Shown: piece after piece, positions 1-64,000 of the stretch
How positions within the stretch are numbered: position 1 is the first letter of the stretch
Layout of the letters: the number at the start of each line of letters is the position of its first letter
Source of the DNA: an uncultured archaeon
GTDB lineage: Archaea > Iainarchaeota > Iainarchaeia > Iainarchaeales > JAAZKV01
Assembly (NCBI GenBank): GCA_964583285.1
Contig: CAZOVD010000001.1
Location: 22,558 to 86,557, forward strand
Reading direction: 5' to 3'
Length of the DNA stretch: 64,000 nucleotides
The notes under the pieces: model-generated
The model's database searches: none
What the model was told of the DNA's origin: nothing
What the model saw: only the letters and a program-made list of their open reading frames with translations
Translations under genes and position numbers: made by a program

Positions 1-94
1 CAAGAACAGTTGTTTCGTTTCCGCATTTGGGACAAAATTTCTTAAAAGACATAAATAAATTAAATAAAAAGGGTTAATATAAATAACTAATTCA

Positions 95-616
95 TTAATT
101 TTCAATATTTTTCCCATAATGTTTAAATAAATCAAATCCATTCCAAGTTCTTATATTTTCTTTATTAAGTTCAAGTAGATCAATAATTTCTTTAATTTCT
201 TCTTCACTTGGTGATTCTATTTCTAAAAAGATTGGTATTTCTTCATATTCATCAATCTCAATTAAAGAATTTTTTAACTTAAAACTAGTTCTGTGCTTTC
301 TTTTTGTTTCCCTTGAAATTAAGCCTATTTTTTCTAAAAACATTTGTGCTTTTTTAAAATCACTTACTTCAAATTCTATTTCTTCACTAGTTCTTGCAAA
401 ATCATTTTCTTCTTTTCCTTTAAAAGTAATAAAAGCAGAATTATTTTTTTTCCTAAGCCTAATTAATTCTTTTTTACTTGAAAAAGTTTTATTCATATCA
501 TCAAAAAATAAAGCAAATATTTCATATTCATCTATTTTTTTAGCCCCAACTTCAAAAAGCTTTTTAATTACTTTTTCTTTATTTATTTCAATTATTTTTA
601 TTTCAATTTCATTCAT
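95..616 (-). CDS. CYTH-domain protein (CyaB/thiamine-triphosphatase-like triphosphate tunnel enzyme)
   Basis: 173 aa. N-terminal EIEIK-type start, conserved R/K/E pattern and size typical of CYTH; 8-nt gap to the upstream beta-CASP gene on the same strand. Confidence 0.55.
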   Translation of the reverse strand: MNEIEIKIIEINKEKVIKKLFEVGAKKIDEYEIFALFFDDMNKTFSSKKELIRLRKKNNSAFITFKGKEENDFARTSEEIEFEVSDFKKAQMFLEKIGLISRETKRKHRTSFKLKNSLIEIDEYEEIPIFLEIESPSEEEIKEIIDLLELNKENIRTWNGFDLFKHYGKNIEN

Positions 617-624
617 AAAAAAAA

Positions 625-1896
625 TTAGTCAAATTCTATTTTTTTACCTTGTTTTGGAACTATAACATCAATACCAGTTTTTTGTTCAATTTCTTTCTTA
701 AAAACAGGAATTACATCTTTGTCGCCATGAACTAAAAAAACTTTTTTTGGAGACCATTTTTTTATTGCATCAATCATTTCACTTTTACCAGGGTGTGCAC
801 TTAAATCATATTTTTCGTATTGACAACCAACTTTTACAATAGATCCATCTTTACCATAAGGCAATCTTCCACTGTCTTGAAGCATCCTGCCAGGCGTTTC
901 ATCACCCTGATAACCAGATAGATGTATTTTGCTTTTTGGATCATTAATAATTTTTGTAGCATATCCAACAACTGGCCCACCTTTCATCATCCCGCTTGTT
1001 GTTACAATAATACTTGGTTTTTTCATTGCTTCTTTTCTATCTCTTGGCCCTCTAACCCATTTTGCTTTCTTTAAACCTTCTTCAAGTCTTTTTGGATTTT
1101 TAATTAACTTTGAATGTTTTAAATATAAATTTGCAACTTTTTCACCCATTCCATCTAAATAAATATCAGCATTTACATTATACCCAGTTAAAATATCAAT
1201 TATTTCTTGACTTCTTCCAACAGCAAATGCTGGAATAATTGCAAATCCACCTTTATCAACAGTATCTTGTACCGATTCACAAAGTTTTTTTTCAACTTCT
1301 TTTCTATTTGGATGTTCTCTATCACCATAAGTTGATTCAAGCATAACATAATCAACTCTACCAGTGTTTTCCATGCCTTTATGGAGCTGAGTTTCTTCTA
1401 GTTTAAAATCACCAGTATATAAAAATTTTTTATCTTTGTAAGTTATTTTTGATAACGCAGAACCTAATATGTGTGCTGCATCAAAAAATTCTAAAGATAA
1501 ATCATTAGTAATGTGCATTTCTTTTCTATAAGGTAATAAAAAATTGTGTTTATGAGTATCTTCAATATCATGTTTTGAATATTTTGGAGTTGCCCCTTCA
1601 ATATCTGCAATTTTTAAAGAATCTTGCCATAAAATATCACTTATTCCAAGAGTTGCGTCAGTCATAAAACTTACTGCATTTCCTTTTTTATAAAAATAAG
1701 GCAAATATCCAGAATGATCTAAATGTGCATGTGAAAGAATTATTGCTTTAATATTTTCATTTACGTCAAGCGGGTATTCAAGACCGTTAGGCGCAACTTT
1801 AACACCATAGTCAAGTAGCAATTTTTCTCCAAAATCAAGAATAAATCCACTTCTTCCAACTTCTTCACAAGCCCCTAAACCTGTTAAACTAAACAT
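625..1896 (-). CDS. Metallo-beta-lactamase fold / beta-CASP family ribonuclease (aCPSF2/RNase J-like)
   Basis: 423 aa. HAHLDHSG (HxHxDH) motif, downstream beta-CASP-like D/H residues. No KH domains, so it is the short form. Confidence 0.7.
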   Translation of the reverse strand: MFSLTGLGACEEVGRSGFILDFGEKLLLDYGVKVAPNGLEYPLDVNENIKAIILSHAHLDHSGYLPYFYKKGNAVSFMTDATLGISDILWQDSLKIADIEGATPKYSKHDIEDTHKHNFLLPYRKEMHITNDLSLEFFDAAHILGSALSKITYKDKKFLYTGDFKLEETQLHKGMENTGRVDYVMLESTYGDREHPNRKEVEKKLCESVQDTVDKGGFAIIPAFAVGRSQEIIDILTGYNVNADIYLDGMGEKVANLYLKHSKLIKNPKRLEEGLKKAKWVRGPRDRKEAMKKPSIIVTTSGMMKGGPVVGYATKIINDPKSKIHLSGYQGDETPGRMLQDSGRLPYGKDGSIVKVGCQYEKYDLSAHPGKSEMIDAIKKWSPKKVFLVHGDKDVIPVFKKEIEQKTGIDVIVPKQGKKIEFD

Positions 1897-1982
1897 TTTA
1901 TCACTAAAAAAATAAGCTCAATTTGGTTTATATAACCTTGCAAAAAGACAAAAAATGTATATTTAATACCATTAAAAGAAAC

Positions 1983-2531
1983 TTATTTTTTTGATAAAAA
2001 TATTGCAACAAAAAAAACTGCAAAAAAAGATAAAAATATTGAGAATATTGCTATTTCATTAAAAAAATTTAAATTAATTGGAGGGTGAGTCAAAATAATA
2101 TAATCAAAAAAATCACTTATTAAAAAAATTGGGAGTGCAAAAATGACGTGTTTTATTTTAAATGCATAAAATTTATAAAAAACAATTATTTCAATTAAAA
2201 ATAAAATATGTGAAAATACTATTAGTAAATTATTTAATGGATTTGTTGTTAAAAAAATTACAAATAATGTCCAAATAGAATATTTTAAAATTCCAACAAG
2301 AGAAATGAATGTTATAAAAACAGAGTCTTGATTTTTTAATTTTTTATACAAAACATATGAAAAAAATAACGCAAATATTGGACAATCTGCAATAAATATC
2401 CAAAGTAATATAGAATTTTGAGTTAATTGTGCTTGATAATAACTAAATGCAATTATTGAAGATAATATATTTATTAAAATTAAAAATATTAAAAACTTTT
2501 TATTTTCAAAAAGTTTAAATGAGTTTGACAT
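1983..2531 (-). CDS. Hypothetical polytopic membrane protein
   Basis: 182 aa, almost entirely hydrophobic segments (about 5-6 predicted TM helices); no recognisable motif. Confidence 0.4.
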   Translation of the reverse strand: MSNSFKLFENKKFLIFLILINILSSIIAFSYYQAQLTQNSILLWIFIADCPIFALFFSYVLYKKLKNQDSVFITFISLVGILKYSIWTLFVIFLTTNPLNNLLIVFSHILFLIEIIVFYKFYAFKIKHVIFALPIFLISDFFDYIILTHPPINLNFFNEIAIFSIFLSFFAVFFVAIFLSKK

Positions 2532-2615
2532 AATTAATTAGCACCAATTATCATAAAATTATTTTTTAAAATAAAAAATAAACTGCTGTATTTAGCAGTT
2601 TATCAAAAAAAATTA

Positions 2616-3086
2616 TTAATTATTTTCTATTTCATCAAATGGTTCATTTAAATTAATTGGATAACTTGAGGCTATTACAAAATTTTCTCCATTAATATAA
2701 ATAATTGCGCCTGCTGGCTGAACTAAACCATCAATATTAACAAATACTTCATAACCAATAGTATCACTAGATAAATTTTCTGAATCTTCTAAAAAGAAAA
2801 CTACTTCATTAGTCAACATTTCTGGGTCTCTAAAATTTTCATTTAAATAACTTGTTAATTTTTCTTTAATATTTGCATCATTTTGAAATAGTTTTGAATT
2901 ATTATTATAATTAATGTCTAATGCACTAACTACTAGTGCGCCAATTATTAAACCAACTAATAAAAAAATAACAGCGGTTAAAACTGTTGATTTGTTTATT
3001 TGTATTAAAGGTTCTTCTTTTTTTGATTCTGCTTTAACTTCTTTTTCTTTATGAGTAGTTTTTTTAGCAGATTTCTTTTTTACCAT
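2616..3086 (-). CDS. Hypothetical single-pass membrane-anchored protein with Lys-rich N-terminus
   Basis: 156 aa; K-rich N-term, one TM helix (LTAVIFLLVGLIIGALVV), extracytoplasmic C-terminal domain. Confidence 0.4.
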   Translation of the reverse strand: MVKKKSAKKTTHKEKEVKAESKKEEPLIQINKSTVLTAVIFLLVGLIIGALVVSALDINYNNNSKLFQNDANIKEKLTSYLNENFRDPEMLTNEVVFFLEDSENLSSDTIGYEVFVNIDGLVQPAGAIIYINGENFVIASSYPINLNEPFDEIENN

Positions 3087-3171
3087 TTAAATCAACTCCA
3101 TTTTATCATAAAAATTTAATTTAAAAAAGATGAAAATGCTTTTAAACTAAATTAATTATAAAAAATCAATT

Positions 3172-4824
3172 TTATTTTTGTTTTCCACTAAATTTGTTTT
3201 TAAGTTCTAAAATTTTCTTTGTTTGAAGTTTTTCAAACAAAATGCCTGGATTATTTAGTTTTGTTTGGTCTTTAACTTCATCAAACATTTTACTAAACCC
3301 TTCTTTGACATTAAACCCCACTATATTTGCTATTTTTTCACTTGATTTTGGAATAAAAGGATAATAAATTAATGATAAAACTTTAAATAAATCAATCGCA
3401 TCAGCAATAACTTCGCCAGCTTCTTCTTTGTTTGTTTTTACTAAAACCCAAGGTTCTTTATCTTGAATAAATTTATTACCAATTGAAGAAATTTCATTTG
3501 CTTTCATTAATGCACTTCTTTCTCGGCTTTTGTACATTAATTCTTTATATTCTTTAATTAATTTTTCAACTTTTGGTTTTAATTCACTCTTATTTTTCTT
3601 TTGTTTTATTCCATTAAAAAGTTTTTCATTTAAAGATACTACTCTATTAACAAAATTTCCTAAATTTGATGCAAGTTCATTATTTATTTTTGCTTCAAAA
3701 TCATCCCAGTTAAATTCACTTTCACTATCCTCTGGCCTTACTCTAAATAAATAATATCTCCATATATCACTTTCAATTCCAGAGTTTACTGCATCATCTC
3801 CAAAAACTCCAGTTTTATTACTTTTTGAAAATTTTAAATCTTCATAATTTAAATAAGCAGTTGAATCAAGATAATCAACAGTTATGTAATTATCATTTGT
3901 TCCAATTAAATATGCCGGAAACATTATTGAGTGAAATGGAACATTATCTTTTCCCATGAACTGATATAAAGTAACATCTTTATTTTTCCACCATTTTTTA
4001 TAATCTTCACCTAAAACTTGTGCAGTTATTCCAATATAACCAATAGGTGCATCAAACCAACTATAAAAAACTTTTTCTTCCCAACCATTAAGTGGAACTG
4101 GTATTCCCCATTTTAAATCTCTTGTAATTGCTCTTTCTTCAAGACCTTTTTTAAGCCACTGCTGAGTAATTGTAACTGCTTGTGTGCTCCAATTAATTTT
4201 CTTTTTTTTAAATAATTCTTCTAAATTTTTTTGCATTTTTGGTAAATTTACATATAAGTGTTTTGTTTTTTTCATCACTGGTGTTGTTTTATCAATAACA
4301 CTTATAGGTTTAATTAAATCTTTTTGATCAAGTAATTTTCCGCATTTATCACATTGATCTCCTCTTGCTTTTTCAAATTTACAGTGTGGGCAAATTCCTT
4401 CAACAAATCTATCACTTAAAAATTGTTTACTTTTTTCTGAATAAAGTTGTTCTATTTCTCTTTCAATAATTAGATTATTTTCCCAAAGTTTTAGAAATAT
4501 TTCTTGAGTTATTTTTTTATTTTCAACACTAGTAGTTCTTCCAAAACAATCTGGACTTGCATTAAACCACTTATATATATCTTCATGAATTTTAAAATAT
4601 TTATCAACTAGTTCTTTTACTGTTATTCCTTCTTCTCTTGCTTTAGCTTCTGCAGTAGTACCATATTCATCTGTCCCCAAAACAAATAAAACTTCATTAT
4701 CGTCAAGTCTGGCAAACCTTGCAAAACAATCAGCACTAAGTACAGAGCCTATCAAATTTCCCAAATGAGGAATATTATTAACATAAGGAAGTGCACTTGT
4801 TACTAAAATCTTTCTTTTTACCAT
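3172..4824 (-). CDS. metG: Methionyl-tRNA synthetase
   Basis: 550 aa. Class-I HIGH region (PYVNNIPHLGN), CxxC...CxxC zinc knuckle (CPHCKF...CDKCGK), KFSKS (KMSKS-type) motif. Confidence 0.9.
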   Translation of the reverse strand: MVKRKILVTSALPYVNNIPHLGNLIGSVLSADCFARFARLDDNEVLFVLGTDEYGTTAEAKAREEGITVKELVDKYFKIHEDIYKWFNASPDCFGRTTSVENKKITQEIFLKLWENNLIIEREIEQLYSEKSKQFLSDRFVEGICPHCKFEKARGDQCDKCGKLLDQKDLIKPISVIDKTTPVMKKTKHLYVNLPKMQKNLEELFKKKKINWSTQAVTITQQWLKKGLEERAITRDLKWGIPVPLNGWEEKVFYSWFDAPIGYIGITAQVLGEDYKKWWKNKDVTLYQFMGKDNVPFHSIMFPAYLIGTNDNYITVDYLDSTAYLNYEDLKFSKSNKTGVFGDDAVNSGIESDIWRYYLFRVRPEDSESEFNWDDFEAKINNELASNLGNFVNRVVSLNEKLFNGIKQKKNKSELKPKVEKLIKEYKELMYKSRERSALMKANEISSIGNKFIQDKEPWVLVKTNKEEAGEVIADAIDLFKVLSLIYYPFIPKSSEKIANIVGFNVKEGFSKMFDEVKDQTKLNNPGILFEKLQTKKILELKNKFSGKQK

Positions 4825-4964
4825 ACAAACTAATAGTTAAAGAAGTGTTTTAAAGGTTATTAGATTTAATAAAAATTATAAAATGTTAAAATTAGAAAAA
4901 GAATTATTTGAAAAAAAATTCAACAAACCTAAATATTTATATAAAGGAAAAGCATGATTTTAAC

Positions 4965-6521
4965 ATGGTTAAAAAGAAATCTTCTAAATTAAAAAAAGTT
5001 ATTAAAAAAAATGTTGTTAAAAAGAAAATTACTCAAAAAAGTAATGCTAATGAAAAGCAAAAAATTGCTAAATTATTTAAAACACTTAATGTTCATCAAC
5101 AAGCTTATGTTAATTTTAATTTAGAAAATCCAAAAAATGGAAAATACATGCTAACAGTTTTTCACATTATACCTGGTGGAAATTTAAATATTTTGCAAGC
5201 AGCATGTGAAACTGCGGCTGAAAGTTCTACTGGAACAAATTTTTTAGTTCAAACAGAAACACCATTTTCAAGAGAAATGAATGCACTTGTTTACAAAGTT
5301 GATCTTAAAAAAAATCTTGTTTGGATAGCTTATCCTTGGAGATTATTTGATAGAGATGGAAATGTTCAAAATATTTTAACTTATGTAATTGGAAATGTAC
5401 TTGGAATGAAAGAAGTTCGAGCATGCAAATTACTTGATGTGTGGTTCCCACCAGCATTTTTAGAGCAATATGATGGACCAAGTTACACACTTGATGATAT
5501 GAGAAAATATTTAAACGTCTATAATAGACCAATTCTTGGAACAATAATAAAACCAAAAATGGGACTTACAAGTGCTGAATATGCAGAAGCAGCATATGAT
5601 TTTTGGGCAGGCGGAGGAGACTTTGTTAAAAATGATGAGCCTCAAGCAAACCAAGATTTTTGCCCATATGATAAAATGGTAGAACATGTAAAAAAAGCAA
5701 TGGATAAAGCTGTGAAAGAAACTGGTCAAAAAAAAGTTCACTCATTTAATGTTTCTGCACCAGATTATGACACTATGATTAAAAGATGTGAAATGATTAG
5801 AAACGCTGGTTTTGAAGAAGGAAGTTATGCATTTTTAATAGATGGAATTACTGCAGGATGGATGGCCGTACAAACTCTTAGAAGAAAATATCCTTCTGTT
5901 TTTATTCACTTTCATAGAGCTGGACATGGGGCTTTTACAAGACCTGAAAATCCAATTGGAATGAGTGTTTTAGTATTATCTAAATTTGCTAGGCTTGCAG
6001 GAGCTAGTGGAATACACACAGGAACAGCAGGTGTAGGAAAAATGCAGGGTGATCCAAAAGAAGATATCACCTCAGCACGTAATATTTTAGGTTTTAAACA
6101 AAAAGGACATTTTTTTGAACAAAGTTGGGGAAAAATTCCTGACAAAGACCTTGATGCATTAAAATTATCAAGTGAAGATTTAGCACATCATGTTATTTTA
6201 GAAGATGATGACTGGCGAGCTGTAAAAAAATGTTGTCCAATTATTTCTGGGGGCTTAAATCCAACTTCACTAAAACCATTTATTGATGTAATGGGTGGAA
6301 TTGATTTTATTACTACAATGGGCGCAGGATGTCATGCACACCCAAAAGGAAGTAAGGCTGGAGCAACAGCACTTGTACAAGCATGTGAAGCATACACTAA
6401 AAAAATACCTATTGAAAAATATGCAAAAGATCATGTTGAACTTGCACAAGCAATAGAATTTTTTACAAAGAAAAAACACGTTGATTATTTAAAAAATGCA
6501 ATAAATGCAGAAAAAGCTTAG
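4965..6521 (+). CDS. rbcL: Ribulose-1,5-bisphosphate carboxylase large subunit, form III / II-III-like
   Basis: AAESSTGTNF, GGDFVKNDEPQ (GGxDFxKDDE-type catalytic loop), GGLNP and C-terminal TIM-barrel motifs. The ORF-track start at 4908 is TTG; first in-frame ATG is 4965. Lys-rich about 40-aa N-terminal extension before the conserved core. Confidence 0.85.
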   Translation: MVKKKSSKLKKVIKKNVVKKKITQKSNANEKQKIAKLFKTLNVHQQAYVNFNLENPKNGKYMLTVFHIIPGGNLNILQAACETAAESSTGTNFLVQTETPFSREMNALVYKVDLKKNLVWIAYPWRLFDRDGNVQNILTYVIGNVLGMKEVRACKLLDVWFPPAFLEQYDGPSYTLDDMRKYLNVYNRPILGTIIKPKMGLTSAEYAEAAYDFWAGGGDFVKNDEPQANQDFCPYDKMVEHVKKAMDKAVKETGQKKVHSFNVSAPDYDTMIKRCEMIRNAGFEEGSYAFLIDGITAGWMAVQTLRRKYPSVFIHFHRAGHGAFTRPENPIGMSVLVLSKFARLAGASGIHTGTAGVGKMQGDPKEDITSARNILGFKQKGHFFEQSWGKIPDKDLDALKLSSEDLAHHVILEDDDWRAVKKCCPIISGGLNPTSLKPFIDVMGGIDFITTMGAGCHAHPKGSKAGATALVQACEAYTKKIPIEKYAKDHVELAQAIEFFTKKKHVDYLKNAINAEKA

Positions 6522-6594
6522 AATTTAAAAATATAATAATTAGTAAAAAAAATATTTACTTTTGAAAAAAATTAGATTCTTTTATTTGAAAAAA

Positions 6595-7449
6595 CTATCT
6601 AAACTTATCATAAAATTTTTTCATATCAATATTATTAATATCATGTTTTGCTAAAGGTAACTTTTCCATTTGAATTAATTGATCTTCATAACATGGCCTT
6701 TCTTCAATATAATAAATTCCAGTATTAATCTTTTCAGTATTCTCAATTGCTTTCTCAAAGGCTTTAATTTTATTCTTATTATCAAAATCACTAGGCAAAT
6801 CTACAATTCTTTCTTTATACCAATTAATATTATGTTCTTTATTATAGGTTGGACAAAGTTGTAAAACATCAATTACTGAAAAACCTTTGTGTGAAAATGC
6901 TTTTACAAAAATATCTGTTAGTTTTGAAGGGTTAAGCATGTCTGTTCTTGCAACAAATGTTGCTCCTTGACTTATTGCAGTTGCAACTGGATTAAGTGGC
7001 GTTTCTATTGCTCCACTAAGTGAAGTTGAAGATTTAAATCCTGGCGGAGAAGTTGGAGAATATTGTCCTTTTGTTAAACCATAAACTTCATTATCTTCAA
7101 TAATGTGTGTGATATTTAAGTTTCTTCTCATTGTTTGAATAAAATGATTTCCACCAATTCCAAGTCCATCTCCATCACCTGTAACAACTATAACATTAAG
7201 TGCTTTATTTGCAAGTTTTATTGCAGTTGCTGCTGGAAGAGCTCTTCCATGAAGTCCTTCAAATCCATAAACATTAACAAATCTTGGCAATTTTGATCCA
7301 CAACCAATTCCTGCAACAATAACCGTTTCTTCTTGTTTCCAGCCAAGTTTTTCAATAGCTTGCCTTACTGACATAAGTATTCCAAAATCCCCACAACCAG
7401 GGCACCAAGTTGGATTTTCTCTTGTAAGCAAATCTTTCATAGATGTCAT
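6595..7449 (-). CDS. 2-oxoacid:ferredoxin oxidoreductase beta subunit (TPP-binding)
   Basis: 284 aa; CPGCGDFG motif and GDGDG TPP/Mg-binding motif; immediately downstream of the alpha subunit gene. Confidence 0.85.
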   Translation of the reverse strand: MTSMKDLLTRENPTWCPGCGDFGILMSVRQAIEKLGWKQEETVIVAGIGCGSKLPRFVNVYGFEGLHGRALPAATAIKLANKALNVIVVTGDGDGLGIGGNHFIQTMRRNLNITHIIEDNEVYGLTKGQYSPTSPPGFKSSTSLSGAIETPLNPVATAISQGATFVARTDMLNPSKLTDIFVKAFSHKGFSVIDVLQLCPTYNKEHNINWYKERIVDLPSDFDNKNKIKAFEKAIENTEKINTGIYYIEERPCYEDQLIQMEKLPLAKHDINNIDMKKFYDKFR

Positions 7450-7458
7450 AATATCAAC

Positions 7459-9276
7459 CTAATTTTTTACTCCAAAATTTTTTTCTGCAACAATTTCATT
7501 TCTTGAAAATATTTGATTTTTTGTAGCATTTCCTTCTTTAATATTTTTTATTCCTTTTTTTATCTCACTAGGGAAAAATGGTCTCCCATCATATTTTAAA
7601 ATTTTATAATCAATATTAATTCCTGTTAGTTCGCGAATAATTCCTGCAAGTTGGCCACTTTGATTGTTTTCAACCAAAATTGTTTTTTTGCCGTTTAATA
7701 ATTTTCCAACTGTTTCACTTGGAAAAGGAGAAATATAATTTATTTGTAAAAAATTTACTTTTATTCCTTCTTCATTTAAATAATCAATTGCTTGAAGTAT
7801 AGGATATTTTGTTGAACCCCAAGAGACTACAGTATATTCTGCATTTTTTTCACCAACTATTTCTGGCTGTGGTAATTCTTTTGCAAGTAATTCAAGTTTT
7901 CTAAATCTTTTTTGACTCATTGCAACTTTATTGTGTTCATCTTCACATTCAAAACTATATTCATCATGTTCATAACTTGTTGCAGTGTGCATTCCACCAA
8001 TTACTCCAGGAACTGCTCTTTGAGAAACACCATCTTTTGTAATTTCAAATCTTTTGTATCCTTCTGGAGCACTAGTAGTTAATAGTTTTCCTCTATTAAC
8101 TTTGTATTTTGAGTCATCAAATGGTTTTACTGTGAAATAACTCTCACCTAAATATTTATCAGTTAGAATTATTACTGGTAATTGCCAAACTTCTGCAATG
8201 TTAAAAGCTTCTGTTGTTAAATAAAATGCTTCATTAGCACACCCTGGTGCAACTATTACTCTTGGTGCTTCATCTGTTGCGTTGTGAAGTAAAAATCGTA
8301 AGTCTCCTTGACCTGTGTGAGTTGCCATTCCTGTTGCTGGACCTGGTCGCATTGATTCTATTGCTACTAACGGAGTTTCCATTTGCATAGCCATTCCAAA
8401 TGCTTCAACCATTAATGCAAATCCACCACCACTTGTTGCAGTTATTGCTCTTATTCCAGCATAATTTGCTGCAACAGCCATGTTCATTGCTGCAATTTCA
8501 TCTTCTGCTTGTTTTACAACTAAATTAGCATCAACTGCAAATTTTTCAAGAGTTGTCATTACACTTGAAGCTGGAGTCATTGGGTACGCTGCAATTAATT
8601 TGCAACCTGCTTTTACTGCACCTAAAGAAACTGCTTCATGTCCTGAAACAAAAATATTTTCATCTTTTCCATTTTCTTTTAATTCAAATGGAAAATTTGG
8701 ATAATTTTGTTTTGCATGATCATAACCCATTTTTGCAGCAGCTAAATTGTCATTAACAATTTTTTCTCCTTTTTTTAAAAAAGTTGATTTTATTGCATTT
8801 TCAAGTAATACAAAATCAAAATTAAGTAAACCAAATACAGCACCCATCGCAACAGTGTTTTTCATTATTCTTCCACCTGCTTTATTTGCAAAGTCTAAAA
8901 GTGGAACATCAAATAATTTTTCTTTACTAACAAGTTCTTCAACACCTTTTGTTTGAGCCGCATCATAAATTATTGCTCCATTCTTTGAAAGAAGAGAAGC
9001 ATGTTTTTCTATTGATTCTTTATTTAATGCAACAAGCAAATCTATTTCATAAACTTGTGAGTGAATTGGTTTATGAGATACTCTTACATTTAAATGATTA
9101 TGTCCACCTCTAATTAAAGACGGGTATTCAGCACTTGAAAAAACGTATAAACCTGCTCTTTTAGCAGTTTTTGCAAACATCATTAAGCCTGCATTAAGTA
9201 TCCCATCACCAGCAATACCTGCAATTTTAAGATTTAAATCATTAAGGGTTTTTGTCATTTTATCACATTTTGACAA
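7459..9276 (-). CDS. 2-oxoacid:ferredoxin oxidoreductase alpha subunit (fused gamma-alpha domains, two-subunit OFOR type)
   Basis: 605 aa; N-terminal gamma-like domain (GIAGDGILNAG), central pyruvate-flavodoxin-oxidoreductase domain; gene order alpha-beta. Confidence 0.85.
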   Translation of the reverse strand: MSKCDKMTKTLNDLNLKIAGIAGDGILNAGLMMFAKTAKRAGLYVFSSAEYPSLIRGGHNHLNVRVSHKPIHSQVYEIDLLVALNKESIEKHASLLSKNGAIIYDAAQTKGVEELVSKEKLFDVPLLDFANKAGGRIMKNTVAMGAVFGLLNFDFVLLENAIKSTFLKKGEKIVNDNLAAAKMGYDHAKQNYPNFPFELKENGKDENIFVSGHEAVSLGAVKAGCKLIAAYPMTPASSVMTTLEKFAVDANLVVKQAEDEIAAMNMAVAANYAGIRAITATSGGGFALMVEAFGMAMQMETPLVAIESMRPGPATGMATHTGQGDLRFLLHNATDEAPRVIVAPGCANEAFYLTTEAFNIAEVWQLPVIILTDKYLGESYFTVKPFDDSKYKVNRGKLLTTSAPEGYKRFEITKDGVSQRAVPGVIGGMHTATSYEHDEYSFECEDEHNKVAMSQKRFRKLELLAKELPQPEIVGEKNAEYTVVSWGSTKYPILQAIDYLNEEGIKVNFLQINYISPFPSETVGKLLNGKKTILVENNQSGQLAGIIRELTGINIDYKILKYDGRPFFPSEIKKGIKNIKEGNATKNQIFSRNEIVAEKNFGVKN

Positions 9277-9414
9277 TTGACGAAGTGCTTATCGTCATAT
9301 TGTTTGATACATTAAAATGAGTCTTCATATTTATAAACCTTTCTTGGAGAACCTAAAAAAAATCACAACTGTTAGTATTTAAAAATAAAATGAGTTAAAA
9401 AAAAACCATCAAAA

Positions 9415-9432
9415 ATCAACTATTTAGTTGAT
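9415..9432. promoter_or_regulatory. Perfect 18-bp palindrome ATCAACTATTTAGTTGAT (candidate operator)
   Basis: 8-bp inverted arms, preceded by AAAA; about 50 nt upstream of a small ORF (9481) that begins an ORF chain ending in an RHH-RelE pair. A near-identical motif recurs at 14361. Confidence 0.45.
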
Positions 9433-9636
9433 TTATTTTCTACCAACTTTATATTAATAGCAAATTAACAATTTAGTTAAAATGGAAGAAAGGGTATTAA
9501 ATTATACAAATATTTTAGATGCAGAAAAAATAACTAATAAAATGCTTAAAGAAAATTTTATACTAGTTAGGCACCAGCCCAAAAACAAACTTCTTTTTTT
9601 CAAAAAATTTTACTTTCCAACACAGGAAGAGAAAAA

Positions 9637-9924
9637 ATGATTACTGTAAATGAACATGCGTATATAACAAAAGCACGCGAAATAAACAATTATACAAAAA
9701 CACATGAAAAATTACTACTTGCACTAATACATGAAAAAAAATATTACACAAAAGATGAACTTTTATGTTTTACAGGACATAATATGACCTTACTTGAAAT
9801 TATACTTGAAGAATTAAAAAACACTGGAGTAATTATTATAGAAGGTTGGCTTGTTAAATTAAAAGAAATTGAAAAATTTAATTTAGAAATTTGTGAAGAA
9901 ATTGCAAAAACAGAAAAGTATTAA
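9637..9924 (+). CDS. Hypothetical protein (95 aa)
   Basis: ORF with ATGA overlap to an upstream 52-aa ORF (9481-9640), followed within 6 nt by the RHH gene. No recognisable motif. Confidence 0.35.
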   Translation: MITVNEHAYITKAREINNYTKTHEKLLLALIHEKKYYTKDELLCFTGHNMTLLEIILEELKNTGVIIIEGWLVKLKEIEKFNLEICEEIAKTEKY

Positions 9925-9930
9925 TATTTA

Positions 9931-10194
9931 ATGGTATCAAATGGTATTATGAACACACAAGTAAATGTTAGATTGCCAAAGACTCTTCTAAAAAAAGCAG
10001 AAAGTTATGCAAAAGAAAAAGGATATACTAATGTTCAAGAGTTAATTAGAGAATCATTAAGAGAAACAATTGATCCTGAATTAACTTCTGAAGAACATTA
10101 CTTTATCAAAAAAATGATTGAAGGCATTGAACAAAGAAAAGTTCCACTTGGTACCGAGAAAGAGCTATGGAAAGCACTCGGTGGAAAACCATGA
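9931..10194 (+). CDS. Ribbon-helix-helix (CopG/RHH) antitoxin-like protein
   Basis: 87 aa; N-terminal VNVRLPKTLLKKAE...ELIRESLRE is a typical RHH beta-strand plus two helices; stop TGA overlaps the ATG of the next gene (ATGA). Confidence 0.6.
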   Translation: MVSNGIMNTQVNVRLPKTLLKKAESYAKEKGYTNVQELIRESLRETIDPELTSEEHYFIKKMIEGIEQRKVPLGTEKELWKALGGKP

Positions 10195-10469
10195 ACTATG
10201 AATTACAATTTGCAAAAGAACTAATTGTTGATTTTAATAAATTATCAGAAAAAACTCAACTACAATTAAAAAAAAGATTTTTATTATTAAAACAAAATCC
10301 ATTTAAACAAAAATCACTAAGTGGATTTAAAGGAAAAATTTTTAGAATTCGTTTTAAAGAAAATAATATTGAAAAAAGATTAATTTATCAAGTAAAAGGA
10401 AATAAAATTATTGACAGAAAACACAACTACAAAGAATTAAAACAAGTACTTAATAATTATAATTTATAG
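10191..10469 (+). CDS. RelE/ParE-family toxin (type II TA)
   Basis: Start at MNYELQF. RelE/ParE-like pattern (YxLxFxxxxxxDFxKL...LxxNPF...LSGFKGKIFRIRF...RLIYQV), about 93 aa, translationally coupled to the RHH gene. Confidence 0.6.
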   Translation: MNYELQFAKELIVDFNKLSEKTQLQLKKRFLLLKQNPFKQKSLSGFKGKIFRIRFKENNIEKRLIYQVKGNKIIDRKHNYKELKQVLNNYNL

Positions 10470-10480
10470 GTGAAGAAAAA

Positions 10481-10876
10481 ATGGTTTATGATTTATTTGA
10501 AGTTAGAGTTGCTTGTTTTGTATTTAACGATGAAGAAAAAATGCTATTAATGAAAAATAATAAATCAACTTGGGGAATTCTTGGGGGACACATGGATAAT
10601 GGTGAACAAATAGAAGAAACCGCACATAGAGAAGCAAAAGAAGAAGCAAATATTGAAATTGAAATTATAAAACAATTTGGAATTGATGTGTTTGATAATT
10701 CAATTGTAATTAGATATGCTTGCAAATATAAAAGTGGAGAAATAAAATTACAAGAAAGCGAAATAAAAGACTACAAATGGATAGAACATGGTGAACTAGA
10801 AAAATACAATTTAACTTTTAAAGAACTGCCAATGCTTGCAAAAAGAGCAAAAGAAATTATTTTTGAAAATAAATAA
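10481..10876 (+). CDS. Nudix hydrolase
   Basis: 131 aa; Nudix box GGHMDNGEQIEETAHREAKEEANIEIE (Gx5Ex7REUxEExGU). Confidence 0.8.
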   Translation: MVYDLFEVRVACFVFNDEEKMLLMKNNKSTWGILGGHMDNGEQIEETAHREAKEEANIEIEIIKQFGIDVFDNSIVIRYACKYKSGEIKLQESEIKDYKWIEHGELEKYNLTFKELPMLAKRAKEIIFENK

Positions 10877-10889
10877 TTTTTATTTCAAA

Positions 10890-13505
10890 CTATTCAACTA
10901 TTAGTGCAGGCTTTGCAGGAAGTGCATTTTTTGATTTTACATCACTACTATTTTCTGCAGAAATAATTTCAATAGTACCAAACTCGCTGGCAAGTTTTGG
11001 TTTTAATTTATTTAACACACTTTCTTCATCAAATCTAGCAATATCAAGTAATTCCTGTCGGTTATTTATTGCTTTTAAAAAAGTCTGCATTTCGCCACCA
11101 TACTTTTTCATTTCTTCTTCTTGCATTAAAAATTTCATTGAAGTTGCAAAATCAAATTTATCTTTATTAACTATTTGTATTATTTCAAGAGCCTTCCATT
11201 TCCACTGTGGGGCGACGATTATTTTTACTTTTGAAATTTTTTCAATTTTTGCAAGTTCTTTTACTGTTAAAATATCTTTCCTAATATTTTCAATTACTTC
11301 TTCTACTTTCTCAATACCTAAATTAATTTTACTTTCATCATACTCTGGCCAACTCTCAACACTAATAAAACTTTTATTACCAATGCTTTCCCAAAGTTCT
11401 TCTGCTAAATGTGGCATGAATGGCGAAATTATTTTTAAGAATTTTTCAAGAGTATCTTTTGAAACTTCACTTTCGTTTTCAAAATGATCAAACAATTGTC
11501 TTAACTTAATTATTGAAATATTATATTTAAACTCACTAATTTCGCTTGTAACATCTTTAATAGTTCTATTTAATTTTGACAAAGTTAAATCAGAATCTTT
11601 TCCAATTCTAACACTTGAAAAATAATCAAATATTTTGTTTACTATTCTTTTTGATCCTTCAATTCCTTTCTCACTCCAATCTCTTTCTTTATCAGGCGCT
11701 GCTAGTGAAAGTAAAAATAACCTTGCAGTATCAATACCATAATTCTCACTTACTGCATCAGGATTAACTACATTGCCTTTGCTCTTACTCATTTTTACTC
11801 CACCTTCACCTTGAAGCATTCCTTGATGGAACAAATTTAATGCAGGTTCACGAAAATTAATTAACCCCAAATCAGCTAAAAATTTTGTATAAAATCTAAA
11901 ATAAATCAAATGCATACAAGCATGTTCGCTACCACCAATATATTGATCTATTGGACAAAAGTAATTTGCTTTTTCTTTACTAAAAATTTCTTTACTATTA
12001 TTTGGATCAACATATCTTAAAAAATACCAACTTGAATTTACAAAAGTATCCATTGTATCAGTTTCTCTTCTTGCATCATTACCACAGCTTGGACATTTTG
12101 TTTTAATCCAATCAACATTTGTTGTTAGTGGATTTCCTTTTCCAAAGATAACTTCTTTTGGAAGTTCAACTGGCAAATCTTTTTCTTCAACTGGAACAGC
12201 GCCACATTTTTCGCAATGAATTATAGGTATTGGAGTTCCCCAATATCTTTGTCTACTAATTCCCCAATCTCTTAATTTAAAATTAATAACTTTTTTTCCT
12301 TTCTTATTTTCAATAAGCCAATCAGTAATTTTTTTTATTGCTTCACGACTATTAATACCATTAAATTGTTCTGAATTAATTAAAACTCCTTCACCAGTGT
12401 GTGCTCTTTTATCAGTAATTTTTCCTTCAATTACTTCTTTTATTTTTATACCATATTTTTTTGCAAATTCAAAATCTCTTTGATCATGAGCTGGAACTGC
12501 CATAACCATACCACTACCATAATCTGCCAAAACAAAATTACCTGCATAAACTGGAACCCTTTCGCCTGTTGCTGGATTTACTGCATAAGTTCCAGTAAAT
12601 ACTCCTTCTTTTTCTAAAGATTCCATCTCTTTTTCTGAAACTGAATTTATTTTCTCTAAAAATTCTTCAACTTCTTTTTTTTGCTCATCAGTAACTAAAC
12701 TCCACAAATCTTTATGTGCTGCAGCAACAACTACAAAAGTTACTCCAAAAATAGTATCAGGGCGAGTTGTAAAAACAGGCCAAGTTTTTCCATTAATCTC
12801 AAAATTAATTTCAGTACCATGACTTTTTCCTATCCAGTTTTTTTGCATAGCTTTAGTTTTAGCCGGCCAACCTTCTAAACTATCAATACTTTCATAAAGT
12901 TCATCCGCATAGTTTGTAATTTTAAAAAACCATTGTTTTAATCTTTTTATTTCAACTTTAGTATCATCATGTCGCCAGCACATACCCCCTTGCACTTGTT
13001 CGTTTGCAAGAACAGTATCACACTTTGGGCACCAATTAACTAAAGATTCTTTTTGATAAGCTAAATTATTTTCTAGCATTTTTAAAAAAATCCATTGATC
13101 CCATTTATAATATTCTTTATCAGCAGTATTAATTAGTTTACTCCAATCATAACTAACACCAAGAGCTTTTTGTTGTCGAATAAAATTTTTTATAGAATTA
13201 TCAGTATAATCTTTTGGATGCGTGCCTGCTTTTATTGCAGCATTTTCTGCCGGAAGACCTAATGCATCATAACCCATTGGATATAAAACATTAAAACCAT
13301 TCATTCTCTTAAACCGAGCAAAAACATCCCCTATAGTATAATTAAGAGCATGCCCCATGTGAAGACCATCCCCACTAGGATAAGGAAACATTTCAAGAAC
13401 ATAGTATTTTGGCTTTTTTGAATTTTCTTCTACTTCAAAAATTTTAGCACTTTCCCACTTATCTTGCCATTTCTTTTCAATCTGCTTAAAATTAACTTCT
13501 TGCAT
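10890..13505 (-). CDS. leuS: Leucyl-tRNA synthetase (archaeal type)
   Basis: 871 aa; HMGH (HIGH) motif, CP1 editing domain, KMSKSKGN motif. Confidence 0.9.
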   Translation of the reverse strand: MQEVNFKQIEKKWQDKWESAKIFEVEENSKKPKYYVLEMFPYPSGDGLHMGHALNYTIGDVFARFKRMNGFNVLYPMGYDALGLPAENAAIKAGTHPKDYTDNSIKNFIRQQKALGVSYDWSKLINTADKEYYKWDQWIFLKMLENNLAYQKESLVNWCPKCDTVLANEQVQGGMCWRHDDTKVEIKRLKQWFFKITNYADELYESIDSLEGWPAKTKAMQKNWIGKSHGTEINFEINGKTWPVFTTRPDTIFGVTFVVVAAAHKDLWSLVTDEQKKEVEEFLEKINSVSEKEMESLEKEGVFTGTYAVNPATGERVPVYAGNFVLADYGSGMVMAVPAHDQRDFEFAKKYGIKIKEVIEGKITDKRAHTGEGVLINSEQFNGINSREAIKKITDWLIENKKGKKVINFKLRDWGISRQRYWGTPIPIIHCEKCGAVPVEEKDLPVELPKEVIFGKGNPLTTNVDWIKTKCPSCGNDARRETDTMDTFVNSSWYFLRYVDPNNSKEIFSKEKANYFCPIDQYIGGSEHACMHLIYFRFYTKFLADLGLINFREPALNLFHQGMLQGEGGVKMSKSKGNVVNPDAVSENYGIDTARLFLLSLAAPDKERDWSEKGIEGSKRIVNKIFDYFSSVRIGKDSDLTLSKLNRTIKDVTSEISEFKYNISIIKLRQLFDHFENESEVSKDTLEKFLKIISPFMPHLAEELWESIGNKSFISVESWPEYDESKINLGIEKVEEVIENIRKDILTVKELAKIEKISKVKIIVAPQWKWKALEIIQIVNKDKFDFATSMKFLMQEEEMKKYGGEMQTFLKAINNRQELLDIARFDEESVLNKLKPKLASEFGTIEIISAENSSDVKSKNALPAKPALIVE

Positions 13506-13615
13506 ACTAAAAGCAAGTTGAAAAAGGTTTAAAATTGCTTTTGAATTAATTAAAACTTAATTCAATGAACGAAATTTAAGTTAGTTTAATAAATGAATAA
13601 AATCTCAAAATTTTA

Positions 13616-14011
13616 ATGAAACTTTATTTAGATAGTAATGTGTTTATCTCATTAATTAAGGAAGAACTTGATAAAAACCTAAGACCATTATACTTAGAGG
13701 CTGAAGAGTTTTTTAGTTATGTCTCAACTAAACAAATAATACTTGTTCTATCTGAACTGTTTTTTGAAGAGGTATATAAGATTAGTAATTTTAAAAAAGA
13801 GCGAGTAATCCAGTATTTTAAAAAAATTGATGTGCCTGTTTTAATAATTGAAAAAAACCAAATGGGTGGAGAAGTTAAAGGAATACATTATCCTGATTCA
13901 AAACATGCTGCAACTGCAATAAAATTTGGTTGTAAATACATAATAACATTCAATACTAAAGATTTTGAAAATTTAAGAGAAATAGACTCCATTACTCCTA
14001 ACGAGTTTTAG
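13616..14011 (+). CDS. PIN-domain nuclease (VapC-like), no cognate antitoxin in operon
   Basis: 131 aa. N-terminal LDSNVFI (first catalytic Asp), C-terminal DSKHAATAI...ITFNTKDF (PIN acidic residues). Confidence 0.55.
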   Translation: MKLYLDSNVFISLIKEELDKNLRPLYLEAEEFFSYVSTKQIILVLSELFFEEVYKISNFKKERVIQYFKKIDVPVLIIEKNQMGGEVKGIHYPDSKHAATAIKFGCKYIITFNTKDFENLREIDSITPNEF

Positions 14012-14021
14012 ATTTAAAAAA

Positions 14022-14285
14022 TTATAAATTATTTGCAAGAATAGTTTTATCCTTTTGAGACAATTTATTTATTTTCATACCTTTCTTTCTAAATTCGTCT
14101 CTTAATTCTTGTGAAGCATTATGAACCTTATCAAATGAATCCATTATTATTAGCTGTCTTTCAATAGCTTTTCTTACTGATTCTTTAATAAATTCACTTC
14201 TTGAAGAATAAAATCCATTTTTAACTAAATTATCAATTGCCATTGCAAGCGAGTCTTCTACCTGAAAAGTTATCATTTTTACCAT
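14022..14285 (-). CDS. Ribbon-helix-helix (CopG-family) DNA-binding protein
   Basis: 87 aa; ITFQVEDSLAMAIDNLVKNGFYSSRSEFIKESVRKAIE fits the RHH fold; convergent with the PIN gene. Confidence 0.5.
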   Translation of the reverse strand: MVKMITFQVEDSLAMAIDNLVKNGFYSSRSEFIKESVRKAIERQLIIMDSFDKVHNASQELRDEFRKKGMKINKLSQKDKTILANNL

Positions 14286-14360
14286 ATTAATAAATTAATA
14301 ATATGTTATTAAAAGGTTTTTGGTTATATTAAAATAAACAAACAAAATAGTCAATAAAAA

Positions 14361-14378
14361 ATCAACTTTTCAGTTGAT
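14361..14378. promoter_or_regulatory. Palindrome ATCAACTTTTCAGTTGAT (same half-sites as 9415-9432) plus a third AAAAATCAAC half-site at 14381-14390
   Basis: 7-bp inverted arms with 4-nt spacer, 76 nt upstream of the RHH gene start (14285, minus strand). Confidence 0.45.
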
Positions 14379-14564
14379 AAAAAATCAACCAAGCAAATAA
14401 TAATCTAATAAATAAAATATTATAATGTTTACAAAAACTCAATCTAAAATAAATAAAAATTTTGATTCTTACAAAAAAAGCATTTATTTTGAAAAAGGAA
14501 ACTCTGAAAATTTTCATAAAGTAATAAGAGAATTAGACGAAATAACAAAAAACAATTTACTGTA

Positions 14565-15356
14565 TTAAATTAAATATTCTTTTCTAATATTATCCGCAAC
14601 AAAACTATCATTAATAACAAAGACCTTTATTCTTGCTTTTATCTTTTGCATATTTTCTAAATGATTAATTAAATCAAACTCTTCAAGTTTCTTTGGAGAC
14701 CTATTTTGTTTTTTCCATAAATTCCTAAAATCAGAATCATACCAAATATATGCAACAAAATCACCAGTCACTAAAATGTCAAGCAGATCAGTAGAAGAAT
14801 TATTTTTTTGAACAACTTTTTTCACACCAAGTTTTTTTAAAGCAGAAGCAAAAAACAAATCCAGATTATTAAGCTCATTTACAAAACAATAAGTACGAGT
14901 CTTTTTGTATATTTGCATTAACTTATTACTTAAACTCTTATCAATACCAATTACTGAATAAGGAAAAAAACACAAATTAACATTAGGTTTATTACTAACA
15001 TTTGGGTAAAATAAAAATTTATTTATAAGAAAATCAGCTAATTCTAAAATCCCAAAAAACTCAAATTCTTCAAAGTTATTAATTTTATTATTTGCCAAAA
15101 CTATTTTTTGATGAACTAAATTACTTTGGTTTCTAATAGAATTAACCCAATCAATTGAAAGCAAATAATACTTATCTTCTTTTAACAAAACAATATCATC
15201 AAATAATTCATTAACAACCTTATGAACTCTCTGATAAGAAATATTTTTTGAATAATTAGTTTTTACACTAAAATAAATTTCTTTTGCAGAAAGTTTCTTA
15301 TTTTCAAGCAACTCTTTAATAATGAGCTCTTTTAAACCACTAAACCCCAAAAACAT
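14565..15356 (-). CDS. Hypothetical protein with N-terminal winged-helix-like region
   Basis: 263 aa. N-terminal about 70 aa resembles a wHTH (LSAKEIYFSV...QRVHKVVNELFDDIVLLKEDKYYLLS); C-terminal part unknown. Confidence 0.35.
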   Translation of the reverse strand: MFLGFSGLKELIIKELLENKKLSAKEIYFSVKTNYSKNISYQRVHKVVNELFDDIVLLKEDKYYLLSIDWVNSIRNQSNLVHQKIVLANNKINNFEEFEFFGILELADFLINKFLFYPNVSNKPNVNLCFFPYSVIGIDKSLSNKLMQIYKKTRTYCFVNELNNLDLFFASALKKLGVKKVVQKNNSSTDLLDILVTGDFVAYIWYDSDFRNLWKKQNRSPKKLEEFDLINHLENMQKIKARIKVFVINDSFVADNIRKEYLI

Positions 15357-15408
15357 ACAAATATATTTAATAAAAAAGATTAATAATTAATATATTTGAT
15401 GTGAAAAA

Positions 15409-15873
15409 ATGAATTGTTTTGGAAATACAAACAAAATAGCAATAGTATCTGGATTTGGAGAAAGTGAGATAAGCAAACTAAATGCATTTGACAATGCATT
15501 AATTAACGCAAAAATACATGATTTAAATTTAATAAAAGTGTCATCAATACTGTCAAAAAATACAAAAATCGTAAAAAAGTTTGAAATTGAAAAAGGAAGT
15601 TTTTGCCCTTGTGTATTAAGTATAGCACATGGAGAAAAAAATGAGGAAATTTGCAGCGGGATAGGAATAGGATTTAACAATGAAAAATATGGTTATGTAA
15701 TGGAAGCGCAAGAAGAAAGCCAAGCACACACTATACTGAAATTAGAAAAAAATTTATGTGAAATGGCGCAAAACAGAAACCAAAAAATAATAACAAAAAA
15801 AATAATAATAAAGAGTGGAAAATCCACTAAAAAATTTAGTTGCGCAGTAACTGCAGTAATTTACTTATTTTAA
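15409..15873 (+). CDS. pdaD: Pyruvoyl-dependent arginine decarboxylase
   Basis: 154 aa. IAIVSGFGESEISKLNAFDNALINAKIHDLNLIKVSSIL matches the PdaD N-terminal signature including the Ser self-cleavage region; typical size. Confidence 0.8.
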   Translation: MNCFGNTNKIAIVSGFGESEISKLNAFDNALINAKIHDLNLIKVSSILSKNTKIVKKFEIEKGSFCPCVLSIAHGEKNEEICSGIGIGFNNEKYGYVMEAQEESQAHTILKLEKNLCEMAQNRNQKIITKKIIIKSGKSTKKFSCAVTAVIYLF

Positions 15874-15970
15874 AAATAATTAATCTTATACTACAAAAAT
15901 AATAAATTACAAATAACTATATATAGATAAAGTAATAAATAAGTATTTACACAAAGTTATTGTATTTATA

Positions 15971-17215
15971 TTGATTTTTATGATAGAAATTGTAGTAGGC
16001 ACAAGTCAAAACTGGGATCCTGAAGAAGCAATTAAAGAAGCATTAAGTGAATCACTAAAAAAAGATGAGGAAAAACCAAAATTTATTCTTTTATTTTCTA
16101 CAACCCACTATAAAAAAAATGGCGGGTTTAAAAAGATTTTAAATACAGTTTATAACTCAGTCCCAAAAAATACCCCTTTATTAGGCGGGAGTGTTGCAGG
16201 ATTTATGAATAAAAAAGGGTGTTTTACTAGAGGAATATCAATATTAATTTGTTATTCGGATGAAATAGAAATAGATATAGGTTTATCTAAAAACACAAAA
16301 TTATTACCAAAAATAGCTGGAAAAAATTGCGCAAAACAAATAATGAAAAATTACCCAGATTTTCCAAATAAATATTTTATATTTTTAGTTTCAAGTGCAA
16401 CAGTACCAAATTTTCCAATAATAAATAAAAAAATTGTTAATCTCCCAGGAATAAATTTGATTCTTAGTTTGTTTGATCCATTTAGTAAAATATTACAAAT
16501 TGGGCCCAGTAGAGATGAAACTATTTTCTCAGAATTCTCAAATAGTTTAAAAGATAGTTATGGAATTGGTGGAGGAGTTTGTGATAATTTAGAACTTTTT
16601 GATAATGCTTTATTTTTAAATAATAGTATTAATAAAAACTCTGTAGCAGCAATTTGTATTAATACTAAAAGAGAATTGAAAATAAACTCAAGCAATGGAT
16701 TAAGACCAACCAATAAAGTATTTACAATAACTGACATATCTAAAAGCGGATATATAATAAACAAAATTAATAATGAACCACCATTAAAAACATATTTAGA
16801 CACAATGGGGTGGTCTGAAGATATATTAGATGAAAGAATTTATAGAAAAATATTTTATTATCCAATAATTAATGAAAATGATGAAAAGAAGGAACCACGG
16901 ATGTTTGGTCTTATTTATGGAAATAAATTTATATTTCCAATGAAAGGAAAACTCGGACAATCAAGAATATATCAATCTACCGGAAAAGATATAATTAATT
17001 CAGCAACAAATCTTATAGATGGCGAGCCTAAAAATTTTGGGATTGGCATTTCATGTGGAACTAAATTAGAAACTCTTGGAAAGAATTCTTATATAATCCA
17101 CGAAGAACTATCAAAAAAATTAAAAGAATTTTTAATAATATATACTGCCGGAGAATTTTATAAAAATAAATATCACTCATCAAATTATCAAACAGATACT
17201 ATGTTATCAGGCTAA
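15971..17215 (+). CDS. FIST-domain protein (putative sensory domain, function unknown)
   Basis: 414 aa. N-terminal FIST-N-like pattern (VGTSQNWDPEEAIKEA...LLFSTTHY...LLGGSVAGFM...GISILICYS) and a C-terminal FIST-C-like half. Confidence 0.5.
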   Translation: MIFMIEIVVGTSQNWDPEEAIKEALSESLKKDEEKPKFILLFSTTHYKKNGGFKKILNTVYNSVPKNTPLLGGSVAGFMNKKGCFTRGISILICYSDEIEIDIGLSKNTKLLPKIAGKNCAKQIMKNYPDFPNKYFIFLVSSATVPNFPIINKKIVNLPGINLILSLFDPFSKILQIGPSRDETIFSEFSNSLKDSYGIGGGVCDNLELFDNALFLNNSINKNSVAAICINTKRELKINSSNGLRPTNKVFTITDISKSGYIINKINNEPPLKTYLDTMGWSEDILDERIYRKIFYYPIINENDEKKEPRMFGLIYGNKFIFPMKGKLGQSRIYQSTGKDIINSATNLIDGEPKNFGIGISCGTKLETLGKNSYIIHEELSKKLKEFLIIYTAGEFYKNKYHSSNYQTDTMLSG

Positions 17216-18328
17216 CTTTATTAATTCAGATATGGGCATTTTATATAAGTTACTTATTTGATTACTAGATATTAGCCCACTAATAAGATAACACATAAGC
17301 AAATTACTTTTTGTAGAATTATCTAATGAATATAATTTATATATGGTGCTTAAAAGCTTATCAGACTCTAAAAACAATTCTTTTAATGGATTAATAAATT
17401 TTTTTTCAGTAATACTTTTTCCGACAGCATCACCAATTATTATCCCTGGTAATATTCCTTCAACAAATGGTTTTAAATTATCATTTGCAGCATCACCAAC
17501 TGCAATAACATTACCAAAATATCTATTAGACAAAAAATTATCAAACGGAGCATCTTTACTTTTATTAGAAATATATACTCCATTTTTTACTTGGTTTTTA
17601 ACTAAGTCGCTCTTTAAGAAATCTTTAAAGTATAATGACATATTTTTAGTTGGATATACTCCCCCAACTCCAATATTTGCTACTGAATCCGACTTAGGAA
17701 AAATATATGCATATCCTTTTGGAGTAAAGTCATCAAAAAATATTTGCTCGTATTTATTAAATTTTAAGTTTAGATTATTCATTTCCCAAGAATAGACTTT
17801 TGCATATTTTCCATACTTAGGCTCATAAACATCTAACAAGGTCAACATTTTAGAATGAACTCCGTCCGCAGCAATAACAAATTTTGGGTAAATTTCAATC
17901 CTTTTTTTCTTATTAAAAAATATTGCTTTTTTAACAACTTTTCTTGAATTATAATATATAGCTTTCAGATCAGTTTCTAATTTTAATAAAACACCATTAT
18001 CTTCAGCATTTTTCCCTAGCCATTTTTCAAAATTGGCTCTGTCCAAAGAAAAACCGGACCAAAATTCGCCAGTTTTTTTTATTGAAATTCCATTTGAGTT
18101 TAGAATAATGCCTTTTATTTTAAAATCTATAAATTTATTTGGAATACTAAATGGCAAATAATCAAATAGATAACTACCAATACCTTCAGCACACTTAACT
18201 GGTTCGCCAAGTATTTTTTTTTTGTCAATACAAATAACTTTTAAGCCTTTGATTGCCGCAGCTCTAGCTGCAGATAATCCTGCCGGACCAGCCCCCACAA
18301 CCAAGACATCACAGTCTAACTTTTCCAT
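17207..18328 (-). CDS. Geranylgeranyl reductase family FAD-dependent oxidoreductase
   Basis: 373 aa. N-terminal DVLVVGAGPAGLSAARAAA (GxGxxG FAD fold), internal GDAAN motif typical of GGR/ChlP; paralog of the next gene. Confidence 0.75.
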   Translation of the reverse strand: MEKLDCDVLVVGAGPAGLSAARAAAIKGLKVICIDKKKILGEPVKCAEGIGSYLFDYLPFSIPNKFIDFKIKGIILNSNGISIKKTGEFWSGFSLDRANFEKWLGKNAEDNGVLLKLETDLKAIYYNSRKVVKKAIFFNKKKRIEIYPKFVIAADGVHSKMLTLLDVYEPKYGKYAKVYSWEMNNLNLKFNKYEQIFFDDFTPKGYAYIFPKSDSVANIGVGGVYPTKNMSLYFKDFLKSDLVKNQVKNGVYISNKSKDAPFDNFLSNRYFGNVIAVGDAANDNLKPFVEGILPGIIIGDAVGKSITEKKFINPLKELFLESDKLLSTIYKLYSLDNSTKSNLLMCYLISGLISSNQISNLYKMPISELIKLA

Positions 18329-18363
18329 AATAATAATACTATTTTAAACTATAAAAACTATTC

Positions 18364-19572
18364 TTAAAAAATTGCTTTTCTTATCAATCTCAGAGATTTT
18401 AACGGTTTTCTTAAGACTGCATTTATTAAATATCTTAGTTTGTATTCATCTGAATCAACTAAATAATCTAAGTGTTGATTTATATGCAAATAATTTGCAG
18501 TCTCAACTAAAAAGTCAATGTCTGAATTAGATAAATTGTTGTAAATTTTTCGCATTAGATTATTTTGTCTTTCATTTCCCAATATTTTTTTTAATTCTTT
18601 ATCATATTCAATTAAAGCATAATTATCTAACCCATATTTCAAAAGTGATTCTGCTAACAAATATCCTGATCTAATTGCTGGATTCACACCATATGCAAAA
18701 ACTGAACTTAGAGTCCCGGCAGAGTCTCCAACAAATGCAATATTACCAACAACCCGTTTAGAAACTTTAAATATTTTTCTTTCACCAGCATTAAAACTTA
18801 AAGTTTTTGACCCCAAAATAATGCTATACACTTCTGGATTTTTTTCTATAAATTTATAAAAATATTTTTGAATAGACTTATCCAATTTTTTCTTGTTTGC
18901 AACAATCATAGCAATCCCAATATCATTTGACACTTTTCCAATAAAAAAATATCCCCCCGGCGCATAAATTTGATCAAAAAAAATGTTTGTTGTTTCTTTT
19001 TCCATTCTTAGATTTGAAATTAAAGCACCAAAACCAATAATTTGAGTAGTATTTAATTCAGATATTTTAAGTTTTTTATAAAAAAATGAATCTATCCCAG
19101 TAGCAACAACAATTATTTTTGGAAATATTACTACTTTAGATTTATCTTTAATAATTTTTACAGACTTACAATTTTTATCTAAAAAATCTAAGTCATCTAT
19201 CTTAGAATTAAACCAAACATCAACTCCGTTAGATTTCATTGATAAAAATAATGAATAATCCAAAGAATTTTTTGATTTACCTCTTAAAAAAAATAAGTCA
19301 TGAACTTTTGAAACAAATGTGAATTTATCATTTGGTGAGAACCAAATCGATTTATTAGATTTTGTTAAATAATCTAGTTTTAATTCTTTAATTATTTCTT
19401 CAATTCCTTTACTCTCTGTAATGTCAATTTTTTCTGAATGAACGCTACCAGGCATTGAACCTTTATCTATACAAATTACTTCTAAACCTTCTTTTGCTAA
19501 TTTTGATGCACAAACTGCTCCCGCAGGACCCGCCCCCACAACTAAAATATCACATTTAAGATTTTTTTTCAT
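18364..19572 (-). CDS. Geranylgeranyl reductase family FAD-dependent oxidoreductase (paralog)
   Basis: 402 aa; DILVVGAGPAGAVCASKLAKEG; VGDSAG motif; same domain order as 17207-18328. Confidence 0.7.
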   Translation of the reverse strand: MKKNLKCDILVVGAGPAGAVCASKLAKEGLEVICIDKGSMPGSVHSEKIDITESKGIEEIIKELKLDYLTKSNKSIWFSPNDKFTFVSKVHDLFFLRGKSKNSLDYSLFLSMKSNGVDVWFNSKIDDLDFLDKNCKSVKIIKDKSKVVIFPKIIVVATGIDSFFYKKLKISELNTTQIIGFGALISNLRMEKETTNIFFDQIYAPGGYFFIGKVSNDIGIAMIVANKKKLDKSIQKYFYKFIEKNPEVYSIILGSKTLSFNAGERKIFKVSKRVVGNIAFVGDSAGTLSSVFAYGVNPAIRSGYLLAESLLKYGLDNYALIEYDKELKKILGNERQNNLMRKIYNNLSNSDIDFLVETANYLHINQHLDYLVDSDEYKLRYLINAVLRKPLKSLRLIRKAIF

Positions 19573-19600
19573 AATAAGATATATTTAATCTTTAATTTAT

Positions 19601-19975
19601 TTATTCTTTCCTATCAAGAATTGTTTGTACCTTTCTTTTTGTATTCTCAACCTCTACATCTATTAGACCAATATTGGATAAAGCTGGGATAATAACCATT
19701 AATGAATAAGTTTGGTTTATAGGCGCAAAGATTATTATATATTCTCCTAACTCAAAATTAAATCTCTCAACTTTATATAAAAAGAATTTTTCAATTATTG
19801 GGAATATTTGTGTTGTTGATTCTTTTACAAGATTCCAAAATTTGGCATCTTTTAATTTTATGTTGTTTGGAGTTACCCCGCCTAAATCTTTTCTTGCTAG
19901 CATACAAGCAAGAACATCATCTAGTTTAAGTAAATCTTCTAAAACTAACAGTACATCTTCTTTTTTTCCCATCAA
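19601..19975 (-). CDS. Roadblock/LC7 (MglB-like) domain protein
   Basis: 124 aa; DVLACMLARKDLGGV core and alpha-beta-beta-alpha-beta spacing typical of Roadblock/LC7; ATGA-type overlap with the upstream membrane protein gene. Confidence 0.45.
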   Translation of the reverse strand: MMGKKEDVLLVLEDLLKLDDVLACMLARKDLGGVTPNNIKLKDAKFWNLVKESTTQIFPIIEKFFLYKVERFNFELGEYIIIFAPINQTYSLMVIIPALSNIGLIDVEVENTKRKVQTILDRKE

Positions 19976-20616
19976 TAACTATTTGTTGTTTGGTCATAAT
20001 AAAACTTTCGTTTGTGTAAAATATGCTTAGTATAATGCATTACTAACTCATAGCCAAGATCCCAAAAGAAGAATGCTATAAAAAATAATATGCTGTAAAA
20101 GTCAAGCAAAGCAAATATCAATACCATTAACTTCATTACAAACCTATATTCAAAAGACCAATGAATAATTTTTCCTAACAATCCTCTTTTGTAAATATTT
20201 TTTTTATCAATAAAATCATTACCAATTTCGTCGATTACTCCAGCAATAGATATTATTATCAATAATATTAGAAGAATCGGATCTAATATAAAATTCCAAT
20301 CACCTATAAAAAAATAAGCAAAATATACACTTATAACAGCAATTATAAACGCAATATTATCTATTTTTCCTTTTATTAAAACCCCAATAATTATTGCGGT
20401 TAAAAGTAATGCAGCTATTGAATCTAATGACATTACATAAGCCCAAAATATTGCTGTAATTGGAGCAACAATCAATGCTAATTTTCTAGGGTAAGCTTTC
20501 TCATCAAAAGCATCATCAATAAACTTTACTAATAATCCTAATAAAAAGAATGTTATAATAAAAAAAAATCCAGCACTTAGTCCATTAGACATTATTTCGT
20601 TTAAAAACAAAAACAT
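19972..20616 (-). CDS. Polytopic membrane protein with two Asp-rich motifs (UbiA/prenyltransferase-like?)
   Basis: 214 aa, at least 6 TM segments. FIDDAFDEK after TM1 and IDEIGNDFIDKK after TM4-5 resemble the NDxxDxxxD / DxxxD motifs of UbiA-family prenyltransferases. Sits beside two GGR genes. Confidence 0.35.
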   Translation of the reverse strand: MFLFLNEIMSNGLSAGFFFIITFFLLGLLVKFIDDAFDEKAYPRKLALIVAPITAIFWAYVMSLDSIAALLLTAIIIGVLIKGKIDNIAFIIAVISVYFAYFFIGDWNFILDPILLILLIIISIAGVIDEIGNDFIDKKNIYKRGLLGKIIHWSFEYRFVMKLMVLIFALLDFYSILFFIAFFFWDLGYELVMHYTKHILHKRKFYYDQTTNSY

Positions 20617-20627
20617 TTTTACACCAA

Positions 20628-21389
20628 TTATAATTCTGATTCTTTAAACTCTATTCCTGATTGTGCTAAGTCATATGCTAAAGTTGATTTTGTGTGTTTT
20701 GTATATCTCATTTTTCTAACGTCAAGGCTCCTATATTCTGCAGAACCAACCCCCACATAATGAAGTAAAACAACACCATCTGCAATAAACTCACTTATTC
20801 CATCAGCACTTAATTGTTTGTGATCTTCTGGAAGTTCAGTAGTTAATAATGTTGTAACTTTATAAATTCTCAATTTTTTAAATAAATGATATAACATAGT
20901 TTTAGACATTATTTGTTCAGTCCTTGGAATTGGATTTATTGTTTCAGCAATCTGAACCATTGAAAAACCCTTGTCTTCTAAAACACCTGAGACAAGCATT
21001 GCATCAGATAAAGTAGTAAGTGAATCAATTACTAATCTAGTTGGTTTAAAATCTTCTACAAAAGTACTTAATTTTTCAAGAAAAGAATCTCCTTCGGTTA
21101 CATCAAAATAAATTATTTTTAATAATTGTCTTTGCTCAAGCCCCTCAATATCCCAATTAAATCCTTTTGCTTGTTTATATAATTCTTCTCTATTTTGTTC
21201 TGTTGAAACATAAAGTGCTTTTTCTCCAAATAATGTTGCACCATTAACACAAAATTGTAAACAAAAAGTTGACTTTCCTGTTCCAGCTCCGCCAGAAATA
21301 AGAACAATATTTCCACTTGGGATTCCACCATTTAAAGCAGAATCAAGTCCTTGAATACCAGTTTTTGTTCTAATTAAATCTTGAGGCAT
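20628..21389 (-). CDS. KaiC/RadA-like RecA-superfamily ATPase (single domain)
   Basis: 253 aa; GIQGLDSALNGGIPSGNIVLISGGAGTGKSTFCLQF (Walker A in KaiC/RecA context), Walker B hhhhD later. Confidence 0.75.
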   Translation of the reverse strand: MPQDLIRTKTGIQGLDSALNGGIPSGNIVLISGGAGTGKSTFCLQFCVNGATLFGEKALYVSTEQNREELYKQAKGFNWDIEGLEQRQLLKIIYFDVTEGDSFLEKLSTFVEDFKPTRLVIDSLTTLSDAMLVSGVLEDKGFSMVQIAETINPIPRTEQIMSKTMLYHLFKKLRIYKVTTLLTTELPEDHKQLSADGISEFIADGVVLLHYVGVGSAEYRSLDVRKMRYTKHTKSTLAYDLAQSGIEFKESEL

Positions 21390-21623
21390 ATTATATAGAA
21401 TAAAAAACTAGTATTTAAAGATTAACTATTACTAGAACTTGCAGATACTTTAAGAGAACAAACTTTAAAATATTTTAGATAGCCAAATCTGAATTTCTAT
21501 TTTTTTTTAATTTTTTTTCTTTACAAAAATTTTTCTTCTTTTTTTATTAACCCAACACTTTTAAACAAGATTATATTTTTGAGAAATTAATGCTAATAAA
21601 AAATACTACAAAATAATAAAAAC

Positions 21624-23198
21624 TTAGTTGACTTGTGAGAATAATTTTTTTACTTTATCTTTTCCTATTGTAAATATGAATCCTGATAATTGTGGACCAA
21701 AATTTTTATTTATTAAAACTAAATATGCTGCTCCAAAAAAATCTTTAAGACTTAGACTATTATTATCAGCTACTTCTTTAAATATTGGAATTATTTCTTC
21801 TTCTTTTTCAACATTCATCTTGTTTGAAAGTTCTTTTAAAGCATTTTTTTGATTATCACTTAATTTATCAAGAATTTCTTTTGAAATATTTTCTTGAACA
21901 CTAAACTTAAACTGATCTTCAGCATAATTTTCAAGCCAATAACTAGCTCGCTTAAACATTTCTTCAAAATATTTTTCATCAGTAACAGATAATTGTTTTT
22001 TTATTTTTTCTTTATCCCCTTGAAATATTTGAATTAATGAAGTCATATGTCTAAAATCAATTTGTGAAGGAATTTCTTTTTTAATTTCAATAGAACTTAA
22101 TTCATAAATTCTTTTATTTAATTCAAAGTCTTCTACGCTACAATCTTCTTTTTTAAAATAAATTCTTTCAAGTTTTTGAAACTCACTATATAATCTAAAT
22201 ACATCCATCCCTTCAAAACTTATTTCAAAATATTTTTTTGGAAGGCGTGTTGTAAAAATATATCTTACAAGTTCTGGAAAATAAACAGAAAGCATTTCCT
22301 CTAAATTTATAGTATTCCCTTTTGAGGAAGACATTTTTCCACCCATTCCTTTTATTGAAATAAATTCATACATTACATGTTTTGGTGGATTTTTATTCCA
22401 AATTTCTTTAACAATTTCTTCAGCAGTAGTATTACTTCCGCCAGCACTAGAGTGTTCTTTTCCAGAAGGTTCAAAATCAACACCTTCATATGCCCATCGC
22501 ATAGGCCAATCTACGCGCCAAAGAAGTTTTATTATTCCTTTTTCTCTAATATCAAATTCATTTTCAAAACCACATTTACATAAATACTTTACTTTGTATT
22601 CTTCATCATAAGAAATTACTTTTGTATTATCAGTACCACATTTTTCACAAAAAATACTTACTGGAAACCAGTTTTCACTTAAAGCTTCTTTTCTATATTT
22701 ATCAAGAATTTTTTTTATTTCTTTTCTTTTTTGCATTGCAATTTTTATTTGACTAGCATACTCACAAGCTCTATATTTTTTTACTTGAGAAATAAAATGT
22801 GGATTAACTCCAACTAATGGTAAAAATTTTTCAACAGTAACTTCATTATGTCTTGCATAACTTTCTTCTTTTCCAAAAGGATCAGGTACATCAACTATAG
22901 GATATCTTAAATATTTTTTTAACTCATCTTGTTTTGGCATATTTAATGGAACTTTTCTAAAAACATCATAATTATCCCAAGAATAAATAAATCTTACTTT
23001 TTTTCCTTTATTTAACAAAGCTTTTACTACTAAATCACTTGTAATAGTTTCACGAAAATTGCCTATGTGCACTACCCCTGATGGAGTAATCCCTGAAGCT
23101 ACAACATAACTTTCTTTGTCATTTTCTTTTATTAATTCATCGGCAATCTTGTCAGCCCAATGTATTTTTTGTTCTTCATTTTCCATAAATAAAATCAA
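21624..23198 (-). CDS. lysK: Lysyl-tRNA synthetase, class I
   Basis: 524 aa; SGITPSGVVHIGNFRE (HIGN), KMSSSKGN (KMSKS), internal Cys cluster typical of class-I LysRS. Confidence 0.85.
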   Translation of the reverse strand: MILFMENEEQKIHWADKIADELIKENDKESYVVASGITPSGVVHIGNFRETITSDLVVKALLNKGKKVRFIYSWDNYDVFRKVPLNMPKQDELKKYLRYPIVDVPDPFGKEESYARHNEVTVEKFLPLVGVNPHFISQVKKYRACEYASQIKIAMQKRKEIKKILDKYRKEALSENWFPVSIFCEKCGTDNTKVISYDEEYKVKYLCKCGFENEFDIREKGIIKLLWRVDWPMRWAYEGVDFEPSGKEHSSAGGSNTTAEEIVKEIWNKNPPKHVMYEFISIKGMGGKMSSSKGNTINLEEMLSVYFPELVRYIFTTRLPKKYFEISFEGMDVFRLYSEFQKLERIYFKKEDCSVEDFELNKRIYELSSIEIKKEIPSQIDFRHMTSLIQIFQGDKEKIKKQLSVTDEKYFEEMFKRASYWLENYAEDQFKFSVQENISKEILDKLSDNQKNALKELSNKMNVEKEEEIIPIFKEVADNNSLSLKDFFGAAYLVLINKNFGPQLSGFIFTIGKDKVKKLFSQVN

Positions 23199-23266
23199 CT
23201 ACATTTAATTAAAAAAACTACCCATTTTTACAAAAGCTTTTATTCTATACTAGGCATATTTTAATT

Positions 23267-24016
23267 ATGCCAAGAGTAAATGTAAAAAGTTTAAGTAAAG
23301 CTAGAAAAAAACTTAAAAAAGACGGCCCAATAGTTAGAACAAAAACTGGGTTAATTACCAAAAAAAATACTTTAAGAGTTATTAATAGGTGGAGTAAACA
23401 AAAAGGATATACAATTGAATCTCCAGATAAAATAATTAGAAATGTAAAAAATAAAGGTAAATTTTTAGATATTAATTCAGTTAGTGTAACAGCAAGGCTT
23501 GCACAAAGGGATCTTTTAAATGGACTAAAATCTTTTAAATTAAAAAAAGAAGAAATTTTAACTATTGAAAGATTACTTAGCCAAAGAATACAAAAAATAC
23601 CAAATACAAACATAAATATTCGACAAGAAACGCCTATTTTATATATGAAACTTTTAAATCAAGTTGGGGAAAAAAAAACAAATGATATTTTAAGAAAACT
23701 TAATAAAAGAAGTATTGCAATAAGAGACTTGTCACAAAAAGAAATAAGGAAAAAAAATGTTAAAAGCGATGTTTTTATTAATATTAGCCAAATAATTAAC
23801 CCATTAATGGTAGAATTTGAAATGGAAATGTATAATAAAAATGACTTTTTAAAAAGAATAAATTCACTTTATAAGGAAAAATTATCAGATATAGAACAAA
23901 TTAAATCTTTAGATATACCTAATAAAAAAACTTATGAAACTATTTTAAGAAATCAATTAAAAGAAATTGTTTTTGAAAGAGTTAAATTTTGTATTGACCA
24001 CAATTTACATGTATAA
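23267..24016 (+). CDS. Hypothetical basic (Lys-rich) protein
   Basis: 249 aa, very basic N-terminus (KSLSKARKKLKKDG), no recognisable domain. Confidence 0.35.
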   Translation: MPRVNVKSLSKARKKLKKDGPIVRTKTGLITKKNTLRVINRWSKQKGYTIESPDKIIRNVKNKGKFLDINSVSVTARLAQRDLLNGLKSFKLKKEEILTIERLLSQRIQKIPNTNINIRQETPILYMKLLNQVGEKKTNDILRKLNKRSIAIRDLSQKEIRKKNVKSDVFINISQIINPLMVEFEMEMYNKNDFLKRINSLYKEKLSDIEQIKSLDIPNKKTYETILRNQLKEIVFERVKFCIDHNLHV

Positions 24017-24243
24017 ATTGTTACATATAAAAACAATTATTTATTATTAATAAAACAAAATATCAATATATTATGAAAAAGTTTGTCTGGAGTTTATAAA
24101 CAATCTAATTTTAATAATAGACTTCAGACTAGCTCACCAAAATTAAATAAATTAACTTGTTTTTTAAAAAAATTATTTTTAATAAATGGTTTGACTTTTT
24201 GGCAACAATAACTAATTCTAAAATTTATTTAAATAAAAAGGAG

Positions 24244-25404
24244 ATGAAAGAAATGAAAAAATATGGGGAATTTGGAGGAATGTTTGTTCCTGAAATGATG
24301 GTTAGTCCATTAAAAGAAATTGATGAAGAATTTGAAAAAATAAAGAAAAGTAAAGAGTTTAAAAAAGAATTAAATTTTTTATTAAAAGAATTTGTTGGAA
24401 GACCAACGCCACTTTACTTTTCGAAAAATATGTCAAAAGATATTGGTTGTAAAATTTATTTTAAAAGAGAAGATCTTTTGCATAGTGGAGCACATAAAAT
24501 AAATAACACTATAGGACAAGCGCTTCTTGCAAAAAAATTAGGAAAAAAAGAAATAATTGCAGAAACTGGTGCAGGGCAACATGGCGTTGCAAGTGCTATA
24601 GCTGGAACTATTGTTAAATTACCAGTGAAAGTATTTATGGGCAGTATTGATATTAAAAGACAAAAAATGAATGTTTATAGAATGAAACTTTTTAATGCAG
24701 AAGTTATTAGTGCAGAAAGTGGATCAAAAACTCTTAAAGACGCAGTTAATGAAGCACTGCGATATTATCTTGCAAATAGTAAAAATTGTTATTATTTAAT
24801 TGGAAGTGTTGTTGGCCCAAGTCCTTACCCAAAAATAGTTAGATATTTTCAAAAAATAATTAGTAAAGAAATAAAAAAACAAATCTTAAAAAAAGAAGGA
24901 AAACTTCCAACACACATTATTGCCCCAGTTGGTGGAGGAAGTAATGCAATAGGGGCATTTGATTATTTTATTAAAAATAAAAAAATAAAATTAATTGGAG
25001 TTGAAGCAGGAGGAGATAATATAAGACATGGTGCAACATTAACAAAAGGAAAAATTGGTGTTTTTCAAGGAATGAAATCATATATTTTAGCTGATAAAAA
25101 TGGACAAATAAAAGAAGCACATAGTATTTCAGCAGGCCTTGATTATCCTGGAGTTGGAGCAATTCACTCTTATTTAAAAGATAGCAAAAGAGCAACATAT
25201 GAAAGTATTACTGATAAAGAAGCAGTTAGTGCATTAAAATATCTTTCTCAAAATGAAGGAATACTGCCAGCGCTTGAAAGCGCGCATGCAGTAGCATATG
25301 TTCTAAAAAATAAAAAAAAATTTAAAAAAAGTGATATTGTAGTTATTAACATTTCTGGAAGAGGCGATAAGGATGTTGAACAACTTGTAAAGGAGGACAT
25401 ATAA
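24244..25404 (+). CDS. trpB: Tryptophan synthase beta chain
   Basis: PLP enzyme motifs (HSGAHKINN lysine region, GGGSNA), about 390 aa from ATG 24244 (or 24253, better spaced from a GGAG). The ORF-track start 24157 adds a non-conserved N-terminus. Confidence 0.85.
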   Translation: MKEMKKYGEFGGMFVPEMMVSPLKEIDEEFEKIKKSKEFKKELNFLLKEFVGRPTPLYFSKNMSKDIGCKIYFKREDLLHSGAHKINNTIGQALLAKKLGKKEIIAETGAGQHGVASAIAGTIVKLPVKVFMGSIDIKRQKMNVYRMKLFNAEVISAESGSKTLKDAVNEALRYYLANSKNCYYLIGSVVGPSPYPKIVRYFQKIISKEIKKQILKKEGKLPTHIIAPVGGGSNAIGAFDYFIKNKKIKLIGVEAGGDNIRHGATLTKGKIGVFQGMKSYILADKNGQIKEAHSISAGLDYPGVGAIHSYLKDSKRATYESITDKEAVSALKYLSQNEGILPALESAHAVAYVLKNKKKFKKSDIVVINISGRGDKDVEQLVKEDI

Positions 25405-26177
25405 TGTTTAAAAAAAATATATTTATGCCATTTGTAGTTATTGGAGATACTGACTATCAAACATCAATTAAAATAATAAAAACTTTAATTGATAATGGTG
25501 CAGATGCTCTTGAACTTGGTTTTGCATTTAGTGACCCAATAGCTGATGGTGCAGTAATACAAAAAGCAAATAAAAGAGCTCTTGATAATAAAATAACTAA
25601 TAAAAAAAACTTTGAAATTTTAAAAGAAATTAGAAATTATTCTTCTATTCCCATTAGTTTAATGCTTAGTTATAACCTAGCACTTTTTTATGGGCTTGAT
25701 AACTTTTACAAAAAATGTAAAGAGCTTAAAATTGATGGCATTTTGTTCCCAGATGTTCCAATAGAAGAAAATAAAGAAATAAATTATTATTCAAAAAAAT
25801 TTAAAATAAATCAAATATATTTAATTGCAACAAATTCTAGTGAATTTAGAATAAAAAAAATCTGCAAATTTGCAAAAGGATATATTTATTTTGTTTCAAC
25901 ACTTGGAACTACTGGAGTTAGAAAAAAACTTGATAAAAAAATATCAAAAAAAATAAAACAAATAAAAAAATACACTAAATTACCAATCTATGTTGGTTTT
26001 GGAATAAGTGAACCAAAACACATAAAAGAAGTAATTAACATGGGTGCGGATGGAGCAATAAGCGGATCTGCAATTTGCAAAATAATTGAAGAAAACTTAA
26101 CTAATAAAAAACAAATAATAAAAACTATTGGAGAATTTTGCTATAAAATGCAAAAAGTAATAGAAAGAGAAAATTAA
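25404..26177 (+). CDS. trpA: Tryptophan synthase alpha chain
   Basis: 257 aa; LELGFAFSDPIADGAVIQ (TrpA active-site Glu/Asp region); ATGA overlap with trpB. Confidence 0.85.
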   Translation: MFKKNIFMPFVVIGDTDYQTSIKIIKTLIDNGADALELGFAFSDPIADGAVIQKANKRALDNKITNKKNFEILKEIRNYSSIPISLMLSYNLALFYGLDNFYKKCKELKIDGILFPDVPIEENKEINYYSKKFKINQIYLIATNSSEFRIKKICKFAKGYIYFVSTLGTTGVRKKLDKKISKKIKQIKKYTKLPIYVGFGISEPKHIKEVINMGADGAISGSAICKIIEENLTNKKQIIKTIGEFCYKMQKVIEREN

Positions 26178-26218
26178 AAAGGACAAGTGAGCTGAGTATT
26201 ATTAAAGAAAGTGATAAT

Positions 26219-27319
26219 ATGGGAAAAAAAGAAAAACCAATAATTGACCCGTGGGGAAAAACACTTATAGAAGACTATGCACGGCTCATAAAAGATTTTG
26301 GAATGCAAGAATTTAACATTAATATTATGCCAAACCCTAGCACTCAAATGAAAAGAGGAGTTATTTTTGGAGGACAAGATCTTGAAATAATTAGCCAAGC
26401 AATAAAAAACAAAAAACCATTTTATTGCTTAACTGGAATAATGCCATCAAATGAAAAAATACATCTTGGCACACAAAGTGTTATTGAACAAGTAAAATAT
26501 TATCAAGCAAATGGAGCACAAGTTTTTGTTTTAATTGCAGATGTTGAAAGTCAAGCTACACGCGGAGTTAGAATAGAAGATGGAAAAAAAAGAGCTCTTG
26601 ATTTTCATATACCAGCATATATTGCACTAGGACTTGATCCTAAAAAAACAAAATTTTATTTTCAAAGTGAGAATAAAGTAGTGAGTAATTTAGCTGCAAT
26701 TTGTTCTCAAAAGATAACTGAAAATGAATTTAGAGCAATTTATGGATCAGTACATCCAAGTAAAGTTATGAGTGCTTTTACACAAATGGGAGATATTCTT
26801 CACCCACAATTAAATAATCCTATGCCTGGAGTTATACCTGTTGGAATTGACCAAGCACCACATATTAGAATGTCACGAGATATTGCAAGAAGGTTAAAAA
26901 AAGAATATGGGTTTTTTACTCCAAGTGCAAGTTATAATAAATATACTCCTGCAATTGATGGTTCTTTTAAAATGAGTAAAAGCGAAGGAATTGGTTCTAT
27001 TGAAATACCTGAAAAAGATAGAAGTGTCCTTGAAAAAAAATTAAAAAAAGTTTTAACTGGAGGGCGTGCAACTAAGGAAGAACAAATCAAAAAAGGTGGA
27101 CAACCAGAAAAATGTGTTGCATTTGAATATTGTAAAAATCATTTTATTAAAAGTGATGAAGAACTAAAAAAAATGTATGATGAATGCAAAGGCGGAAAAA
27201 ATCTTTGCGGAGAGTGTAAACAAAAATATTTAATAACAAATGCAAATAAATTTTATGACGAATTTGATAAAAAATTTGAAAATGCTAGAAAAACAATTGG
27301 AACACTAAGGTTTGATTAA
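26219..27319 (+). CDS. trpS: Tryptophanyl-tRNA synthetase (archaeal/eukaryal type)
   Basis: 366 aa; DPWGKTLIEDYARLIKDFG N-terminal TrpRS pattern, PSNEKIHLGT (HIGH-like), KMSKSEG. Confidence 0.8.
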   Translation: MGKKEKPIIDPWGKTLIEDYARLIKDFGMQEFNINIMPNPSTQMKRGVIFGGQDLEIISQAIKNKKPFYCLTGIMPSNEKIHLGTQSVIEQVKYYQANGAQVFVLIADVESQATRGVRIEDGKKRALDFHIPAYIALGLDPKKTKFYFQSENKVVSNLAAICSQKITENEFRAIYGSVHPSKVMSAFTQMGDILHPQLNNPMPGVIPVGIDQAPHIRMSRDIARRLKKEYGFFTPSASYNKYTPAIDGSFKMSKSEGIGSIEIPEKDRSVLEKKLKKVLTGGRATKEEQIKKGGQPEKCVAFEYCKNHFIKSDEELKKMYDECKGGKNLCGECKQKYLITNANKFYDEFDKKFENARKTIGTLRFD

Positions 27320-27320
27320 A

Positions 27321-28031
27321 ATGAGTGGAATAAATAGAATACACAGGCAAGATAGAAATTATGAAAAAAGATTTGTTAAAGTACCACACAGGAAAAAAAA
27401 TGTTAAACCAAGAATAACTGTGCCAAAAACAATTAAAGAACAAAAAGCACTAGTAAAGACTGTTAAAATAATTGCAAAAAAAATAGGACTTAAGCCAGCA
27501 AAAGAAGTTGGAACTGGAGTTGATTTTTATTTCACTATTAAAAAAGGAAAAACACTTATTAGAATACCAATTGATTTTAAGTTTTCATTTGGAAGTCATT
27601 TTGGAGCAGAGTTTATAAAAGTCAGAGTTACTCCTAAAGATAATGGCCCAAGACAATTAATTAATACTTCAAAATGGACTATGGTAGTTGATGAAAAAAA
27701 AGTTGTAACATTTTTTAGAACAAAAGCTATAAAGGAATACGTTTCAAAATTTTGGGGAAGAATAAATAAAACGCATCAAATTGATAAAATTGGATATGTG
27801 GAATACCCTGTTAATATTTCTGATATGCTTTATCAAACTGGTGAAAAACCAATCCAAGTTAGTTTAAATTCAAGAGATATATTAAATGCACTTAAAGAAA
27901 TAGAAAAAACTGAATTACCAAAAGATGAACCTAAAACATTCCCAAAAACAAAAGTAATTAATAAAAATGGAAATGGTAGAAAAACAATTATAAAACCAAC
28001 AATAAATAGAAAAGGAACTAGACATAAATAG
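27321..28031 (+). CDS. Hypothetical protein, member of a tandem paralog pair (family A)
   Basis: ATG at 27321 just after the trpS stop; basic N-terminal about 70 aa. Conserved core FKFSFGSHFGAEFIKVRV...FVSKFWGRINKTHQIDKIGYVEYPVNISDM is homologous to 28078-28713. Confidence 0.5.
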   Translation: MSGINRIHRQDRNYEKRFVKVPHRKKNVKPRITVPKTIKEQKALVKTVKIIAKKIGLKPAKEVGTGVDFYFTIKKGKTLIRIPIDFKFSFGSHFGAEFIKVRVTPKDNGPRQLINTSKWTMVVDEKKVVTFFRTKAIKEYVSKFWGRINKTHQIDKIGYVEYPVNISDMLYQTGEKPIQVSLNSRDILNALKEIEKTELPKDEPKTFPKTKVINKNGNGRKTIIKPTINRKGTRHK

Positions 28032-28077
28032 AAATATTTATTAACTTTATTAACCTAATACTCACAAATAGAAATAG

Positions 28078-28713
28078 GTGATAATAATAGGATTTTTGTT
28101 TAGCAAAAACTACTTAGAAGAACAAGAACTCTATATCCCTAAAAAAAAATCTTTTAGAAAAAATATTCACAAAATCAACCCTAATTGTCTAAAACAAAAT
28201 TCACTTAGATCTAAATTAAAAAAAATTCTTCCAAATACTATGAAATATGTTGAAGATAATATTTATGGCATTGATTTTGAATATAACGGAATTACTATTG
28301 ACCAAAAATTTTGTTTTGGAGATCTTGGCAATAATGTAATAAAAATAAGAGTAAAAAATAGACGACTCATAAATAAAAGTGATTATACGATGTGTATAAA
28401 CGAAAATGAAGATATTTTAATTTTCAAAACTTCTCAACTTTCTCAATTTGTAAATAAAAACTGGGGAATAATTCAAAAAAACAGAATAGAAGAAAAAAAA
28501 AATTATGTAACCCACAAAGTAAATTTAAATGATTTTTATAGAATAAATAAAACGATATTGCACAAAACAATATTTAATAAAGATGAATTCAAATATACTC
28601 TTGATGAAATAATTGCAACAAATAATAAAAAAGAAGACATTAATTTTAAAAATAATAATTTCACAAATCTAATTAATGAAAAATTAAAAAATACTTATAA
28701 AAATGTTTTATAA
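28078..28713 (+). CDS. Hypothetical protein, tandem paralog (family B) of 27321-28031
   Basis: Core QKFCFGDLGNNVIKIRVKN...FVNKNWGIIQKNRIEEKKNYVTHKVNLNDF aligns with the previous gene at roughly 30-35% identity. Start uncertain (GTG 28078 or ATG 28242). Confidence 0.5.
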   Translation: MIIIGFLFSKNYLEEQELYIPKKKSFRKNIHKINPNCLKQNSLRSKLKKILPNTMKYVEDNIYGIDFEYNGITIDQKFCFGDLGNNVIKIRVKNRRLINKSDYTMCINENEDILIFKTSQLSQFVNKNWGIIQKNRIEEKKNYVTHKVNLNDFYRINKTILHKTIFNKDEFKYTLDEIIATNNKKEDINFKNNNFTNLINEKLKNTYKNVL

Positions 28714-28734
28714 CTAACAAGATATTATTTTATT

Positions 28735-29235
28735 ATGATAAAAATAAAACTAGCAAACAAAAAAGATGCAGAATTTATATTAAAAATAATGAAAGATGAA
28801 GAAACTATTAATAACTTACCAAAACAGTTTCTTTTTACTAATTTAAAAGAAACGGAAGATAAACTTGAAAAATATAAGAAAATGTCTGCTAAAAAAAGTA
28901 GGTATTTTTTTATAGCTTTTAAAAATAATAAAAAAATAGGATTTTTAGACATATATAAAATATCTTGGGAAAACAAACATTGCTCAATTGGATATGCCAT
29001 ATCAAAAGAATTTAGAAAAAAAGGTTTTGCAAGTAAACTTTGTAAAATTGGAAATGACTTTATAAAAAATAATCTAAAATTACATGCCATTGAGGCAACA
29101 ATAAATCCAAAAAATATTATAAGTAAAAAAGTTCTGAAAAAAAATGGATTTAGAAAAGTTGGATTGATGAAAGATTATTATTTTGAAAATGGTGTGTTTG
29201 TTAATAGAGAACTTTACTGGAAAACACTTGATTAG
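28735..29235 (+). CDS. GNAT-family N-acetyltransferase
   Basis: 166 aa; acetyl-CoA binding motif A region (EFRKKGFASKLCK = R/Q-x-x-G-x-G/A) and overall RimL-like layout. Confidence 0.75.
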   Translation: MIKIKLANKKDAEFILKIMKDEETINNLPKQFLFTNLKETEDKLEKYKKMSAKKSRYFFIAFKNNKKIGFLDIYKISWENKHCSIGYAISKEFRKKGFASKLCKIGNDFIKNNLKLHAIEATINPKNIISKKVLKKNGFRKVGLMKDYYFENGVFVNRELYWKTLD

Positions 29236-29270
29236 CAAATATATAAAAATACAAAAATTATTTTAATATT

Positions 29271-30122
29271 ATGAAAAGAATAAACCTGGATTTAATTTCG
29301 TTTAAAACAAGTGATGGACTTGAGCTTAATGGTGGATTAAAAGAAACTAATAGTAAAAATGTTTTAACAATTCATATACATGGAATGACTGGAAATTTTT
29401 ATGGTGGAATTTTAACACAAACCATTCTAGAAAAACTTTCAAAAAAATATAGTATTTTAACAATAAATACTCGAGGACATGGGCTTGTAAATAAAATATA
29501 TGGAAAAAAGAAAATTCTTGGTGGAACTGCACAAGAAAAATTTGTAGATTGTATTTATGACATAGATGGTGCTATAAAATTTGGAAAAAAACTTGGTTAT
29601 AAAAAATTTATTTTAAGTGGACATAGCACGGGTTGTCAAAAAATAACATATTATCAATCAAAAAAACAAAATAACGCTGTAATTGCACTAATATTACTCT
29701 CACCTGCAAGTGACTATGAATTAAGCTTAATTAATAAAAATTATAATAAATATTTTAAACTTGCAAAAAAAATGCTAAAAGAAGGAAAAGAAAATGATAT
29801 TTTAAAGATACCAAAAAACACATATACTGTAAAGAGATGGCTTAGTTTTAGTGATCCAAAAAATATTGAAGCCCAAGTATTTAACTATACTGGAAAGCTT
29901 CATCATTTTTCAAAAATAAAGGTTCCAATACTTGCTACTTTTGCAGAATTTGATGTTTTTGGAAAAAATTTTAATGCTAGTAAGAGTTTAGAAATACTTA
30001 GAAATAAAACTAGGTCTGAATTGCTAATAACTCAAGTAATAAAAGGAACTGACCACATGTATAAGAAAAAGGAAATAGAACTAGCAAATAAAATTAACAA
30101 ATTTTTGGAGATGTTTAAATAA
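29271..30122 (+). CDS. Alpha/beta-fold hydrolase
   Basis: 283 aa; nucleophile elbow GHSTGC (GxSxG), later D and H residues consistent with a catalytic triad. Confidence 0.7.
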   Translation: MKRINLDLISFKTSDGLELNGGLKETNSKNVLTIHIHGMTGNFYGGILTQTILEKLSKKYSILTINTRGHGLVNKIYGKKKILGGTAQEKFVDCIYDIDGAIKFGKKLGYKKFILSGHSTGCQKITYYQSKKQNNAVIALILLSPASDYELSLINKNYNKYFKLAKKMLKEGKENDILKIPKNTYTVKRWLSFSDPKNIEAQVFNYTGKLHHFSKIKVPILATFAEFDVFGKNFNASKSLEILRNKTRSELLITQVIKGTDHMYKKKEIELANKINKFLEMFK

Positions 30123-30393
30123 CAAAATAACTGTACATTTTGTCACACCCAAAATTAACTATAATATAATAATTAACTTGAAAGAATATAATTAGGAGTG
30201 ATATATTATGAAAAAATACGATGTTGATATAGATTTGATTATTGAATTAAACAATCTTGATAACGAAGATTTTCTTGATATGTCAATTTTCAGCTAATTT
30301 TCATATAAAAAAACTAACAAATAACTAATAACCTGCAAAATGGTGGGTTTAAAATAATTGTTGATATTTGATTTAATTATAGGGGAAGATTAT

Positions 30394-31671
30394 ATGCTTG
30401 AAGCAAGAAAATTAAGAGAAAATTTTGATGTTATAAAAAAGAATCTAAAAAAAAGAAAGGATAAAAATATAATTTTAAGACTTGATGAATGGAAAGAAAA
30501 AGACACTATTTGGAAAAATCTAAAAAACGAGATTGAACAACTAAAAAAAGAAAGAAATGAAATTACAGAAAAAATTAAAATTGCAAAAGCAAAAGGAAAT
30601 GATACAAAAGAACTTTTAAAAAAGGCAAAAAATATTCCTCAAAAAATTAAAGAAAATGAACCAAAATTAAAAGAACTTGAAGATGAACTTAAAGTAATAC
30701 AAATGCGTCTGCCAAATATTATGCACGAAAGCGTTCCATATGGAGAAAGTGACCTTAATAATGTTGAAATTAAAAAATGGGGAAAAACAGAACATAGGCC
30801 AAATATAAAACACCACGCACAACTTGCTACTTCACTTGGAATTGCTGATTTTGAACGAGCAGTAAAAATAAGTGGAAGTGGATTTTTTTATTTAAAGGGA
30901 GATCTTGCAATGCTTGATTTGGCTTTACAAAAACTTGCACTTGATATGTTAATAGAAAAAGGCTTTACACCAGTTCAAGTACCACACATGATGACAACAA
31001 AAGCATATAGTGGAGTAACTGATCTTGCTGAATTTGATACTGTTCAATATAAAATTGAAGGCGATGACCTAAGAATGATTTCAACAAGTGAACATCCTCT
31101 TGCAGCAATGTACATGGACGAAATACTTACTGAAGAACAACTAAAAAATCCAATAAAATATGCAGGAATGAGTGCTTGCTTTCGACGCGAAATAGGAAAA
31201 CACGGACTTGATGAAAGAGGACTTTTTAGAGTACATCAATTTAACAAAATAGAACAAGTTGTTATTTGTAAACCAGAAGATTCTTGGAAAATACACGAAG
31301 AAATGAGTAAAAATCAGCAAGAACTAATGGAAAAACTAGAAATACCATATAGAATTGTTAATGTTTGTACAGGAGATCTTGGAATTGTTGCCGCAAAAAA
31401 ATATGACCTTGAAGCATGGAGTCCACGAGAAGGAAAATACATAGAACTTGGAAGTTGCAGTAATTGTACTGCTTATCAATCAGTTAGACTTAACATAAAA
31501 TATAGAAAAGCAGACGGAGAAAAAGAATTTGTTCACACATTAAATAATACTATGATTCCAACTTCAAGAACACTTAGAATCATACTAGAACAATATCAAA
31601 ATGATGATTCAACACTTACAATACCTCGCGCACTTGTGCCATATATGAATGGGAAAACAAAAATCAAATAA
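30394..31671 (+). CDS. serS: Seryl-tRNA synthetase
   Basis: Coiled-coil N-terminal tRNA-binding arm; class-II motifs 2 and 3 (FRRE, GSCSNCTAYQS region). Start at MLEARKL (30394) after a GGGGAAG RBS-like element; the ORF-track 30358 start adds an unlikely leader. Confidence 0.9.
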   Translation: MLEARKLRENFDVIKKNLKKRKDKNIILRLDEWKEKDTIWKNLKNEIEQLKKERNEITEKIKIAKAKGNDTKELLKKAKNIPQKIKENEPKLKELEDELKVIQMRLPNIMHESVPYGESDLNNVEIKKWGKTEHRPNIKHHAQLATSLGIADFERAVKISGSGFFYLKGDLAMLDLALQKLALDMLIEKGFTPVQVPHMMTTKAYSGVTDLAEFDTVQYKIEGDDLRMISTSEHPLAAMYMDEILTEEQLKNPIKYAGMSACFRREIGKHGLDERGLFRVHQFNKIEQVVICKPEDSWKIHEEMSKNQQELMEKLEIPYRIVNVCTGDLGIVAAKKYDLEAWSPREGKYIELGSCSNCTAYQSVRLNIKYRKADGEKEFVHTLNNTMIPTSRTLRIILEQYQNDDSTLTIPRALVPYMNGKTKIK

Positions 31672-31674
31672 TTA

Positions 31675-32244
31675 TTATTCAACTCTTAATTGATCTCTTA
31701 CAATTTTACTGTTAAAGTCACATTCGGTTTTTGGTTTTATTATAAATTTACACTTCTCATTACCCATTGCTTTACATTCACTTTCAACGCATTCAACATC
31801 TTCATTAAAAACATCGCTAAACAAAGATGCAAGAACTGCTTTAATTATAATATCAACTTCAAAATCAACTTTTGTTTTTAATGTATTTACAAATGGTGAA
31901 TTTTCAAGAACAACAATTGATTTTTTACCCTCAAAATCCAAATCAATAAAATTAATATTTCCCCAACCAGATGCAATAAAAAAAGTTTTAACAAAATCAA
32001 TTTGTTTTTTACCATCAATTCTTAACTCATCAAATTTTGGCATAAAATATTTCATAGAACTTTCTTTCACCCCATAATAAATATCTTTTCTTTGCTCAAC
32101 ATTACTTTTACTAATAAAGTCAATTAAAATATCTGTTGGGAAAATTACAAAAGGAATATTTACAAGTAAAAAATTATTTTGTTGATACTTAAGAGTATTT
32201 GTAAAAATGTATTTATCAAAAAACTGATTAAGCATTTTTCTCAA
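31675..32244 (-). CDS. V4R (4-vinyl reductase)-like small-molecule-binding domain protein
   Basis: 189 aa; C-terminal VECVESECKAMGNEKCKFIIKP matches the V4R Cys/Gly signature (ExxC...G...CxF). Confidence 0.5.
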   Translation of the reverse strand: MRKMLNQFFDKYIFTNTLKYQQNNFLLVNIPFVIFPTDILIDFISKSNVEQRKDIYYGVKESSMKYFMPKFDELRIDGKKQIDFVKTFFIASGWGNINFIDLDFEGKKSIVVLENSPFVNTLKTKVDFEVDIIIKAVLASLFSDVFNEDVECVESECKAMGNEKCKFIIKPKTECDFNSKIVRDQLRVE

Positions 32245-32599
32245 CCCCCATTTTTTTCTTTTCTTTTAAATAATTTAAAAAATCAAGCGAATGGTCAAAA
32301 TTTTCTCCTTTTAAAATCTCATGAACTACTCTATATTTTTCTACAAGAACTGGCCAAACAATTAAAGTATTCCCTGCTTTTTTTGAAATTAAAAGACCTT
32401 TATTTATTATTTTTTTTAAATAATAATTGTATTTTGAATTCATTCTTTTTTTATCTTCTAAAGTATTTATCTTTTCATTAAAATGACCTGCAATTTCAAG
32501 AGCTGTTGACGGCCAAAATTCTAAAACAAAATCATAAATTTCTCTTTCAAATTCATCCAAACTAGAAATTTCTGCAAATACAGAATTTTTATCAAACAT
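32228..32599 (-). CDS. Winged-helix transcriptional regulator-like protein
   Basis: 123 aa; central STALEIAGHFNEKINTLEDK...LISKKAGNTLIVWP resembles an HTH plus wing; overlaps the downstream V4R gene by 17 nt (possible operon). Confidence 0.4.
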   Translation of the reverse strand: MFDKNSVFAEISSLDEFEREIYDFVLEFWPSTALEIAGHFNEKINTLEDKKRMNSKYNYYLKKIINKGLLISKKAGNTLIVWPVLVEKYRVVHEILKGENFDHSLDFLNYLKEKKKMGVEKNA

Positions 32600-32640
32600 G
32601 TTGTTAAAATAACATAAAATGACTATTTAATACTTACTTT

Positions 32641-32868
32641 TTCTGTGTGTACAGAAATAAAAGCTCTATTGAGTACCAAACAAGTATAAAAATAATAATC
32701 ACTTATCGCCCAAGTGAGAGGGCGAAACACACAATAACTAGGACATTTTAAAATAAAATAATGCTTTATCAAGTTTCAAAGACACGAAGATAATGCTTCG
32801 TACCCACCAGGCGAAACTGGTGTGTCCGAGAAACAGTGTGTTTTTATATGAGTAATAACAATATTATT
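32641..32868. ncRNA. Candidate structured non-coding RNA (identity unresolved)
   Basis: About 230-nt ORF-free island, GC-enriched relative to flanks. Three perfect hairpins: CGCCC-aagtgaga-GGGCG (32688-32705), ACGAAG-ataatg-CTTCGT (32793-32810), CACCAG-GCGAAA-CTGGTG (32815-32832). Flanked by CTGTGTGTACAG and CAGTGTG elements. Strand and class cannot be decided by eye. Confidence 0.35.
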
Positions 32869-32876
32869 TAGATATT

Positions 32877-33284
32877 ATGAAATGTGCAATTGATGAGAAT
32901 ACAAGTATTTCAAAAATACCAAAAGATATTAATGAAGTTCATTTAATTAGACCAATAAAAAAAGAAAAATTAAATGAATTGCTTGCAACAAGACAAATAA
33001 ACAAAATAACTATGTCAGAGTCTTGTTATAAAAGAATTCCAAAAAAATCAATAAATAATTTAAAAGAAAAAGGAATACAAATACTAAGTGAAAAAAGAAG
33101 AGGCAGACCCCTTAATGTTAGTATGGATAAAATGCTTGAGATTATAGAACTAAGAAAAGATTATCAAAGCATAAGAGAAATAGAAAAAATAACTGCAATT
33201 CCAAAATCAACAATACATTATTTATTAAAATATGCTGATAGAGGAAAAATAAAAAAAGGTTCAACTGTAATTTATTTAAAATAA
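32877..33284 (+). CDS. Solo HTH protein resembling the N-terminal DNA-binding domain of IS630/Tc1-type transposases; no DDE domain
   Basis: 135 aa; RRGRPLNVSMDKMLEIIELRKDYQSIREIEKITAIPKSTIHYLLK is a GRP-motif plus HTH arrangement as in transposase N-termini. Confidence 0.4.
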   Translation: MKCAIDENTSISKIPKDINEVHLIRPIKKEKLNELLATRQINKITMSESCYKRIPKKSINNLKEKGIQILSEKRRGRPLNVSMDKMLEIIELRKDYQSIREIEKITAIPKSTIHYLLKYADRGKIKKGSTVIYLK

Positions 33285-33292
33285 AAAAAATA

Positions 33293-34282
33293 TTATTTTT
33301 TATAAGAAAGTAATTTTTTTTCAATTATTTTTAAAATTTCTTCAACTAGTGTTTTTTCACTTATTTTTCCTTTCCATTGCGCAGCACCAGAATGGCCTCC
33401 TATTTCTCCACCAATAACATTTTCTAGAGGAATTAAAACATCTTTCATTAAATTAAAATTATTTTTTTCTTTAAAACTAGTTTCTGCTCTAAGTGACATT
33501 TTAATAATATTATCTTTTTCAGTACCATAAATAAAAGAAATATGTGCACCAAATTCAAGTAGTTTTGTTGCAGCAGCACTTTGATAAAAATTTATTTTAC
33601 TATAAATAACTACAAAATGATTTATTTTTTTTATTTCTGCTCTGCTTGTTGCTTTTAAAAAAGCAATTTTTTCTCCTTCATTTATATGATGTTTTGCAAA
33701 TTCAAAAACTTCAGAATAACTTTTAGAAGATTTTTTTAAACACTTAGAAAATTTTTCAAACAATTCGCTTGAAGAAACTAAAAATCTACCCGTATCTTCA
33801 AGTATTCCTATAGCTGTATAAAAAAACATTTTTTTGTCAAAATCTTTATTAAAAAAATCATAAATTACTTCTGTCGTTGAAAAACTTTTTGGAGAAATAA
33901 AACCACTTTGGGTAATGCTTCTTTTTTCTATTACATGATGATCAAAAGCAACTACACTAAAATTATTCTGTTTTTTTAGTAGCCTAAAATCTTCTTCTAA
34001 AGAACCAAGTTGATCATAATCATTAAAATCAAATATAAAAATTTTATTAAATAACTTTAAGTTAGGATTTATAACAAAGCTTATTTTTTCTTTTGATGCG
34101 AAATTTGATGTTTGTTCATTTATGTGCGATGGAACGCCAATTATTGATTTTATATTGTTTTTCTTAAGATATTTTTGAAAAATAGCTGCTGAACAAAAAG
34201 TATCAAGGTCAGCATTTTCATGAGTTAAAAGGAGTATACTACCCCCTTTAAAAGAACTCAAATTAAATTTTGTTTTTTTCAT
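33293..34282 (-). CDS. DHH/DHHA1 phosphoesterase (NrnA-like nanoRNase / pAp phosphatase family)
   Basis: 329 aa; motif I HENADLD, motif III DHH (AFDHHV), DHHA1 GGGH-type motif GGHSGAAQ. Confidence 0.75.
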   Translation of the reverse strand: MKKTKFNLSSFKGGSILLLTHENADLDTFCSAAIFQKYLKKNNIKSIIGVPSHINEQTSNFASKEKISFVINPNLKLFNKIFIFDFNDYDQLGSLEEDFRLLKKQNNFSVVAFDHHVIEKRSITQSGFISPKSFSTTEVIYDFFNKDFDKKMFFYTAIGILEDTGRFLVSSSELFEKFSKCLKKSSKSYSEVFEFAKHHINEGEKIAFLKATSRAEIKKINHFVVIYSKINFYQSAAATKLLEFGAHISFIYGTEKDNIIKMSLRAETSFKEKNNFNLMKDVLIPLENVIGGEIGGHSGAAQWKGKISEKTLVEEILKIIEKKLLSYKK

Positions 34283-34314
34283 TAACTAAAGTATACTGTT
34301 ATAATATTTAACAT

Positions 34315-34671
34315 TTACTTTCTTGACTTTTTCTCATCTTCTTTTTTTTCACTACCTTCAACTTTTGCTTTAATTGAATTTAGTTTATTTATTAAAGTTT
34401 CTTCTTGTTTTGCAAGTGTTTTGTTTCTAAGTTCAAAAGATTCTTGTTGCTCAATAAGTTCTGCTTTCATTTCACTTACTGATTTACTAACTAAAATATT
34501 ACCAATTATCTTCATAACTGATTTTTCTTTAGTTGCATTAAGTTCTTCAATAGAAGCTTTTATTATTTCTATTTGCATAGAGATTTGTTGTTTTTGAGAA
34601 GATACTCCTTGAAGCATTTGTCTGTTTCTTTCAAAATCCATTAACAGTTCCCTTTTTTCATTATCATCCAT
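34315..34671 (-). CDS. pfdB: Prefoldin beta subunit
   Basis: 118 aa; two coiled-coil arms flanking a central beta-hairpin region, typical size and heptad pattern. Confidence 0.7.
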   Translation of the reverse strand: MDDNEKRELLMDFERNRQMLQGVSSQKQQISMQIEIIKASIEELNATKEKSVMKIIGNILVSKSVSEMKAELIEQQESFELRNKTLAKQEETLINKLNSIKAKVEGSEKKEDEKKSRK

Positions 34672-34698
34672 ATTAATTCCCCCAAAAAAATTTACAAA

Positions 34699-34932
34699 TT
34701 AACTAATTTCATTTAAATTTTTAAATAAAATCAATGGCTTTGTTATATTATTTAACGAAGCTCTTGCTGCTGATTTATCAGAAGCATTTATTTTAACTTC
34801 CATCAAATTTTTCTTAATAATAATTTTAGTTGAACTCTTTTTAAAATCTGTTAGTTCTGGTTTTATTGATTTAAAAAAATTTTTTGCATCCATTTCAGTA
34901 TCAAAAATAATTTTTAAATCTAAAACAAACAT
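34699..34932 (-). CDS. KEOPS complex subunit Pcc1-like
   Basis: About 78 aa from ATG 34932 (the track start at 34941 is TTG). INASDKSAARASLNNITKPLIL matches the Pcc1 C-terminal helix (A-D...LRAS..N). Confidence 0.55.
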   Translation of the reverse strand: MFVLDLKIIFDTEMDAKNFFKSIKPELTDFKKSSTKIIIKKNLMEVKINASDKSAARASLNNITKPLILFKNLNEIS

Positions 34933-34933
34933 T

Positions 34934-35068
34934 TTATTCAACTTTTACAGTTTTTGCAATAGGGTCTCTTTTTTTATAAAAAATCCTATAACCACATTTA
35001 GGACATCTAACAAGACCGTCTTCAACAGAATTTACTATTGTACTGCAGTTTCCACAAACATAACTCAT
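34934..35068 (-). CDS. rpoP: DNA-directed RNA polymerase subunit P (Rpb12/RpoP)
   Basis: Not in the ORF track (44 aa): MSYVCGNCSTIVNSVEDGLVRCPKCGYRIFYKKRDPIAKTVKVE. CxxC...CxxCG.RI zinc ribbon; canonical position between L37Ae and Pcc1. Confidence 0.75.
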   Translation of the reverse strand: MSYVCGNCSTIVNSVEDGLVRCPKCGYRIFYKKRDPIAKTVKVE

Positions 35069-35073
35069 TAGTA

Positions 35074-35427
35074 TCACTTCCCCTCAACTGATTTTGTTAC
35101 TTCATCTTCAATATCAGAATAAGATGATCTTTCTTGTAGTTCAATAAGTTTTGATTCTTCAGCAGCAAAAGATTTTTGAGAAACCATTTTCTTAATTGTT
35201 TTCCCAACTAAAGTTTCTGTTTGATAAGCTCCGCCAGTAAATTTTGCATCACATTTTTTACAAGTATAAAGTCCTGCAGCAAGTCTTTTTATTTTATCAA
35301 AACCACAAAATGGACAAACTGCCAAATTGTTTTGTTTTTCTTCTACTTTAACTATTCTTTTTTTTATTCCTACACCATATCTAGAACCAAATCTACCACT
35401 AGTGTGTACTTTTTTTGTGTTTCCCAT
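35074..35427 (-). CDS. rpl37ae: Ribosomal protein L37Ae (eL43) with acidic C-terminal extension
   Basis: SGRFGSRYGVGIKKRI...CPFCGFDKIKRLAAGLYTCKKCDAKFTGGAYQ (C4 zinc ribbon of eL43). About 25 extra C-terminal residues. Confidence 0.85.
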   Translation of the reverse strand: MGNTKKVHTSGRFGSRYGVGIKKRIVKVEEKQNNLAVCPFCGFDKIKRLAAGLYTCKKCDAKFTGGAYQTETLVGKTIKKMVSQKSFAAEESKLIELQERSSYSDIEDEVTKSVEGK

Positions 35428-35542
35428 TTTTTACTCACCTTTTTTAGCTGCTTATTAAGTTGTATATTAAAATTTTTAATTAGGAAAGTTTTAAAAACAA
35501 AGGTTTTTCACTTTGGTTTTAAAAAATTCAAAAAAGGCTATT

Positions 35543-36334
35543 TTAAGCCTTTTTTACAATTTCACGAACATTATCTCCTATTTTAAATGCAGTATCAATC
35601 ATATAATTGATTTCTTGAAGAGAAAAGCTTCCACCTACTCCTTTTTGCATCGCTACTATTTTTCCGTCTTCTGTAGTTGCCAGTGAATATCTAGCTTCTG
35701 CAGCTTTTTCTTCTAAATAAGTTGGATCAACTAATATTTTTCCGCCAACTTTAACAAAAGTAGTTAATATTGGTATTTGACTCATTTTTATTTTACCAGA
35801 ATATTCTCCTTTTATTATTCTATTTTCAGAATCAAGTTTTGGAATTCTTGAATTTAAAAATCCAACAAGGCATGCAATACATCCTGCGTCAAATAAATTT
35901 CCATCACTATTTAGTGCATAAAAATCCATAAAGCCAGTCCAAACTGCTTCTCCTTCTTTTATACAAAGTTGTTTAAAATCAATTGATTTACTTTCTCTAA
36001 TTGATCTATCAACAACTCTTGCAATTTCAACTTCATTGTCACTTGGTCTGCCTGATTCATATTCAGGGTGTGCTAATGGAAGTGTTTCTGCACCTATTGC
36101 AAGTGATCCTTCATCTAAACTATCTGGATAAGGTGTTCCAACTGCCATTTTAAGTCCTGCAATTATTTTTGTACTACCAAGAGTAACAATTGCAGATCCT
36201 TCTGAATTTTGTGCAACATCTTTTTGTATAGTTATTTCTCTTATTTGGTCAAATGCTCTGCCATCAATCCTTTTTCCAGAACGAGCAAGTTGTACTATAT
36301 TAAAAACTTCATTATCTAGTATTGTGTTTCTCAT
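35543..36334 (-). CDS. rrp42: Exosome complex component Rrp42 (RNase PH-like, non-catalytic)
   Basis: 263 aa; RIDGR motif, GSAIVTLGSTKIIAGL, RNase PH domains 1 and 2; 4-nt overlap with rrp41. Confidence 0.8.
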   Translation of the reverse strand: MRNTILDNEVFNIVQLARSGKRIDGRAFDQIREITIQKDVAQNSEGSAIVTLGSTKIIAGLKMAVGTPYPDSLDEGSLAIGAETLPLAHPEYESGRPSDNEVEIARVVDRSIRESKSIDFKQLCIKEGEAVWTGFMDFYALNSDGNLFDAGCIACLVGFLNSRIPKLDSENRIIKGEYSGKIKMSQIPILTTFVKVGGKILVDPTYLEEKAAEARYSLATTEDGKIVAMQKGVGGSFSLQEINYMIDTAFKIGDNVREIVKKA

Positions 36335-37143
36335 TTTTTCACCTTCTTTTTGTCAGATTTTTTTTCACCTGATTTTTTTTCTTTTGTATTTTCACTTTCT
36401 ATTAAATCATTAACATTTACTTCTTCAAGAGAATATCTTTCAAGTAGTGCTTGTTTTTGAACTTCGTAAACTTTTTTACAACCTTCTATTCCAAGCTTTG
36501 CTACACTGTCCCATTCTTTTCTTGTAAGTGGGCCATCCATTTGAAGCAAAACTATTTCTTCTGAATTTGGAAGTATTGCAAGTGGAACATCAACTGCATC
36601 AGGAGCATCTTCTTCAAATTTATTTAAATCAAGAATTATCTCATTGTATGCTTTTCCTACTCCAGTAGCACTCACTAAATCTCTCATTGGAATTCCAGCA
36701 TCAGCTAGTGCAACACTTGCTGCACAAAGACATGCAACTCTTGAACCAGCATCTGAATCAGTTACTTCAACATAAACTCCAATTTCAGTATTTGGAAATT
36801 TTTCAACAAACACAGCACGAGATAATGCTTCACCAAGTACTTTTGAAATTTCTTGATCTCTTCTATTTGGACCAGGTCTTTTTCTATCAGGAACAGAAAA
36901 GGAAGTCATTCTATATTCTACTTTTACTACAGCTTTATTTGCATTTGCAGAATGTTTTGGCAAAGCTTCACGCGGCCCATAAACTGCAGCATAAACTTTA
37001 TTTTGGCCCCATTCAAGATAAGCACTTCCATCAGCATTTTCAAGAACTCCTGCCTTTATTTTTATTGGTCTTAACTCATCCATTTTTCTATTATCATATC
37101 GTTTTTTATCTACTTTATAGTCAACTACTTTTTCTTTAGTCAT
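36331..37143 (-). CDS. rrp41: Exosome complex exonuclease Rrp41 (catalytic RNase PH subunit), Lys-rich C-terminal tail
   Basis: 270 aa; ADGSAYLEWGQNKVYAAVYGPRE, DAGSRVACLCAASVALADAGIPMRDL closely match the Rrp41 active-site regions. Confidence 0.85.
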   Translation of the reverse strand: MTKEKVVDYKVDKKRYDNRKMDELRPIKIKAGVLENADGSAYLEWGQNKVYAAVYGPREALPKHSANANKAVVKVEYRMTSFSVPDRKRPGPNRRDQEISKVLGEALSRAVFVEKFPNTEIGVYVEVTDSDAGSRVACLCAASVALADAGIPMRDLVSATGVGKAYNEIILDLNKFEEDAPDAVDVPLAILPNSEEIVLLQMDGPLTRKEWDSVAKLGIEGCKKVYEVQKQALLERYSLEEVNVNDLIESENTKEKKSGEKKSDKKKVKK

Positions 37144-37760
37144 TTTTTACCACCACTTTTTTTAACATAAGCTTCAACAGCGTTTGTTAATTTACTTTTG
37201 TACGAATTTTCTTCAACAAATTTAACTATTTTTTTTAATTCATTTATATTTCCATTTTTTGCCCAAACTCTTCCATTTTTACCAACAAAAACTTCACAAC
37301 CAGAAGCTACTGTTAATAAATCAAGCATTGAACCATTTTTACCAATTAATCTTGGAGACCTTGCTGCATTTAATTCAATTATTTCCCCGTCAAAAACTCT
37401 TTTTGGGTATGAAAGTTCTGCTTCAGTTCCTTCTTTTAAATTACTAACTTTTGCAAAAATTATATCTCCTTCATTTAAGTCATCTCTTAATGCACTTCGT
37501 GGAATAAAACTTTCAGAGAAAGAATTTATATCAACCATATACCCTGCATGAATAACTCTTGTTATTACTCCAACAACACTATCTTCTATTCTTGGTTTAT
37601 ATTTTCCTTCAAGAGGAACAACTGTTGCTGTATCATTTTCACTATCATACACTCCAACTACGTTAGAATATATTTTTCCATCAGAAACAAAAATATTGTT
37701 TCCAAGTTTTTTTCTCTCACTGGATAATAATTCACCAGGAAGAACTATTTTTTTAACCAT
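37140..37760 (-). CDS. rrp4: Exosome complex RNA-binding subunit Rrp4 (S1 + KH)
   Basis: 206 aa; S1 domain (GDIIFAKVSNLKEG) followed by KH motif (LIGKNGSMLDLL...VGKNGRVW). Short N-terminal domain. Confidence 0.75.
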   Translation of the reverse strand: MVKKIVLPGELLSSERKKLGNNIFVSDGKIYSNVVGVYDSENDTATVVPLEGKYKPRIEDSVVGVITRVIHAGYMVDINSFSESFIPRSALRDDLNEGDIIFAKVSNLKEGTEAELSYPKRVFDGEIIELNAARSPRLIGKNGSMLDLLTVASGCEVFVGKNGRVWAKNGNINELKKIVKFVEENSYKSKLTNAVEAYVKKSGGKK

Positions 37761-37801
37761 TTTTTCACCTCAATAAAAATAAATTTTAAATATTTTTTTA
37801 G

Positions 37802-38500
37802 TTATAATTCTTTTAATATTAAATCTCCATGCGTAATAGAACTTAACTGCGAAATTAAGTCTTGCTTTAAACCAATTGGTAATTCAAATTCAGCTGCAAG
37901 AGAACCATCATTAAGCCATTGTTCTTTCTTAACTTCAAACCTATGTAAAATACCTGAACATTTTGCAGAATATTGCGGTGGAATTTTTACTGCAAATTTT
38001 ACTTTATCCATTGATATTGGAATTATTTTTCTAATTGCATTTATAATTATTTTAACTTGTTCTTCACTACTTTTAAATGCATCAATATTTATTTTTGCTT
38101 GTTCCATTGCATTTTCAATTCTTTTTGGAGGATGTGGAGTTTGTGTTTGTGGATTGATTGCATTTTTTGAAATAATAGAAATTATTTCAGCCCTTTTTCT
38201 TTCAATAAAATTTTTTCTTTGTACAGTAGTTAATTGAACATCTCCATCTTCAATTATTTTTTTTACAACATCATTAACACTTGTTGTAGAAAAAACTGTT
38301 TTTAATAATTCAGGACTTGCAACATCGCCTTTTTTTGAATCTTTAAATATTTTATCATCAGCTAAAAGTTCTTCAAAATTAACATTCTTCCCCTGTTTTA
38401 AATTCATTGCTAAATCTGGATCAACTAGTACTTCAAATCTATGCCCATTTTTTTCTATTCTTGCAATTACTGCATCGTCAATTTTTACCATTGTGATCAC
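37802..38500 (-). CDS. sdo1: Ribosome maturation protein Sdo1/SBDS
   Basis: 232 aa; N-terminal FYSH domain (ARIEKNGHRFEVLVDPD...), three-domain SBDS layout. Confidence 0.8.
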   Translation of the reverse strand: MITMVKIDDAVIARIEKNGHRFEVLVDPDLAMNLKQGKNVNFEELLADDKIFKDSKKGDVASPELLKTVFSTTSVNDVVKKIIEDGDVQLTTVQRKNFIERKRAEIISIISKNAINPQTQTPHPPKRIENAMEQAKINIDAFKSSEEQVKIIINAIRKIIPISMDKVKFAVKIPPQYSAKCSGILHRFEVKKEQWLNDGSLAAEFELPIGLKQDLISQLSSITHGDLILKEL

Positions 38501-38556
38501 GAATATTAAGTTAATCAGTATTATGTGCGACTGATTAAAATATTGTTAAATATAAA

Positions 38557-39270
38557 TTATTTTAAGAATTTTTTTACATCATCGTTTGATATAAATCTAA
38601 ATCCTTTATTATCAATTAATGCAAATTCAACTCTTTCAAGAGAAATTTTTTCTTTTTCAGGCAAACTTTTATCAAGAACTTTATATGCAAGTTGTATTGC
38701 TTTATCAATGCTCATAGATTCTTTGTATTCTTTTTCAAGTAAGTTAAGTGCAATATCTTTATTTCTTCCAACAGCAACCGCACTATATTCTGCAAGCGCA
38801 CCACTTGGTTCTGTTTGAAATAAACCTGGTCCTTTTTCATCAAATCCACCAATAATAAAAGCTACCCCAAATGGTCTTAATCCACCATATTGTGTGAATG
38901 CTTGTTTTGTTTCAGCTATTTCTTTAGCCATAACTTCAACCTGGATAGGTTCTGAATAAACCATTTTGTTATCTTGAGCTTGTCTTCTTGAGATTCTTAC
39001 AAGTCGTCTTGCATCTCCAACAAGTCCAGCAGAAACAACCCCTATATTTTCATCAACTTTAAATATTTTCTCAATTGATTCTGGTTTTATTAATTTAGAA
39101 GGAACACTTTTATCAGCAGCAAGTAAAACACCATCTTTGAAAACTATTCCAACACCAGTTGTGCCTTGATCAACTATTTTTGATGCATATTCAACTTGAT
39201 AAAGTCTTCCGTCAGGAGAAAACATAGTGCTTGCTTTATCATAAGCTGGAGCTTTTGATTGCATTGGATA
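38557..39270 (-). CDS. psmA: Proteasome alpha subunit
   Basis: YDKASTMFSPDGRLYQVEYA alpha-subunit signature. Start set at MYPMQ; the track start at 39318 adds 16 residues. Confidence 0.9.
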   Translation of the reverse strand, partial: YPMQSKAPAYDKASTMFSPDGRLYQVEYASKIVDQGTTGVGIVFKDGVLLAADKSVPSKLIKPESIEKIFKVDENIGVVSAGLVGDARRLVRISRRQAQDNKMVYSEPIQVEVMAKEIAETKQAFTQYGGLRPFGVAFIIGGFDEKGPGLFQTEPSGALAEYSAVAVGRNKDIALNLLEKEYKESMSIDKAIQLAYKVLDKSLPEKEKISLERVEFALIDNKGFRFISNDDVKKFLK

Positions 39271-39358
39271 CATAAAAAATAACCTCTTTAAAAAATAACT
39301 TATAACAATATTATTCAACTATAAACGATTTATAAATGTTGCCAAAATGGGAAAATAA

Positions 39359-39718
39359 TTAAGAAAACTCTGCACTTTCTTTTATTTTTCTTATTGTCCC
39401 ACTAACTAAAACTGGCGAAAGTATTACTTTCTTATTCCTAATTTTTTTAATAAATGCTAGCCCTGCAATAAGCTCTGTTTCTTTACCACGTTTACATTTT
39501 AAAATTGCTTTATTGTTTTTGTATAAAACCATTCTTGGATTTATTTCAGCAAGACCCTTTGAACCAAAAAAAGAAAGTAGTTCAATCCAAAAACCAAAAT
39601 AAAAATCTTTTTCGCTAATATCAGCATTTAATATTTCAAGTAAAAAATATCTTTTTTTTTCTCTTTGAGAAAGAGGAATTGTTTTTTTCTTATTTTTTTC
39701 TATTTTAATAATACTCAT
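39359..39718 (-). CDS. rnp2: RNase P protein component Pop5 (RNP2)
   Basis: 119 aa; SQREKKRYFLLEI and VLVSGTIRKIKE match the Pop5 N- and C-terminal signatures (P. horikoshii PH1481-like). Confidence 0.8.
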   Translation of the reverse strand: MSIIKIEKNKKKTIPLSQREKKRYFLLEILNADISEKDFYFGFWIELLSFFGSKGLAEINPRMVLYKNNKAILKCKRGKETELIAGLAFIKKIRNKKVILSPVLVSGTIRKIKESAEFS

Positions 39719-40266
39719 TCACACTCACCTGAATATTTTGTTGCAAGTTCATTTGAAAGTCCAAGTGTTTGTGCAAGAGCAATTCTTATTTTTGGGTGTT
39801 TTAAGTTAAGTGGGTCGCGACACCCAGAAGCAACAACAAATTTTGTTTTTTTCTTATTACAGTATCTAACAACTTCTAAATAATTTTTCCAAAATAAATG
39901 TCTTTCAAAACTATTTTTATCAAGAATTTCTTCAAACATTAAAACAACAATAGTATTATTTTCGCTTAACTTTTTTGCAAGACCTAAATCAAAAAATTGT
40001 TTTTCATTTGAAGGTTGTAGTAAAAAATTAGCCTTAACTCTAACTGCTAATTCATTAGCTTTAACTGATCCGCCAATAACTGCAATTTTTTTATTTTTTA
40101 ATTTATTAATGTCTGTTTTTTCATCAATTAAGTAACAAGGTATTTGACCAGCTTGTTTAACTTTTTTTTCTTGAACATCATTAGAAACTAAAACAATTAG
40201 TTTTTCTTTAAAATAAGTACCAACTTGTAACAACTCTTTTAGAGGTTGTGCGTAAACTATATCCAT
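39715..40266 (-). CDS. rnp3: RNase P protein component Rpp30 (RNP3), short form
   Basis: 183 aa; VVASGCRDPLNLKHPKIRIALAQTLGLSNELA resembles the Rpp30 C-terminal TIM-barrel strands; ATGA overlap with pop5; canonical superoperon position. Confidence 0.6.
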   Translation of the reverse strand: MDIVYAQPLKELLQVGTYFKEKLIVLVSNDVQEKKVKQAGQIPCYLIDEKTDINKLKNKKIAVIGGSVKANELAVRVKANFLLQPSNEKQFFDLGLAKKLSENNTIVVLMFEEILDKNSFERHLFWKNYLEVVRYCNKKKTKFVVASGCRDPLNLKHPKIRIALAQTLGLSNELATKYSGECE

Positions 40267-40317
40267 ATTATCACTTAAAACAAAACCTTTGGCTTTGTTA
40301 AATAAAAATAAACAAAA

Positions 40318-40932
40318 TTATTTACTTCTATTATTTTTATATCTAATATCTTTTTTTCTTTTTCTTTTTATACTATTCTTTTTATTTTCAATTTTATTTA
40401 CTTTTCCTGAAAATGTCTTTCCTCTTTCAGCTCTTCCTTGTTGACCAACAGTTAGGAAAGATAATTCTTTATCATTTTCAATAGTAACTGCAACTCTATC
40501 TGCCATTATTACTTCAAAATAGTGAGTTCTTCCATCTTCAGCTATTTTATAAGAACCAATTACTTCAGCATTTTCATATTTTTTTGAAGCTCTTTCTTCA
40601 GCAATAGCTTTTATACTTTTTTTTCTAGTTAATTTAGCTTGACCTTGTCTTTTTGGTCTTCTTTTATTTTTTGGTCTTGAATAAGTCCCATGCCCTTTTC
40701 TAACTTTAACTCTTAAAACAAAAATTCCTTGTTTTGCTTTATATCCAACTTGTCTAGCTGAAATTAAATTAGATGGTTTTTCTACTCTAACAACACTTTC
40801 TTTTGTTTGTCTAAATTCAAGTTCTTTATTTTTCATTAATGCGTTATAATCGTAATTTTTATCCTTTTCTGATTTCCACTCACTTTTGAATATTTTTGAA
40901 AGATATTTATTAAGTCCCACTTTGCTCACCAT
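40318..40932 (-). CDS. rpl15e: Ribosomal protein L15e
   Basis: 204 aa; QGIFVLRVKVRKGHGTYSRPKNKRRPKRQG and overall basic composition match L15e. Confidence 0.85.
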   Translation of the reverse strand: MVSKVGLNKYLSKIFKSEWKSEKDKNYDYNALMKNKELEFRQTKESVVRVEKPSNLISARQVGYKAKQGIFVLRVKVRKGHGTYSRPKNKRRPKRQGQAKLTRKKSIKAIAEERASKKYENAEVIGSYKIAEDGRTHYFEVIMADRVAVTIENDKELSFLTVGQQGRAERGKTFSGKVNKIENKKNSIKRKRKKDIRYKNNRSK

Positions 40933-40997
40933 TTATAAAATAAAGAAATATTCTCTATAATAAAATAAATTTCATAAAAAAGCATTTATAAAACTAA

Positions 40998-41186
40998 CTA
41001 TTTATCTCTGCCAAATAAACCATGTGCTTTTAACATTCTGCCTGTAACTGGGCCATTTGATGCTTTAATTGCTCTTCTAACAAACCAACTAGCAATATTT
41101 GCGTGTAGTCTTTTATTTGGTAAAACTGGCGTAGCTGTGTGTTTTTTTGCATTTTTTAAAAACTCATTTCTTGAAATTTTAGGCAT
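40998..41186 (-). CDS. Small basic hypothetical protein (62 aa) at head of the superoperon
   Basis: MPKISRNEFLKNAKKHTATPVLPNKRLHANIASWFVRRAIKASNGPVTGRMLKAHGLFGRDK. No confident match to a known r-protein or RNase P subunit by eye. Confidence 0.3.
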   Translation of the reverse strand: MPKISRNEFLKNAKKHTATPVLPNKRLHANIASWFVRRAIKASNGPVTGRMLKAHGLFGRDK

Positions 41187-41200
41187 AATATCAATAAATA

Positions 41201-42319
41201 TTGTTAAAGTTTATCTATTTAAATATAACTAAATCAAGAATGTTAATGGGCTTGGCTTTAAATCAACAAGAAGAAGCAAATACAGAAAAAAAAGTAAGTA
41301 TTTGTGATAAATGTTCTAAAAAATCAGTAATTAACTTAGCTTATGGCCCACATAAATTTTGTCAAACGCATTTTAACAAATTTTTTGAAAATAGATTCAA
41401 AAAAACAATTAGAAAATATAAACTGTTAAATTCTAAAGAAAAAATACTAGTTGCATTAAGTGGTGGAAAAGATTCTGTGGTATTATTACATTTATTAAAT
41501 AAATTTTATAAAAAAAGTAATACTATTTTAGCATTGATAATTGATGAAGGTGTTAAAGGATATAGAGATAAATCAGTAAAAGTTGCAATTGATAATTGTA
41601 AATTATTTAATATTGAATATAAAGTAGTTTCTTTTGAAAAAGAATTTTCAGTAACAAATGACCAAATAATGCCTTTAATTTTAAATAATAATAAACTTGG
41701 TGGAACTTGCGCATTTTGCGGAACCATGCGAAGAAATTTAATGAATAAATATGCAAAAGAACTTAAAGCAGATAAACTTGCAACAGGACATAATCTTGAT
41801 GATGAAGTTCAAAGTTTTGTAATGAATGTTTTTAATAATGATTTTACTAGACTAAAAAGAACTGGCGCTAAGGCTGGTGTTATAGAATATGATGGTTTTG
41901 TTAAAAGAATAAAACCACTTTATGAAACTCCTGAAAAAGAAATAATTGCATATTGTGCATTTAATGATATTAAACATTATTCACAACAATGTTGCCCATA
42001 TAGTTGGACTGCTAAGCGAAATGAATTTCGTGAAATGTTAAATAATTTTGAGAATAGATTTCCTGGAACACAGTTTTCAATTATGCGGTTTAATGAAAAA
42101 TTAAAAAATAATATTTTGCCTAGCGAAGAACAAAAAATAGAAATGAAATCAAAAATGAGAAAATGTGAAAAATGTGGTGAACCAACTGATAAGTTAATTT
42201 GTAAAACTTGTGAAATGATAAATACTTTAAAAAATGAAAAAAAAAGTCAAAATAAAAAAGAAAGAAATTTATCAAAATATAATTCTGCACTAACTTGCCA
42301 CTCTACAAAATACAGTTAG
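41201..42319 (+). CDS. PP-loop ATPase of the Ncs6/NcsA/Ctu1 (TtcA-like) tRNA-thiolation family
   Basis: N-terminal Zn finger CDKCSKK...CQTH, PP-loop SGGKDS, C-terminal CEKCGEPTDKLICKTCE; about 360 aa. Confidence 0.7.
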   Translation: MLKFIYLNITKSRMLMGLALNQQEEANTEKKVSICDKCSKKSVINLAYGPHKFCQTHFNKFFENRFKKTIRKYKLLNSKEKILVALSGGKDSVVLLHLLNKFYKKSNTILALIIDEGVKGYRDKSVKVAIDNCKLFNIEYKVVSFEKEFSVTNDQIMPLILNNNKLGGTCAFCGTMRRNLMNKYAKELKADKLATGHNLDDEVQSFVMNVFNNDFTRLKRTGAKAGVIEYDGFVKRIKPLYETPEKEIIAYCAFNDIKHYSQQCCPYSWTAKRNEFREMLNNFENRFPGTQFSIMRFNEKLKNNILPSEEQKIEMKSKMRKCEKCGEPTDKLICKTCEMINTLKNEKKSQNKKERNLSKYNSALTCHSTKYS

Positions 42320-43909
42320 TTATTTTTTAGCTTTCTTTTTAACATCATCAATTGCTAATATTTTTTCAAGTTTTGATGTAAATGTTTTTTCAAAATTAGT
42401 TAGCTCTTCAAGCTTTGCATCAATTGCAAGTGTTTTTTCATCAAGTTCTCTTTGAACATCAGAATTTTTTATATTTATTTGTTCAATAGCATCATTTAAT
42501 CTTTTAATATTTTCTTCCATACTCCTTAAAAATTCTTTTTTAAATTGATCAAGAAGTGAAATTTTTGTTTGAATTTCTTCAACATTAATATTTTTTTCCA
42601 TAGCACTTAAATTGTTTAATTTTACTTCAAGTTCATCAATTAAACTTTCTACTTTTGAAAGAGTCATTCTTTCTATTTTTTGTTCGGCTTCTTCAACTAA
42701 ACCTTCTGCAATATTTTTTTCAAGTTCTAAAGTTTTATTTATTCTCTCATCCATTTCCTTTATTTGTTCACTTGATTTATCAATAAATTCTTGTGCTTTT
42801 GATTTGCTTTTAATAAGTTCTGAATTCATTTCTATAATTAATTGAGATTTTGTTTTTTTTGCATCATCAAGAGTAGTTTTTATTTCAGCAAGGACTTTTT
42901 GTTGTTCATCTTTTGATTTTTGCATTATTTCAACATATTCTGATAAATCTTTTGCTTGTTTTTTAATTTCTAATATCTTTGAATCAATAATAAACGATAT
43001 TTCTTTTTGCTTTTGAGCAAGGGCTTCTTTATTACTTGAAACAATTAACTCTTTTTGAGATTCTAAAAGAACTTTGAATTGTTTTGTTTCTTTTTTAACT
43101 GCATCATTAACCTTATTTTCAACTAAAGAATCAATATCTTCTTTTAGTTTTTTCATTTCATTTAATTTAGAATTAATTGCAACAACAATTCCTTTTTTCC
43201 ACATTTGTTCTAAATCAGAATCAGAAACTTGTTTTTTTTCAAAATTATTACTAAAAGCGTTAATGTTAGCAATTGGCTTTTTTTCAACAGTAGAAAAATC
43301 TTTTGAATTGTCAACATTTCTACTTTTTTCAAGTTCTCTTAATTCTTTTTCAAGTTCTTTTTTAAAATCAAGAGAAGTTTTTTGACTATCATCTTTTTCT
43401 TTTTCCAAATTATCTTTTTCTTTACTTTCTTTTTCTTCAATATTTATTTTATTTTCACCTAACTTATTTTCATTTAAGTTATTTATAGAATTGTTAGAAT
43501 TATCTTTTTTTCCAATTAATTTTCCAAGTCTTTTTTCAATTTCACTATTACTAGCACCAGTAAATTTTTTTGAATCATCATTTAATTTCTCTTCATCTTC
43601 AAAATCTATTTCTTCAGCAGTTGGTTTTGAATCTTCGTCTTGTTCTATTTTTTTATTATCATCAGGAACTATTTTTGCTTGACTAAGTATTTGTTCATTA
43701 AAGCTAAGTCCGTCTGAATCATCAACTTCAACTTTTTTCTTTTCACTAACTTGATTTTCGCTAGATTTTGCAAGCTTAATTAAATCTTTTGCATCAATTT
43801 CTTTAATTCCAACTTCTTTTAAATTTTCTATTATTTCAGAATCCGTCACACCAAGAGTAATTAATTTTCTAATTGAATCTACTACTTCATTTTGTTTACT
43901 TGATGTCAT
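42320..43909 (-). CDS. Large acidic/Lys-rich coiled-coil protein (about 530 aa), function unknown
   Basis: Nearly continuous heptad-like E/K/L-rich sequence. N-terminal about 60-aa globular region (MTSSKQNEVVDSIRKLITLGVTDSEII...). Start set at ATG 43909. Confidence 0.5.
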   Translation of the reverse strand: MTSSKQNEVVDSIRKLITLGVTDSEIIENLKEVGIKEIDAKDLIKLAKSSENQVSEKKKVEVDDSDGLSFNEQILSQAKIVPDDNKKIEQDEDSKPTAEEIDFEDEEKLNDDSKKFTGASNSEIEKRLGKLIGKKDNSNNSINNLNENKLGENKINIEEKESKEKDNLEKEKDDSQKTSLDFKKELEKELRELEKSRNVDNSKDFSTVEKKPIANINAFSNNFEKKQVSDSDLEQMWKKGIVVAINSKLNEMKKLKEDIDSLVENKVNDAVKKETKQFKVLLESQKELIVSSNKEALAQKQKEISFIIDSKILEIKKQAKDLSEYVEIMQKSKDEQQKVLAEIKTTLDDAKKTKSQLIIEMNSELIKSKSKAQEFIDKSSEQIKEMDERINKTLELEKNIAEGLVEEAEQKIERMTLSKVESLIDELEVKLNNLSAMEKNINVEEIQTKISLLDQFKKEFLRSMEENIKRLNDAIEQINIKNSDVQRELDEKTLAIDAKLEELTNFEKTFTSKLEKILAIDDVKKKAKK

Positions 43910-43959
43910 AATACCAATATAGAAATAACATTTGTATAATAAAAATGTTTTTAAAGTCA

Positions 43960-44178
43960 CTAAGGAGAGACAAGTATTACGCTATCGCCTCTAACTAAAA
44001 CTTTTCCATAATTTGTTTTCATTTCTCCGTTTTCTATTTGAGAAGCATTTTCTAAATTTAAATTCATATGAATATCAAATGCTTTTAATTTTCCTCTTAT
44101 TTGTTTATCTCCTTTTAAAACTACTAATATTTCTTTGTTTAATGCGTCATTTAACAAATCAAATGGTCTATTGCTCAT
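43960..44178 (-). CDS. Sm-like archaeal protein (SmAP/LSm)
   Basis: 72 aa; Sm1 (ILVVLKGDKQIRGKLKAFDIHMNLNLENA) and Sm2 (VLVRGDSVILVSP) motifs. Confidence 0.85.
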   Translation of the reverse strand: MSNRPFDLLNDALNKEILVVLKGDKQIRGKLKAFDIHMNLNLENASQIENGEMKTNYGKVLVRGDSVILVSP

Positions 44179-44187
44179 AAAAACACC

Positions 44188-44970
44188 TCACTTTCTTTTG
44201 AACTTTGACAATATTCTTTGTAAGAACCCTAATTTTTTTTCTTTATTTTCAACTACTTTAAGTCCAGTTAATCTTGAAGCAATTTTTTGAAATTCTTTTG
44301 CTGCTTCACTATCAGGTTTTCTTATTGAAACTGGATAAACTTTTTGTTGCATAAAAGTTTTTCTAACTTCGCCATCAAATGGAACTGCACCATAAATTGG
44401 AAGTTCTAAAATACTTGATATTTCTTGTTTGCTTATTTCTCCTTTTTCATTCATTATAAAATTAACAACAACTCCAATAACTTTTGATCTTAGTCTTTGA
44501 GCCACAATTTTTGTTTTTAATGCATCAGCAATTGCTGGTGAAGTTGGCATTGTAACAATAAGAGTTTCTTGCGCTGAACTAAGAGCACTTAAAACATTTT
44601 TTTCAATACCTGCCGCAGCATCAAGTAAAATAAAATCATAACTATCTTCAAGTTGTTCAACTATTGAAATTAATCGTTCGCTATCAACTCTTTTATAATT
44701 ATCTAAACTTAGTCCTGATGGAATAAAATGAAGTCCTTCTGGACCATCATAAATAGCATCATGAACTTGAGCTTCACCTAAAAGAACATCATGAAGTGTT
44801 ATTGGAGAAGATTGCATTCCTAAAATTAAAGATAAATTTGCCATTGCAACATCAGCATCAATTAAAAGAACTTTTTTTCCAAGTCTTGATAAACAAATTC
44901 CAAGATTTGCAGTAAGTGTGGTTTTACCAGTGCCGCCTTTTCCAGATGCAATTGCAATTACTCTAGCCAT
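44188..44970 (-). CDS. MinD/ParA-family P-loop ATPase (archaeal MinD-like)
   Basis: 260 aa; deviant Walker A IASGKGGTGKTT, Walker A-prime and B (LLIDAD...ILLDAAAG). Confidence 0.85.
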   Translation of the reverse strand: MARVIAIASGKGGTGKTTLTANLGICLSRLGKKVLLIDADVAMANLSLILGMQSSPITLHDVLLGEAQVHDAIYDGPEGLHFIPSGLSLDNYKRVDSERLISIVEQLEDSYDFILLDAAAGIEKNVLSALSSAQETLIVTMPTSPAIADALKTKIVAQRLRSKVIGVVVNFIMNEKGEISKQEISSILELPIYGAVPFDGEVRKTFMQQKVYPVSIRKPDSEAAKEFQKIASRLTGLKVVENKEKKLGFLQRILSKFKRK

Positions 44971-45446
44971 TATTCTTTCACCGATTCAAATTCTTTTTTT
45001 AAAATATTTTTATTTTCATCAAGAAGTGCACTTAATTCAAATGCAAGCGCTCTTAATTCTAAATTGGATAATTCACTACCAGCTCTAACAATAAAAACTT
45101 TTTTATTTAAATTAAAAAGCATAAACCAACCATCTTCTTTTTTTATCAAAACTGTTTCTGTTTGCGGTAATTCGCTTTTAATGTATGAAAGCATTGCAGT
45201 ACCAATCATACCGTCATTATGTTCACTTGAATCACTTGAAACTATTACACTACCATCAAAATTTGTAACAACAAAAGAGTCAACTAAATGTTTTCTTTTT
45301 AATATTTCTAAATTTTTTCCAAAATCTTTTGAAAATATATAATTGTGTTTTGACAAAAAATCTCTTAAAAACTCAACTTGATAATTTGACTTTGAATTAT
45401 CAACTTCTTTTTTCTTAAAAAATCTTGAAAATAAATTTGATACCAT
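44970..45446 (-). CDS. Roadblock/LC7 (MglB-like) domain protein
   Basis: 158 aa; core LVDSFVVTNFDGSVIVSS...GTAMLSYI...GWFMLFNLNKKVFIVRAG fits the Roadblock alpha-beta-beta-alpha-beta pattern; start overlaps the minD stop. Confidence 0.5.
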   Translation of the reverse strand: MVSNLFSRFFKKKEVDNSKSNYQVEFLRDFLSKHNYIFSKDFGKNLEILKRKHLVDSFVVTNFDGSVIVSSDSSEHNDGMIGTAMLSYIKSELPQTETVLIKKEDGWFMLFNLNKKVFIVRAGSELSNLELRALAFELSALLDENKNILKKEFESVKE

Positions 45447-45465
45447 TTAAATCACTTAAATATAA

Positions 45466-45924
45466 TTAATTTTTTAAAACACCTAAACCAAACCTGTCTA
45501 AAAAATCATTTTTTTCATTTTGAACTAAAAATTTAGCTTCAAAACTATCAGGAATTAGCTTTGCAAGGTCTTTTAAAGATATTTTGTTTGAAAGTAAAAT
45601 TTTTTCATCAAAAGCAGTTATTAAATCAACTTGACTTTTTGTTAGTTCTACTGCTTGAAAAAATCCTTCACCTTTTGTTTGATTAAAAAAATAATTTAAA
45701 GCATCATTTGACTTAAAAGTTTGCTTTAGAGTAAGACATTCAACAACACAGGCAATCATTTCACCATTTCTAAAAAAAATAACTCCTTCTTCAATACAAT
45801 TCCCCTTAACTGTTTGAATAATATAACCATTAAATTGACGATTATTAAATTCTTGAGCAATAACTAAAAAATTTATTGGCAAAGGAGCTTTTGAAATAAC
45901 TGTGCCTACTGGAAAATTCATCAA
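45466..45924 (-). CDS. Hypothetical protein (152 aa), possibly another Roadblock/longin-like fold
   Basis: GYIIQTVKGNCIEEGVIFFRNGEMIACVVE segment is Roadblock/longin-like; no firm motif. Confidence 0.3.
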   Translation of the reverse strand: MMNFPVGTVISKAPLPINFLVIAQEFNNRQFNGYIIQTVKGNCIEEGVIFFRNGEMIACVVECLTLKQTFKSNDALNYFFNQTKGEGFFQAVELTKSQVDLITAFDEKILLSNKISLKDLAKLIPDSFEAKFLVQNEKNDFLDRFGLGVLKN

Positions 45925-46382
45925 ACCACTTTTTTTCCTTTTAAAAATATAACTTTATCAGCAGTATTTTTTAATGCTGAAGCACTCATTTCTTCAGCCA
46001 TTATTGCAATAGTTTCTTTTCCCCTATTTTTTGCTTTTATTAATGCTGGTAAAAAATCACTATCTCTTGTTGCAAATACTATTGTATCTATTTCTTCATT
46101 AAAAACTGTTTCTGTCGCATCGCACGCCATTGCAACATCAACATCAGTAGTAGTTATTATTGGTTCAAATCCTTGATTTACTACTGCTTCTACTAATTTA
46201 TTTGAAGCAAATTGATTTAGATAAACTCTGCCTATTTTAATAGAGCCATGTTTAACTGCCTCTTTTTTTATCATTTCAAGGTCAATACCAAACTCTTTTC
46301 TAAGCAAATTTGGTCCATCTACAAAAACAGCCATTTTTTTCTCACCATTTCCAAAAAGCTGTTTTAATTTACTTCGCAACAT
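45921..46382 (-). CDS. NYN/LabA-like (PIN-related) nuclease domain protein
   Basis: 153 aa; VFVDGPNL...TTTDVDVAMACDA...VFATRDSDFLPAL acidic-residue pattern typical of the NYN/LabA domain. Confidence 0.6.
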   Translation of the reverse strand: MLRSKLKQLFGNGEKKMAVFVDGPNLLRKEFGIDLEMIKKEAVKHGSIKIGRVYLNQFASNKLVEAVVNQGFEPIITTTDVDVAMACDATETVFNEEIDTIVFATRDSDFLPALIKAKNRGKETIAIMAEEMSASALKNTADKVIFLKGKKVV

Positions 46383-46557
46383 AAAATCACTACTAAATAT
46401 TGTATAAATATAATCTTAAATATAATACTAATTACATTTATATTATATAAAATCTTTGAATAAAAGGCTTTAAAACAGTTTTTTTTATATATGATTAGTT
46501 TTATAAATTAAATTTAATTTATAATATCTAACAAAAAATATGAGGAATGTGAAATAT

Positions 46558-46944
46558 ATGGTTGATGAAAAAAAATTTGTAAATGCAGGAACACTAAAAC
46601 CTGGTAATTATGTACTTATTGATGATGAGGTTTGCCAAGTTAAAAGTACTGAAAAATCAAAACCAGGAAAACACGGTGCAGCAAAGGTTAGAATAGTAGC
46701 ATTCAATATTTTTAATGGACAAAAAAAAGGACTTCTAAAAGGAACTGATAGTGAAGTAGATCAACCAATAATAGTTAAGAAAAACGGGCAAGTAGTTGCA
46801 GTTATTGGAGAAGTTGTTCAATTAATGGACATGGAAAACTATGAAACAAAAGATGCTCCAAAACCAGAATTCCCTTTAGCTTCAGGTGATGAAGTTGAAT
46901 ATCAACAATGGGGAACTAACGTTAAAATTAATAGAAAGAAATAG
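46558..46944 (+). CDS. eif5a: Translation initiation factor 5A (aIF-5A)
   Basis: Hypusine loop KSKPGKHGAAKVR and SH3-like/OB two-domain layout. Start at 46558 (GAGG about 11 nt upstream) rather than 46540. Confidence 0.85.
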   Translation: MVDEKKFVNAGTLKPGNYVLIDDEVCQVKSTEKSKPGKHGAAKVRIVAFNIFNGQKKGLLKGTDSEVDQPIIVKKNGQVVAVIGEVVQLMDMENYETKDAPKPEFPLASGDEVEYQQWGTNVKINRKK

Positions 46945-47049
46945 TTTTGTAACTATTTCTTTTTTTCTATTTTTTAAAAATATTTTTTAATCTAAAAAAG
47001 TAAAAATATATATTACTAAATATAAATAATATAAATAAGAGTTGACTAA

Positions 47050-47358
47050 ATGGAGCTAAAAGATTTTGTTGGAAAGCCTTGTACAACAAAAGTAAGTTAT
47101 GAATTTTTTTCTAAAAAAAAAGTTGACATTAATTTAGATATTGCTAGTGAAGAAATTTTAGAAATTGGAGAAGTAGAAGTTGCTTCAAAAGTTTTACTTA
47201 TTTCAAAGATTGATAACAAAACTGTTTCTATTTTTAAAAATGGAAAAATCGTTGTTCGTGGAGAAAAAGATGAAATAAAAGCTAGAGAAACTGCAACAAA
47301 GATTTGTAAAGTTTTAGATAAAAGTGTTACTGAAAAGAAAGGTTTATTTGGACTTTGA
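47050..47358 (+). CDS. Hypothetical small protein (102 aa)
   Basis: No recognisable motif; between aIF-5A and the HIT gene, same strand. Confidence 0.35.
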   Translation: MELKDFVGKPCTTKVSYEFFSKKKVDINLDIASEEILEIGEVEVASKVLLISKIDNKTVSIFKNGKIVVRGEKDEIKARETATKICKVLDKSVTEKKGLFGL

Positions 47359-47381
47359 ATTTAATTATTATAAAAATATAA

Positions 47382-47795
47382 TTGATTATTATGAGTGGAG
47401 AAAAAGATTGTTTGTTTTGCAAATTTGTTAGAAAAGAAATTCCTTGTGAAATAATTTATGAAGATGAAAATTACTTAGCTCTTTTAGATATTAATCCAAT
47501 GCACCCTGGCCACACTTTAGTTATTCCAAAAAAACATTCGGATTATATTTTTGATTTGAATGATAATGAATTATCAAAGTTATTTATTACTTGCAAAAAA
47601 ATTAGCAAAATTCTAAAAGAAGCAATTAATACTGAAAAAGTAGGAATTGTAGTCGAAGGTTTTTTAGTAAGACATACGCACATTCATTTAGTTCCAATAA
47701 ATAAAGGGATGGCTCTTGACCCAAAACTACAAAAAGGGGCTACTCAAGAAGAACTTGAAGTTGTAACTAAAAAAATAAAAGGTGTGATTAAATGA
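47382..47795 (+). CDS. HIT-family (histidine triad) nucleotide hydrolase
   Basis: 137 aa; histidine triad RHTHIHLVP (HxHxHxx), C4-type zinc motif CLFCKF...C at N-terminus. Confidence 0.85.
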   Translation: MIIMSGEKDCLFCKFVRKEIPCEIIYEDENYLALLDINPMHPGHTLVIPKKHSDYIFDLNDNELSKLFITCKKISKILKEAINTEKVGIVVEGFLVRHTHIHLVPINKGMALDPKLQKGATQEELEVVTKKIKGVIK

Positions 47796-47941
47796 GACCA
47801 AAAATAAAAAAAAATATTCCATTAATTAGAGCAGTTAGTAAAAATCAAAAAGGAACTGGCGAGGGAAATGCCTATCGTACAAGTCTTGCAAGATATATTA
47901 AAAGAAAAAGAAAAGAACTTATTAACAAAAAAACAAAATAA
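47792..47941 (+). CDS. Small basic ORF (49 aa), unannotated
   Basis: MRPKIKKNIPLIRAVSKNQKGTGEGNAYRTSLARYIKRKRKELINKKTK; ATGA overlap with the HIT stop; followed by a hairpin plus T-tract. Could be a small ribosomal-like protein or spurious. Confidence 0.3.
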   Translation: MRPKIKKNIPLIRAVSKNQKGTGEGNAYRTSLARYIKRKRKELINKKTK

Positions 47942-47967
47942 AGTCAAAATTTTAGAACATTTTTTTA

Positions 47968-47995
47968 GTCTAGAAAAACACACTTTTTCTAGGAC
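47968..47995 (+). terminator. Hairpin (GTCTAGAAAAA-cacac-TTTTTCTAGGAC) followed by T-rich tract
   Basis: 10-bp near-perfect inverted repeat directly after the last gene of the aIF5A-HIT operon, followed by TTTTAGTTTG. Confidence 0.4.
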
Positions 47996-48266
47996 AATTT
48001 TAGTTTGAAAATCCTTTTAAAAAAGTAAAAACTGCTTCACAATCCAAACTATAAAAGTATTAATTGTAAGTAACCCTACTACTATAAAGAAATTAAATTT
48101 CTAAATTTTCCCAACACACAAGAACTTGAAAAAGTAATATAATGCCACTATTGTGCATTTAAAAAACGCACATAAGTCAATCGCATAATCATGACGAAGT
48201 AGGACCGGCAAAAAACCCTAAAAGGGCTTATAAATAAAAGAAAATAACAATACTTGAGTGATAAAA

Positions 48267-50387
48267 ATGGAAATAAATTTAGAAGAACTTGAAAAACAAG
48301 AATCAAGCCCTTTTTCAGAAAAATTTGAAGAATTCTTTAATTTAGAATATAAAAAAGAAATTGAAAAAATTATTGAAGAATATCCTCAGGAAAGAAGTTT
48401 GGTAGTTGATTTTAAAGTACTTGAAAAATTTGATCCAATTTTAGCAGATGAATTAATTGAAAACCCTGACTCAATACTTGAAGCTGCAAATTCAGCAATA
48501 AAAGAAATTAACATTCCCTCACTTAATGTTGAAGAATTTAAACCACACATTAGATTTAATAACTTACCAAGAGATAGACAAGTAAACCTAAAAAATATCA
48601 GCTCAAACCACTTATCAAAAATGATTTGCGTTGAAGGACTTGTAAGACAAATAACTGATGTTTTACCAAAATTAAAAATGGCTACTTGGAAATGCAAACG
48701 ATGCGGAAATATTTATAGAACCCCACAAGAAAAACAACAAATACAAAAGCCAAATATGTGTGAATGTCACTCAAGAGAGTTTGATTTACTTGATGAAAAA
48801 AGTTCTTTTGAAGATTATCAAAAAATACAAATACAAGAACCTCTTGAAAAATTAAGAGGAAATGAACAAGCAGTTTATATTGATGCATATGTTAGTGATG
48901 ATTTAGTAAATAGAGTTAGTGCTGGAGATAAAACAAACTTTGTTGGAGTACTTAGACTTGTACCTCCGCAAAAAGACAAAAAACCAATTTATGGAAGATA
49001 CATAGAAGTTAATCACTTAGAAGAAACACAAAAAGAATTTAGCGAAATTGATGTTAATAAAGAAGAAGAAGAAAAAATAAAAAAACTTGCAAAAAGAGAT
49101 GACATTTTTGAAGTACTAACAAATAGTATTGCCCCATTAATTTATGGACATGATATTGTAAAACAATCAATAGTTTTACAGCTATTTGGAGGTGTAACAA
49201 AATATTTACCAAATGAACAAACAATAAGGGGCAACATACATATTTTGTTAGTTGGTGATCCTGGTTGTGGAAAATCACAACTTTTGCAAGCAACAACAAA
49301 TATTGCACCAAAAAGTATTTACATAAGTGGAAAAACAACTTCTGGAGTTGGACTTACTGCAAGTGCTGTTAAAGATGAATTTGGAGAAGGTGGGTGGACT
49401 CTTAAAGCTGGAGCACTAGTACTTGCGTCAGGCGGAATTTGCATGGCAGATGAACTTGATAAAATGGATCCACAAGATAGAAGTGCCTTGCACGAAGCAA
49501 TGGAACAAGGAATGATAAGTGTAGCAAAAGCAGGAATAATTTCAAGATTTAAATCAGACACTTCAATGCTTGCTGCTGCAAATCCAAAATTTTCTAGATT
49601 TGATAAATATCAATCACCACTTGAACAAATAGATTTACCACCATCATTAATTTCAAGATTTGATTTATTTTTTATGATAAAAGATATTCTTGATAGAACT
49701 CAAGACCAAAATATTGCAGAACACATTCTAAAAACACATCAAAGTGGAGAAAAATTAAGACAAGTAGCAAAACTTGGAAAAAAATTATCAAAAGAAGAAA
49801 AAGAAGAAATTGATGAAAGAACAAAGCCAATAATTGATTCAGAATTATTAAGAAAATATATTTCATATTGTAGACAAAAATGTTTTCCGGTTTTAAATGA
49901 AGATGCGATAAATGAAATAACTGATTTTTATGTAAGACTTCGTGATCAAGGAAGACAAGATGGAGCATATGCTGCAACAGCAAGACAACTTGAAGGGCTT
50001 GTAAGACTTGCAGAAGCAAATGCAAAAATAAGACTAAAAGATTCTGTAGAACTTGAAGACGCACAAAGAGCAATAAATCTTGTTAAAAGAAGTTTAGAAG
50101 AAACTGTAACTGATCCAGAAACTGGAAAAATTGATATTGATATAATTAATTCAGGAGTAACTAGTACAAAACAACACTCAATAAATATAACTTTAAAATT
50201 AATAAAAGATTTTGCAATTGAAATGGATATGGTTCCAGTAGAACAAGTATTAAGTGAAGGAATTGAAAAAGGGCTTGATGAAACTAAAATAAATTCAGCA
50301 ATAGAAGATTTGATTAAAAAGGGAGAAATTTATAGTCCACGACATGGATTTGTAAAACCTACAAAAAAGGATAAAAATTTTAGCTAA
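48267..50387 (+). CDS. mcm: MCM replicative helicase
   Basis: N-terminal Zn finger (CKRCGN...CECHS), AAA+ Walker A ILLVGDPGCGKSQLL, Walker B CMADELDKMD, arginine finger SRFDL, C-terminal wH. No intein. Confidence 0.9.
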   Translation: MEINLEELEKQESSPFSEKFEEFFNLEYKKEIEKIIEEYPQERSLVVDFKVLEKFDPILADELIENPDSILEAANSAIKEINIPSLNVEEFKPHIRFNNLPRDRQVNLKNISSNHLSKMICVEGLVRQITDVLPKLKMATWKCKRCGNIYRTPQEKQQIQKPNMCECHSREFDLLDEKSSFEDYQKIQIQEPLEKLRGNEQAVYIDAYVSDDLVNRVSAGDKTNFVGVLRLVPPQKDKKPIYGRYIEVNHLEETQKEFSEIDVNKEEEEKIKKLAKRDDIFEVLTNSIAPLIYGHDIVKQSIVLQLFGGVTKYLPNEQTIRGNIHILLVGDPGCGKSQLLQATTNIAPKSIYISGKTTSGVGLTASAVKDEFGEGGWTLKAGALVLASGGICMADELDKMDPQDRSALHEAMEQGMISVAKAGIISRFKSDTSMLAAANPKFSRFDKYQSPLEQIDLPPSLISRFDLFFMIKDILDRTQDQNIAEHILKTHQSGEKLRQVAKLGKKLSKEEKEEIDERTKPIIDSELLRKYISYCRQKCFPVLNEDAINEITDFYVRLRDQGRQDGAYAATARQLEGLVRLAEANAKIRLKDSVELEDAQRAINLVKRSLEETVTDPETGKIDIDIINSGVTSTKQHSINITLKLIKDFAIEMDMVPVEQVLSEGIEKGLDETKINSAIEDLIKKGEIYSPRHGFVKPTKKDKNFS

Positions 50388-50439
50388 ATTTACTAACAAA
50401 AAGCAATGTAATAAAAAAAGGAAATAACATTATTAATCT

Positions 50440-51282
50440 ATGAAAACAGAACTAAAAGAAAGTGAAAATAAGAAAAACTCACAAGTTTTTTTATTACTTG
50501 CAATATTTTTCATTATAACCCAATCAATTGGATTATTTGTAACTAGTACTTTAATTTCTTTAAATGTAGAGGCAAAACTTTTCACAGAAGATGTTAATGA
50601 TCCGATTAATGCAATATATCTTTTTTTAGTAATACTTTTAATGACTGGAATAATTCTTTTAATATTAAAATTTAGAAAGCAAAATAGTTTCTTGTGGATT
50701 ATTGAAGGCCTTGCAGTACTTTCAACATCTTTAATAGTATTTAGTGCAGTTTTTCCAAACAATGATTTAATTGCAATAGCATTAACATTAATTATTTTTG
50801 TTCTAAGATACACAAACAGAGAAAATGTTTTAATTAGAAATATTGTAAGTGTAATTGCAATTAGTGGTGCTGGAGCAATGGTTGGAATTTCAATTGGATT
50901 AGTACCTGTTTTAGTGTTTATTTTTATTTTAGCAATTTATGATTTAGTAGCCGTGTTTGGAACAAAACATATGGTGTCACTTGGAAAGGCAGTGTCAAAA
51001 AATAATTTTGCATTTACTATCTCAATGCCAACAAAACAACATAAATTTGAACTTGGAAATGGCGATTTAGTAATTCCGCTTGTTACTGCAAGTAGTATAA
51101 TTGCGAGTGGTTGGTTTAATAATAATTATTTAGTTAGTGGGTTTGTATTAATTAGTAGTTTTATTGGACTTGTTATTGCAATTCACATAGTTTCAAGTAA
51201 AAAAATTGCTTTGCCAGCACTACCCCCACAAGTGTTATTAATGATATTAGTAATAATAATTTCAACATTTATTGGTTTATAA
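50440..51282 (+). CDS. Presenilin/signal-peptide-peptidase family (A22) intramembrane aspartyl protease homolog
   Basis: 280 aa, about 8-9 TM helices. Catalytic YD motif (LAIYDLVAVF), GxGD motif (LGNGDLVIPL), PAL motif (ALPALPPQ) in the correct order and spacing. Confidence 0.7.
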   Translation: MKTELKESENKKNSQVFLLLAIFFIITQSIGLFVTSTLISLNVEAKLFTEDVNDPINAIYLFLVILLMTGIILLILKFRKQNSFLWIIEGLAVLSTSLIVFSAVFPNNDLIAIALTLIIFVLRYTNRENVLIRNIVSVIAISGAGAMVGISIGLVPVLVFIFILAIYDLVAVFGTKHMVSLGKAVSKNNFAFTISMPTKQHKFELGNGDLVIPLVTASSIIASGWFNNNYLVSGFVLISSFIGLVIAIHIVSSKKIALPALPPQVLLMILVIIISTFIGL

Positions 51283-51283
51283 A

Positions 51284-51871
51284 ATGACTAGAAAATATAA
51301 TATACTTAATTTAGGTTCTGGAAATAGACATTTAGAAGCTAAACATAAATTTGGAAGAAAACAAAATACTTTTGTAGAACCATTTTGGTATCAATTAAGA
51401 GTATTTGAGAGATTAAGACTAGCATTTAGAAATAGTGAGCTTTCAACTTTAACAGCCCATGAATTTTTAGATAAAGCAATTAAACAAAAAAGAACTTATA
51501 AAAAAATAGAAATTCATATGCCTCTTGGAGGAATAGTTAGCAAAAAAATGGATTTTTTTGGACTTTGTAGAAAAATGCACACTGTTTTAGAAAAAGGTGG
51601 ACAAGTAGAGATGTTAATTGATTTTCACTCAGAAGAATCAAAACATGGTTTTAATAAACTTGGAATTTTTACTGAAAATGATCCAAGAAAAGGTCCTTTT
51701 GAAGGATCATCTCAAATACCGGAAGATGTTTTACCAGCACTTGAAAAAAATGGTTTTTTTGTAAAAAAAATTATTGCATATCAAATTCCTGATTCAGTAA
51801 TAAACAAAAGTACAATTGCAAAAAATACAAATAAAGAAAGATTAACACTTTTAATTGCAACTAAAAAATAA
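51284..51871 (+). CDS. Hypothetical protein; possible SAM-methyltransferase-like N-terminus
   Basis: ILNLGSGN resembles MTase motif I but other motifs are not evident. Confidence 0.3.
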   Translation: MTRKYNILNLGSGNRHLEAKHKFGRKQNTFVEPFWYQLRVFERLRLAFRNSELSTLTAHEFLDKAIKQKRTYKKIEIHMPLGGIVSKKMDFFGLCRKMHTVLEKGGQVEMLIDFHSEESKHGFNKLGIFTENDPRKGPFEGSSQIPEDVLPALEKNGFFVKKIIAYQIPDSVINKSTIAKNTNKERLTLLIATKK

Positions 51872-51873
51872 AA

Positions 51874-52296
51874 TTATTTTATTTTTGATAAATCTTTATT
51901 GATAACTATTGGTTTAAATGCTTTTAATTCATCTTCAAAAATATTTTTTGGAATATTATTGTACAGAAATATTTTTTTATTTAGTTCCCAAGCTTTAAAA
52001 ATTTCAAGAAATGTTGCCCCGCCAATATAATTTTTTTGACCTTTTTTTTCTAAATTAATACATAAAACAGCATCAGACCATTTTACTTTTTCATCTTGAA
52101 GTTTAATCATATTTGCTTTCCAAGAAGAATGTGCAATAGGCTCTTCTTTTTTTATTCGCTCTTCTTCAAAAGGAGCATCAAAAGAATTAGGTAGTTTTGT
52201 TTCATGCCCAAGTAATTTGAGGGCATCACTTATTTTTGAAACTTTATGATAAAAATGTTTACTACAAATAATAAATATTTTCAATTTAAGCACCAA
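51874..52296 (-). CDS. Nucleoside 2-deoxyribosyltransferase-like (Rossmann-like) protein
   Basis: 140 aa; KIFIICS...LLGHETKLP...DAVLCINLE...IGGATFLEIFKAWELNKKIFLY resembles the NDT/YtoQ-like fold pattern. Confidence 0.4.
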   Translation of the reverse strand: MVLKLKIFIICSKHFYHKVSKISDALKLLGHETKLPNSFDAPFEEERIKKEEPIAHSSWKANMIKLQDEKVKWSDAVLCINLEKKGQKNYIGGATFLEIFKAWELNKKIFLYNNIPKNIFEDELKAFKPIVINKDLSKIK

Positions 52297-52792
52297 ATAA
52301 ATGAATCAAAAAAGTTATTCCAAAATAACCCGCGTATGCAAGAATTGTATATCTTGGAATTTTACCAATTAAGGTTCCAATAAAAAATTTTGATTTTGGA
52401 TATTTTGCAAGACCTGCGGCAATTCCAATTAAATCAAATGGAAGTGGAGTAAAAGAAAAAAATGCAATAAGAGGAATTCCAACATCTTGTAATTTTTCTT
52501 TTAAAATATTAAGATTTTTTATTTCTTTTTTTGACATTGATTCAAAACTTTTTATGCCAGCAAGACCAATAAAATAACCGCTAAATTCTCCAATGCTAGC
52601 ACCAATACCAACAATTATTCCAAGTATAAACGGAGTTAATATACCAAGTCCAAAAAAATCAATTGTTGAAACTGGGACAATGATTAAATCAACTGGAAGT
52701 GGTAAAAATAATGTTGCATTACCAATTATTGCAGCTATAAAAAGACCAATAGGACCTATTGAAATTAAAAAATTCATCAAGTCAGTTATCAT
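52286..52792 (-). CDS. DedA/Tvp38-family membrane protein
   Basis: NATLFLPLPVD and GEFSGYFIGLAG motifs. Start trimmed to M at 52792, because the track N-terminus (to 53149) lies antisense to aIF-2 beta and is low-complexity junk. Confidence 0.5.
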   Translation of the reverse strand: MITDLMNFLISIGPIGLFIAAIIGNATLFLPLPVDLIIVPVSTIDFFGLGILTPFILGIIVGIGASIGEFSGYFIGLAGIKSFESMSKKEIKNLNILKEKLQDVGIPLIAFFSFTPLPFDLIGIAAGLAKYPKSKFFIGTLIGKIPRYTILAYAGYFGITFLIHLFGA

Positions 52793-52877
52793 TAAAGAAG
52801 AATGCTTTATTAATATAAATAATTTTGTATTAACCAAAAAAATTGCCTTTATATACCTTTTGAAACAGCAAATTATT

Positions 52878-53288
52878 ATGGTATTAAAATATGAAGAAAT
52901 GCTTGATAGAGCATATTTAAGCATCCCAAAAGAAGCTTTAAAACATGAGAGATTTGTTATTCCAAAAGCAGATTCTATGATACAAGGAAAAAAAACTTTT
53001 GTTAAAGGATTTAGTAATCTTATAAAAGAAATGAGACGCGATAAAAAACATTTTTTAAAATATTTAACAAAAGAAACAGGAACTAGTGTTACTGAATCTG
53101 GGCAAAATATTAATATTAACGGAAAAATTGGGGCAATAAAATTAAACAAAATAATTGAAGATTATTTTACACAATTTGTACTCTGTAGTGAATGTAGTAA
53201 ACCAGACACAAAAATAATTTCACAAAATGGAATAAAATTTATGAAATGTGAAGCGTGCGGAGCAATAACTCCAGTAAAAGGTATTTAA
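52878..53288 (+). CDS. Translation initiation factor 2 beta subunit (aIF-2 beta)
   Basis: 136 aa from ATG 52878; C-terminal CSECSKPDTKII...CEACGA zinc ribbon, central helix-turn-helix domain. Confidence 0.8.
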   Translation: MVLKYEEMLDRAYLSIPKEALKHERFVIPKADSMIQGKKTFVKGFSNLIKEMRRDKKHFLKYLTKETGTSVTESGQNININGKIGAIKLNKIIEDYFTQFVLCSECSKPDTKIISQNGIKFMKCEACGAITPVKGI

Positions 53289-53298
53289 GAGTGATTAT

Positions 53299-53589
53299 TT
53301 GATTGCAAAAATACATGAAATACAAAACCACACATTACTTGCTATTTGTGATGATGAACTTCTTGGTAAAAAAATTGAAACAGAAAAAATAGAATTTAAT
53401 GTTTCAGAAAGATTTTATGGTGGAGATGAAATTAATGAAGAAGAATTAGTAAACTTATTTGAAAATTCTAATTCAATAAATGTTATTGGCAACAAAAGTG
53501 TTGAAATTCTTCAAAAAAAAGGTTTAATAAATGAAAGTTCGATAATTAACATTAGCAACATAAAACATGTTCAAATATATAAGGTATGA
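53299..53589 (+). CDS. Hypothetical conserved small protein (96 aa) between aIF-2 beta and aIF-1A
   Basis: No motif recognised; acidic; same strand and tight spacing suggest an operon. Confidence 0.35.
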   Translation: MIAKIHEIQNHTLLAICDDELLGKKIETEKIEFNVSERFYGGDEINEEELVNLFENSNSINVIGNKSVEILQKKGLINESSIINISNIKHVQIYKV

Positions 53590-53600
53590 GATGATTAAAA

Positions 53601-53966
53601 ATGGCAAATTTTAATTCACAAAAAAGAAAAAACACTATGAGTAAAACTAAAGGAAATGAAACTACTGAAAACGAAGAATTTGTTGGAAGAGTAAAAACTC
53701 CAAACAAAAATAATTTAGAACAATTAGCAGTAGTTGTTCAATTAATGGGTTCTGATCAAGTAAAAGTATTTTGTGAAGATGGGCAAGAAAGACAATTAAG
53801 AATCCCTGGAAAATTAAAAAAAAGAGTATGGCTTCGTGAAAATGATATTATAATTGCAAAACTTTGGGATTTTCAACCAAGCAAGGGAGATGTTACTTGG
53901 AGATATCTTGGAAATCAAATCACTTGGCTTAAAAAAAATGGTTACTTAGATAAATTACCAATTTAA
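53601..53966 (+). CDS. Translation initiation factor 1A (aIF-1A)
   Basis: S1/OB core GRVKTPNKNNLEQLAVVVQLMGSDQVKVFCEDGQERQLRIPGKLKKRVWLRENDIIIA. Confidence 0.8.
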   Translation: MANFNSQKRKNTMSKTKGNETTENEEFVGRVKTPNKNNLEQLAVVVQLMGSDQVKVFCEDGQERQLRIPGKLKKRVWLRENDIIIAKLWDFQPSKGDVTWRYLGNQITWLKKNGYLDKLPI

Positions 53967-54020
53967 CTAATTTTAAATAAATATTTAGCAAATTATTAAT
54001 TAATATAATTTAATAATAAA

Positions 54021-54794
54021 ATGATATTTATGAAAGATAAAAATGAACATAAGTTTGAAAGAACTGAAAATTACAAAGACAAATTAACAAAAAATAAAGA
54101 TGTTAGAAAAATATTTGACTCTGTTTTTGACAAAGCCACTATTGATACAATTTATCAACTTGCTAGAAAAAAATATTTTGACGAAATTGAATTTGTAATT
54201 GCAACTGGAAAAGAAGGAAATTTTTTTAGATGTAAGGCCGGTGATAATTTTGTTGGGCTTAAAATTTATAAAATAGAAACTAGCGATTTTAAACATATGG
54301 GAGATTATATTTTTGGCGATGAAAGATTTAAAGACATAAGAAAAGATAAATTAAGCATTATTGAAGCATGGACAAGAAAAGAATTTAGAAATTTAGAAGA
54401 TTTAACAAAAGCAAAAATTCGTGTACCACTCCCTATTGCGTTTAAACGAAATTGTCTTGTAATGGAATTTATTGGAGAAGATGGAATTGCTTCGCCAAAA
54501 GCAAAAAATAAAATATTTGAAAATATGCAAGAAAAATACGAACTTATTTGTAAATACTTATCAAAAATGGTTGAAAAAAGATTAGTGCATGGAGATTTAA
54601 GCGAATATAATATTTTAAACAAAAATGAAGAACTTGTAATTATTGATGTTGGACAAACAGTAACAACTATGCACCCAAACGCAGAAGAATTTTTTAAAAG
54701 AGACGTGTTAAATTTATCAAATTGGTTTAGAAAAAATGGTATTGATACTAATTTTGAAAAAATGTACCAAGATATAAAAAATTTAAAAAAATAA
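54021..54794 (+). CDS. rio1: RIO-type serine/threonine protein kinase (Rio1-like)
   Basis: ATP-binding loop region (IATGKEGNFFRC), catalytic loop LVHGDLSEYNIL, metal-binding IIDVGQ. Confidence 0.8.
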   Translation: MIFMKDKNEHKFERTENYKDKLTKNKDVRKIFDSVFDKATIDTIYQLARKKYFDEIEFVIATGKEGNFFRCKAGDNFVGLKIYKIETSDFKHMGDYIFGDERFKDIRKDKLSIIEAWTRKEFRNLEDLTKAKIRVPLPIAFKRNCLVMEFIGEDGIASPKAKNKIFENMQEKYELICKYLSKMVEKRLVHGDLSEYNILNKNEELVIIDVGQTVTTMHPNAEEFFKRDVLNLSNWFRKNGIDTNFEKMYQDIKNLKK

Positions 54795-54865
54795 TTAGAA
54801 ACTAATTTATTTATTAAAAAATAAACTAAATCATATTTATAATAGTTTATGAAGTTAAATACAAT

Positions 54866-55384
54866 ATGGAAGAAATAATAAAAGTACCAACTAAAAGAAT
54901 TGGAGCTTTAATTGGTCCTAGTGGAATAACTAAATCAAAAATTATGAGACTAACAAAAACTAAAATAGAAGTTGACTCTCATGAAGGAGATGTTATTATT
55001 ACAGGCGAAGGAGAAGAATTTTTTAAAGCAAGAGATGTAATAAAAGCAATTGCAAGAGGTTTTTCACCAGAAAGAGCTTTTACTTTATTAAAAGATGATT
55101 ATTTACTTTATGTTATTAATATACCTGATATTGTTGGAAATAATAATTCTAAACAAAAAGCAAAAAAAGGAAGAGTAATTGGAAGGGATGGCGCAGCTAG
55201 AATAGAAATAGAAAAAAGAACAAACTCATTAATTAGTGTTTATGGCAAAACTATATCTATTATATCAAGCCCTAGTAACTTAGAATCAGCAATAAATGCA
55301 GTAACTATGCTTCTTGATGGGGCAAAGCACGAAACTGTTGAGAATTTTTTAAATTATAAAGAAAAAACAAGGTTTGAACTTTAA
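54866..55384 (+). CDS. KH-domain RNA-binding protein (archaeal Dim2/Pno1-like)
   Basis: Two KH motifs (IGALIGPSGITKSKI; KGRVIGRDGAARIEIEK); conserved neighbourhood with Rio1 and aIF-1A. Confidence 0.7.
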   Translation: MEEIIKVPTKRIGALIGPSGITKSKIMRLTKTKIEVDSHEGDVIITGEGEEFFKARDVIKAIARGFSPERAFTLLKDDYLLYVINIPDIVGNNNSKQKAKKGRVIGRDGAARIEIEKRTNSLISVYGKTISIISSPSNLESAINAVTMLLDGAKHETVENFLNYKEKTRFEL

Positions 55385-55471
55385 AAATAACCTAAAAAAG
55401 GATTAGATTTAAATACTTTAGTAAATTTCATTCTATTAGGTTTTAAATTTAATAAAAAATAGTTGGTGAGC

Positions 55472-57169
55472 ATGGCTAAAGAAAAGGAACAAAATCAGGA
55501 TACTAATTATAGTGCAGGAACAAAAAAACTTGATTCTGAATTTAAAGAACATTCAGTTGCCGAATTTTTTAAGAAAAATAAGCAAATGCTAGGTTTTGTT
55601 GGAAAAATAAGAACATTAACCATGATAGTTCACGAATATGTTACAAATTCACTTGATGCTTGTGAAGAAGCTGGAATACTGCCAACAATTGATGTAAAAA
55701 TTGATGAACTTGGAAAAGAATATTATGAAATTACTGTAACTGATAATGGGCCTGGGATAAGCCAAGAAAATATTGGAAAAGCCTTTGGAAAATTACTTGC
55801 TGGAACAAAATTTCACAGACTTATTCAATCAAGAGGGCAACAAGGAATTGGTTGTAGTGGTTGTACTATGCTTTCACAAATGACTACTGGAAAGGCTAGT
55901 AAAATAATAACTGGAAGAAAAGGAAAAAAACCTATTTCTCTTGAAATTACAATTGATCCAAAACACAATGAACCAAAAATAACTAATTTTAAAGAACTTG
56001 AAAAAGATTTTACTGGAACTGCAGTTCAAGCAAAATTTAAAGACGCTGTTTATAGAGATAGTGAACAAGGTGTTCTTGAATATTTAAGAAGAACTGCAAT
56101 AGCTAATCCTCACGCAGAAATTAATTTTAGAGACCCAATGGGACAAAAATTCAAATTCAAAAGAACTACCAATAAAAATCCAGAGCTACCAAAAGAAGTA
56201 AAACCACACCCAAAAGGAGTTACTGTTGATGAAATTATTACTCTTGTAAAAACAACAAATGCAAGAACTGTTCAAAGTTTTATAACTAATGATTTTGATA
56301 GAACTGGTGCGAAATCGGTTGAAGAAGTTAAAAAAAGAGTTAATTTTGATTTAAATAAAGATCCAAAAAAAATAACTTGGGAAGAAGCTGAAGAAATAAT
56401 AAAAGCATTTAAACACATTGATTTTATTGCACCAACTATGGATGCACTAAGACCTATTGGTGAAGAACAAATAAAAAAATCACTAGAAAATATAGTAAAA
56501 CCAGAATTTTTAACAGTACTTACAAGAAAACCAACTGTTTATGCAGGAGGTTTTCCTTTCCAAGTAGAAATTGCAATAGCTTATGGTGGAGAAGCTGGAA
56601 GAAATGTTAATGAAGAGGGAAGAAAACTTGAAATAATGAGATTTGCAAATAGAGTTCCTTTGCCTTTTGATGCTGGAAACTGTGCATTAACACACGCTGT
56701 ACAAAGTATTGATTGGAAAAGATATAATATGAAAGATGCTGAAAATTCACCAATCACAATTTTTATTAATTTTATTTCAGTACACATACCATACACTGGT
56801 GCTGGAAAGCAAAGTGTTGCTGATGAAGATGAAGTACTTGAAGAATTAAGACTTGCATTAATGAATACTGGAAGACGTGCAGGAATATTTATTTCACATA
56901 AAAGAAAAGAAGCGGAAAATCAATTAAAAAGAAAAATGTTTTACAAATACATTCCAGAAATAGCAAGAGCACTAAAAGCAATAACAAATGCAAATGAAGA
57001 TAAAATAAAAGAAAATATGGAAAAATTAGTTCTTGAAAAATTAAAACTTGATGAAGCAAAAGACCAAGAAGAGCTTGCAAAACTTCAAGAACAAATGGAT
57101 AATGATTCAAAAAGCAGTACAGTTAAGGCAACTGATGAAAAAGCAAAAAAAAAGAAGAGTAAAAAATGA
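55472..57169 (+). CDS. top6B: DNA topoisomerase VI subunit B
   Basis: GHKL ATPase Bergerat fold (N-box [10 protein letters not shown]1 VTDNGPGI, G2 GQQGIG), transducer domain, Lys-rich C-terminal tail. ATG 55472 preferred over the TTG at 55463. Confidence 0.9.
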
Positions 57170-57181
57170 GGATGATTTAAC

Positions 57182-58330
57182 ATGGCAGAAAGAAAAATGA
57201 AAAAACCAAAAAAAGATATTATTCGAAGAGAAATAGCCTCGTCAAAAGAAATAGGATCAAGAATTAAAAAAACTGCAGACGAAATGGTTAAAGAAATCAA
57301 CTCACATAAAGATCCAACTTTTACAACTCAACAAAGAGGAAAAAGTAATGTTGTTTGGGATGATGATAAAGGATACTTAGAACTTGGAGAAAAAACAATT
57401 ACTAGAAATTTTTTAAACGTTGCACATGCAAGAAAATTCATGCAAACAAGCATGATAATGTCAAAAGCTTATGATTATTTAAATCATAATAAAACTGCAA
57501 GTATCAGAGAAATTTATTACGAATTAAAACACACAATAGAAGGAACAAAAGAAAACACTTTTGAAGGACAAGATGAAAGTGACCCTATAATAGTTGATCT
57601 TGAACATAGTGTAAATACAATTAGAGAAAAATTAAATTTGCATGCAAATCCAAAAGGAACTTTATATGGAAATATAACTCTAAAAGATAAAATGCACTTT
57701 AATGATGTATTTAATGCCTCAAAACTTGGTAGGGGCGGATGGAGCATTATGTCAAGAGTTGAACCTGAAGAAATTGAAATAGTTGAAACTAATGCTGATT
57801 ATTTACTTGTTGTTGAAACTGAAGCAATGTTTGAAAGATTAATTGAAGAAGGATTTCCAAAAGACAATCACTGCTTATTAATTGGTGTTGGTGGACAAGC
57901 CGCAAGAGGAGCAAGAAGATTGATACATAGAATTCACAAGGAACTTGATTTACCAGTTTATGTATTTACAGATGGAGACCCATATGGATGGTATATTTAT
58001 TCAGTAATAAAACAAGGATCAATGGCGCTTGCTGCACACTCTGAATTTATGTCAGTACCTGACGCAAAATATATTGGAATGACTATTGATGATGTTAAAA
58101 CTTATAAACTTGAAAATGTAACTGAACAAATGAAAGAAGGAGATATTAAAAGAGCAAAAGAAATGCTTGAATATCCTTGGTTTCAAAATAAGGATTGGCA
58201 AGAACAATTAAAAAAAGCACTAACTCAAAAAATTAGAATAGAACAACAAGCACTTGCAAATAGAAGACTTGACTTTGTTGCAACACATTACTTGCCTGAA
58301 AAAATTAGCAAAAAAGATTTCTTACCATAG
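57182..58330 (+). CDS. top6A: DNA topoisomerase VI subunit A (Spo11 homolog)
   Basis: 382 aa; winged-helix catalytic Tyr region, Toprim motif (E...DGDPYG). Confidence 0.9.
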   Translation: MAERKMKKPKKDIIRREIASSKEIGSRIKKTADEMVKEINSHKDPTFTTQQRGKSNVVWDDDKGYLELGEKTITRNFLNVAHARKFMQTSMIMSKAYDYLNHNKTASIREIYYELKHTIEGTKENTFEGQDESDPIIVDLEHSVNTIREKLNLHANPKGTLYGNITLKDKMHFNDVFNASKLGRGGWSIMSRVEPEEIEIVETNADYLLVVETEAMFERLIEEGFPKDNHCLLIGVGGQAARGARRLIHRIHKELDLPVYVFTDGDPYGWYIYSVIKQGSMALAAHSEFMSVPDAKYIGMTIDDVKTYKLENVTEQMKEGDIKRAKEMLEYPWFQNKDWQEQLKKALTQKIRIEQQALANRRLDFVATHYLPEKISKKDFLP

Positions 58331-58332
58331 AA

Positions 58333-58812
58333 CTATTTTCTTTTAGGTTGATCACTTTTTGTTCGTCTAACAACAATATTACCAGTTTCACTTTCTACTT
58401 TTTTAATTGCTTCATTTAGTAAAAACCCAATGTTTTTTTTAGTCCCAGGACTAATTTTTTTTGATTTTAAGTATTCAATTAAATGATTTACTGATACACC
58501 TATTACTTCACCATTTTTATTTTTTAGCCCATACCTTTTAACATATTCAACAGCCACACTAAATCTTTTTATGTTTCTATCCCTTACTTTTGGACTTTTA
58601 ACTAATCTAACACTAGCAAATAACTTTGCATTACGTGCGTTAAATTCTTTATTAATTTCAATTACTCTTGATTTTGAAACACCAAAATGGTCTGCAATTT
58701 GAGATAAAGTTTGAAAACGTAAATCACTAGTATTTTTTAAAGCATTAACTATCCTAGTTTTTTTATTTGGATTATTTGATGCAAATTTTCCACTAACTCT
58801 TCTAATTGACAT
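58333..58812 (-). CDS. Hypothetical basic HTH-containing protein
   Basis: 159 aa; LSQIADHFGVSKSRVIEINKEF is a classic HTH; rest basic. Downstream, same strand, of the Mre11-like gene. Confidence 0.35.
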   Translation of the reverse strand: MSIRRVSGKFASNNPNKKTRIVNALKNTSDLRFQTLSQIADHFGVSKSRVIEINKEFNARNAKLFASVRLVKSPKVRDRNIKRFSVAVEYVKRYGLKNKNGEVIGVSVNHLIEYLKSKKISPGTKKNIGFLLNEAIKKVESETGNIVVRRTKSDQPKRK

Positions 58813-58871
58813 ACATAATTTATAAAAAAAAGAGTTATTAAATGAGTGTGAAAAAATAATTAATAGAAAAA

Positions 58872-60083
58872 TTAGTTCTCATTTGGTTTAATTAAAAGAT
58901 TTTCTGTTTTTTCAAGCTCGTTTTCTGCTAAAAGAGAAAATACTCTTCTTGTTTCAAAATTTTCTATTTTTGCCTCTTCAACATTTTTTTCTAAAATATC
59001 AATCCCAAATTCAATTATCCCTTTTTTTGTTTTTTGCATTTCTTTTAAGGAATCTATTTTTCGCTTAAAATCTTCAACTAAAAAATCTTTTGAAATTGAA
59101 AAGATTGCTTTATCAGCTGGCAAGTCAAAATTAATATCTTTTTGAGAAAATCCTTTTGCAATAGAACCAACTAACTTAAACCTAATTAATGGTTTTAAAT
59201 TAAAATCTTTAAAGAGAAATTCTTTAATTTTTGATTCAACCTCAATTTTTACTTCTTCTGGTTTTGCATTTTTGAAAGAAATTTTTTGATAAAATAATTT
59301 TCTTTGTTCTTTAAATGGAAAAAAATCTAAATTTTTTGAATTTGTGTCAAAAATAAAAATACCTTTTTCTCTTTCTGCTTCAAGTCTTTTCATTTGTGTA
59401 AAAATTGTTGAACCAGTTAATAAAAATCTTTTATCATCAAATTTTTGTTCATCTTTCCAATGCAAATGTCCATTAATAATTAAATCAAAACCATTAGGTA
59501 AATCATTTAATGATAATGAAGCAATTGCATCATCATCAAATGGCAAAAATTCTTTAAATGATTGATGAAATAAAATAATATTACTAAAATTCTCTATTGG
59601 TTTTGGATTGTACTTTTCAAGAAGAGCTTTTGCATGTTTTTCTGGAACACCACTCATGCCGTGTATGTAAACTTTTTCATTATTTTTTTTAAGTTCAACA
59701 TGACCAATATGAATGTGACACAAAGCATTTGCCTCTTCTAAAATATCAAGTGCATTAGTAAAATCGCGCCCTCTAAATTCATGTGTACCATGAATTGCAA
59801 TTATTGGAATACCTTGAACTTTAACTTCAACTGAATCTTTTAAAAAAGGGAATTTTTTTATTGTTGAAAAACTGCCATTATTTTTATTAAAACATTCAAA
59901 AGATTTATGCCAAACTTCTTGGGTTGGTACTGCGTGATCAAATAAGTCACCAGCATGTAAAATAAAATCAACATTTAATTCATGAAACATTTCTATTGCT
60001 TCTTTAACTCTACTAAACGCTTCTAAATAACGCTCATCACTACCAAAGCCTAGGTGAGTATCTGAAAATATTCCTATTTTCAT
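58872..60083 (-). CDS. Mre11/SbcD-family calcineurin-like metallophosphoesterase (DNA repair nuclease-like)
   Basis: 403 aa. Motifs I SDTHLG, II GDLFDH, III GTHEF, IV-V GHLHW in Mre11 order, followed by a capping-like domain. No rad50 adjacent. Confidence 0.65.
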   Translation of the reverse strand: MKIGIFSDTHLGFGSDERYLEAFSRVKEAIEMFHELNVDFILHAGDLFDHAVPTQEVWHKSFECFNKNNGSFSTIKKFPFLKDSVEVKVQGIPIIAIHGTHEFRGRDFTNALDILEEANALCHIHIGHVELKKNNEKVYIHGMSGVPEKHAKALLEKYNPKPIENFSNIILFHQSFKEFLPFDDDAIASLSLNDLPNGFDLIINGHLHWKDEQKFDDKRFLLTGSTIFTQMKRLEAEREKGIFIFDTNSKNLDFFPFKEQRKLFYQKISFKNAKPEEVKIEVESKIKEFLFKDFNLKPLIRFKLVGSIAKGFSQKDINFDLPADKAIFSISKDFLVEDFKRKIDSLKEMQKTKKGIIEFGIDILEKNVEEAKIENFETRRVFSLLAENELEKTENLLIKPNEN

Positions 60084-60174
60084 AGAATAATTTTGTTAGA
60101 AAAGTGTTTTATATTATTTAGTAAGTTTGCTGCCGCTAACATAAATTAAAAAATGATTTATTTACAATTCTTAT

Positions 60175-60597
60175 ATGAAAATACTTGCTTTTGGGACTTT
60201 TGACATATTACACATAGGACATTTAAATTATTTAAAACAAGCAAAAGAATTGCACAAAGCTGCTAAATTACATGTTATTATTTCAAGAGATATTAATGCT
60301 GAAAAAATAAAAGGGAAAAAACTTATACATAATGAAGATGAACGACTTGAAATAATAAAAAATATAAAATTTGTTGACTATGCCACTCTTGGCGAAAAAG
60401 AAGATATTTTTAAATCTGTGAAAAAAATTAAGCCAGATATTGTGGTTTTAGGATATGACCAGCTTCCAAGTAATGAAATTTTAAAACAAAAATTTATTGA
60501 AAATAATATTAATGCAACTATTGTTCGAGCAAAACCATTTAATGAACATAAATCAAAATCATCAAAAATAAGGGAATCTTTATTTTTAGTTGAATAA
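60175..60597 (+). CDS. Cytidylyltransferase-family nucleotidyltransferase (RibL-type FAD synthetase / FMN adenylyltransferase-like)
   Basis: 140 aa; GTFDILHIGH ((H/T)xGH) motif, size of archaeal RibL. Confidence 0.7.
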   Translation: MKILAFGTFDILHIGHLNYLKQAKELHKAAKLHVIISRDINAEKIKGKKLIHNEDERLEIIKNIKFVDYATLGEKEDIFKSVKKIKPDIVVLGYDQLPSNEILKQKFIENNINATIVRAKPFNEHKSKSSKIRESLFLVE

Positions 60598-60647
60598 TGT
60601 ACGAATTGATTTTAATCAAGATTCTGTATTTATTTTTATGCAAAAAT

Positions 60648-60666
60648 AGGTTCTTTTTTTAAATGT
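60648..60666 (+). promoter_or_regulatory. AGGTTCTTTTTTTAAAT box, first of two direct repeats (promoter-like A/T box)
   Basis: Repeated nearly identically at 60737-60756 (AGGTTCTTTTTTAAAT); a third TTTTTTAAATG box lies at 60770-60780, about 55 nt before tRNA-Cys. Confidence 0.3.
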
Positions 60667-60834
60667 CCTGTTTCGCCATGACTAGACGATTCACTCTTTG
60701 TGCTATTTACAATACCACTTAGTGGTTTTAATAACAAAAGGTTCTTTTTTAAATAAAATGGAATTTAATTTTTTAAATGTGGTGTTGAGCCAAAGGCGAA
60801 GACAGCACCCAAATGCCGCCTGGCTGAGGCAGGC

Positions 60835-60905
60835 GCAGGGGTGGCAGAACGGTTATGCACTCCCCTGCAGAGGGAGTGAAGAGGGTTCGACTCCCTTCCC
60901 TTGCT
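60835..60905 (+). tRNA. tRNA-Cys (anticodon GCA)
   Basis: Hand-folded cloverleaf. Acceptor GCAGGGG/CCCTTGC (one G-U pair). D arm GCAG-AACGGTT-ATGC. Anticodon stem CTCCC/GGGAG with loop CT-GCA-GA (U33, R37). 4-nt variable loop. T arm GAGGG-TTCGACT-CCCTT (GTTCGA). Discriminator T; no encoded CCA; no intron. Confidence 0.8.
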
Positions 60906-60978
60906 TTTTTAAATCTTTTTAACTTCAGACACCTTTTTAAAGTTTAAATAAATTATTAATTTACTGAGTGAAAAAATA

Positions 60979-62187
60979 ATGCGATTAATAATGGTGAGTC
61001 GACACTGGTATGAATACAGTGTTGGTGGAACTGAAACATATATAAAAAATTTTTTAAGAACAGCAAAACCTATTTTTGAAAAAATTATAATAGTAATACC
61101 TAGTAAATCAAATAGAAAATCAATAGAAAAATATGATAATGTGGAAATTCATAAAGTGCCGTTTATTCCAATTGTTGGAACACAAAAAAAGCCAACTCAA
61201 AAAAAATCAATTAAACTTTTTGAATATCTAGACTCTTTAATAAAAAAAGAGAATATTGATATTATTGAAAACCAATCAATTTCACCAGTGCCTTCTTTGT
61301 TTTTTTCTGTTTTTATGGCAGGAATGAAAAATAAAATACCAGTAATTGAAAGAATACATGCAACACCTAATAATCCAACATGGAATTCAATACTAAGCGA
61401 TATTGGTTTTTCAAAAATTCTTTGTGTTAGTAAATACCTTTCTGAATACATTTATAGAATTGGAGTATTTTCAAAAAAGCTTAAAACAGTTTATCCTGGA
61501 ATTAATACTTCAAAATTTAAAAAACATAGTAAAAATTTTAGAAAGGAACTTGGTTTTAAAAATAACGACATAGTTATACTCCATGCATCAAGAATTGCAA
61601 CACTTAAAACGGATAAAAATGAAACTATTGAACAAAAAGGAATTACAACTTTATTAAAAGCATTTTCAATATCCGCAGAAGATGAACCACATTTAAAATT
61701 AATGATAGCTGCTGCTGTTCCATTTGAAGAAAATATGAAATATTATGAGTCTGCTGTTAAAAAAATAAATAATTATTCAGAAATATATGGAATTAAAGAA
61801 AAGGTAAAAATTATTCCAGTAAAATATGATGACATGGATAAGGCATACAATACTTGTGATATTTTTGCAATGCTTTCAAAAGAAGAAACATTTGGACTAG
61901 TTTATGCAGAAGCAATGTCTTGTGAGAAGGCAGTTATTGCAAGTTCTGTTTGTGCAATGCCTGAATTAATTTCAAACAATGAAACAGGTTATTTAGTTTC
62001 TCCAAAAGACCCTGTTGAAATTTCAAAAAGAATTAATTGGTTAGTTGATGATAAAGAAAAACGTGATTATTTTGGGAAAAATGGTAGACTAAGAGTTATT
62101 GAAAAGTTTGAAGAAAATAAAATAACAAATGAATTAAAAGAAGCGTATATTGAAATAATAAAAGAATATAAAAAGAAGAATAATTAG
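60979..62187 (+). CDS. Glycosyltransferase family 4 (GT-B, retaining)
   Basis: 402 aa; C-terminal EETFGLVYAEAMSCEKAVIAS (E-x7-E motif) and the preceding nucleotide-sugar binding region. Confidence 0.8.
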   Translation: MRLIMVSRHWYEYSVGGTETYIKNFLRTAKPIFEKIIIVIPSKSNRKSIEKYDNVEIHKVPFIPIVGTQKKPTQKKSIKLFEYLDSLIKKENIDIIENQSISPVPSLFFSVFMAGMKNKIPVIERIHATPNNPTWNSILSDIGFSKILCVSKYLSEYIYRIGVFSKKLKTVYPGINTSKFKKHSKNFRKELGFKNNDIVILHASRIATLKTDKNETIEQKGITTLLKAFSISAEDEPHLKLMIAAAVPFEENMKYYESAVKKINNYSEIYGIKEKVKIIPVKYDDMDKAYNTCDIFAMLSKEETFGLVYAEAMSCEKAVIASSVCAMPELISNNETGYLVSPKDPVEISKRINWLVDDKEKRDYFGKNGRLRVIEKFEENKITNELKEAYIEIIKEYKKKNN

Positions 62188-62240
62188 TACAAACATATCT
62201 GAACCAATTTTGATTTAAAAACAAAATAAAAAACTATTTC

Positions 62241-64000
62241 ATGTGTGGAATAATTGGTTATATTGGAAATAAAAAAGCTCTACCAATTTTAATAAGCACT
62301 TTAGAAAAATTAGAATACCGCGGGTATGATAGTAGTGGCGTTTGCTTAAAAGAAAAAGAATTAAAAATAATTAAAGAAGTTGGAAAAATAAATCAATTAA
62401 AAAAAAGAGTAATAAAAATAAAAAGCAATTCAAAAATTGGAATAGGGCACAGTAGGTGGGCAACACATGGAAAAGTCACTAAATTAAATGCTCACCCACA
62501 TTTTGACGAAAAAAAAGAAATAGCCATTGTTCATAACGGAATTATAGAAAATTATTTAGAACTCAAAAAAATGCTTAAAAAAAATAATATTAAATTCTAT
62601 TCAGAAACTGACTCTGAAATAATTGCAAAATTAATAAAATTTTATTATAAAAATAATTTAGAAGACGCAGTTAGAAAAATAGTTTTAAAATTAAAAGGAA
62701 AATATTCAATTTTAGCCATATCTAAAAAAGAGAATAAAATAATTGGTGTGAAAAATGGCTCGCCTTTAATAATTGGAAAAACTCCTAATGAAAATTTTAT
62801 TTGTTCAGATGCTAATGCAATAAATGATAAAACCAAAAATATTATTTACTTAGACAATAAAGAAATTGCAATTTTGGGAGAGAAAATAAGAATAACTGAT
62901 TTTAATGGAAAAATTATTAAAAAAAATATTTCAAAAATAGAAATTAATGATAATAATCAAAACAAAAGTAAATTTAAAACTTATATGGAAAAAGAGATTT
63001 TTGATCAAAAAATTTCAATTAATAATTTTGTTAAAAAAAATTTAAAAAATAAAGAAATAAACTTAAATTTTAAAAATAAACTAAAAAAACCTAATAAAAT
63101 AATAATTATTGGATGTGGAACTAGTTATAATTCTGGTTTAATTGGAAAACATTTTTTTGAAAAAATAAATAAAATAGATACCGATGTTGAGTTTGGATCC
63201 GAATTTAAATATGAAAACAAACTTATTCAAAAAAATGATTTAGTAATTGGCATTAGTCAATCTGGAGAAACCATTGATACTATTGATGCATTAATAAATG
63301 CAAAAAAAAGAAAAGCAAAAACAATAGCAATAACTAATGTAAAAAATTCTAGCATTACAAAAATTGTTGATGAATGTATTTATCTTAATGCAGGAATAGA
63401 AATTAGTGTGGCTAGCACAAAAGCATTCACTTCCCAAATAACTGCTTTGTTATTTATTTCTTTATATTTAAATAATAATAAAAAATTTAAAAAAATAATT
63501 CTAAAAGAGTTATTTAACTTAGATAAAAAAATTATTAGAGTATTAAAAATGAAAAATGAAATAAAAAGAATTGTTAGAAAATTTAAAAAATATAAGAATT
63601 TTATTTATATTGCAAAAGGAATAGATTATCCAATAGCACTTGAAGGTGCACTTAAATTAAAAGAAATTTCTTATGTTAATGCACAAGGAATTGTTTCTGG
63701 GGAATTAAAACATGGATCTATCGCAATAATAGACAAAAAAACACTCACTATTGCTATTGGTTCAAAACAAAGTAATATAGAAAAAATTTCAAATAGTACT
63801 GCAGAAATATTATCTAGACAGGGAGATGTTTTAGTAATTAGTAATTTAAAACTCAAAGAAAATCAAATAATTTTACCAAAAACTAGTGAATTTTTACAAC
63901 CAATAATAAATATAATACCACTTCAACTAATGGCGCTTTATTTTAGTGAGTTAAAAGGTTTTGATGTTGATAAACCAAGAAATTTAGCAAAATCAGTAAC
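62241..64000 (+). CDS. glmS: Glutamine--fructose-6-phosphate aminotransferase (isomerising), 3-prime-truncated by window end
   Basis: N-terminal MCGIIGY (Ntn amidotransferase Cys1), followed by two SIS domains (GCGTSYNSG, SQSGETIDT). Runs off the window. Confidence 0.9.
   Translation, partial: MCGIIGYIGNKKALPILISTLEKLEYRGYDSSGVCLKEKELKIIKEVGKINQLKKRVIKIKSNSKIGIGHSRWATHGKVTKLNAHPHFDEKKEIAIVHNGIIENYLELKKMLKKNNIKFYSETDSEIIAKLIKFYYKNNLEDAVRKIVLKLKGKYSILAISKKENKIIGVKNGSPLIIGKTPNENFICSDANAINDKTKNIIYLDNKEIAILGEKIRITDFNGKIIKKNISKIEINDNNQNKSKFKTYMEKEIFDQKISINNFVKKNLKNKEINLNFKNKLKKPNKIIIIGCGTSYNSGLIGKHFFEKINKIDTDVEFGSEFKYENKLIQKNDLVIGISQSGETIDTIDALINAKKRKAKTIAITNVKNSSITKIVDECIYLNAGIEISVASTKAFTSQITALLFISLYLNNNKKFKKIILKELFNLDKKIIRVLKMKNEIKRIVRKFKKYKNFIYIAKGIDYPIALEGALKLKEISYVNAQGIVSGELKHGSIAIIDKKTLTIAIGSKQSNIEKISNSTAEILSRQGDVLVISNLKLKENQIILPKTSEFLQPIINIIPLQLMALYFSELKGFDVDKPRNLAKSV

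Follow-up and report, generated by a model that had tools for sequence, protein, structure and literature searches.

A putative divergent control region with a conserved two-hairpin module and a dispersed 22-nt motif in an Iainarchaeota archaeon

The analysis was performed on a 64,000-nt stretch of archaeal DNA (the window), in which the initial annotation had singled out 228 nt (32641-32868) as an island holding a candidate structured RNA. The neighbouring genes and the names of their homologues point to Iainarchaeota as the host group. The genome is that of an AT-rich DPANN (Iainarchaeota) archaeon. The island lies between a winged-helix regulator gene and a gene for a solo HTH protein, as had been described. 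It was compared with approximately 14 related loci (given L numbers below), and the survey of the operator-like boxes covered 15 lineages. The features of the locus, and one further site in the window, are as follows:

31675-32244, minus strand: gene for a 189-aa V4R-domain protein (Pfam V4R, E = 8.8e-10)
32228-32599, minus strand: gene for a 123-aa winged-helix regulator (AF2 model, pLDDT 80)
32570-32585, unstranded: box A, an operator-like palindrome, TTCTGCAAATACAGAA, in codons 5-10 of the winged-helix gene
32624-32632, minus strand: predicted TATA box of the winged-helix gene, TATTAAATA, centred ~29 nt before the ATG
32641-32656, unstranded: box B, an operator-like palindrome, TTCTGTGTGTACAGAA, listed as CTGTGTGTACAG in the initial annotation
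32706-32725, unstranded: hairpin 1, TCGCCC-AAGTGAGA-GGGCGA, a perfect stem
32724-32745, minus strand: left copy of the 22-nt motif, inverted and more degenerate, with three mismatches to the motif
32746-32783, unstranded: AT-rich linker (GC 0.18), with minus-strand U-runs at 32758-32755 and 32753-32750
32750-32822, minus strand: proposed short RNA, which would start at ~32822 next to GGACA, contain hairpins 3 and 2, and end at a U-run
32784-32801, minus strand: hairpin 2, ACGAAG/CTTCGT, a perfect stem
32805-32822, minus strand: hairpin 3, CACCAG-GCGAAA-CTGGTG, with compensatory changes, adjoining the motif
32823-32844, plus strand: right copy of the 22-nt motif, TGTCCGAGAAACAGTGTGTTTT, whose T-run merges into the TATA box
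32841-32849, plus strand: predicted TATA box of the HTH gene, TTTTTATAT, at a distance from the ATG (32877) that is conserved in all relatives
32877-33284, plus strand: gene for a 135-aa DUF1699_N/HTH protein, conserved across Iainarchaeota
47975-47996, minus strand: third motif copy, with the MCM gene 262 nt downstream

The winged-helix protein had no Pfam or NCBIfam match. Its predicted structure resembles an ArsR/MarR-like winged helix; the top Foldseek matches in the PDB were all ArsR/SmtB, MarR or BlaI repressors (probability 0.95-1.0), with E-values of only ~0.02-0.1. The V4R gene overlaps the end of the winged-helix gene, the two are probably co-transcribed, and the pair is kept in all relatives. 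All 15 lineages have box A (TCTG-N6-CAGA) at +15 relative to the ATG, and its palindrome is retained although the encoded peptide differs between lineages. Box B occupies -56 to -58 in 11 of the 15 and is degenerate in the rest; its half-sites co-vary (TCTGT..ACAGA to TCTGGC..GCCAGA). The two boxes stand at fixed positions (-56 and +15) that bracket the start of the winged-helix gene. The TATTTAA of the intervening TATA box is invariant in alignment A1, and the position of this box suggests that it serves as the promoter of the gene.

The MsvR proteins of methanogens bind boxes at their own promoters, and the gene of M. thermautotrophicus faces a divergent operon (PMC3729527). The present region is similar in combining a predicted winged-helix DNA-binding part with a V4R sensor part (PMC3729527), in having palindromic boxes around the regulator's own TATA box and start, with at least two conserved predicted TCTG-N6-CAGA sites at that promoter, and in sharing the intergenic region with a divergent partner, as in M. 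thermautotrophicus. It is unlike them in that the DNA-binding and V4R parts are separate polypeptides encoded by two overlapping genes, in that the match of the V4R protein to the NCBIfam MsvR C-terminal region (E = 1.1e-5, 25 bits) is far under the cut-off of 220, and in the sequence of the boxes. Furthermore, the host is a DPANN archaeon and not a methanogen, and the partner is a PHP/HTH unit and not an oxidative-stress operon. The winged-helix and V4R proteins may constitute a split MsvR-like regulator, of which the TCTG-N6-CAGA boxes would be the probable autoregulatory operators.

On the other side of the island, the 22-nt motif (consensus TGTCCnAGAAAnnGTGnGTTTT) occurs as two inverted copies, back to back. 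The right copy always lies 26-32 nt before the ATG of an HTH or PHP gene in the relatives, a position retained down to 47-55% identity of the neighbouring protein. The left copy was found in the window and in L001, L009, L013, L074, L011 and L003. With the third copy, which extends into a palindrome (47969-47997), the window holds three copies against 0.09 expected. In ~250 kb of related loci, 50 copies were present in both orientations, nearly all of them intergenic and sometimes in tandem; many abut a TATA-like run, and about a fifth (~10 of the 50, as judged by reading the sequences) extend to a palindrome able to form a hairpin. Inverted pairs are confined to this orthologous locus, while the copies elsewhere in the related loci are solo or direct. 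Among the exact matches in the genome collection, 22 of 55 were in Iainarchaeota MAGs, on several contigs per MAG, and the three matches in viral contigs are at the chance level. A search of the literature on the motif, on Iainarchaeota promoters and on DUF1699 found nothing relevant.

The 135-aa protein next to the right copy has 110 homologue clusters, nearly all of 135 aa, whose source names are Iainarchaeum, Diapherotrites or archaeon and no others. It carries a resolvase-type HTH with weak Pfam matches only. The AF2 model (pLDDT 83) comprises an N-terminal alpha/beta domain and a C-terminal HTH, and gave no significant fold match in the PDB. The motif may be a protein-binding site, possibly for the adjacent 135-aa protein, a link suggested only by adjacency and co-distribution. 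As in bacterial REP elements and MITEs, the motif is short, multi-copy, nearly always intergenic and present in both orientations, with a share of copies extending to hairpin-capable palindromes. It differs from these elements in that its core is not palindromic, that a TATA-like run adjoins many of the copies, and that one copy has stayed at an orthologous promoter across deep divergence; no transposase association or conserved internal sequence was seen.

Several other identities were considered and rejected. A replication origin or ORB, suggested by the copy upstream of MCM, does not fit copies dispersed over many contigs per genome, and at 32.7 kb the flanking genes are convergent, not divergent. 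A generic promoter element of RNA genes was discounted, as the tRNA-Cys promoter lacks the motif and the tRNAs of the related loci are not adjacent to it. A CRISPR-like array was set aside because the 'spacers' between tandem copies recur from locus to locus and prove to be degenerate copies in turn, with a period of 26 nt. An invertible segment with its recombinase was also rejected, since the 135-aa protein has no visible serine-recombinase motif or significant fold match.

The island had been called GC-enriched and ORF-free. The enrichment is genuine and modest: the 228 nt have a GC content of 0.333, compared with 0.269 on average for the window, and 9% of segments of this size are at least as GC-rich, while the core (32700-32840) reaches 0.411 (top 0.8%). 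The stretch is not strictly free of ORFs, those present being of 34 aa and 49 aa only. The three perfect hairpins were confirmed at their reported positions and exceed chance; when perfect stems of at least 5 bp with at least three G/C per arm were counted in the 8.5 kb without ORFs of at least 100 aa, eight distinct hairpins were found, three of them inside a single 117-nt stretch of the island. The 228 nt also fold better than shuffled sequences (z = -3.7 on the plus strand and -4.5 on the minus strand; none of 200 shuffles as good), and in the MFE structure ACACAC/GUGUGU and GGACA/UGUCC pairs enclose the hairpins.

Searches for known RNA families were negative in the island. At the gathering score, the sole Rfam match in the whole window was a tRNA-Cys at 60835-60905, leaving none in the island on either strand. 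A permissive search (E up to 10) of 32400-33100 returned a single noise match (E = 9.7), and Rfam searches of 18 related loci and the second motif site gave tRNAs only. The absence of a tRNA, as first reported, agrees with ARAGORN and RF00005, neither of which had a match in the island; split or intron-containing tRNAs and tRNA-like RNAs were rejected as well, the arm and loop sizes being unfittable by hand. Neither a C box (RUGAUGA) nor a D box (CUGA) was seen on either strand, and the ACA that follows the motif core in the window, as in an H/ACA sRNA, is not found in L088, L013, L074 or L001. The sequences do not fit integron attC sites or bulge-helix-bulge splice motifs. The annotation had suggested a compact SRP RNA, a reduced RNase P RNA or another sRNA for a single RNA of ~230 nt. 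The island is like SRP RNA and RNase P RNA in its size range and in having a hairpin with a GNRA-like loop; unlike them, it has no covariance-model match and no conserved helix-8 or CR-I/CR-V sequence, its supposed closing helix lacks conservation as a paired structure, and close relatives lack the greater part of the block. SRP RNA and RNase P RNA are excluded.

The supposed closing helix had been drawn between related elements at both ends of the island. These were mis-assigned: CTGTGTGTACAG is a self-contained palindrome, and the blocks that are actually complementary are AAACACAC..GGACA (32725-32745) and TGTCC..GTGTGTTT (32823-32843), which are the inverted motif copies (21 nt, 76% complementary, flanking a 77-nt segment). 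None of the 16 long-range pairs was compensated across seven lineages, all 13 departures being one-sided, and the pairing statistics were equal to those of shuffles. The DNA between the two motif copies ranges from 11 to 96 nt among the relatives; in the closest of them, with neighbouring proteins 82-85% identical, an 11-nt spacer replaces the hairpin-bearing 77 nt of the window. Assemblies break at this insert, possibly through homopolymer length variation, presence/absence polymorphism or inversion; two related species are well covered in the Logan runs SRR324568xx-9xx. None of the relatives compared showed hairpin 1, which is absent from L001, L009 and L011; in L013, its place is taken by GC hairpins unrelated to it. 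The ends of the block are a conserved operator palindrome and a promoter-abutting motif, the latter also found alone at many other loci. The reading of the block as one structured RNA of ~190-230 nt, with a long-range helix closing three hairpins, draws on the folding scores and on the enclosing pairs of the MFE structure; set against the missing Rfam match and the comparisons above, it is scarcely credible. Inverted copies of a protein-binding motif can imitate a closing helix in the folding of a single sequence.

What is conserved between the motif copies is a two-hairpin module of ~45 nt (32779-32822), present in the window and in four other lineages. The hairpin with the GNRA-like loop (hairpin 3) is a conserved structure in these five lineages, and so part of the earlier claim stands, although as part of this module and not of a 230-nt RNA. 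In alignments built without reference to structure, four of its six pairs have changed on both sides, and its cells are paired in 90% (plus strand) and 93% (minus strand) of cases, against 23-57% in slid controls; 0-4 of 500 shuffles attain the main measures. Compensated pairs, the generic mark of a structured RNA, are seen in hairpin 3 (4/6) and not in the long-range helix (0/16). The covariation rests on five sequences, three of which are fairly close relatives. The distance from hairpin 3 to the TGTCC of the motif is zero in all five lineages, and the spacing of its arms is 6 nt in four of them and 8 or 12 in L013. On the plus strand, the loops are GNRA-like (GCGA, GUGA or GCAA) in four of the five lineages. 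Hairpin 2 reaches 9 bp through two G.U pairs on the minus strand only. A second hairpin of other sequence lies 3-11 nt from hairpin 3 in L088, L089, L013 and L074; the conservation of hairpin 2 is positional only, with loop and stem sizes that vary from 4 to 10 nt.

The module is missing from about half of the orthologous loci (L001, L009, L076-L078, L080 and L081) and degenerate in L006 and L008, which have sequence in common with the window and not the hairpins; it is therefore dispensable. As the operator boxes co-vary too, two-sided change alone is no proof of an RNA. A covariance model built on hairpin 3 and the motif recovered the hairpin at the orthologous locus and hardly anywhere else, so that a hairpin was judged not to belong to the motif in general. 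On the strength of the conserved hairpins, a short structured RNA (~45-75 nt) is plausible.

The reading we favour, tentatively and at somewhat below even probability, is that the island is a divergent promoter/operator region with a conserved two-hairpin module that is probably the 5' part of a minus-strand RNA. The region would be a mosaic and not one RNA gene, from which two regulator units, transcribed away from each other, are jointly controlled. The TATA box of the HTH gene may be bidirectional and would then drive, in the opposite direction, an RNA of ~65-75 nt from ~32822, which would stop at the U-runs 32758-32750. In the linkers equivalent to 32746-32783, L088 and L089 have U7 runs on the minus-equivalent strand. 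Such an RNA would probably serve to keep upstream divergent transcription within the interval that separates the promoters, or have a regulatory role as a small RNA.

In the five lineages, 50-57 nt separate the boundary of hairpin 3 from the downstream HTH or PHP ATG, and this gene is probably leaderless or has a short leader. In Pyrococcus furiosus, antisense transcripts start ~50 bp upstream of the primary starts at a common TATA box (49 bp in vitro) (PMC6640164), a spacing that the hairpin boundary fits. Given the standard ~22 nt between TATA box and start, the divergent start would be displaced from the hairpin edge to a point 2-5 nt within the arm, and no clear BRE was seen on either side of the TATA box. 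The MFE of the module is lower on the minus-equivalent strand in all five lineages. In a tally made by reading, five positions were G.U on the minus-equivalent strand and a mismatch on the other, and one was the reverse. This strand signal is weak, as the 5:1 tally and the energy differences of 0.5-4.4 kcal/mol are not mutually independent and not significant alone. The likeness to the bidirectional TATA boxes of P. furiosus extends to an AT-rich, near-symmetric TATA box with a predicted second start ~50 bp upstream on the other strand, about where hairpin 3 begins (PMC6640164). The upstream antisense transcripts of P. furiosus are considered non-functional noise without conserved structure (PMC6640164). 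In the present case, a two-hairpin module with compensatory changes would make up the first 45 nt, and the stretch of 22 nt that separates the TATA box from the predicted start is a dispersed motif under strong conservation.

Transcription of the module from the other strand was weighed against this minus-strand reading. A plus-strand RNA would comprise hairpins 2 and 3, followed by the motif as an unpaired or weakly paired tail and by the U5 run (32841-32845). It might be a short transcript in its own right, or belong to the 3' end of a gene lying upstream, as L006 would suggest; placed just before the HTH promoter, it could terminate or insulate transcription, or else be an sRNA whose 3' tail is conserved. 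Hairpin 3 pairs nearly as well on this strand, the U.G pair of L089 is valid there only, and the GNRA-like loops are those of the plus strand. A TATA-like stretch precedes hairpin 2 by 24-38 nt in the window and in L011/L088, and several dispersed motif copies have a hairpin before and a T-run after them. The promoter, however, is not conserved, since L013 and L074 have no TATA-like sequence and that of L089 is too close. The module is less stable on the plus strand in all five lineages, the hairpin stands 18 nt from the U-run, unlike the geometry of a hairpin-dependent terminator, and L006, the sole case with an upstream gene (for a 132-aa membrane protein that ends just upstream of the homologous GC-rich block), lacks the hairpins. 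We regard a plus-strand RNA as unlikely. The hairpins could also act at the DNA level only, as dimer binding sites (6 bp - N6 - 6 bp) or as inverted repeats corrected by template switching. Template-switch mutation (quasi-palindrome correction) makes the arms of an inverted repeat identical in a single step, which the perfect stems would fit. The like two-sided change in the operator boxes, the position of the hairpins ahead of the two predicted promoters, in DNA that need not be transcribed, the 11-96 nt spacer and the absence of the module from half of the relatives are all consistent with DNA-level features. Yet the arm spacing of hairpin 3 and the sizes of hairpin 2 are not fixed, which is unusual for an operator, and stems that differ at four of six positions would need repeated co-evolution of the binding protein. 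Moreover, the non-Watson-Crick positions are mainly G.U on one strand, and neutral correction leaves unexplained a hairpin that ends exactly at the motif edge in five lineages. This explanation, too, is given a low probability.

The 77-nt insert might instead be the remnant of a mobile element, such as a MITE with motif copies as terminal inverted repeats, or of a lost gene, namely the decayed end of the membrane-protein gene of L006/L007. The inverted repeats around the insert, the dispersed multi-copy motif and the varying presence of the insert between close relatives are in keeping with this, and the insert aligns with the last codons and the 3' flank of the L006 gene, with CACGAAGATAnTGC equally 26 nt from the motif. 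A MITE was rejected, as no further copy of the insert turned up in the window or ~400 kb of related loci, and inverted motif pairs occur at this locus alone. Relatives whose neighbouring protein is only 58-61% identical share both the arrangement and its site, which argues for an old resident feature and not a recent insertion. A degraded coding remnant, named at the outset as an alternative to the RNA, was not borne out: a tblastn search with the L006 membrane protein found nothing in the region, the six-frame translations are stop-ridden, and the similarity to the L006 gene is in the 3'-flank DNA only. Decay would also not give the compensatory changes in hairpin 3, and a remnant of either kind is very unlikely. 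In an unsystematic look, no target-site duplication was noticed.

Beyond this locus, it is conceivable, though we consider it quite unlikely, that the divergent promoter/operator region exemplifies a hitherto undescribed, phylum-wide regulatory system of Iainarchaeota, in which the motif, in tens of copies per ~1 Mb genome, would be bound by the universally conserved 135-aa protein and, at the promoter of that protein's gene, would set the start of a functional divergent RNA. The motif of this system would be 22-28 nt long, asymmetric and intergenic, with a copy always present at the promoter of the 135-aa gene. The two 5' hairpins of the divergent RNA would be under selection. If true, this RNA would be a functional, structured 'upstream antisense' RNA in archaea and not transcriptional noise.

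The candidate RNA gene is thus reduced, in that most of its 'structure' appears to be regulatory DNA, with no new SRP-like or RNase-P-like RNA. To our knowledge, almost nothing is known of gene regulation in DPANN archaea. Of interest in this respect is a dispersed, strongly conserved motif of 22 nt, which is specific to Iainarchaeota and has a candidate for its cognate protein encoded beside its best-conserved copy. The module covaries at the place where a common TATA box would start a divergent transcript and, if it is transcribed, would represent selected structure in a class of archaeal transcripts presumed to be noise.

Both genes that flank the region have archaeal neighbours (seryl-tRNA synthetase, prefoldin, Pcc1, RpoP and a DHH protein), and for each of the two flanking proteins the homologues are from MAGs called Candidatus Iainarchaeum or Diapherotrites. 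The features at the locus, and a related one elsewhere in the window, were:

32228-32599, minus strand: 123-aa winged-helix gene
32600-32876: 277-nt intergenic gap between the divergent 123-aa and 135-aa genes
32725-32745, inverted: left copy of a 22-nt motif, more degenerate (AAACACACAATAACTAGGACA), found upstream in seven lineages
32823-32844, plus strand: right motif copy (TGTCCGAGAAACAGTGTGTTTT), merging into TATA-like TTTTTATAT, 27 nt before the HTH start codon
32877-33284, plus strand: 135-aa HTH gene
47975-47996, minus strand: third motif copy (palindrome 47969-47997), in the gap of 317 nt that precedes the MCM gene (48258-50387)

The three perfect hairpins described in the initial annotation were present at 32706-32725, 32784-32801 and 32805-32822 (hairpins 1 to 3). 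When perfect stems of at least 5 bp with at least three G/C in an arm were counted, the window's 8.5 kb without long ORFs contained eight distinct hairpins, three of them at this spot. The 228-nt stretch folded better than 200/200 shuffles on both strands (z = -3.7 and -4.5). GC enrichment was present (0.333 against 0.269 for the window) but only modest over the whole stretch; the core at 32700-32840 had a GC of 0.411, in the top 0.8% of equal-sized windows. ARAGORN found no tRNA in the region, in agreement with the initial reading, and the suggested membership of a known ncRNA family found no match in Rfam on either strand. The sole tRNA in the 64 kb is a tRNA-Cys. The GC-rich leader ahead of it (~55 nt; upstream region 60640-60835) includes a perfect hairpin at 60817-60835, CGCCTG-GCTGAGG-CAGGCG, and a TTTTTTAAAT box stands upstream; GGTTCTTTTTT(T)AAAT occurs twice more, at ~60649 and ~60730.

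The proposal of a single structured RNA of 230 nt was contradicted by comparison with relatives, for which the orthologous region was taken from ~14 lineages via both flanking proteins. The left and right motif copies produce a long-range helix in single-sequence folds; across seven lineages, its 16 pairs showed no compensatory changes, 13/13 departures were one-sided, and the values equalled those of shuffles. The inverted pair amounts to two copies of a conserved sequence with no conserved helix.

The end element CTGTGTGTACAG proved to be part of TTCTGTGTGTACAGAA, a TCTG-N6-CAGA palindrome with a second copy within codons 5-10 of the winged-helix gene (32570-32585). The box was present at +15 from the ATG in 15/15 lineages and at -56 to -58 in 11/15, and its half-sites changed together (TCTGT..ACAGA to TCTGGC..GCCAGA). 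These boxes are predicted to be an operator pair bracketing the promoter, and no part of an RNA. The peptide encoded across the inner box (residues 5-11 of alignment A2) differs by clade, NSVLTEI or HPDMPDL, and the DNA palindrome is kept, so the DNA site seems to constrain the protein sequence.

The 123-aa protein had no match in a Pfam search. Its model is a winged helix (pLDDT 80), with best PDB matches that are all ArsR/SmtB, MarR or BlaI repressors. The V4R protein encoded by the next gene, which overlaps it, gives a weak match to MsvR in the C-terminal half of the latter. MsvR, an HTH-V4R regulator, binds boxes at the promoter of its own gene, which in M. thermautotrophicus faces a divergent operon (PMC3729527). 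The 135-aa family (Pfam DUF1699_N) is very uniform, with 110 clusters, nearly all of 135 aa. The protein is modelled with an alpha/beta domain at the N-terminus and an HTH at the C-terminus, and a PDB fold search returned no significant structural relative. The N-terminal domain has invariant R25, P26, S47, S49, C50 and R53 (alignment A5).

The motif occurs at the equivalent position even where the winged-helix protein of a relative shares only 47-55% identity; in such relatives, the gene downstream is of the PHP family, followed by the HTH gene. In the more distant relatives (loci L013, L074, L076-L078, L080 and L081), this PHP-family gene of ~320 aa separates the motif and TATA box from the 135-aa HTH gene. 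It has been lost from the window and from the nearest lineages with readable DNA, so that the HTH gene now sits directly at the motif/TATA promoter.

The window holds three motif copies against 0.09 expected. When one genome per prokaryotic species was scanned for the exact pattern, there were 55 matches, 22 of them in Iainarchaeota MAGs (where one MAG can have them on as many as five contigs) and the others scattered bacterial singletons; viral contigs gave matches only at chance level. Under looser matching, ~250 kb of related loci yielded 50 copies, in both orientations and nearly all intergenic, and no copy coincided with an Rfam family. Many copies are directly followed by a TATA-like run, and a few reversed copies lie just upstream of a TATA box. 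At three loci the copies are arrayed in tandem, with a repeat period of 26 nt. Arrays of two to three copies (period ~26 nt) were seen at L042:3018-3090, L063:4638-4709, L069:3755-3830 and L059:4925-4999; the last copy adjoins a TATA-like run, the DNA between full copies is a degenerate copy conserved across loci, and in L042 a 290-aa gene begins 40 nt downstream. Six copies overlap the stop codon of an opposite-strand gene, with the TAA within the TAAAACACAC T-run (L028:3343, L039:6885, L040:115 and 3385, L061:1878, L070:4104) and CTTTTT after the motif on that gene's strand. The overlaps could mean that the motif works at the 3' ends of genes, in termination. We read the motif as a putative protein-binding site, for which the 135-aa protein is the obvious candidate binder.

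The third copy is a near-perfect palindrome (GTCCTAGAAAAA-GTGTG-TTTTTCTAGAC, stem of 9 bp plus 3 more). Rfam had no match within 47780-48270, and the gap includes a GC-richer stretch at ~48170-48215. Nearby, a very basic 49-aa ORF (MRPKIKKNIPLIRAVSKNQKGTGEGNAYRTSLARYIKRKRKELINKKTK, 47792-47941, plus strand) shares 4 nt with the end of the 137-aa gene before it and may be a real small protein gene.

The spacer between the two motif copies varies in length, from 11 nt in the closest relatives (L001 and L009/L087, with proteins 82-85% identical) through 30 nt (L008) to 72 nt (L013), 73 nt (the L011+L088 species, two contigs hand-joined on a 23-nt overlap), 77 nt (the window) and 96 nt (L074). In L006/L007, it contains a complete 132-aa membrane-protein gene. 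In this stretch (L006:2347-2990, and L007), the gene for the hydrophobic protein lies between the two regulator genes behind a degenerate motif-plus-TATA duplicate, as if a gene had been gained and its promoter duplicated. All Logan contigs of two related species (20, 13, 15 and 21; L003-L005 and L011-L012 on the winged-helix side, L088 and L089 on the HTH side) end within the insert where it is AT-rich, 13-35 nt beyond the left motif, which could reflect homopolymer length variation, strain polymorphism or low coverage.

Five insert-bearing lineages were aligned on the anchor TGTCC. In all five, a GC-rich 6-bp hairpin (hairpin 3) directly abuts the motif, its last base being the one that precedes it; 3-11 nt from hairpin 3 there is a second hairpin, unrelated in sequence.

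Arms of hairpin 3 (5' arm / 3' arm)
Window: CACCAG / CTGGTG
L088: CACCAG / CTGGCA
L089: CGCCTG / CGGGCG
L074: CAACTG / CAGTTG
L013: CGCTCC / GGAGCG

Both sides had changed in 4/6 pairs, and RNAalifold predicted the helix on MAFFT alignments built blind to structure. Of the cells, 90% (plus strand) and 93% (minus strand) were paired, against 23-57% with the partner slid, and the main measures were reached by at most 4/500 shuffles. A covariance model of hairpin 3 and the motif found the hairpin almost only at this orthologous locus; it is therefore no general part of the dispersed motif. Half of the relatives are without the module, the hairpins are not retained in L006 or L008, and hairpin 1 was not found among the other lineages compared.

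The end and the 3' flank of the L006/L007 membrane-protein gene align with the window's insert. An origin as a gene remnant, or as a MITE, leaves both the compensatory changes and the deep positional conservation unaccounted for. A less likely alternative is that the module matters at the DNA level only, as a palindromic operator or as a product of neutral quasi-palindrome correction. The operator boxes at the same locus co-vary too, which is consistent with this; however, the variable arm spacing and a G.U bias speak against it. Five positions, read from the sequences, form G.U on the strand that corresponds to the minus strand of the window and a mismatch on the other, against one in reverse. 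The module was also more stable on that strand in 5/5 lineages (-16.0/-15.4, -16.2/-15.4, -15.1/-14.6, -27.0/-22.6 and -15.0/-13.6 kcal/mol, minus-equivalent/other). The strand signal is small. A plus-strand RNA comprising the hairpins, a motif tail and U5 is possible, but would have no conserved promoter.

Stability, the G.U tally, U-runs and the spacing of a possible start at ~50 nt suggest instead a short minus-strand RNA, from ~32822 to ~32750. Minus-strand U-runs follow the hairpins at 32758-32755 and 32753-32750 in the window, and as U7 in L088 and L089. The edge of hairpin 3 is 50-57 nt upstream of the HTH/PHP start codon. A TATA box, at which no BRE was evident, lies 21-27 nt before that ATG, which suggests a gene with no leader or almost none. 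Many antisense transcripts of Pyrococcus furiosus begin ~50 bp upstream of a primary start, as TBP on a symmetric TATA box directs transcription in both directions; one such divergent start, at 49 bp, was confirmed in vitro (PMC6640164). The predicted start here could lie within the hairpin by a few nt. With a start at ~32822, the 22 nt from the shared TATA box to the divergent start would be filled by the conserved motif, and a protein on it could block that start and also act on the HTH promoter. We infer this scheme, RNA and bound protein alike, as a whole.

The locus is an ordinary type of feature, a probable divergent promoter/operator region, in an under-studied phylum. Its less ordinary parts are the dispersed, phylum-specific motif and the small hairpin module, which is apparently under structural selection.

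Follow-up and report, generated by a model that had tools for sequence, protein, structure and literature searches.

The window, a 64,000-nucleotide stretch of DNA from an uncultured archaeon, contains a cluster of six consecutive open reading frames (ORFs) on the minus strand, present at the positions given in a preliminary description of this DNA. In the order of transcription, the features are as follows.

46383..46539: divergent intergenic region between the NYN gene and the aIF5A gene, AT-rich, 157 nt
45921..46382, minus strand: NYN-domain protein (TIGR00288 family), first gene of the cluster
45466..45921, minus strand: P5, DUF2226-family protein, 151 aa from a conserved ATG (ORF 45466-45924, 152 aa)
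44970..45446, minus strand: P4, predicted divergent Roadblock/LC7-fold protein, 158 aa
44188..44970, minus strand: archaeal-type MinD ATPase, 260 aa
43960..44178, minus strand: canonical archaeal Sm protein (SmAP/LSM), 72 aa
42320..43909, minus strand: CC, long helical protein, ~529 aa (ORF 42320-43960, 546 aa)

The dense packing reported earlier is evident from NYN through Sm, where all junctions are overlaps or short gaps. As read in the sequence, the NYN stop overlaps the P5 start (TGATG), P5 and P4 are spaced by 19 nt, the P4 stop overlaps the MinD start (TAATG), and the conserved ATG of CC lies 48 nt from the Sm stop. From the MinD stop to the Sm start there are 9 nt, with GGTG inside; this is the tightest junction of the cluster, yet it has no explanation in the mechanism proposed below. 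Starts and stops had been swapped in the original account of the MinD/Sm and Roadblock/MinD junctions: because transcription runs NYN, P5, P4, MinD, Sm, CC, it is the P4 stop that overlaps the MinD start, and the MinD stop that precedes the Sm start. Judging from its sequence and position, the region 46383..46539 probably holds the promoter of the cluster. TATA-like TTTATATA stretches occur in it, but such motifs are unspecific in a genome with a GC content of 26%.

The identity of the ATPase as a MinD with a deviant Walker A motif is confirmed by the archaeal model TIGR01969 (minD_arch; E = 2.8e-88, 295.3 bits against a cutoff of 201.75), which is matched over nearly the full length (residues 3-254 on profile positions 1-250 of 251). 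With the bacterial model TIGR01968 the archaeal MinD scores 150 bits, below the cutoff of 212.9. The motif, SGKGGTGKT, is the only deviant Walker A found in the window, and GKGGxGK, with its lysine, is kept in 67/67 MinD orthologues. In six orthologues an intein splits the Walker A motif after that lysine. The protein ends in an amphipathic helix, KKLGFLQRILSKFKRK. A GF(L/F)xRLFSxFKKK-like motif is present in 67/67 orthologues, either C-terminal or just upstream of a tail, and is retained in those with an added acidic tail. It is the top hydrophobic-moment window of the protein (99th percentile), by a crude measure with which E. coli MinD and MinE peptides scored low. The motif is predicted to be an amphipathic membrane-targeting helix.

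The Sm and NYN identifications likewise hold. Sm matches PF01423 (E = 6.6e-21, 74.2 bits) and the NF001963 equivalog (103.9 against a cutoff of 101), and the NYN protein matches PF01936 (E = 4.9e-26, 92.4 bits) and exceeds the cutoff of TIGR00288 (190.6 against 178.45 bits).

The assignment of P4 to the Roadblock/LC7 family is supported by the fold of the predicted model and not by the family profile. PF03259 (Robl_LC7) gave no match at E ≤ 1 with P4 of the window or any of its orthologues (34/34), and none at E ≤ 0.1 among 10 distant P4 relatives; Robl_LC7 members used as a positive control match at 1e-19 to 6e-29. A search of PDB sequences with the P4 profile returned no Roadblock chain at E ≤ 10. 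The predicted model, of moderate confidence (pLDDT 65.7), adopts an alpha-beta-beta-alpha-beta-beta-beta fold. Alignment of the P4 family with a thin, 5-sequence Roadblock-superfamily alignment (hhalign, probability 48%, E = 1.8e-4, 102 columns) covers P4 from helix alpha1 through the C-terminal helix. On this modelling, P4 is a divergent Roadblock/LC7-fold protein. Its N-terminus, MVSNLFSRFFKKK, is amphipathic and basic and ranks in the top 2% of all windows along P4. The protein also contains a C-terminal helix, a conserved segment of acidic and helical character, and the motif LK(K/R)KHxVD, which is invariant.

P5, listed as unknown in the preliminary description, is a member of the DUF2226 family. 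PF09987 matches 29/31 P5 orthologues (best E 6.2e-12), and the P5-position neighbours in loci L076, L077, L078 and the P0297 contig are annotated with it; P5 of the window scores 18.4 bits, under the gathering score of 22, and its match spans only profile positions 17-104 of 252. In this protein a linker that varies between orthologues joins a compact alpha/beta domain to a basic-hydrophobic peptide (...K.D.FKKLGL..), which is conserved at the C-terminus. Weak matches were obtained with PF14332 (DUF4388), which we take to be the PATAN domain of InterPro, for P5 of the window (E = 6.9e-3) and at E < 0.01 for 3/31 orthologues (best 1.9e-3).

CC had been described as a 530-aa, almost purely coiled-coil protein, which applies only to its C-terminal ~300 aa, where a helical region free of proline is conserved. 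Codons 1-17 of the 546-aa ORF lack conservation across orthologues, so the product is taken to be ~529 aa from the ATG at 43909. In the numbering of the 546-aa ORF, a small conserved helical domain lies near the N-terminus (~20-65). Residues ~65-245 form a variable linker of low complexity, rich in K/E/N/D, and residues ~246-540 a conserved helical domain that is coiled-coil-like and free of proline; within the last 301 aa there are 2 Gly and no Pro. Neither the window protein nor any of 32 orthologues matched a Pfam or NCBIfam family. Specifically, no SMC or Rad50 family was detected in the window protein (E ≤ 1) or the 32 orthologues (E ≤ 0.01), and CC is thus not a fragment of such a protein, a possibility raised at the outset. 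Weak matches of the CC profile in the PDB, to alpha-latrotoxin (E~1e-4) and apolipoprotein A-I (E~3e-4), are probably compositional.

Iainarchaeota is a DPANN phylum of tiny-celled archaea. The order DUF2226 protein, predicted Roadblock-fold protein, MinD and Sm, on one strand, recurs in 72 species-level genomes of this phylum. Counted over species representatives, with denominators that differ by gene (70, 66, 60 and 65), P5 is beside P4 in 70/70 loci, MinD is downstream of P4 in 65/66, Sm is present in 59/60, and NYN is directly upstream of P5 in 40/65 loci with room for it (62%). The MinD-Sm gap has a median of 9 nt and is ≤20 nt in 53/65 loci. Stop/start overlaps and gaps of ≤20 nt are kept at P4 identities to the window protein down to 33%; being kept at such divergence and in 70+ species, the arrangement is far beyond chance. 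The order NYN-DUF2226-P4-MinD-LSM is also found in 4/4 of the weakest P4 relatives, which rank with the most distant ones found among 1.84 billion proteins, with flanks that are entirely different in one of these loci and partly different in the others. The neighbourhood, whose occurrence in related genomes the preliminary description had proposed as a check, is therefore strongly conserved (72 species and 4 distant loci). The core is a three-gene unit of the DUF2226 protein P5, P4 and MinD, conserved across Iainarchaeota, and NYN is a frequent, not universal, member.

CC has a homologue inside the locus in 45/47 cases, but the linkage is loose: the Sm-CC gap has a median of 188 nt and a maximum of 4.2 kb, and some loci carry CC on the other strand. 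It is not annotated beside the cluster in any of the four most distant loci; no unannotated gene of CC-like length was called nearby in these, and a search of L076 with the CC profile gave no match. CC is a lineage-specific protein whose gene is loosely linked to the others, and it may serve as a scaffold or cargo. In the distant set, median identities are 40% for P4, 32% for P5 and 29% for CC, versus 58-65% for MinD, Sm and NYN; this much faster evolution is the pattern expected of lineage-specific adaptors. Of the whole set, NYN evolves most slowly (median identity 75%).

Small DPANN genomes keep long syntenic blocks, so that gene order alone overstates functional coupling. The cluster could represent conserved synteny without a shared mechanism, that is, co-transcribed housekeeping genes beside an RNase P/L15e/proteasome block, with P4 and P5 unrelated to MinD. 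In the window, L001, L076 and L077 the cluster indeed adjoins genes for aIF5A, L15e, RNase P p30/Rpp14, proteasome alpha and SBDS, Sm and NYN are RNA genes without a known MinD link, and L061 retains NYN-P5-P4 with MinD-Sm-CC absent within 6.4 kb. However, the NYN-P5-P4-MinD-Sm core survives a change of flanks, being bordered in the P0297 contig by Peptidase_M50, Memo and AMMECR1 upstream and a pyrophosphatase downstream, and in L078 by yet another set of genes. The overlaps and short gaps that persist at low P4 identity also argue against mere synteny, as does the standing of Roadblock-fold and PATAN-related proteins as known neighbours and regulators of P-loop NTPases, and we regard this explanation as decidedly unlikely.

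Sm and NYN are canonical RNA-metabolism genes that probably share the transcript for co-expression and not as mechanistic parts. It is highly improbable that the cluster is instead an RNA-centred module, in which MinD, P4 and P5 would tether or position a complex of the NYN nuclease and an Sm ring at the membrane. Such a module would be in keeping with Sm as the closest-coupled neighbour of MinD, with NYN opening the cluster in most genomes and in all four of the most distant loci, and with the adjoining RNase P subunit genes. Against it, NYN is absent from 25/65 loci that retain the other genes, Sm scores as a canonical housekeeping SmAP equivalog, no RNA element was detected in the region (Rfam), and literature searches gave no precedent.

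The reading we favour, with modest confidence, is a Min-like membrane-based ATPase switch with Roadblock-fold and PATAN-related proteins as its regulators. MinD-ATP dimers would bind the cytoplasmic membrane through the C-terminal amphipathic helix, like bacterial MinD and Haloferax MinD4. A P4 dimer, drawn to the membrane by its own amphipathic basic N-terminus, would dock on MinD-ATP and control hydrolysis and release, in a role analogous to that of MinE towards MinD or of MglB towards MglA. P5 may be an adaptor or second regulator acting via its C-terminal basic-hydrophobic peptide on a flexible linker, the format in which ParB, MinE and PomX carry the peptides that activate their ATPases; ParA/MinD ATPases are activated by short terminal peptides with a central basic residue (PMC12462528). 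The outcome would be a nucleotide-driven gradient on the membrane that positions a cargo, most likely the division machinery or a surface/pilus apparatus, and CC, with its disordered region and coiled coil, could be the scaffold or cargo, comparable to PomX, McdB or DipC. No FtsZ, SepF or pilus gene is in the cluster. Of the positioning module originally proposed, the MinD family and the conserved neighbourhood stand, and the function is suggested by family membership and motifs. Archaea possess MinD, and no MinE or MinC is known from them (10.1101/2020.04.03.021790). Since MinD is kept in one tight operon with P4 and P5, these two proteins are the best available candidates for archaeal MinD partners, and thus for the missing ones.

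The P5-P4-MinD triad might alternatively be a FleN/FlhG-type regulator of the assembly of a type IV pilus, archaellum or attachment structure, and not a division-site Min system. Archaeal MinD of arCOG00589 is described as a FleN/MinD regulator with an expected type IV pilus role even when encoded alone, and type IV pilus loci frequently include Roadblock/LC7 proteins (arCOG02603; PMC4858521); Haloferax MinD4 and MinD2 place motility/chemotaxis machinery with no effect on division, and bacterial MglA/MglB/PATAN modules govern the polarity of pilus-based motility (PMC4316618). Yet neither the cluster nor the genes directly flanking it, in the window and the annotated loci, include a pilin, PilB/TadC-like or archaellum gene, and P4 is not recognisable as arCOG02603/Robl_LC7 by HMM. 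We consider this alternative unlikely.

The gene combination had not been recognised as a described system, and literature searches returned no publication on it. Comparison of the favoured Min-like switch with known systems reveals partial likenesses. PomXYZ and McdAB combine a ParA/MinD-family ATPase with coiled-coil or disordered scaffolds that bear a short ATPase-activating peptide. Their ATPases use the nucleoid as a matrix and have no membrane-targeting helix, whereas one is predicted for the MinD described here; moreover, the linkage of CC is loose, and no homology of CC to PomX, PomY or McdB was detected.

The Dip system is a three-protein archaeal membrane oscillator composed of the GTPase DipA, the DUF2073 protein DipB and the Zn-ribbon/IDR protein DipC (PMC13228585). 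DipA has an amphipathic helix, a small partner detaches the NTPase from the membrane, and the third protein is disorder-rich; within DPANN, Dip is reported in Nanohalarchaeota only (PMC13228585). The cast of NTPase, small partner and disorder-rich protein is analogous, but the proteins are not homologous: Dip relies on a GTPase (DipA), a SepF-like protein (DipB) and a Zn-ribbon protein (DipC), and none of these families matched the six cluster proteins at E ≤ 1 (Pfam, NCBIfam).

Haloferax MinD2 and MinD4 are also archaeal MinD paralogues that position cellular machinery, and MinD4 needs its C-terminal membrane-targeting sequence (10.1101/2020.04.03.021790). The minD2 gene is co-transcribed with a small uncharacterised gene of 584 nt, HVO_0596, whose product is predicted by AF3 to contact MinD2 through C-terminal residues and whose deletion gave no phenotype (PMC11588486). 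This small gene is downstream of minD2, whereas in Iainarchaeota P4 and P5 are upstream of MinD, and the Haloferax genes have no Sm, NYN or Roadblock context.

With bacterial MinCDE the cluster shares a deviant-Walker-A MinD-family ATPase with a predicted C-terminal amphipathic membrane-targeting helix, and a small co-transcribed partner, P4, whose amphipathic basic N-terminus is reminiscent of the N-terminal membrane-targeting sequence of MinE; a cycle of ATP-dependent membrane binding and release would be expected in both. No MinE or MinC model matched any of the six cluster proteins at E ≤ 1 (Pfam, NCBIfam). The cluster differs in that the candidate regulator P4 has a predicted Roadblock fold, the second partner is a DUF2226 protein, and MinD belongs to the archaeal TIGR01969 subfamily.

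The MglA/MglB systems of Myxococcus, Thermus and other bacteria are built on a Ras-like GTPase and not on a ParA/MinD-type ATPase. According to a passage in PMC4316618 citing Makarova 2006, PATAN-domain genes adjoin MglB/MglA; P4 is not detected by the Robl_LC7 HMM, and P5 is a DUF2226 protein with weak DUF4388/PATAN similarity. By analogy, the cluster resembles an MglA/MglB/PATAN module in which a MinD ATPase would replace the GTPase.

The genes between positions 42320 and 46382 form six consecutive open reading frames (ORFs) on the minus strand of the window, which has a GC content of 22–32%. In transcription order they are:

45921-46382, minus strand, first: NYN, putative nuclease-family gene
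45466-45924, minus strand, second: P5, 152-aa ORF, DUF2226-family protein
44970-45446, minus strand, third: P4, 158-aa ORF, predicted divergent Roadblock-fold protein
44188-44970, minus strand, fourth: MinD, ATPase
43960-44178, minus strand, fifth: Sm (also labelled LSM)
42320-43960, minus strand, sixth and last: CC, long ORF, predicted helical protein

The junctions were read directly from the sequence. The conserved ATG of P5 overlaps the NYN stop codon (TGATG), 19 nt separate P5 from P4, the MinD start overlaps the P4 stop (TAATG), 9 nt containing GGTG lie between MinD and Sm, and the Sm stop is followed after 48 nt by the conserved ATG of CC. The preliminary description was correct in reporting six packed minus-strand genes, and had starts and stops interchanged in placing the MinD start after the Sm stop and the P4 start over the MinD stop. 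On the plus strand, convergent to CC, a PP-loop ATPase gene (41201-42319) abuts the stop end of CC at 42320 with no spacer. Its 372-aa product has CxxC motifs at both ends and, judging from its sequence and the Pfam labels of its homologue in the related locus L001, is probably a TtcA/NcsA-like tRNA thiolation enzyme. The cluster region yielded no non-coding RNA, and the window no FtsZ signature.

The gene order is conserved across related genomes, the named relatives of P4 and P5 being labelled Iainarchaeota (Diapherotrites), a DPANN phylum that includes the source organism or is closely related to it. A pattern scan based on the P4 alignment, covering one genome per GTDB species, yielded 73 loci in which P4 identity falls from 78% to 33%; all ORFs of these loci were annotated with profiles of the six proteins, and counts were limited to loci with contig room. 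P5 lies directly upstream of P4 in 70/70 loci, MinD downstream of P4 in 65 of 66, and Sm after MinD in 59 of 60, and NYN precedes P5 in 40/65. Within the locus, CC has a homologue in 45 of 47 cases, at distances of up to 4.2 kb and sometimes on the opposite strand. Median gaps are 4 nt (NYN-P5), 15 nt (P5-P4), 76 nt (P4-MinD), 9 nt (MinD-Sm) and 188 nt (Sm-CC). Around four of the weakest P4 matches the order NYN-DUF2226-P4-MinD-LSM is retained, with flanks that differ entirely in one locus and partly in the others. From these counts, gaps and distant loci, the conserved core is P5-P4-MinD-Sm, which NYN often joins and to which CC is loosely linked. Pure synteny of genes that share no function is a rival explanation of this order. 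In the distant half of the loci, identity to the window proteins is 65% for NYN, 60% for Sm and 58% for MinD, compared with 40% for P4, 32% for P5 and 29% for CC. The sole species-level exception (L061:7923-9477) has NYN-P5-P4 followed directly by a PP-loop/Zn-ribbon (TtcA/NcsA-like) gene, the one situated beyond CC in the window. MinD, Sm and CC were not found in the 6.4 kb downstream, where a tblastn search for MinD was also negative, and the exception could reflect deletion, relocation or misassembly.

Profile searches upheld three of the proposed family assignments. The MinD protein matches the archaeal MinD model over its full length (TIGR01969, 295 bits; cutoff 201.75), Sm is a canonical archaeal Sm protein (PF01423; NF001963 over its cutoff), and NYN falls in the NYN family TIGR00288. 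The deviant Walker A motif is kept by every MinD orthologue, as is a C-terminal motif of the form GF(L/F)xRLFSxFKKK, also in lineages in which an acidic tail has been added behind it. This C-terminal motif resembles the helix by which bacterial MinD and Haloferax MinD4 target the membrane. It is the top amphipathic window of the protein by hydrophobic moment, a within-protein ranking that is uncalibrated for membrane targeting and gave low scores to peptides of E. coli MinD and MinE. The acidic tail (...LPEISEDSIEIEE) characterizes one sub-lineage (L058, L059, L067, L070, L074 and L075). In all of these but L070, the P4 N-terminus is shortened, P4 ends in ...KGKSF, and the P5 N-terminus has diverged (MQLVEGR / MKLVEGR). 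The three proteins MinD, P4 and P5 may have co-diverged in this lineage, or the pattern may simply follow shared phylogeny.

In some relatives, putative mobile elements lie within the MinD gene or next to it. In six species, the orthologous MinD carries a 467–468-aa in-frame insertion inside Walker A (GKGGVGK / S...SN / T), in the following genes (coordinates within each locus):

L037:8494-10737, MinD with insertion
L038:4161-6407, MinD with insertion
L041:9075-11315, MinD with insertion
L050:3345-5558, MinD with insertion
L074:8437-10740, MinD with insertion
L075:8435-10738, MinD with insertion

With Ser first, Asn last and Thr behind, the insertion bears the signature of a putative P-loop intein, and two of the six contain a LAGLIDADG-like motif. 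To our knowledge, no MinD intein has been reported earlier. In another relative, where MinD is intact, a free-standing 255-aa LAGLIDADG homing-endonuclease ORF (L076:7567-8334) separates it from P4 and ends in its own stop codon just ahead of the MinD ATG; mobile endonuclease genes thus target the operon as inteins and in free-standing form alike.

P5, listed as unknown in the preliminary description, can now be placed as a DUF2226 protein. The window copy scores 18.4 bits, just below the Pfam threshold of 22, and 29/31 diverse orthologues match the family (best E-value 6.2e-12); just three of the 31 also show a weak match to DUF4388. The AlphaFold2 (AF2) model of P5 is confident (pLDDT 85.9), and no solved fold relative or functional literature was found for DUF2226. 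Past a variable linker, the C-terminus is a conserved basic-hydrophobic peptide (..SK.D.FKKLGL.G.), the glycine of which is invariant even among the most divergent members. ParB and MinE use short peptides at their termini, with a basic residue at the centre, to activate ParA/MinD ATPases (PMC12462528). Among its best 120 matches, a second DUF2226 profile search recovered close relatives only, and a metagenome scan with the divergent pair gave one locus, on a JGI contig already linked to the protein cluster of L076.

P4 had been proposed as a Roadblock/LC7 protein; its model supports the fold, and searches with family profiles were negative. No Pfam or NCBIfam match was obtained for P4, its 34 orthologues or 10 distant relatives, and its profile found no Roadblock chain among PDB sequences. 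The AF2 model adopts the Roadblock topology (mean pLDDT 65.7, core blocks 69–86). A thin Roadblock-superfamily profile, built from sequences validated against Pfam, aligned with P4 from helix α1 to the C-terminal helix (hhalign probability of 48%, E-value of 1.8e-4), and one JGI cluster is labelled COG Roadblock/LC7/MglB. On this evidence, we call P4 a predicted divergent Roadblock-fold protein rather than a demonstrated PF03259 member. At its N-terminus is a conserved stretch that is both basic and amphipathic (MVSNLFSRFFKKK; consensus ..L..FA.KVLD.DDT). A conserved helix comes next, then an LK(K/R)KHxVD motif that is invariant, and after these the Roadblock core and a long helix at the C-terminus. 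The family is narrow: searching 1.84 billion representative proteins exhaustively with the profile returned only 67 P4-like clusters, and none of the 10 distant ones checked has a Roadblock-family Pfam match. P4 and P5 are not mutual paralogues (hhalign probability of 0.7%).

CC was described as almost purely coiled-coil, which it is not. The 546-aa ORF, the first 17 codons of which are not conserved, comprises a small, conserved domain at the N-terminus, a linker of ~180 variable residues rich in K/E/N/D, and a helical region of ~300 residues that is also conserved and has zero proline. No family match was found in 32 orthologues, which rejects an SMC/Rad50 fragment or another known coiled-coil family, and PDB matches to alpha-latrotoxin and apolipoprotein A-I are weak and probably compositional. 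CC is a lineage-specific helical protein. By analogy, its apparently disordered linker and coiled-coil-like domain would fit a scaffold or cargo role like that of PomX, McdB or DipC, although its linkage to the cluster is weak.

On the interpretation with the best support, MinD would be a membrane-associated switch that works as a single functional unit with P5 and P4, its two dedicated regulators or adaptors. Sequence conservation and analogy support membrane binding by MinD via its C-terminal helix. Beyond that, a P4 dimer may control hydrolysis by MinD or its release, and the tail of P5 may dock on MinD. For Sm and NYN the simplest explanation is that they are RNA-metabolism genes on a shared transcript. 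In the window and several relatives, the genes for L15e, RNase P subunits and proteasome alpha are neighbours of the cluster. This explanation of Sm and NYN does not account for the very tight coupling of MinD to Sm, and an RNA-centred role is a rival reading of the cluster. In the window, proteasome alpha, RNase P Rpp14 and p30, and ribosomal protein L15e occupy 38557-40932, and aIF5A (46540-46944) is divergent from the cluster on the other side; the same flanks recur in L001, L076 and L077. The first flank resembles the periphery of the archaeal exosome/proteasome superoperon, and the recurring flanks may explain the presence of Sm and NYN here.

The Roadblock fold is so far known for regulating small GTPases. 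If a Roadblock-fold protein regulates MinD, Roadblock/longin regulators would reach beyond these to ParA/MinD ATPases. An unlikely extension of the three-protein switch would make P4 the MinE-like activator so far missing for archaeal MinD and would have it form, with the DUF2226 protein, a self-organising oscillator or gradient on the membrane for positioning the DPANN division or attachment machinery. Archaea have MinD without MinC or MinE, partners being only inferred in the Haloferax work (PMC11588486; 10.1101/2020.04.03.021790). A role in assembling pili or archaella, like that of FleN/FlhG, is a further rival to the P5-P4-MinD switch: MinD arCOG00589 and Roadblock arCOG02603 occur around type IV pilus loci (Makarova et al., PMC4858521), and motility machinery is the target of Haloferax MinD2 and MinD4 (PMC11588486; 10.1101/2020.04.03.021790). 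The operon offers P4 and P5 as small, soluble, expressible and testable candidate regulators of archaeal MinD, with the P4 N-terminus, the P5 C-terminal tail and the MinD C-terminal helix singled out for mutation, and a first functional context for DUF2226. Uncultivated hosts are no barrier, as the proposal is directly testable by ATPase, liposome and supported-bilayer assays.

The combination was not recognised as a described system at the outset, and a literature search likewise found it nowhere described; we regard the cluster as a putative ParA/MinD positioning system whose partner types had not been described before. Among experimental cases, Haloferax minD2 comes closest: it shares a transcript with HVO_0596, a small uncharacterised gene (PMC11588486). 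Since DUF2226 is annotated as conserved in archaea, a DUF2226-MinD partnership might extend to other archaea, HVO_0596 being one candidate; if so, it would explain in general how archaeal MinD proteins are regulated. MinDE is a functional parallel to the P5-P4-MinD switch, as is the newly reported archaeal Dip oscillator (PMC13228585), with which the cluster is not to be equated, the proteins being different and non-homologous. The bacterial MglA/MglB polarity module, in which PATAN-domain genes are known neighbours (PMC4316618), has a matching architecture; in the archaeal cluster, a ParA/MinD ATPase replaces the small GTPase.
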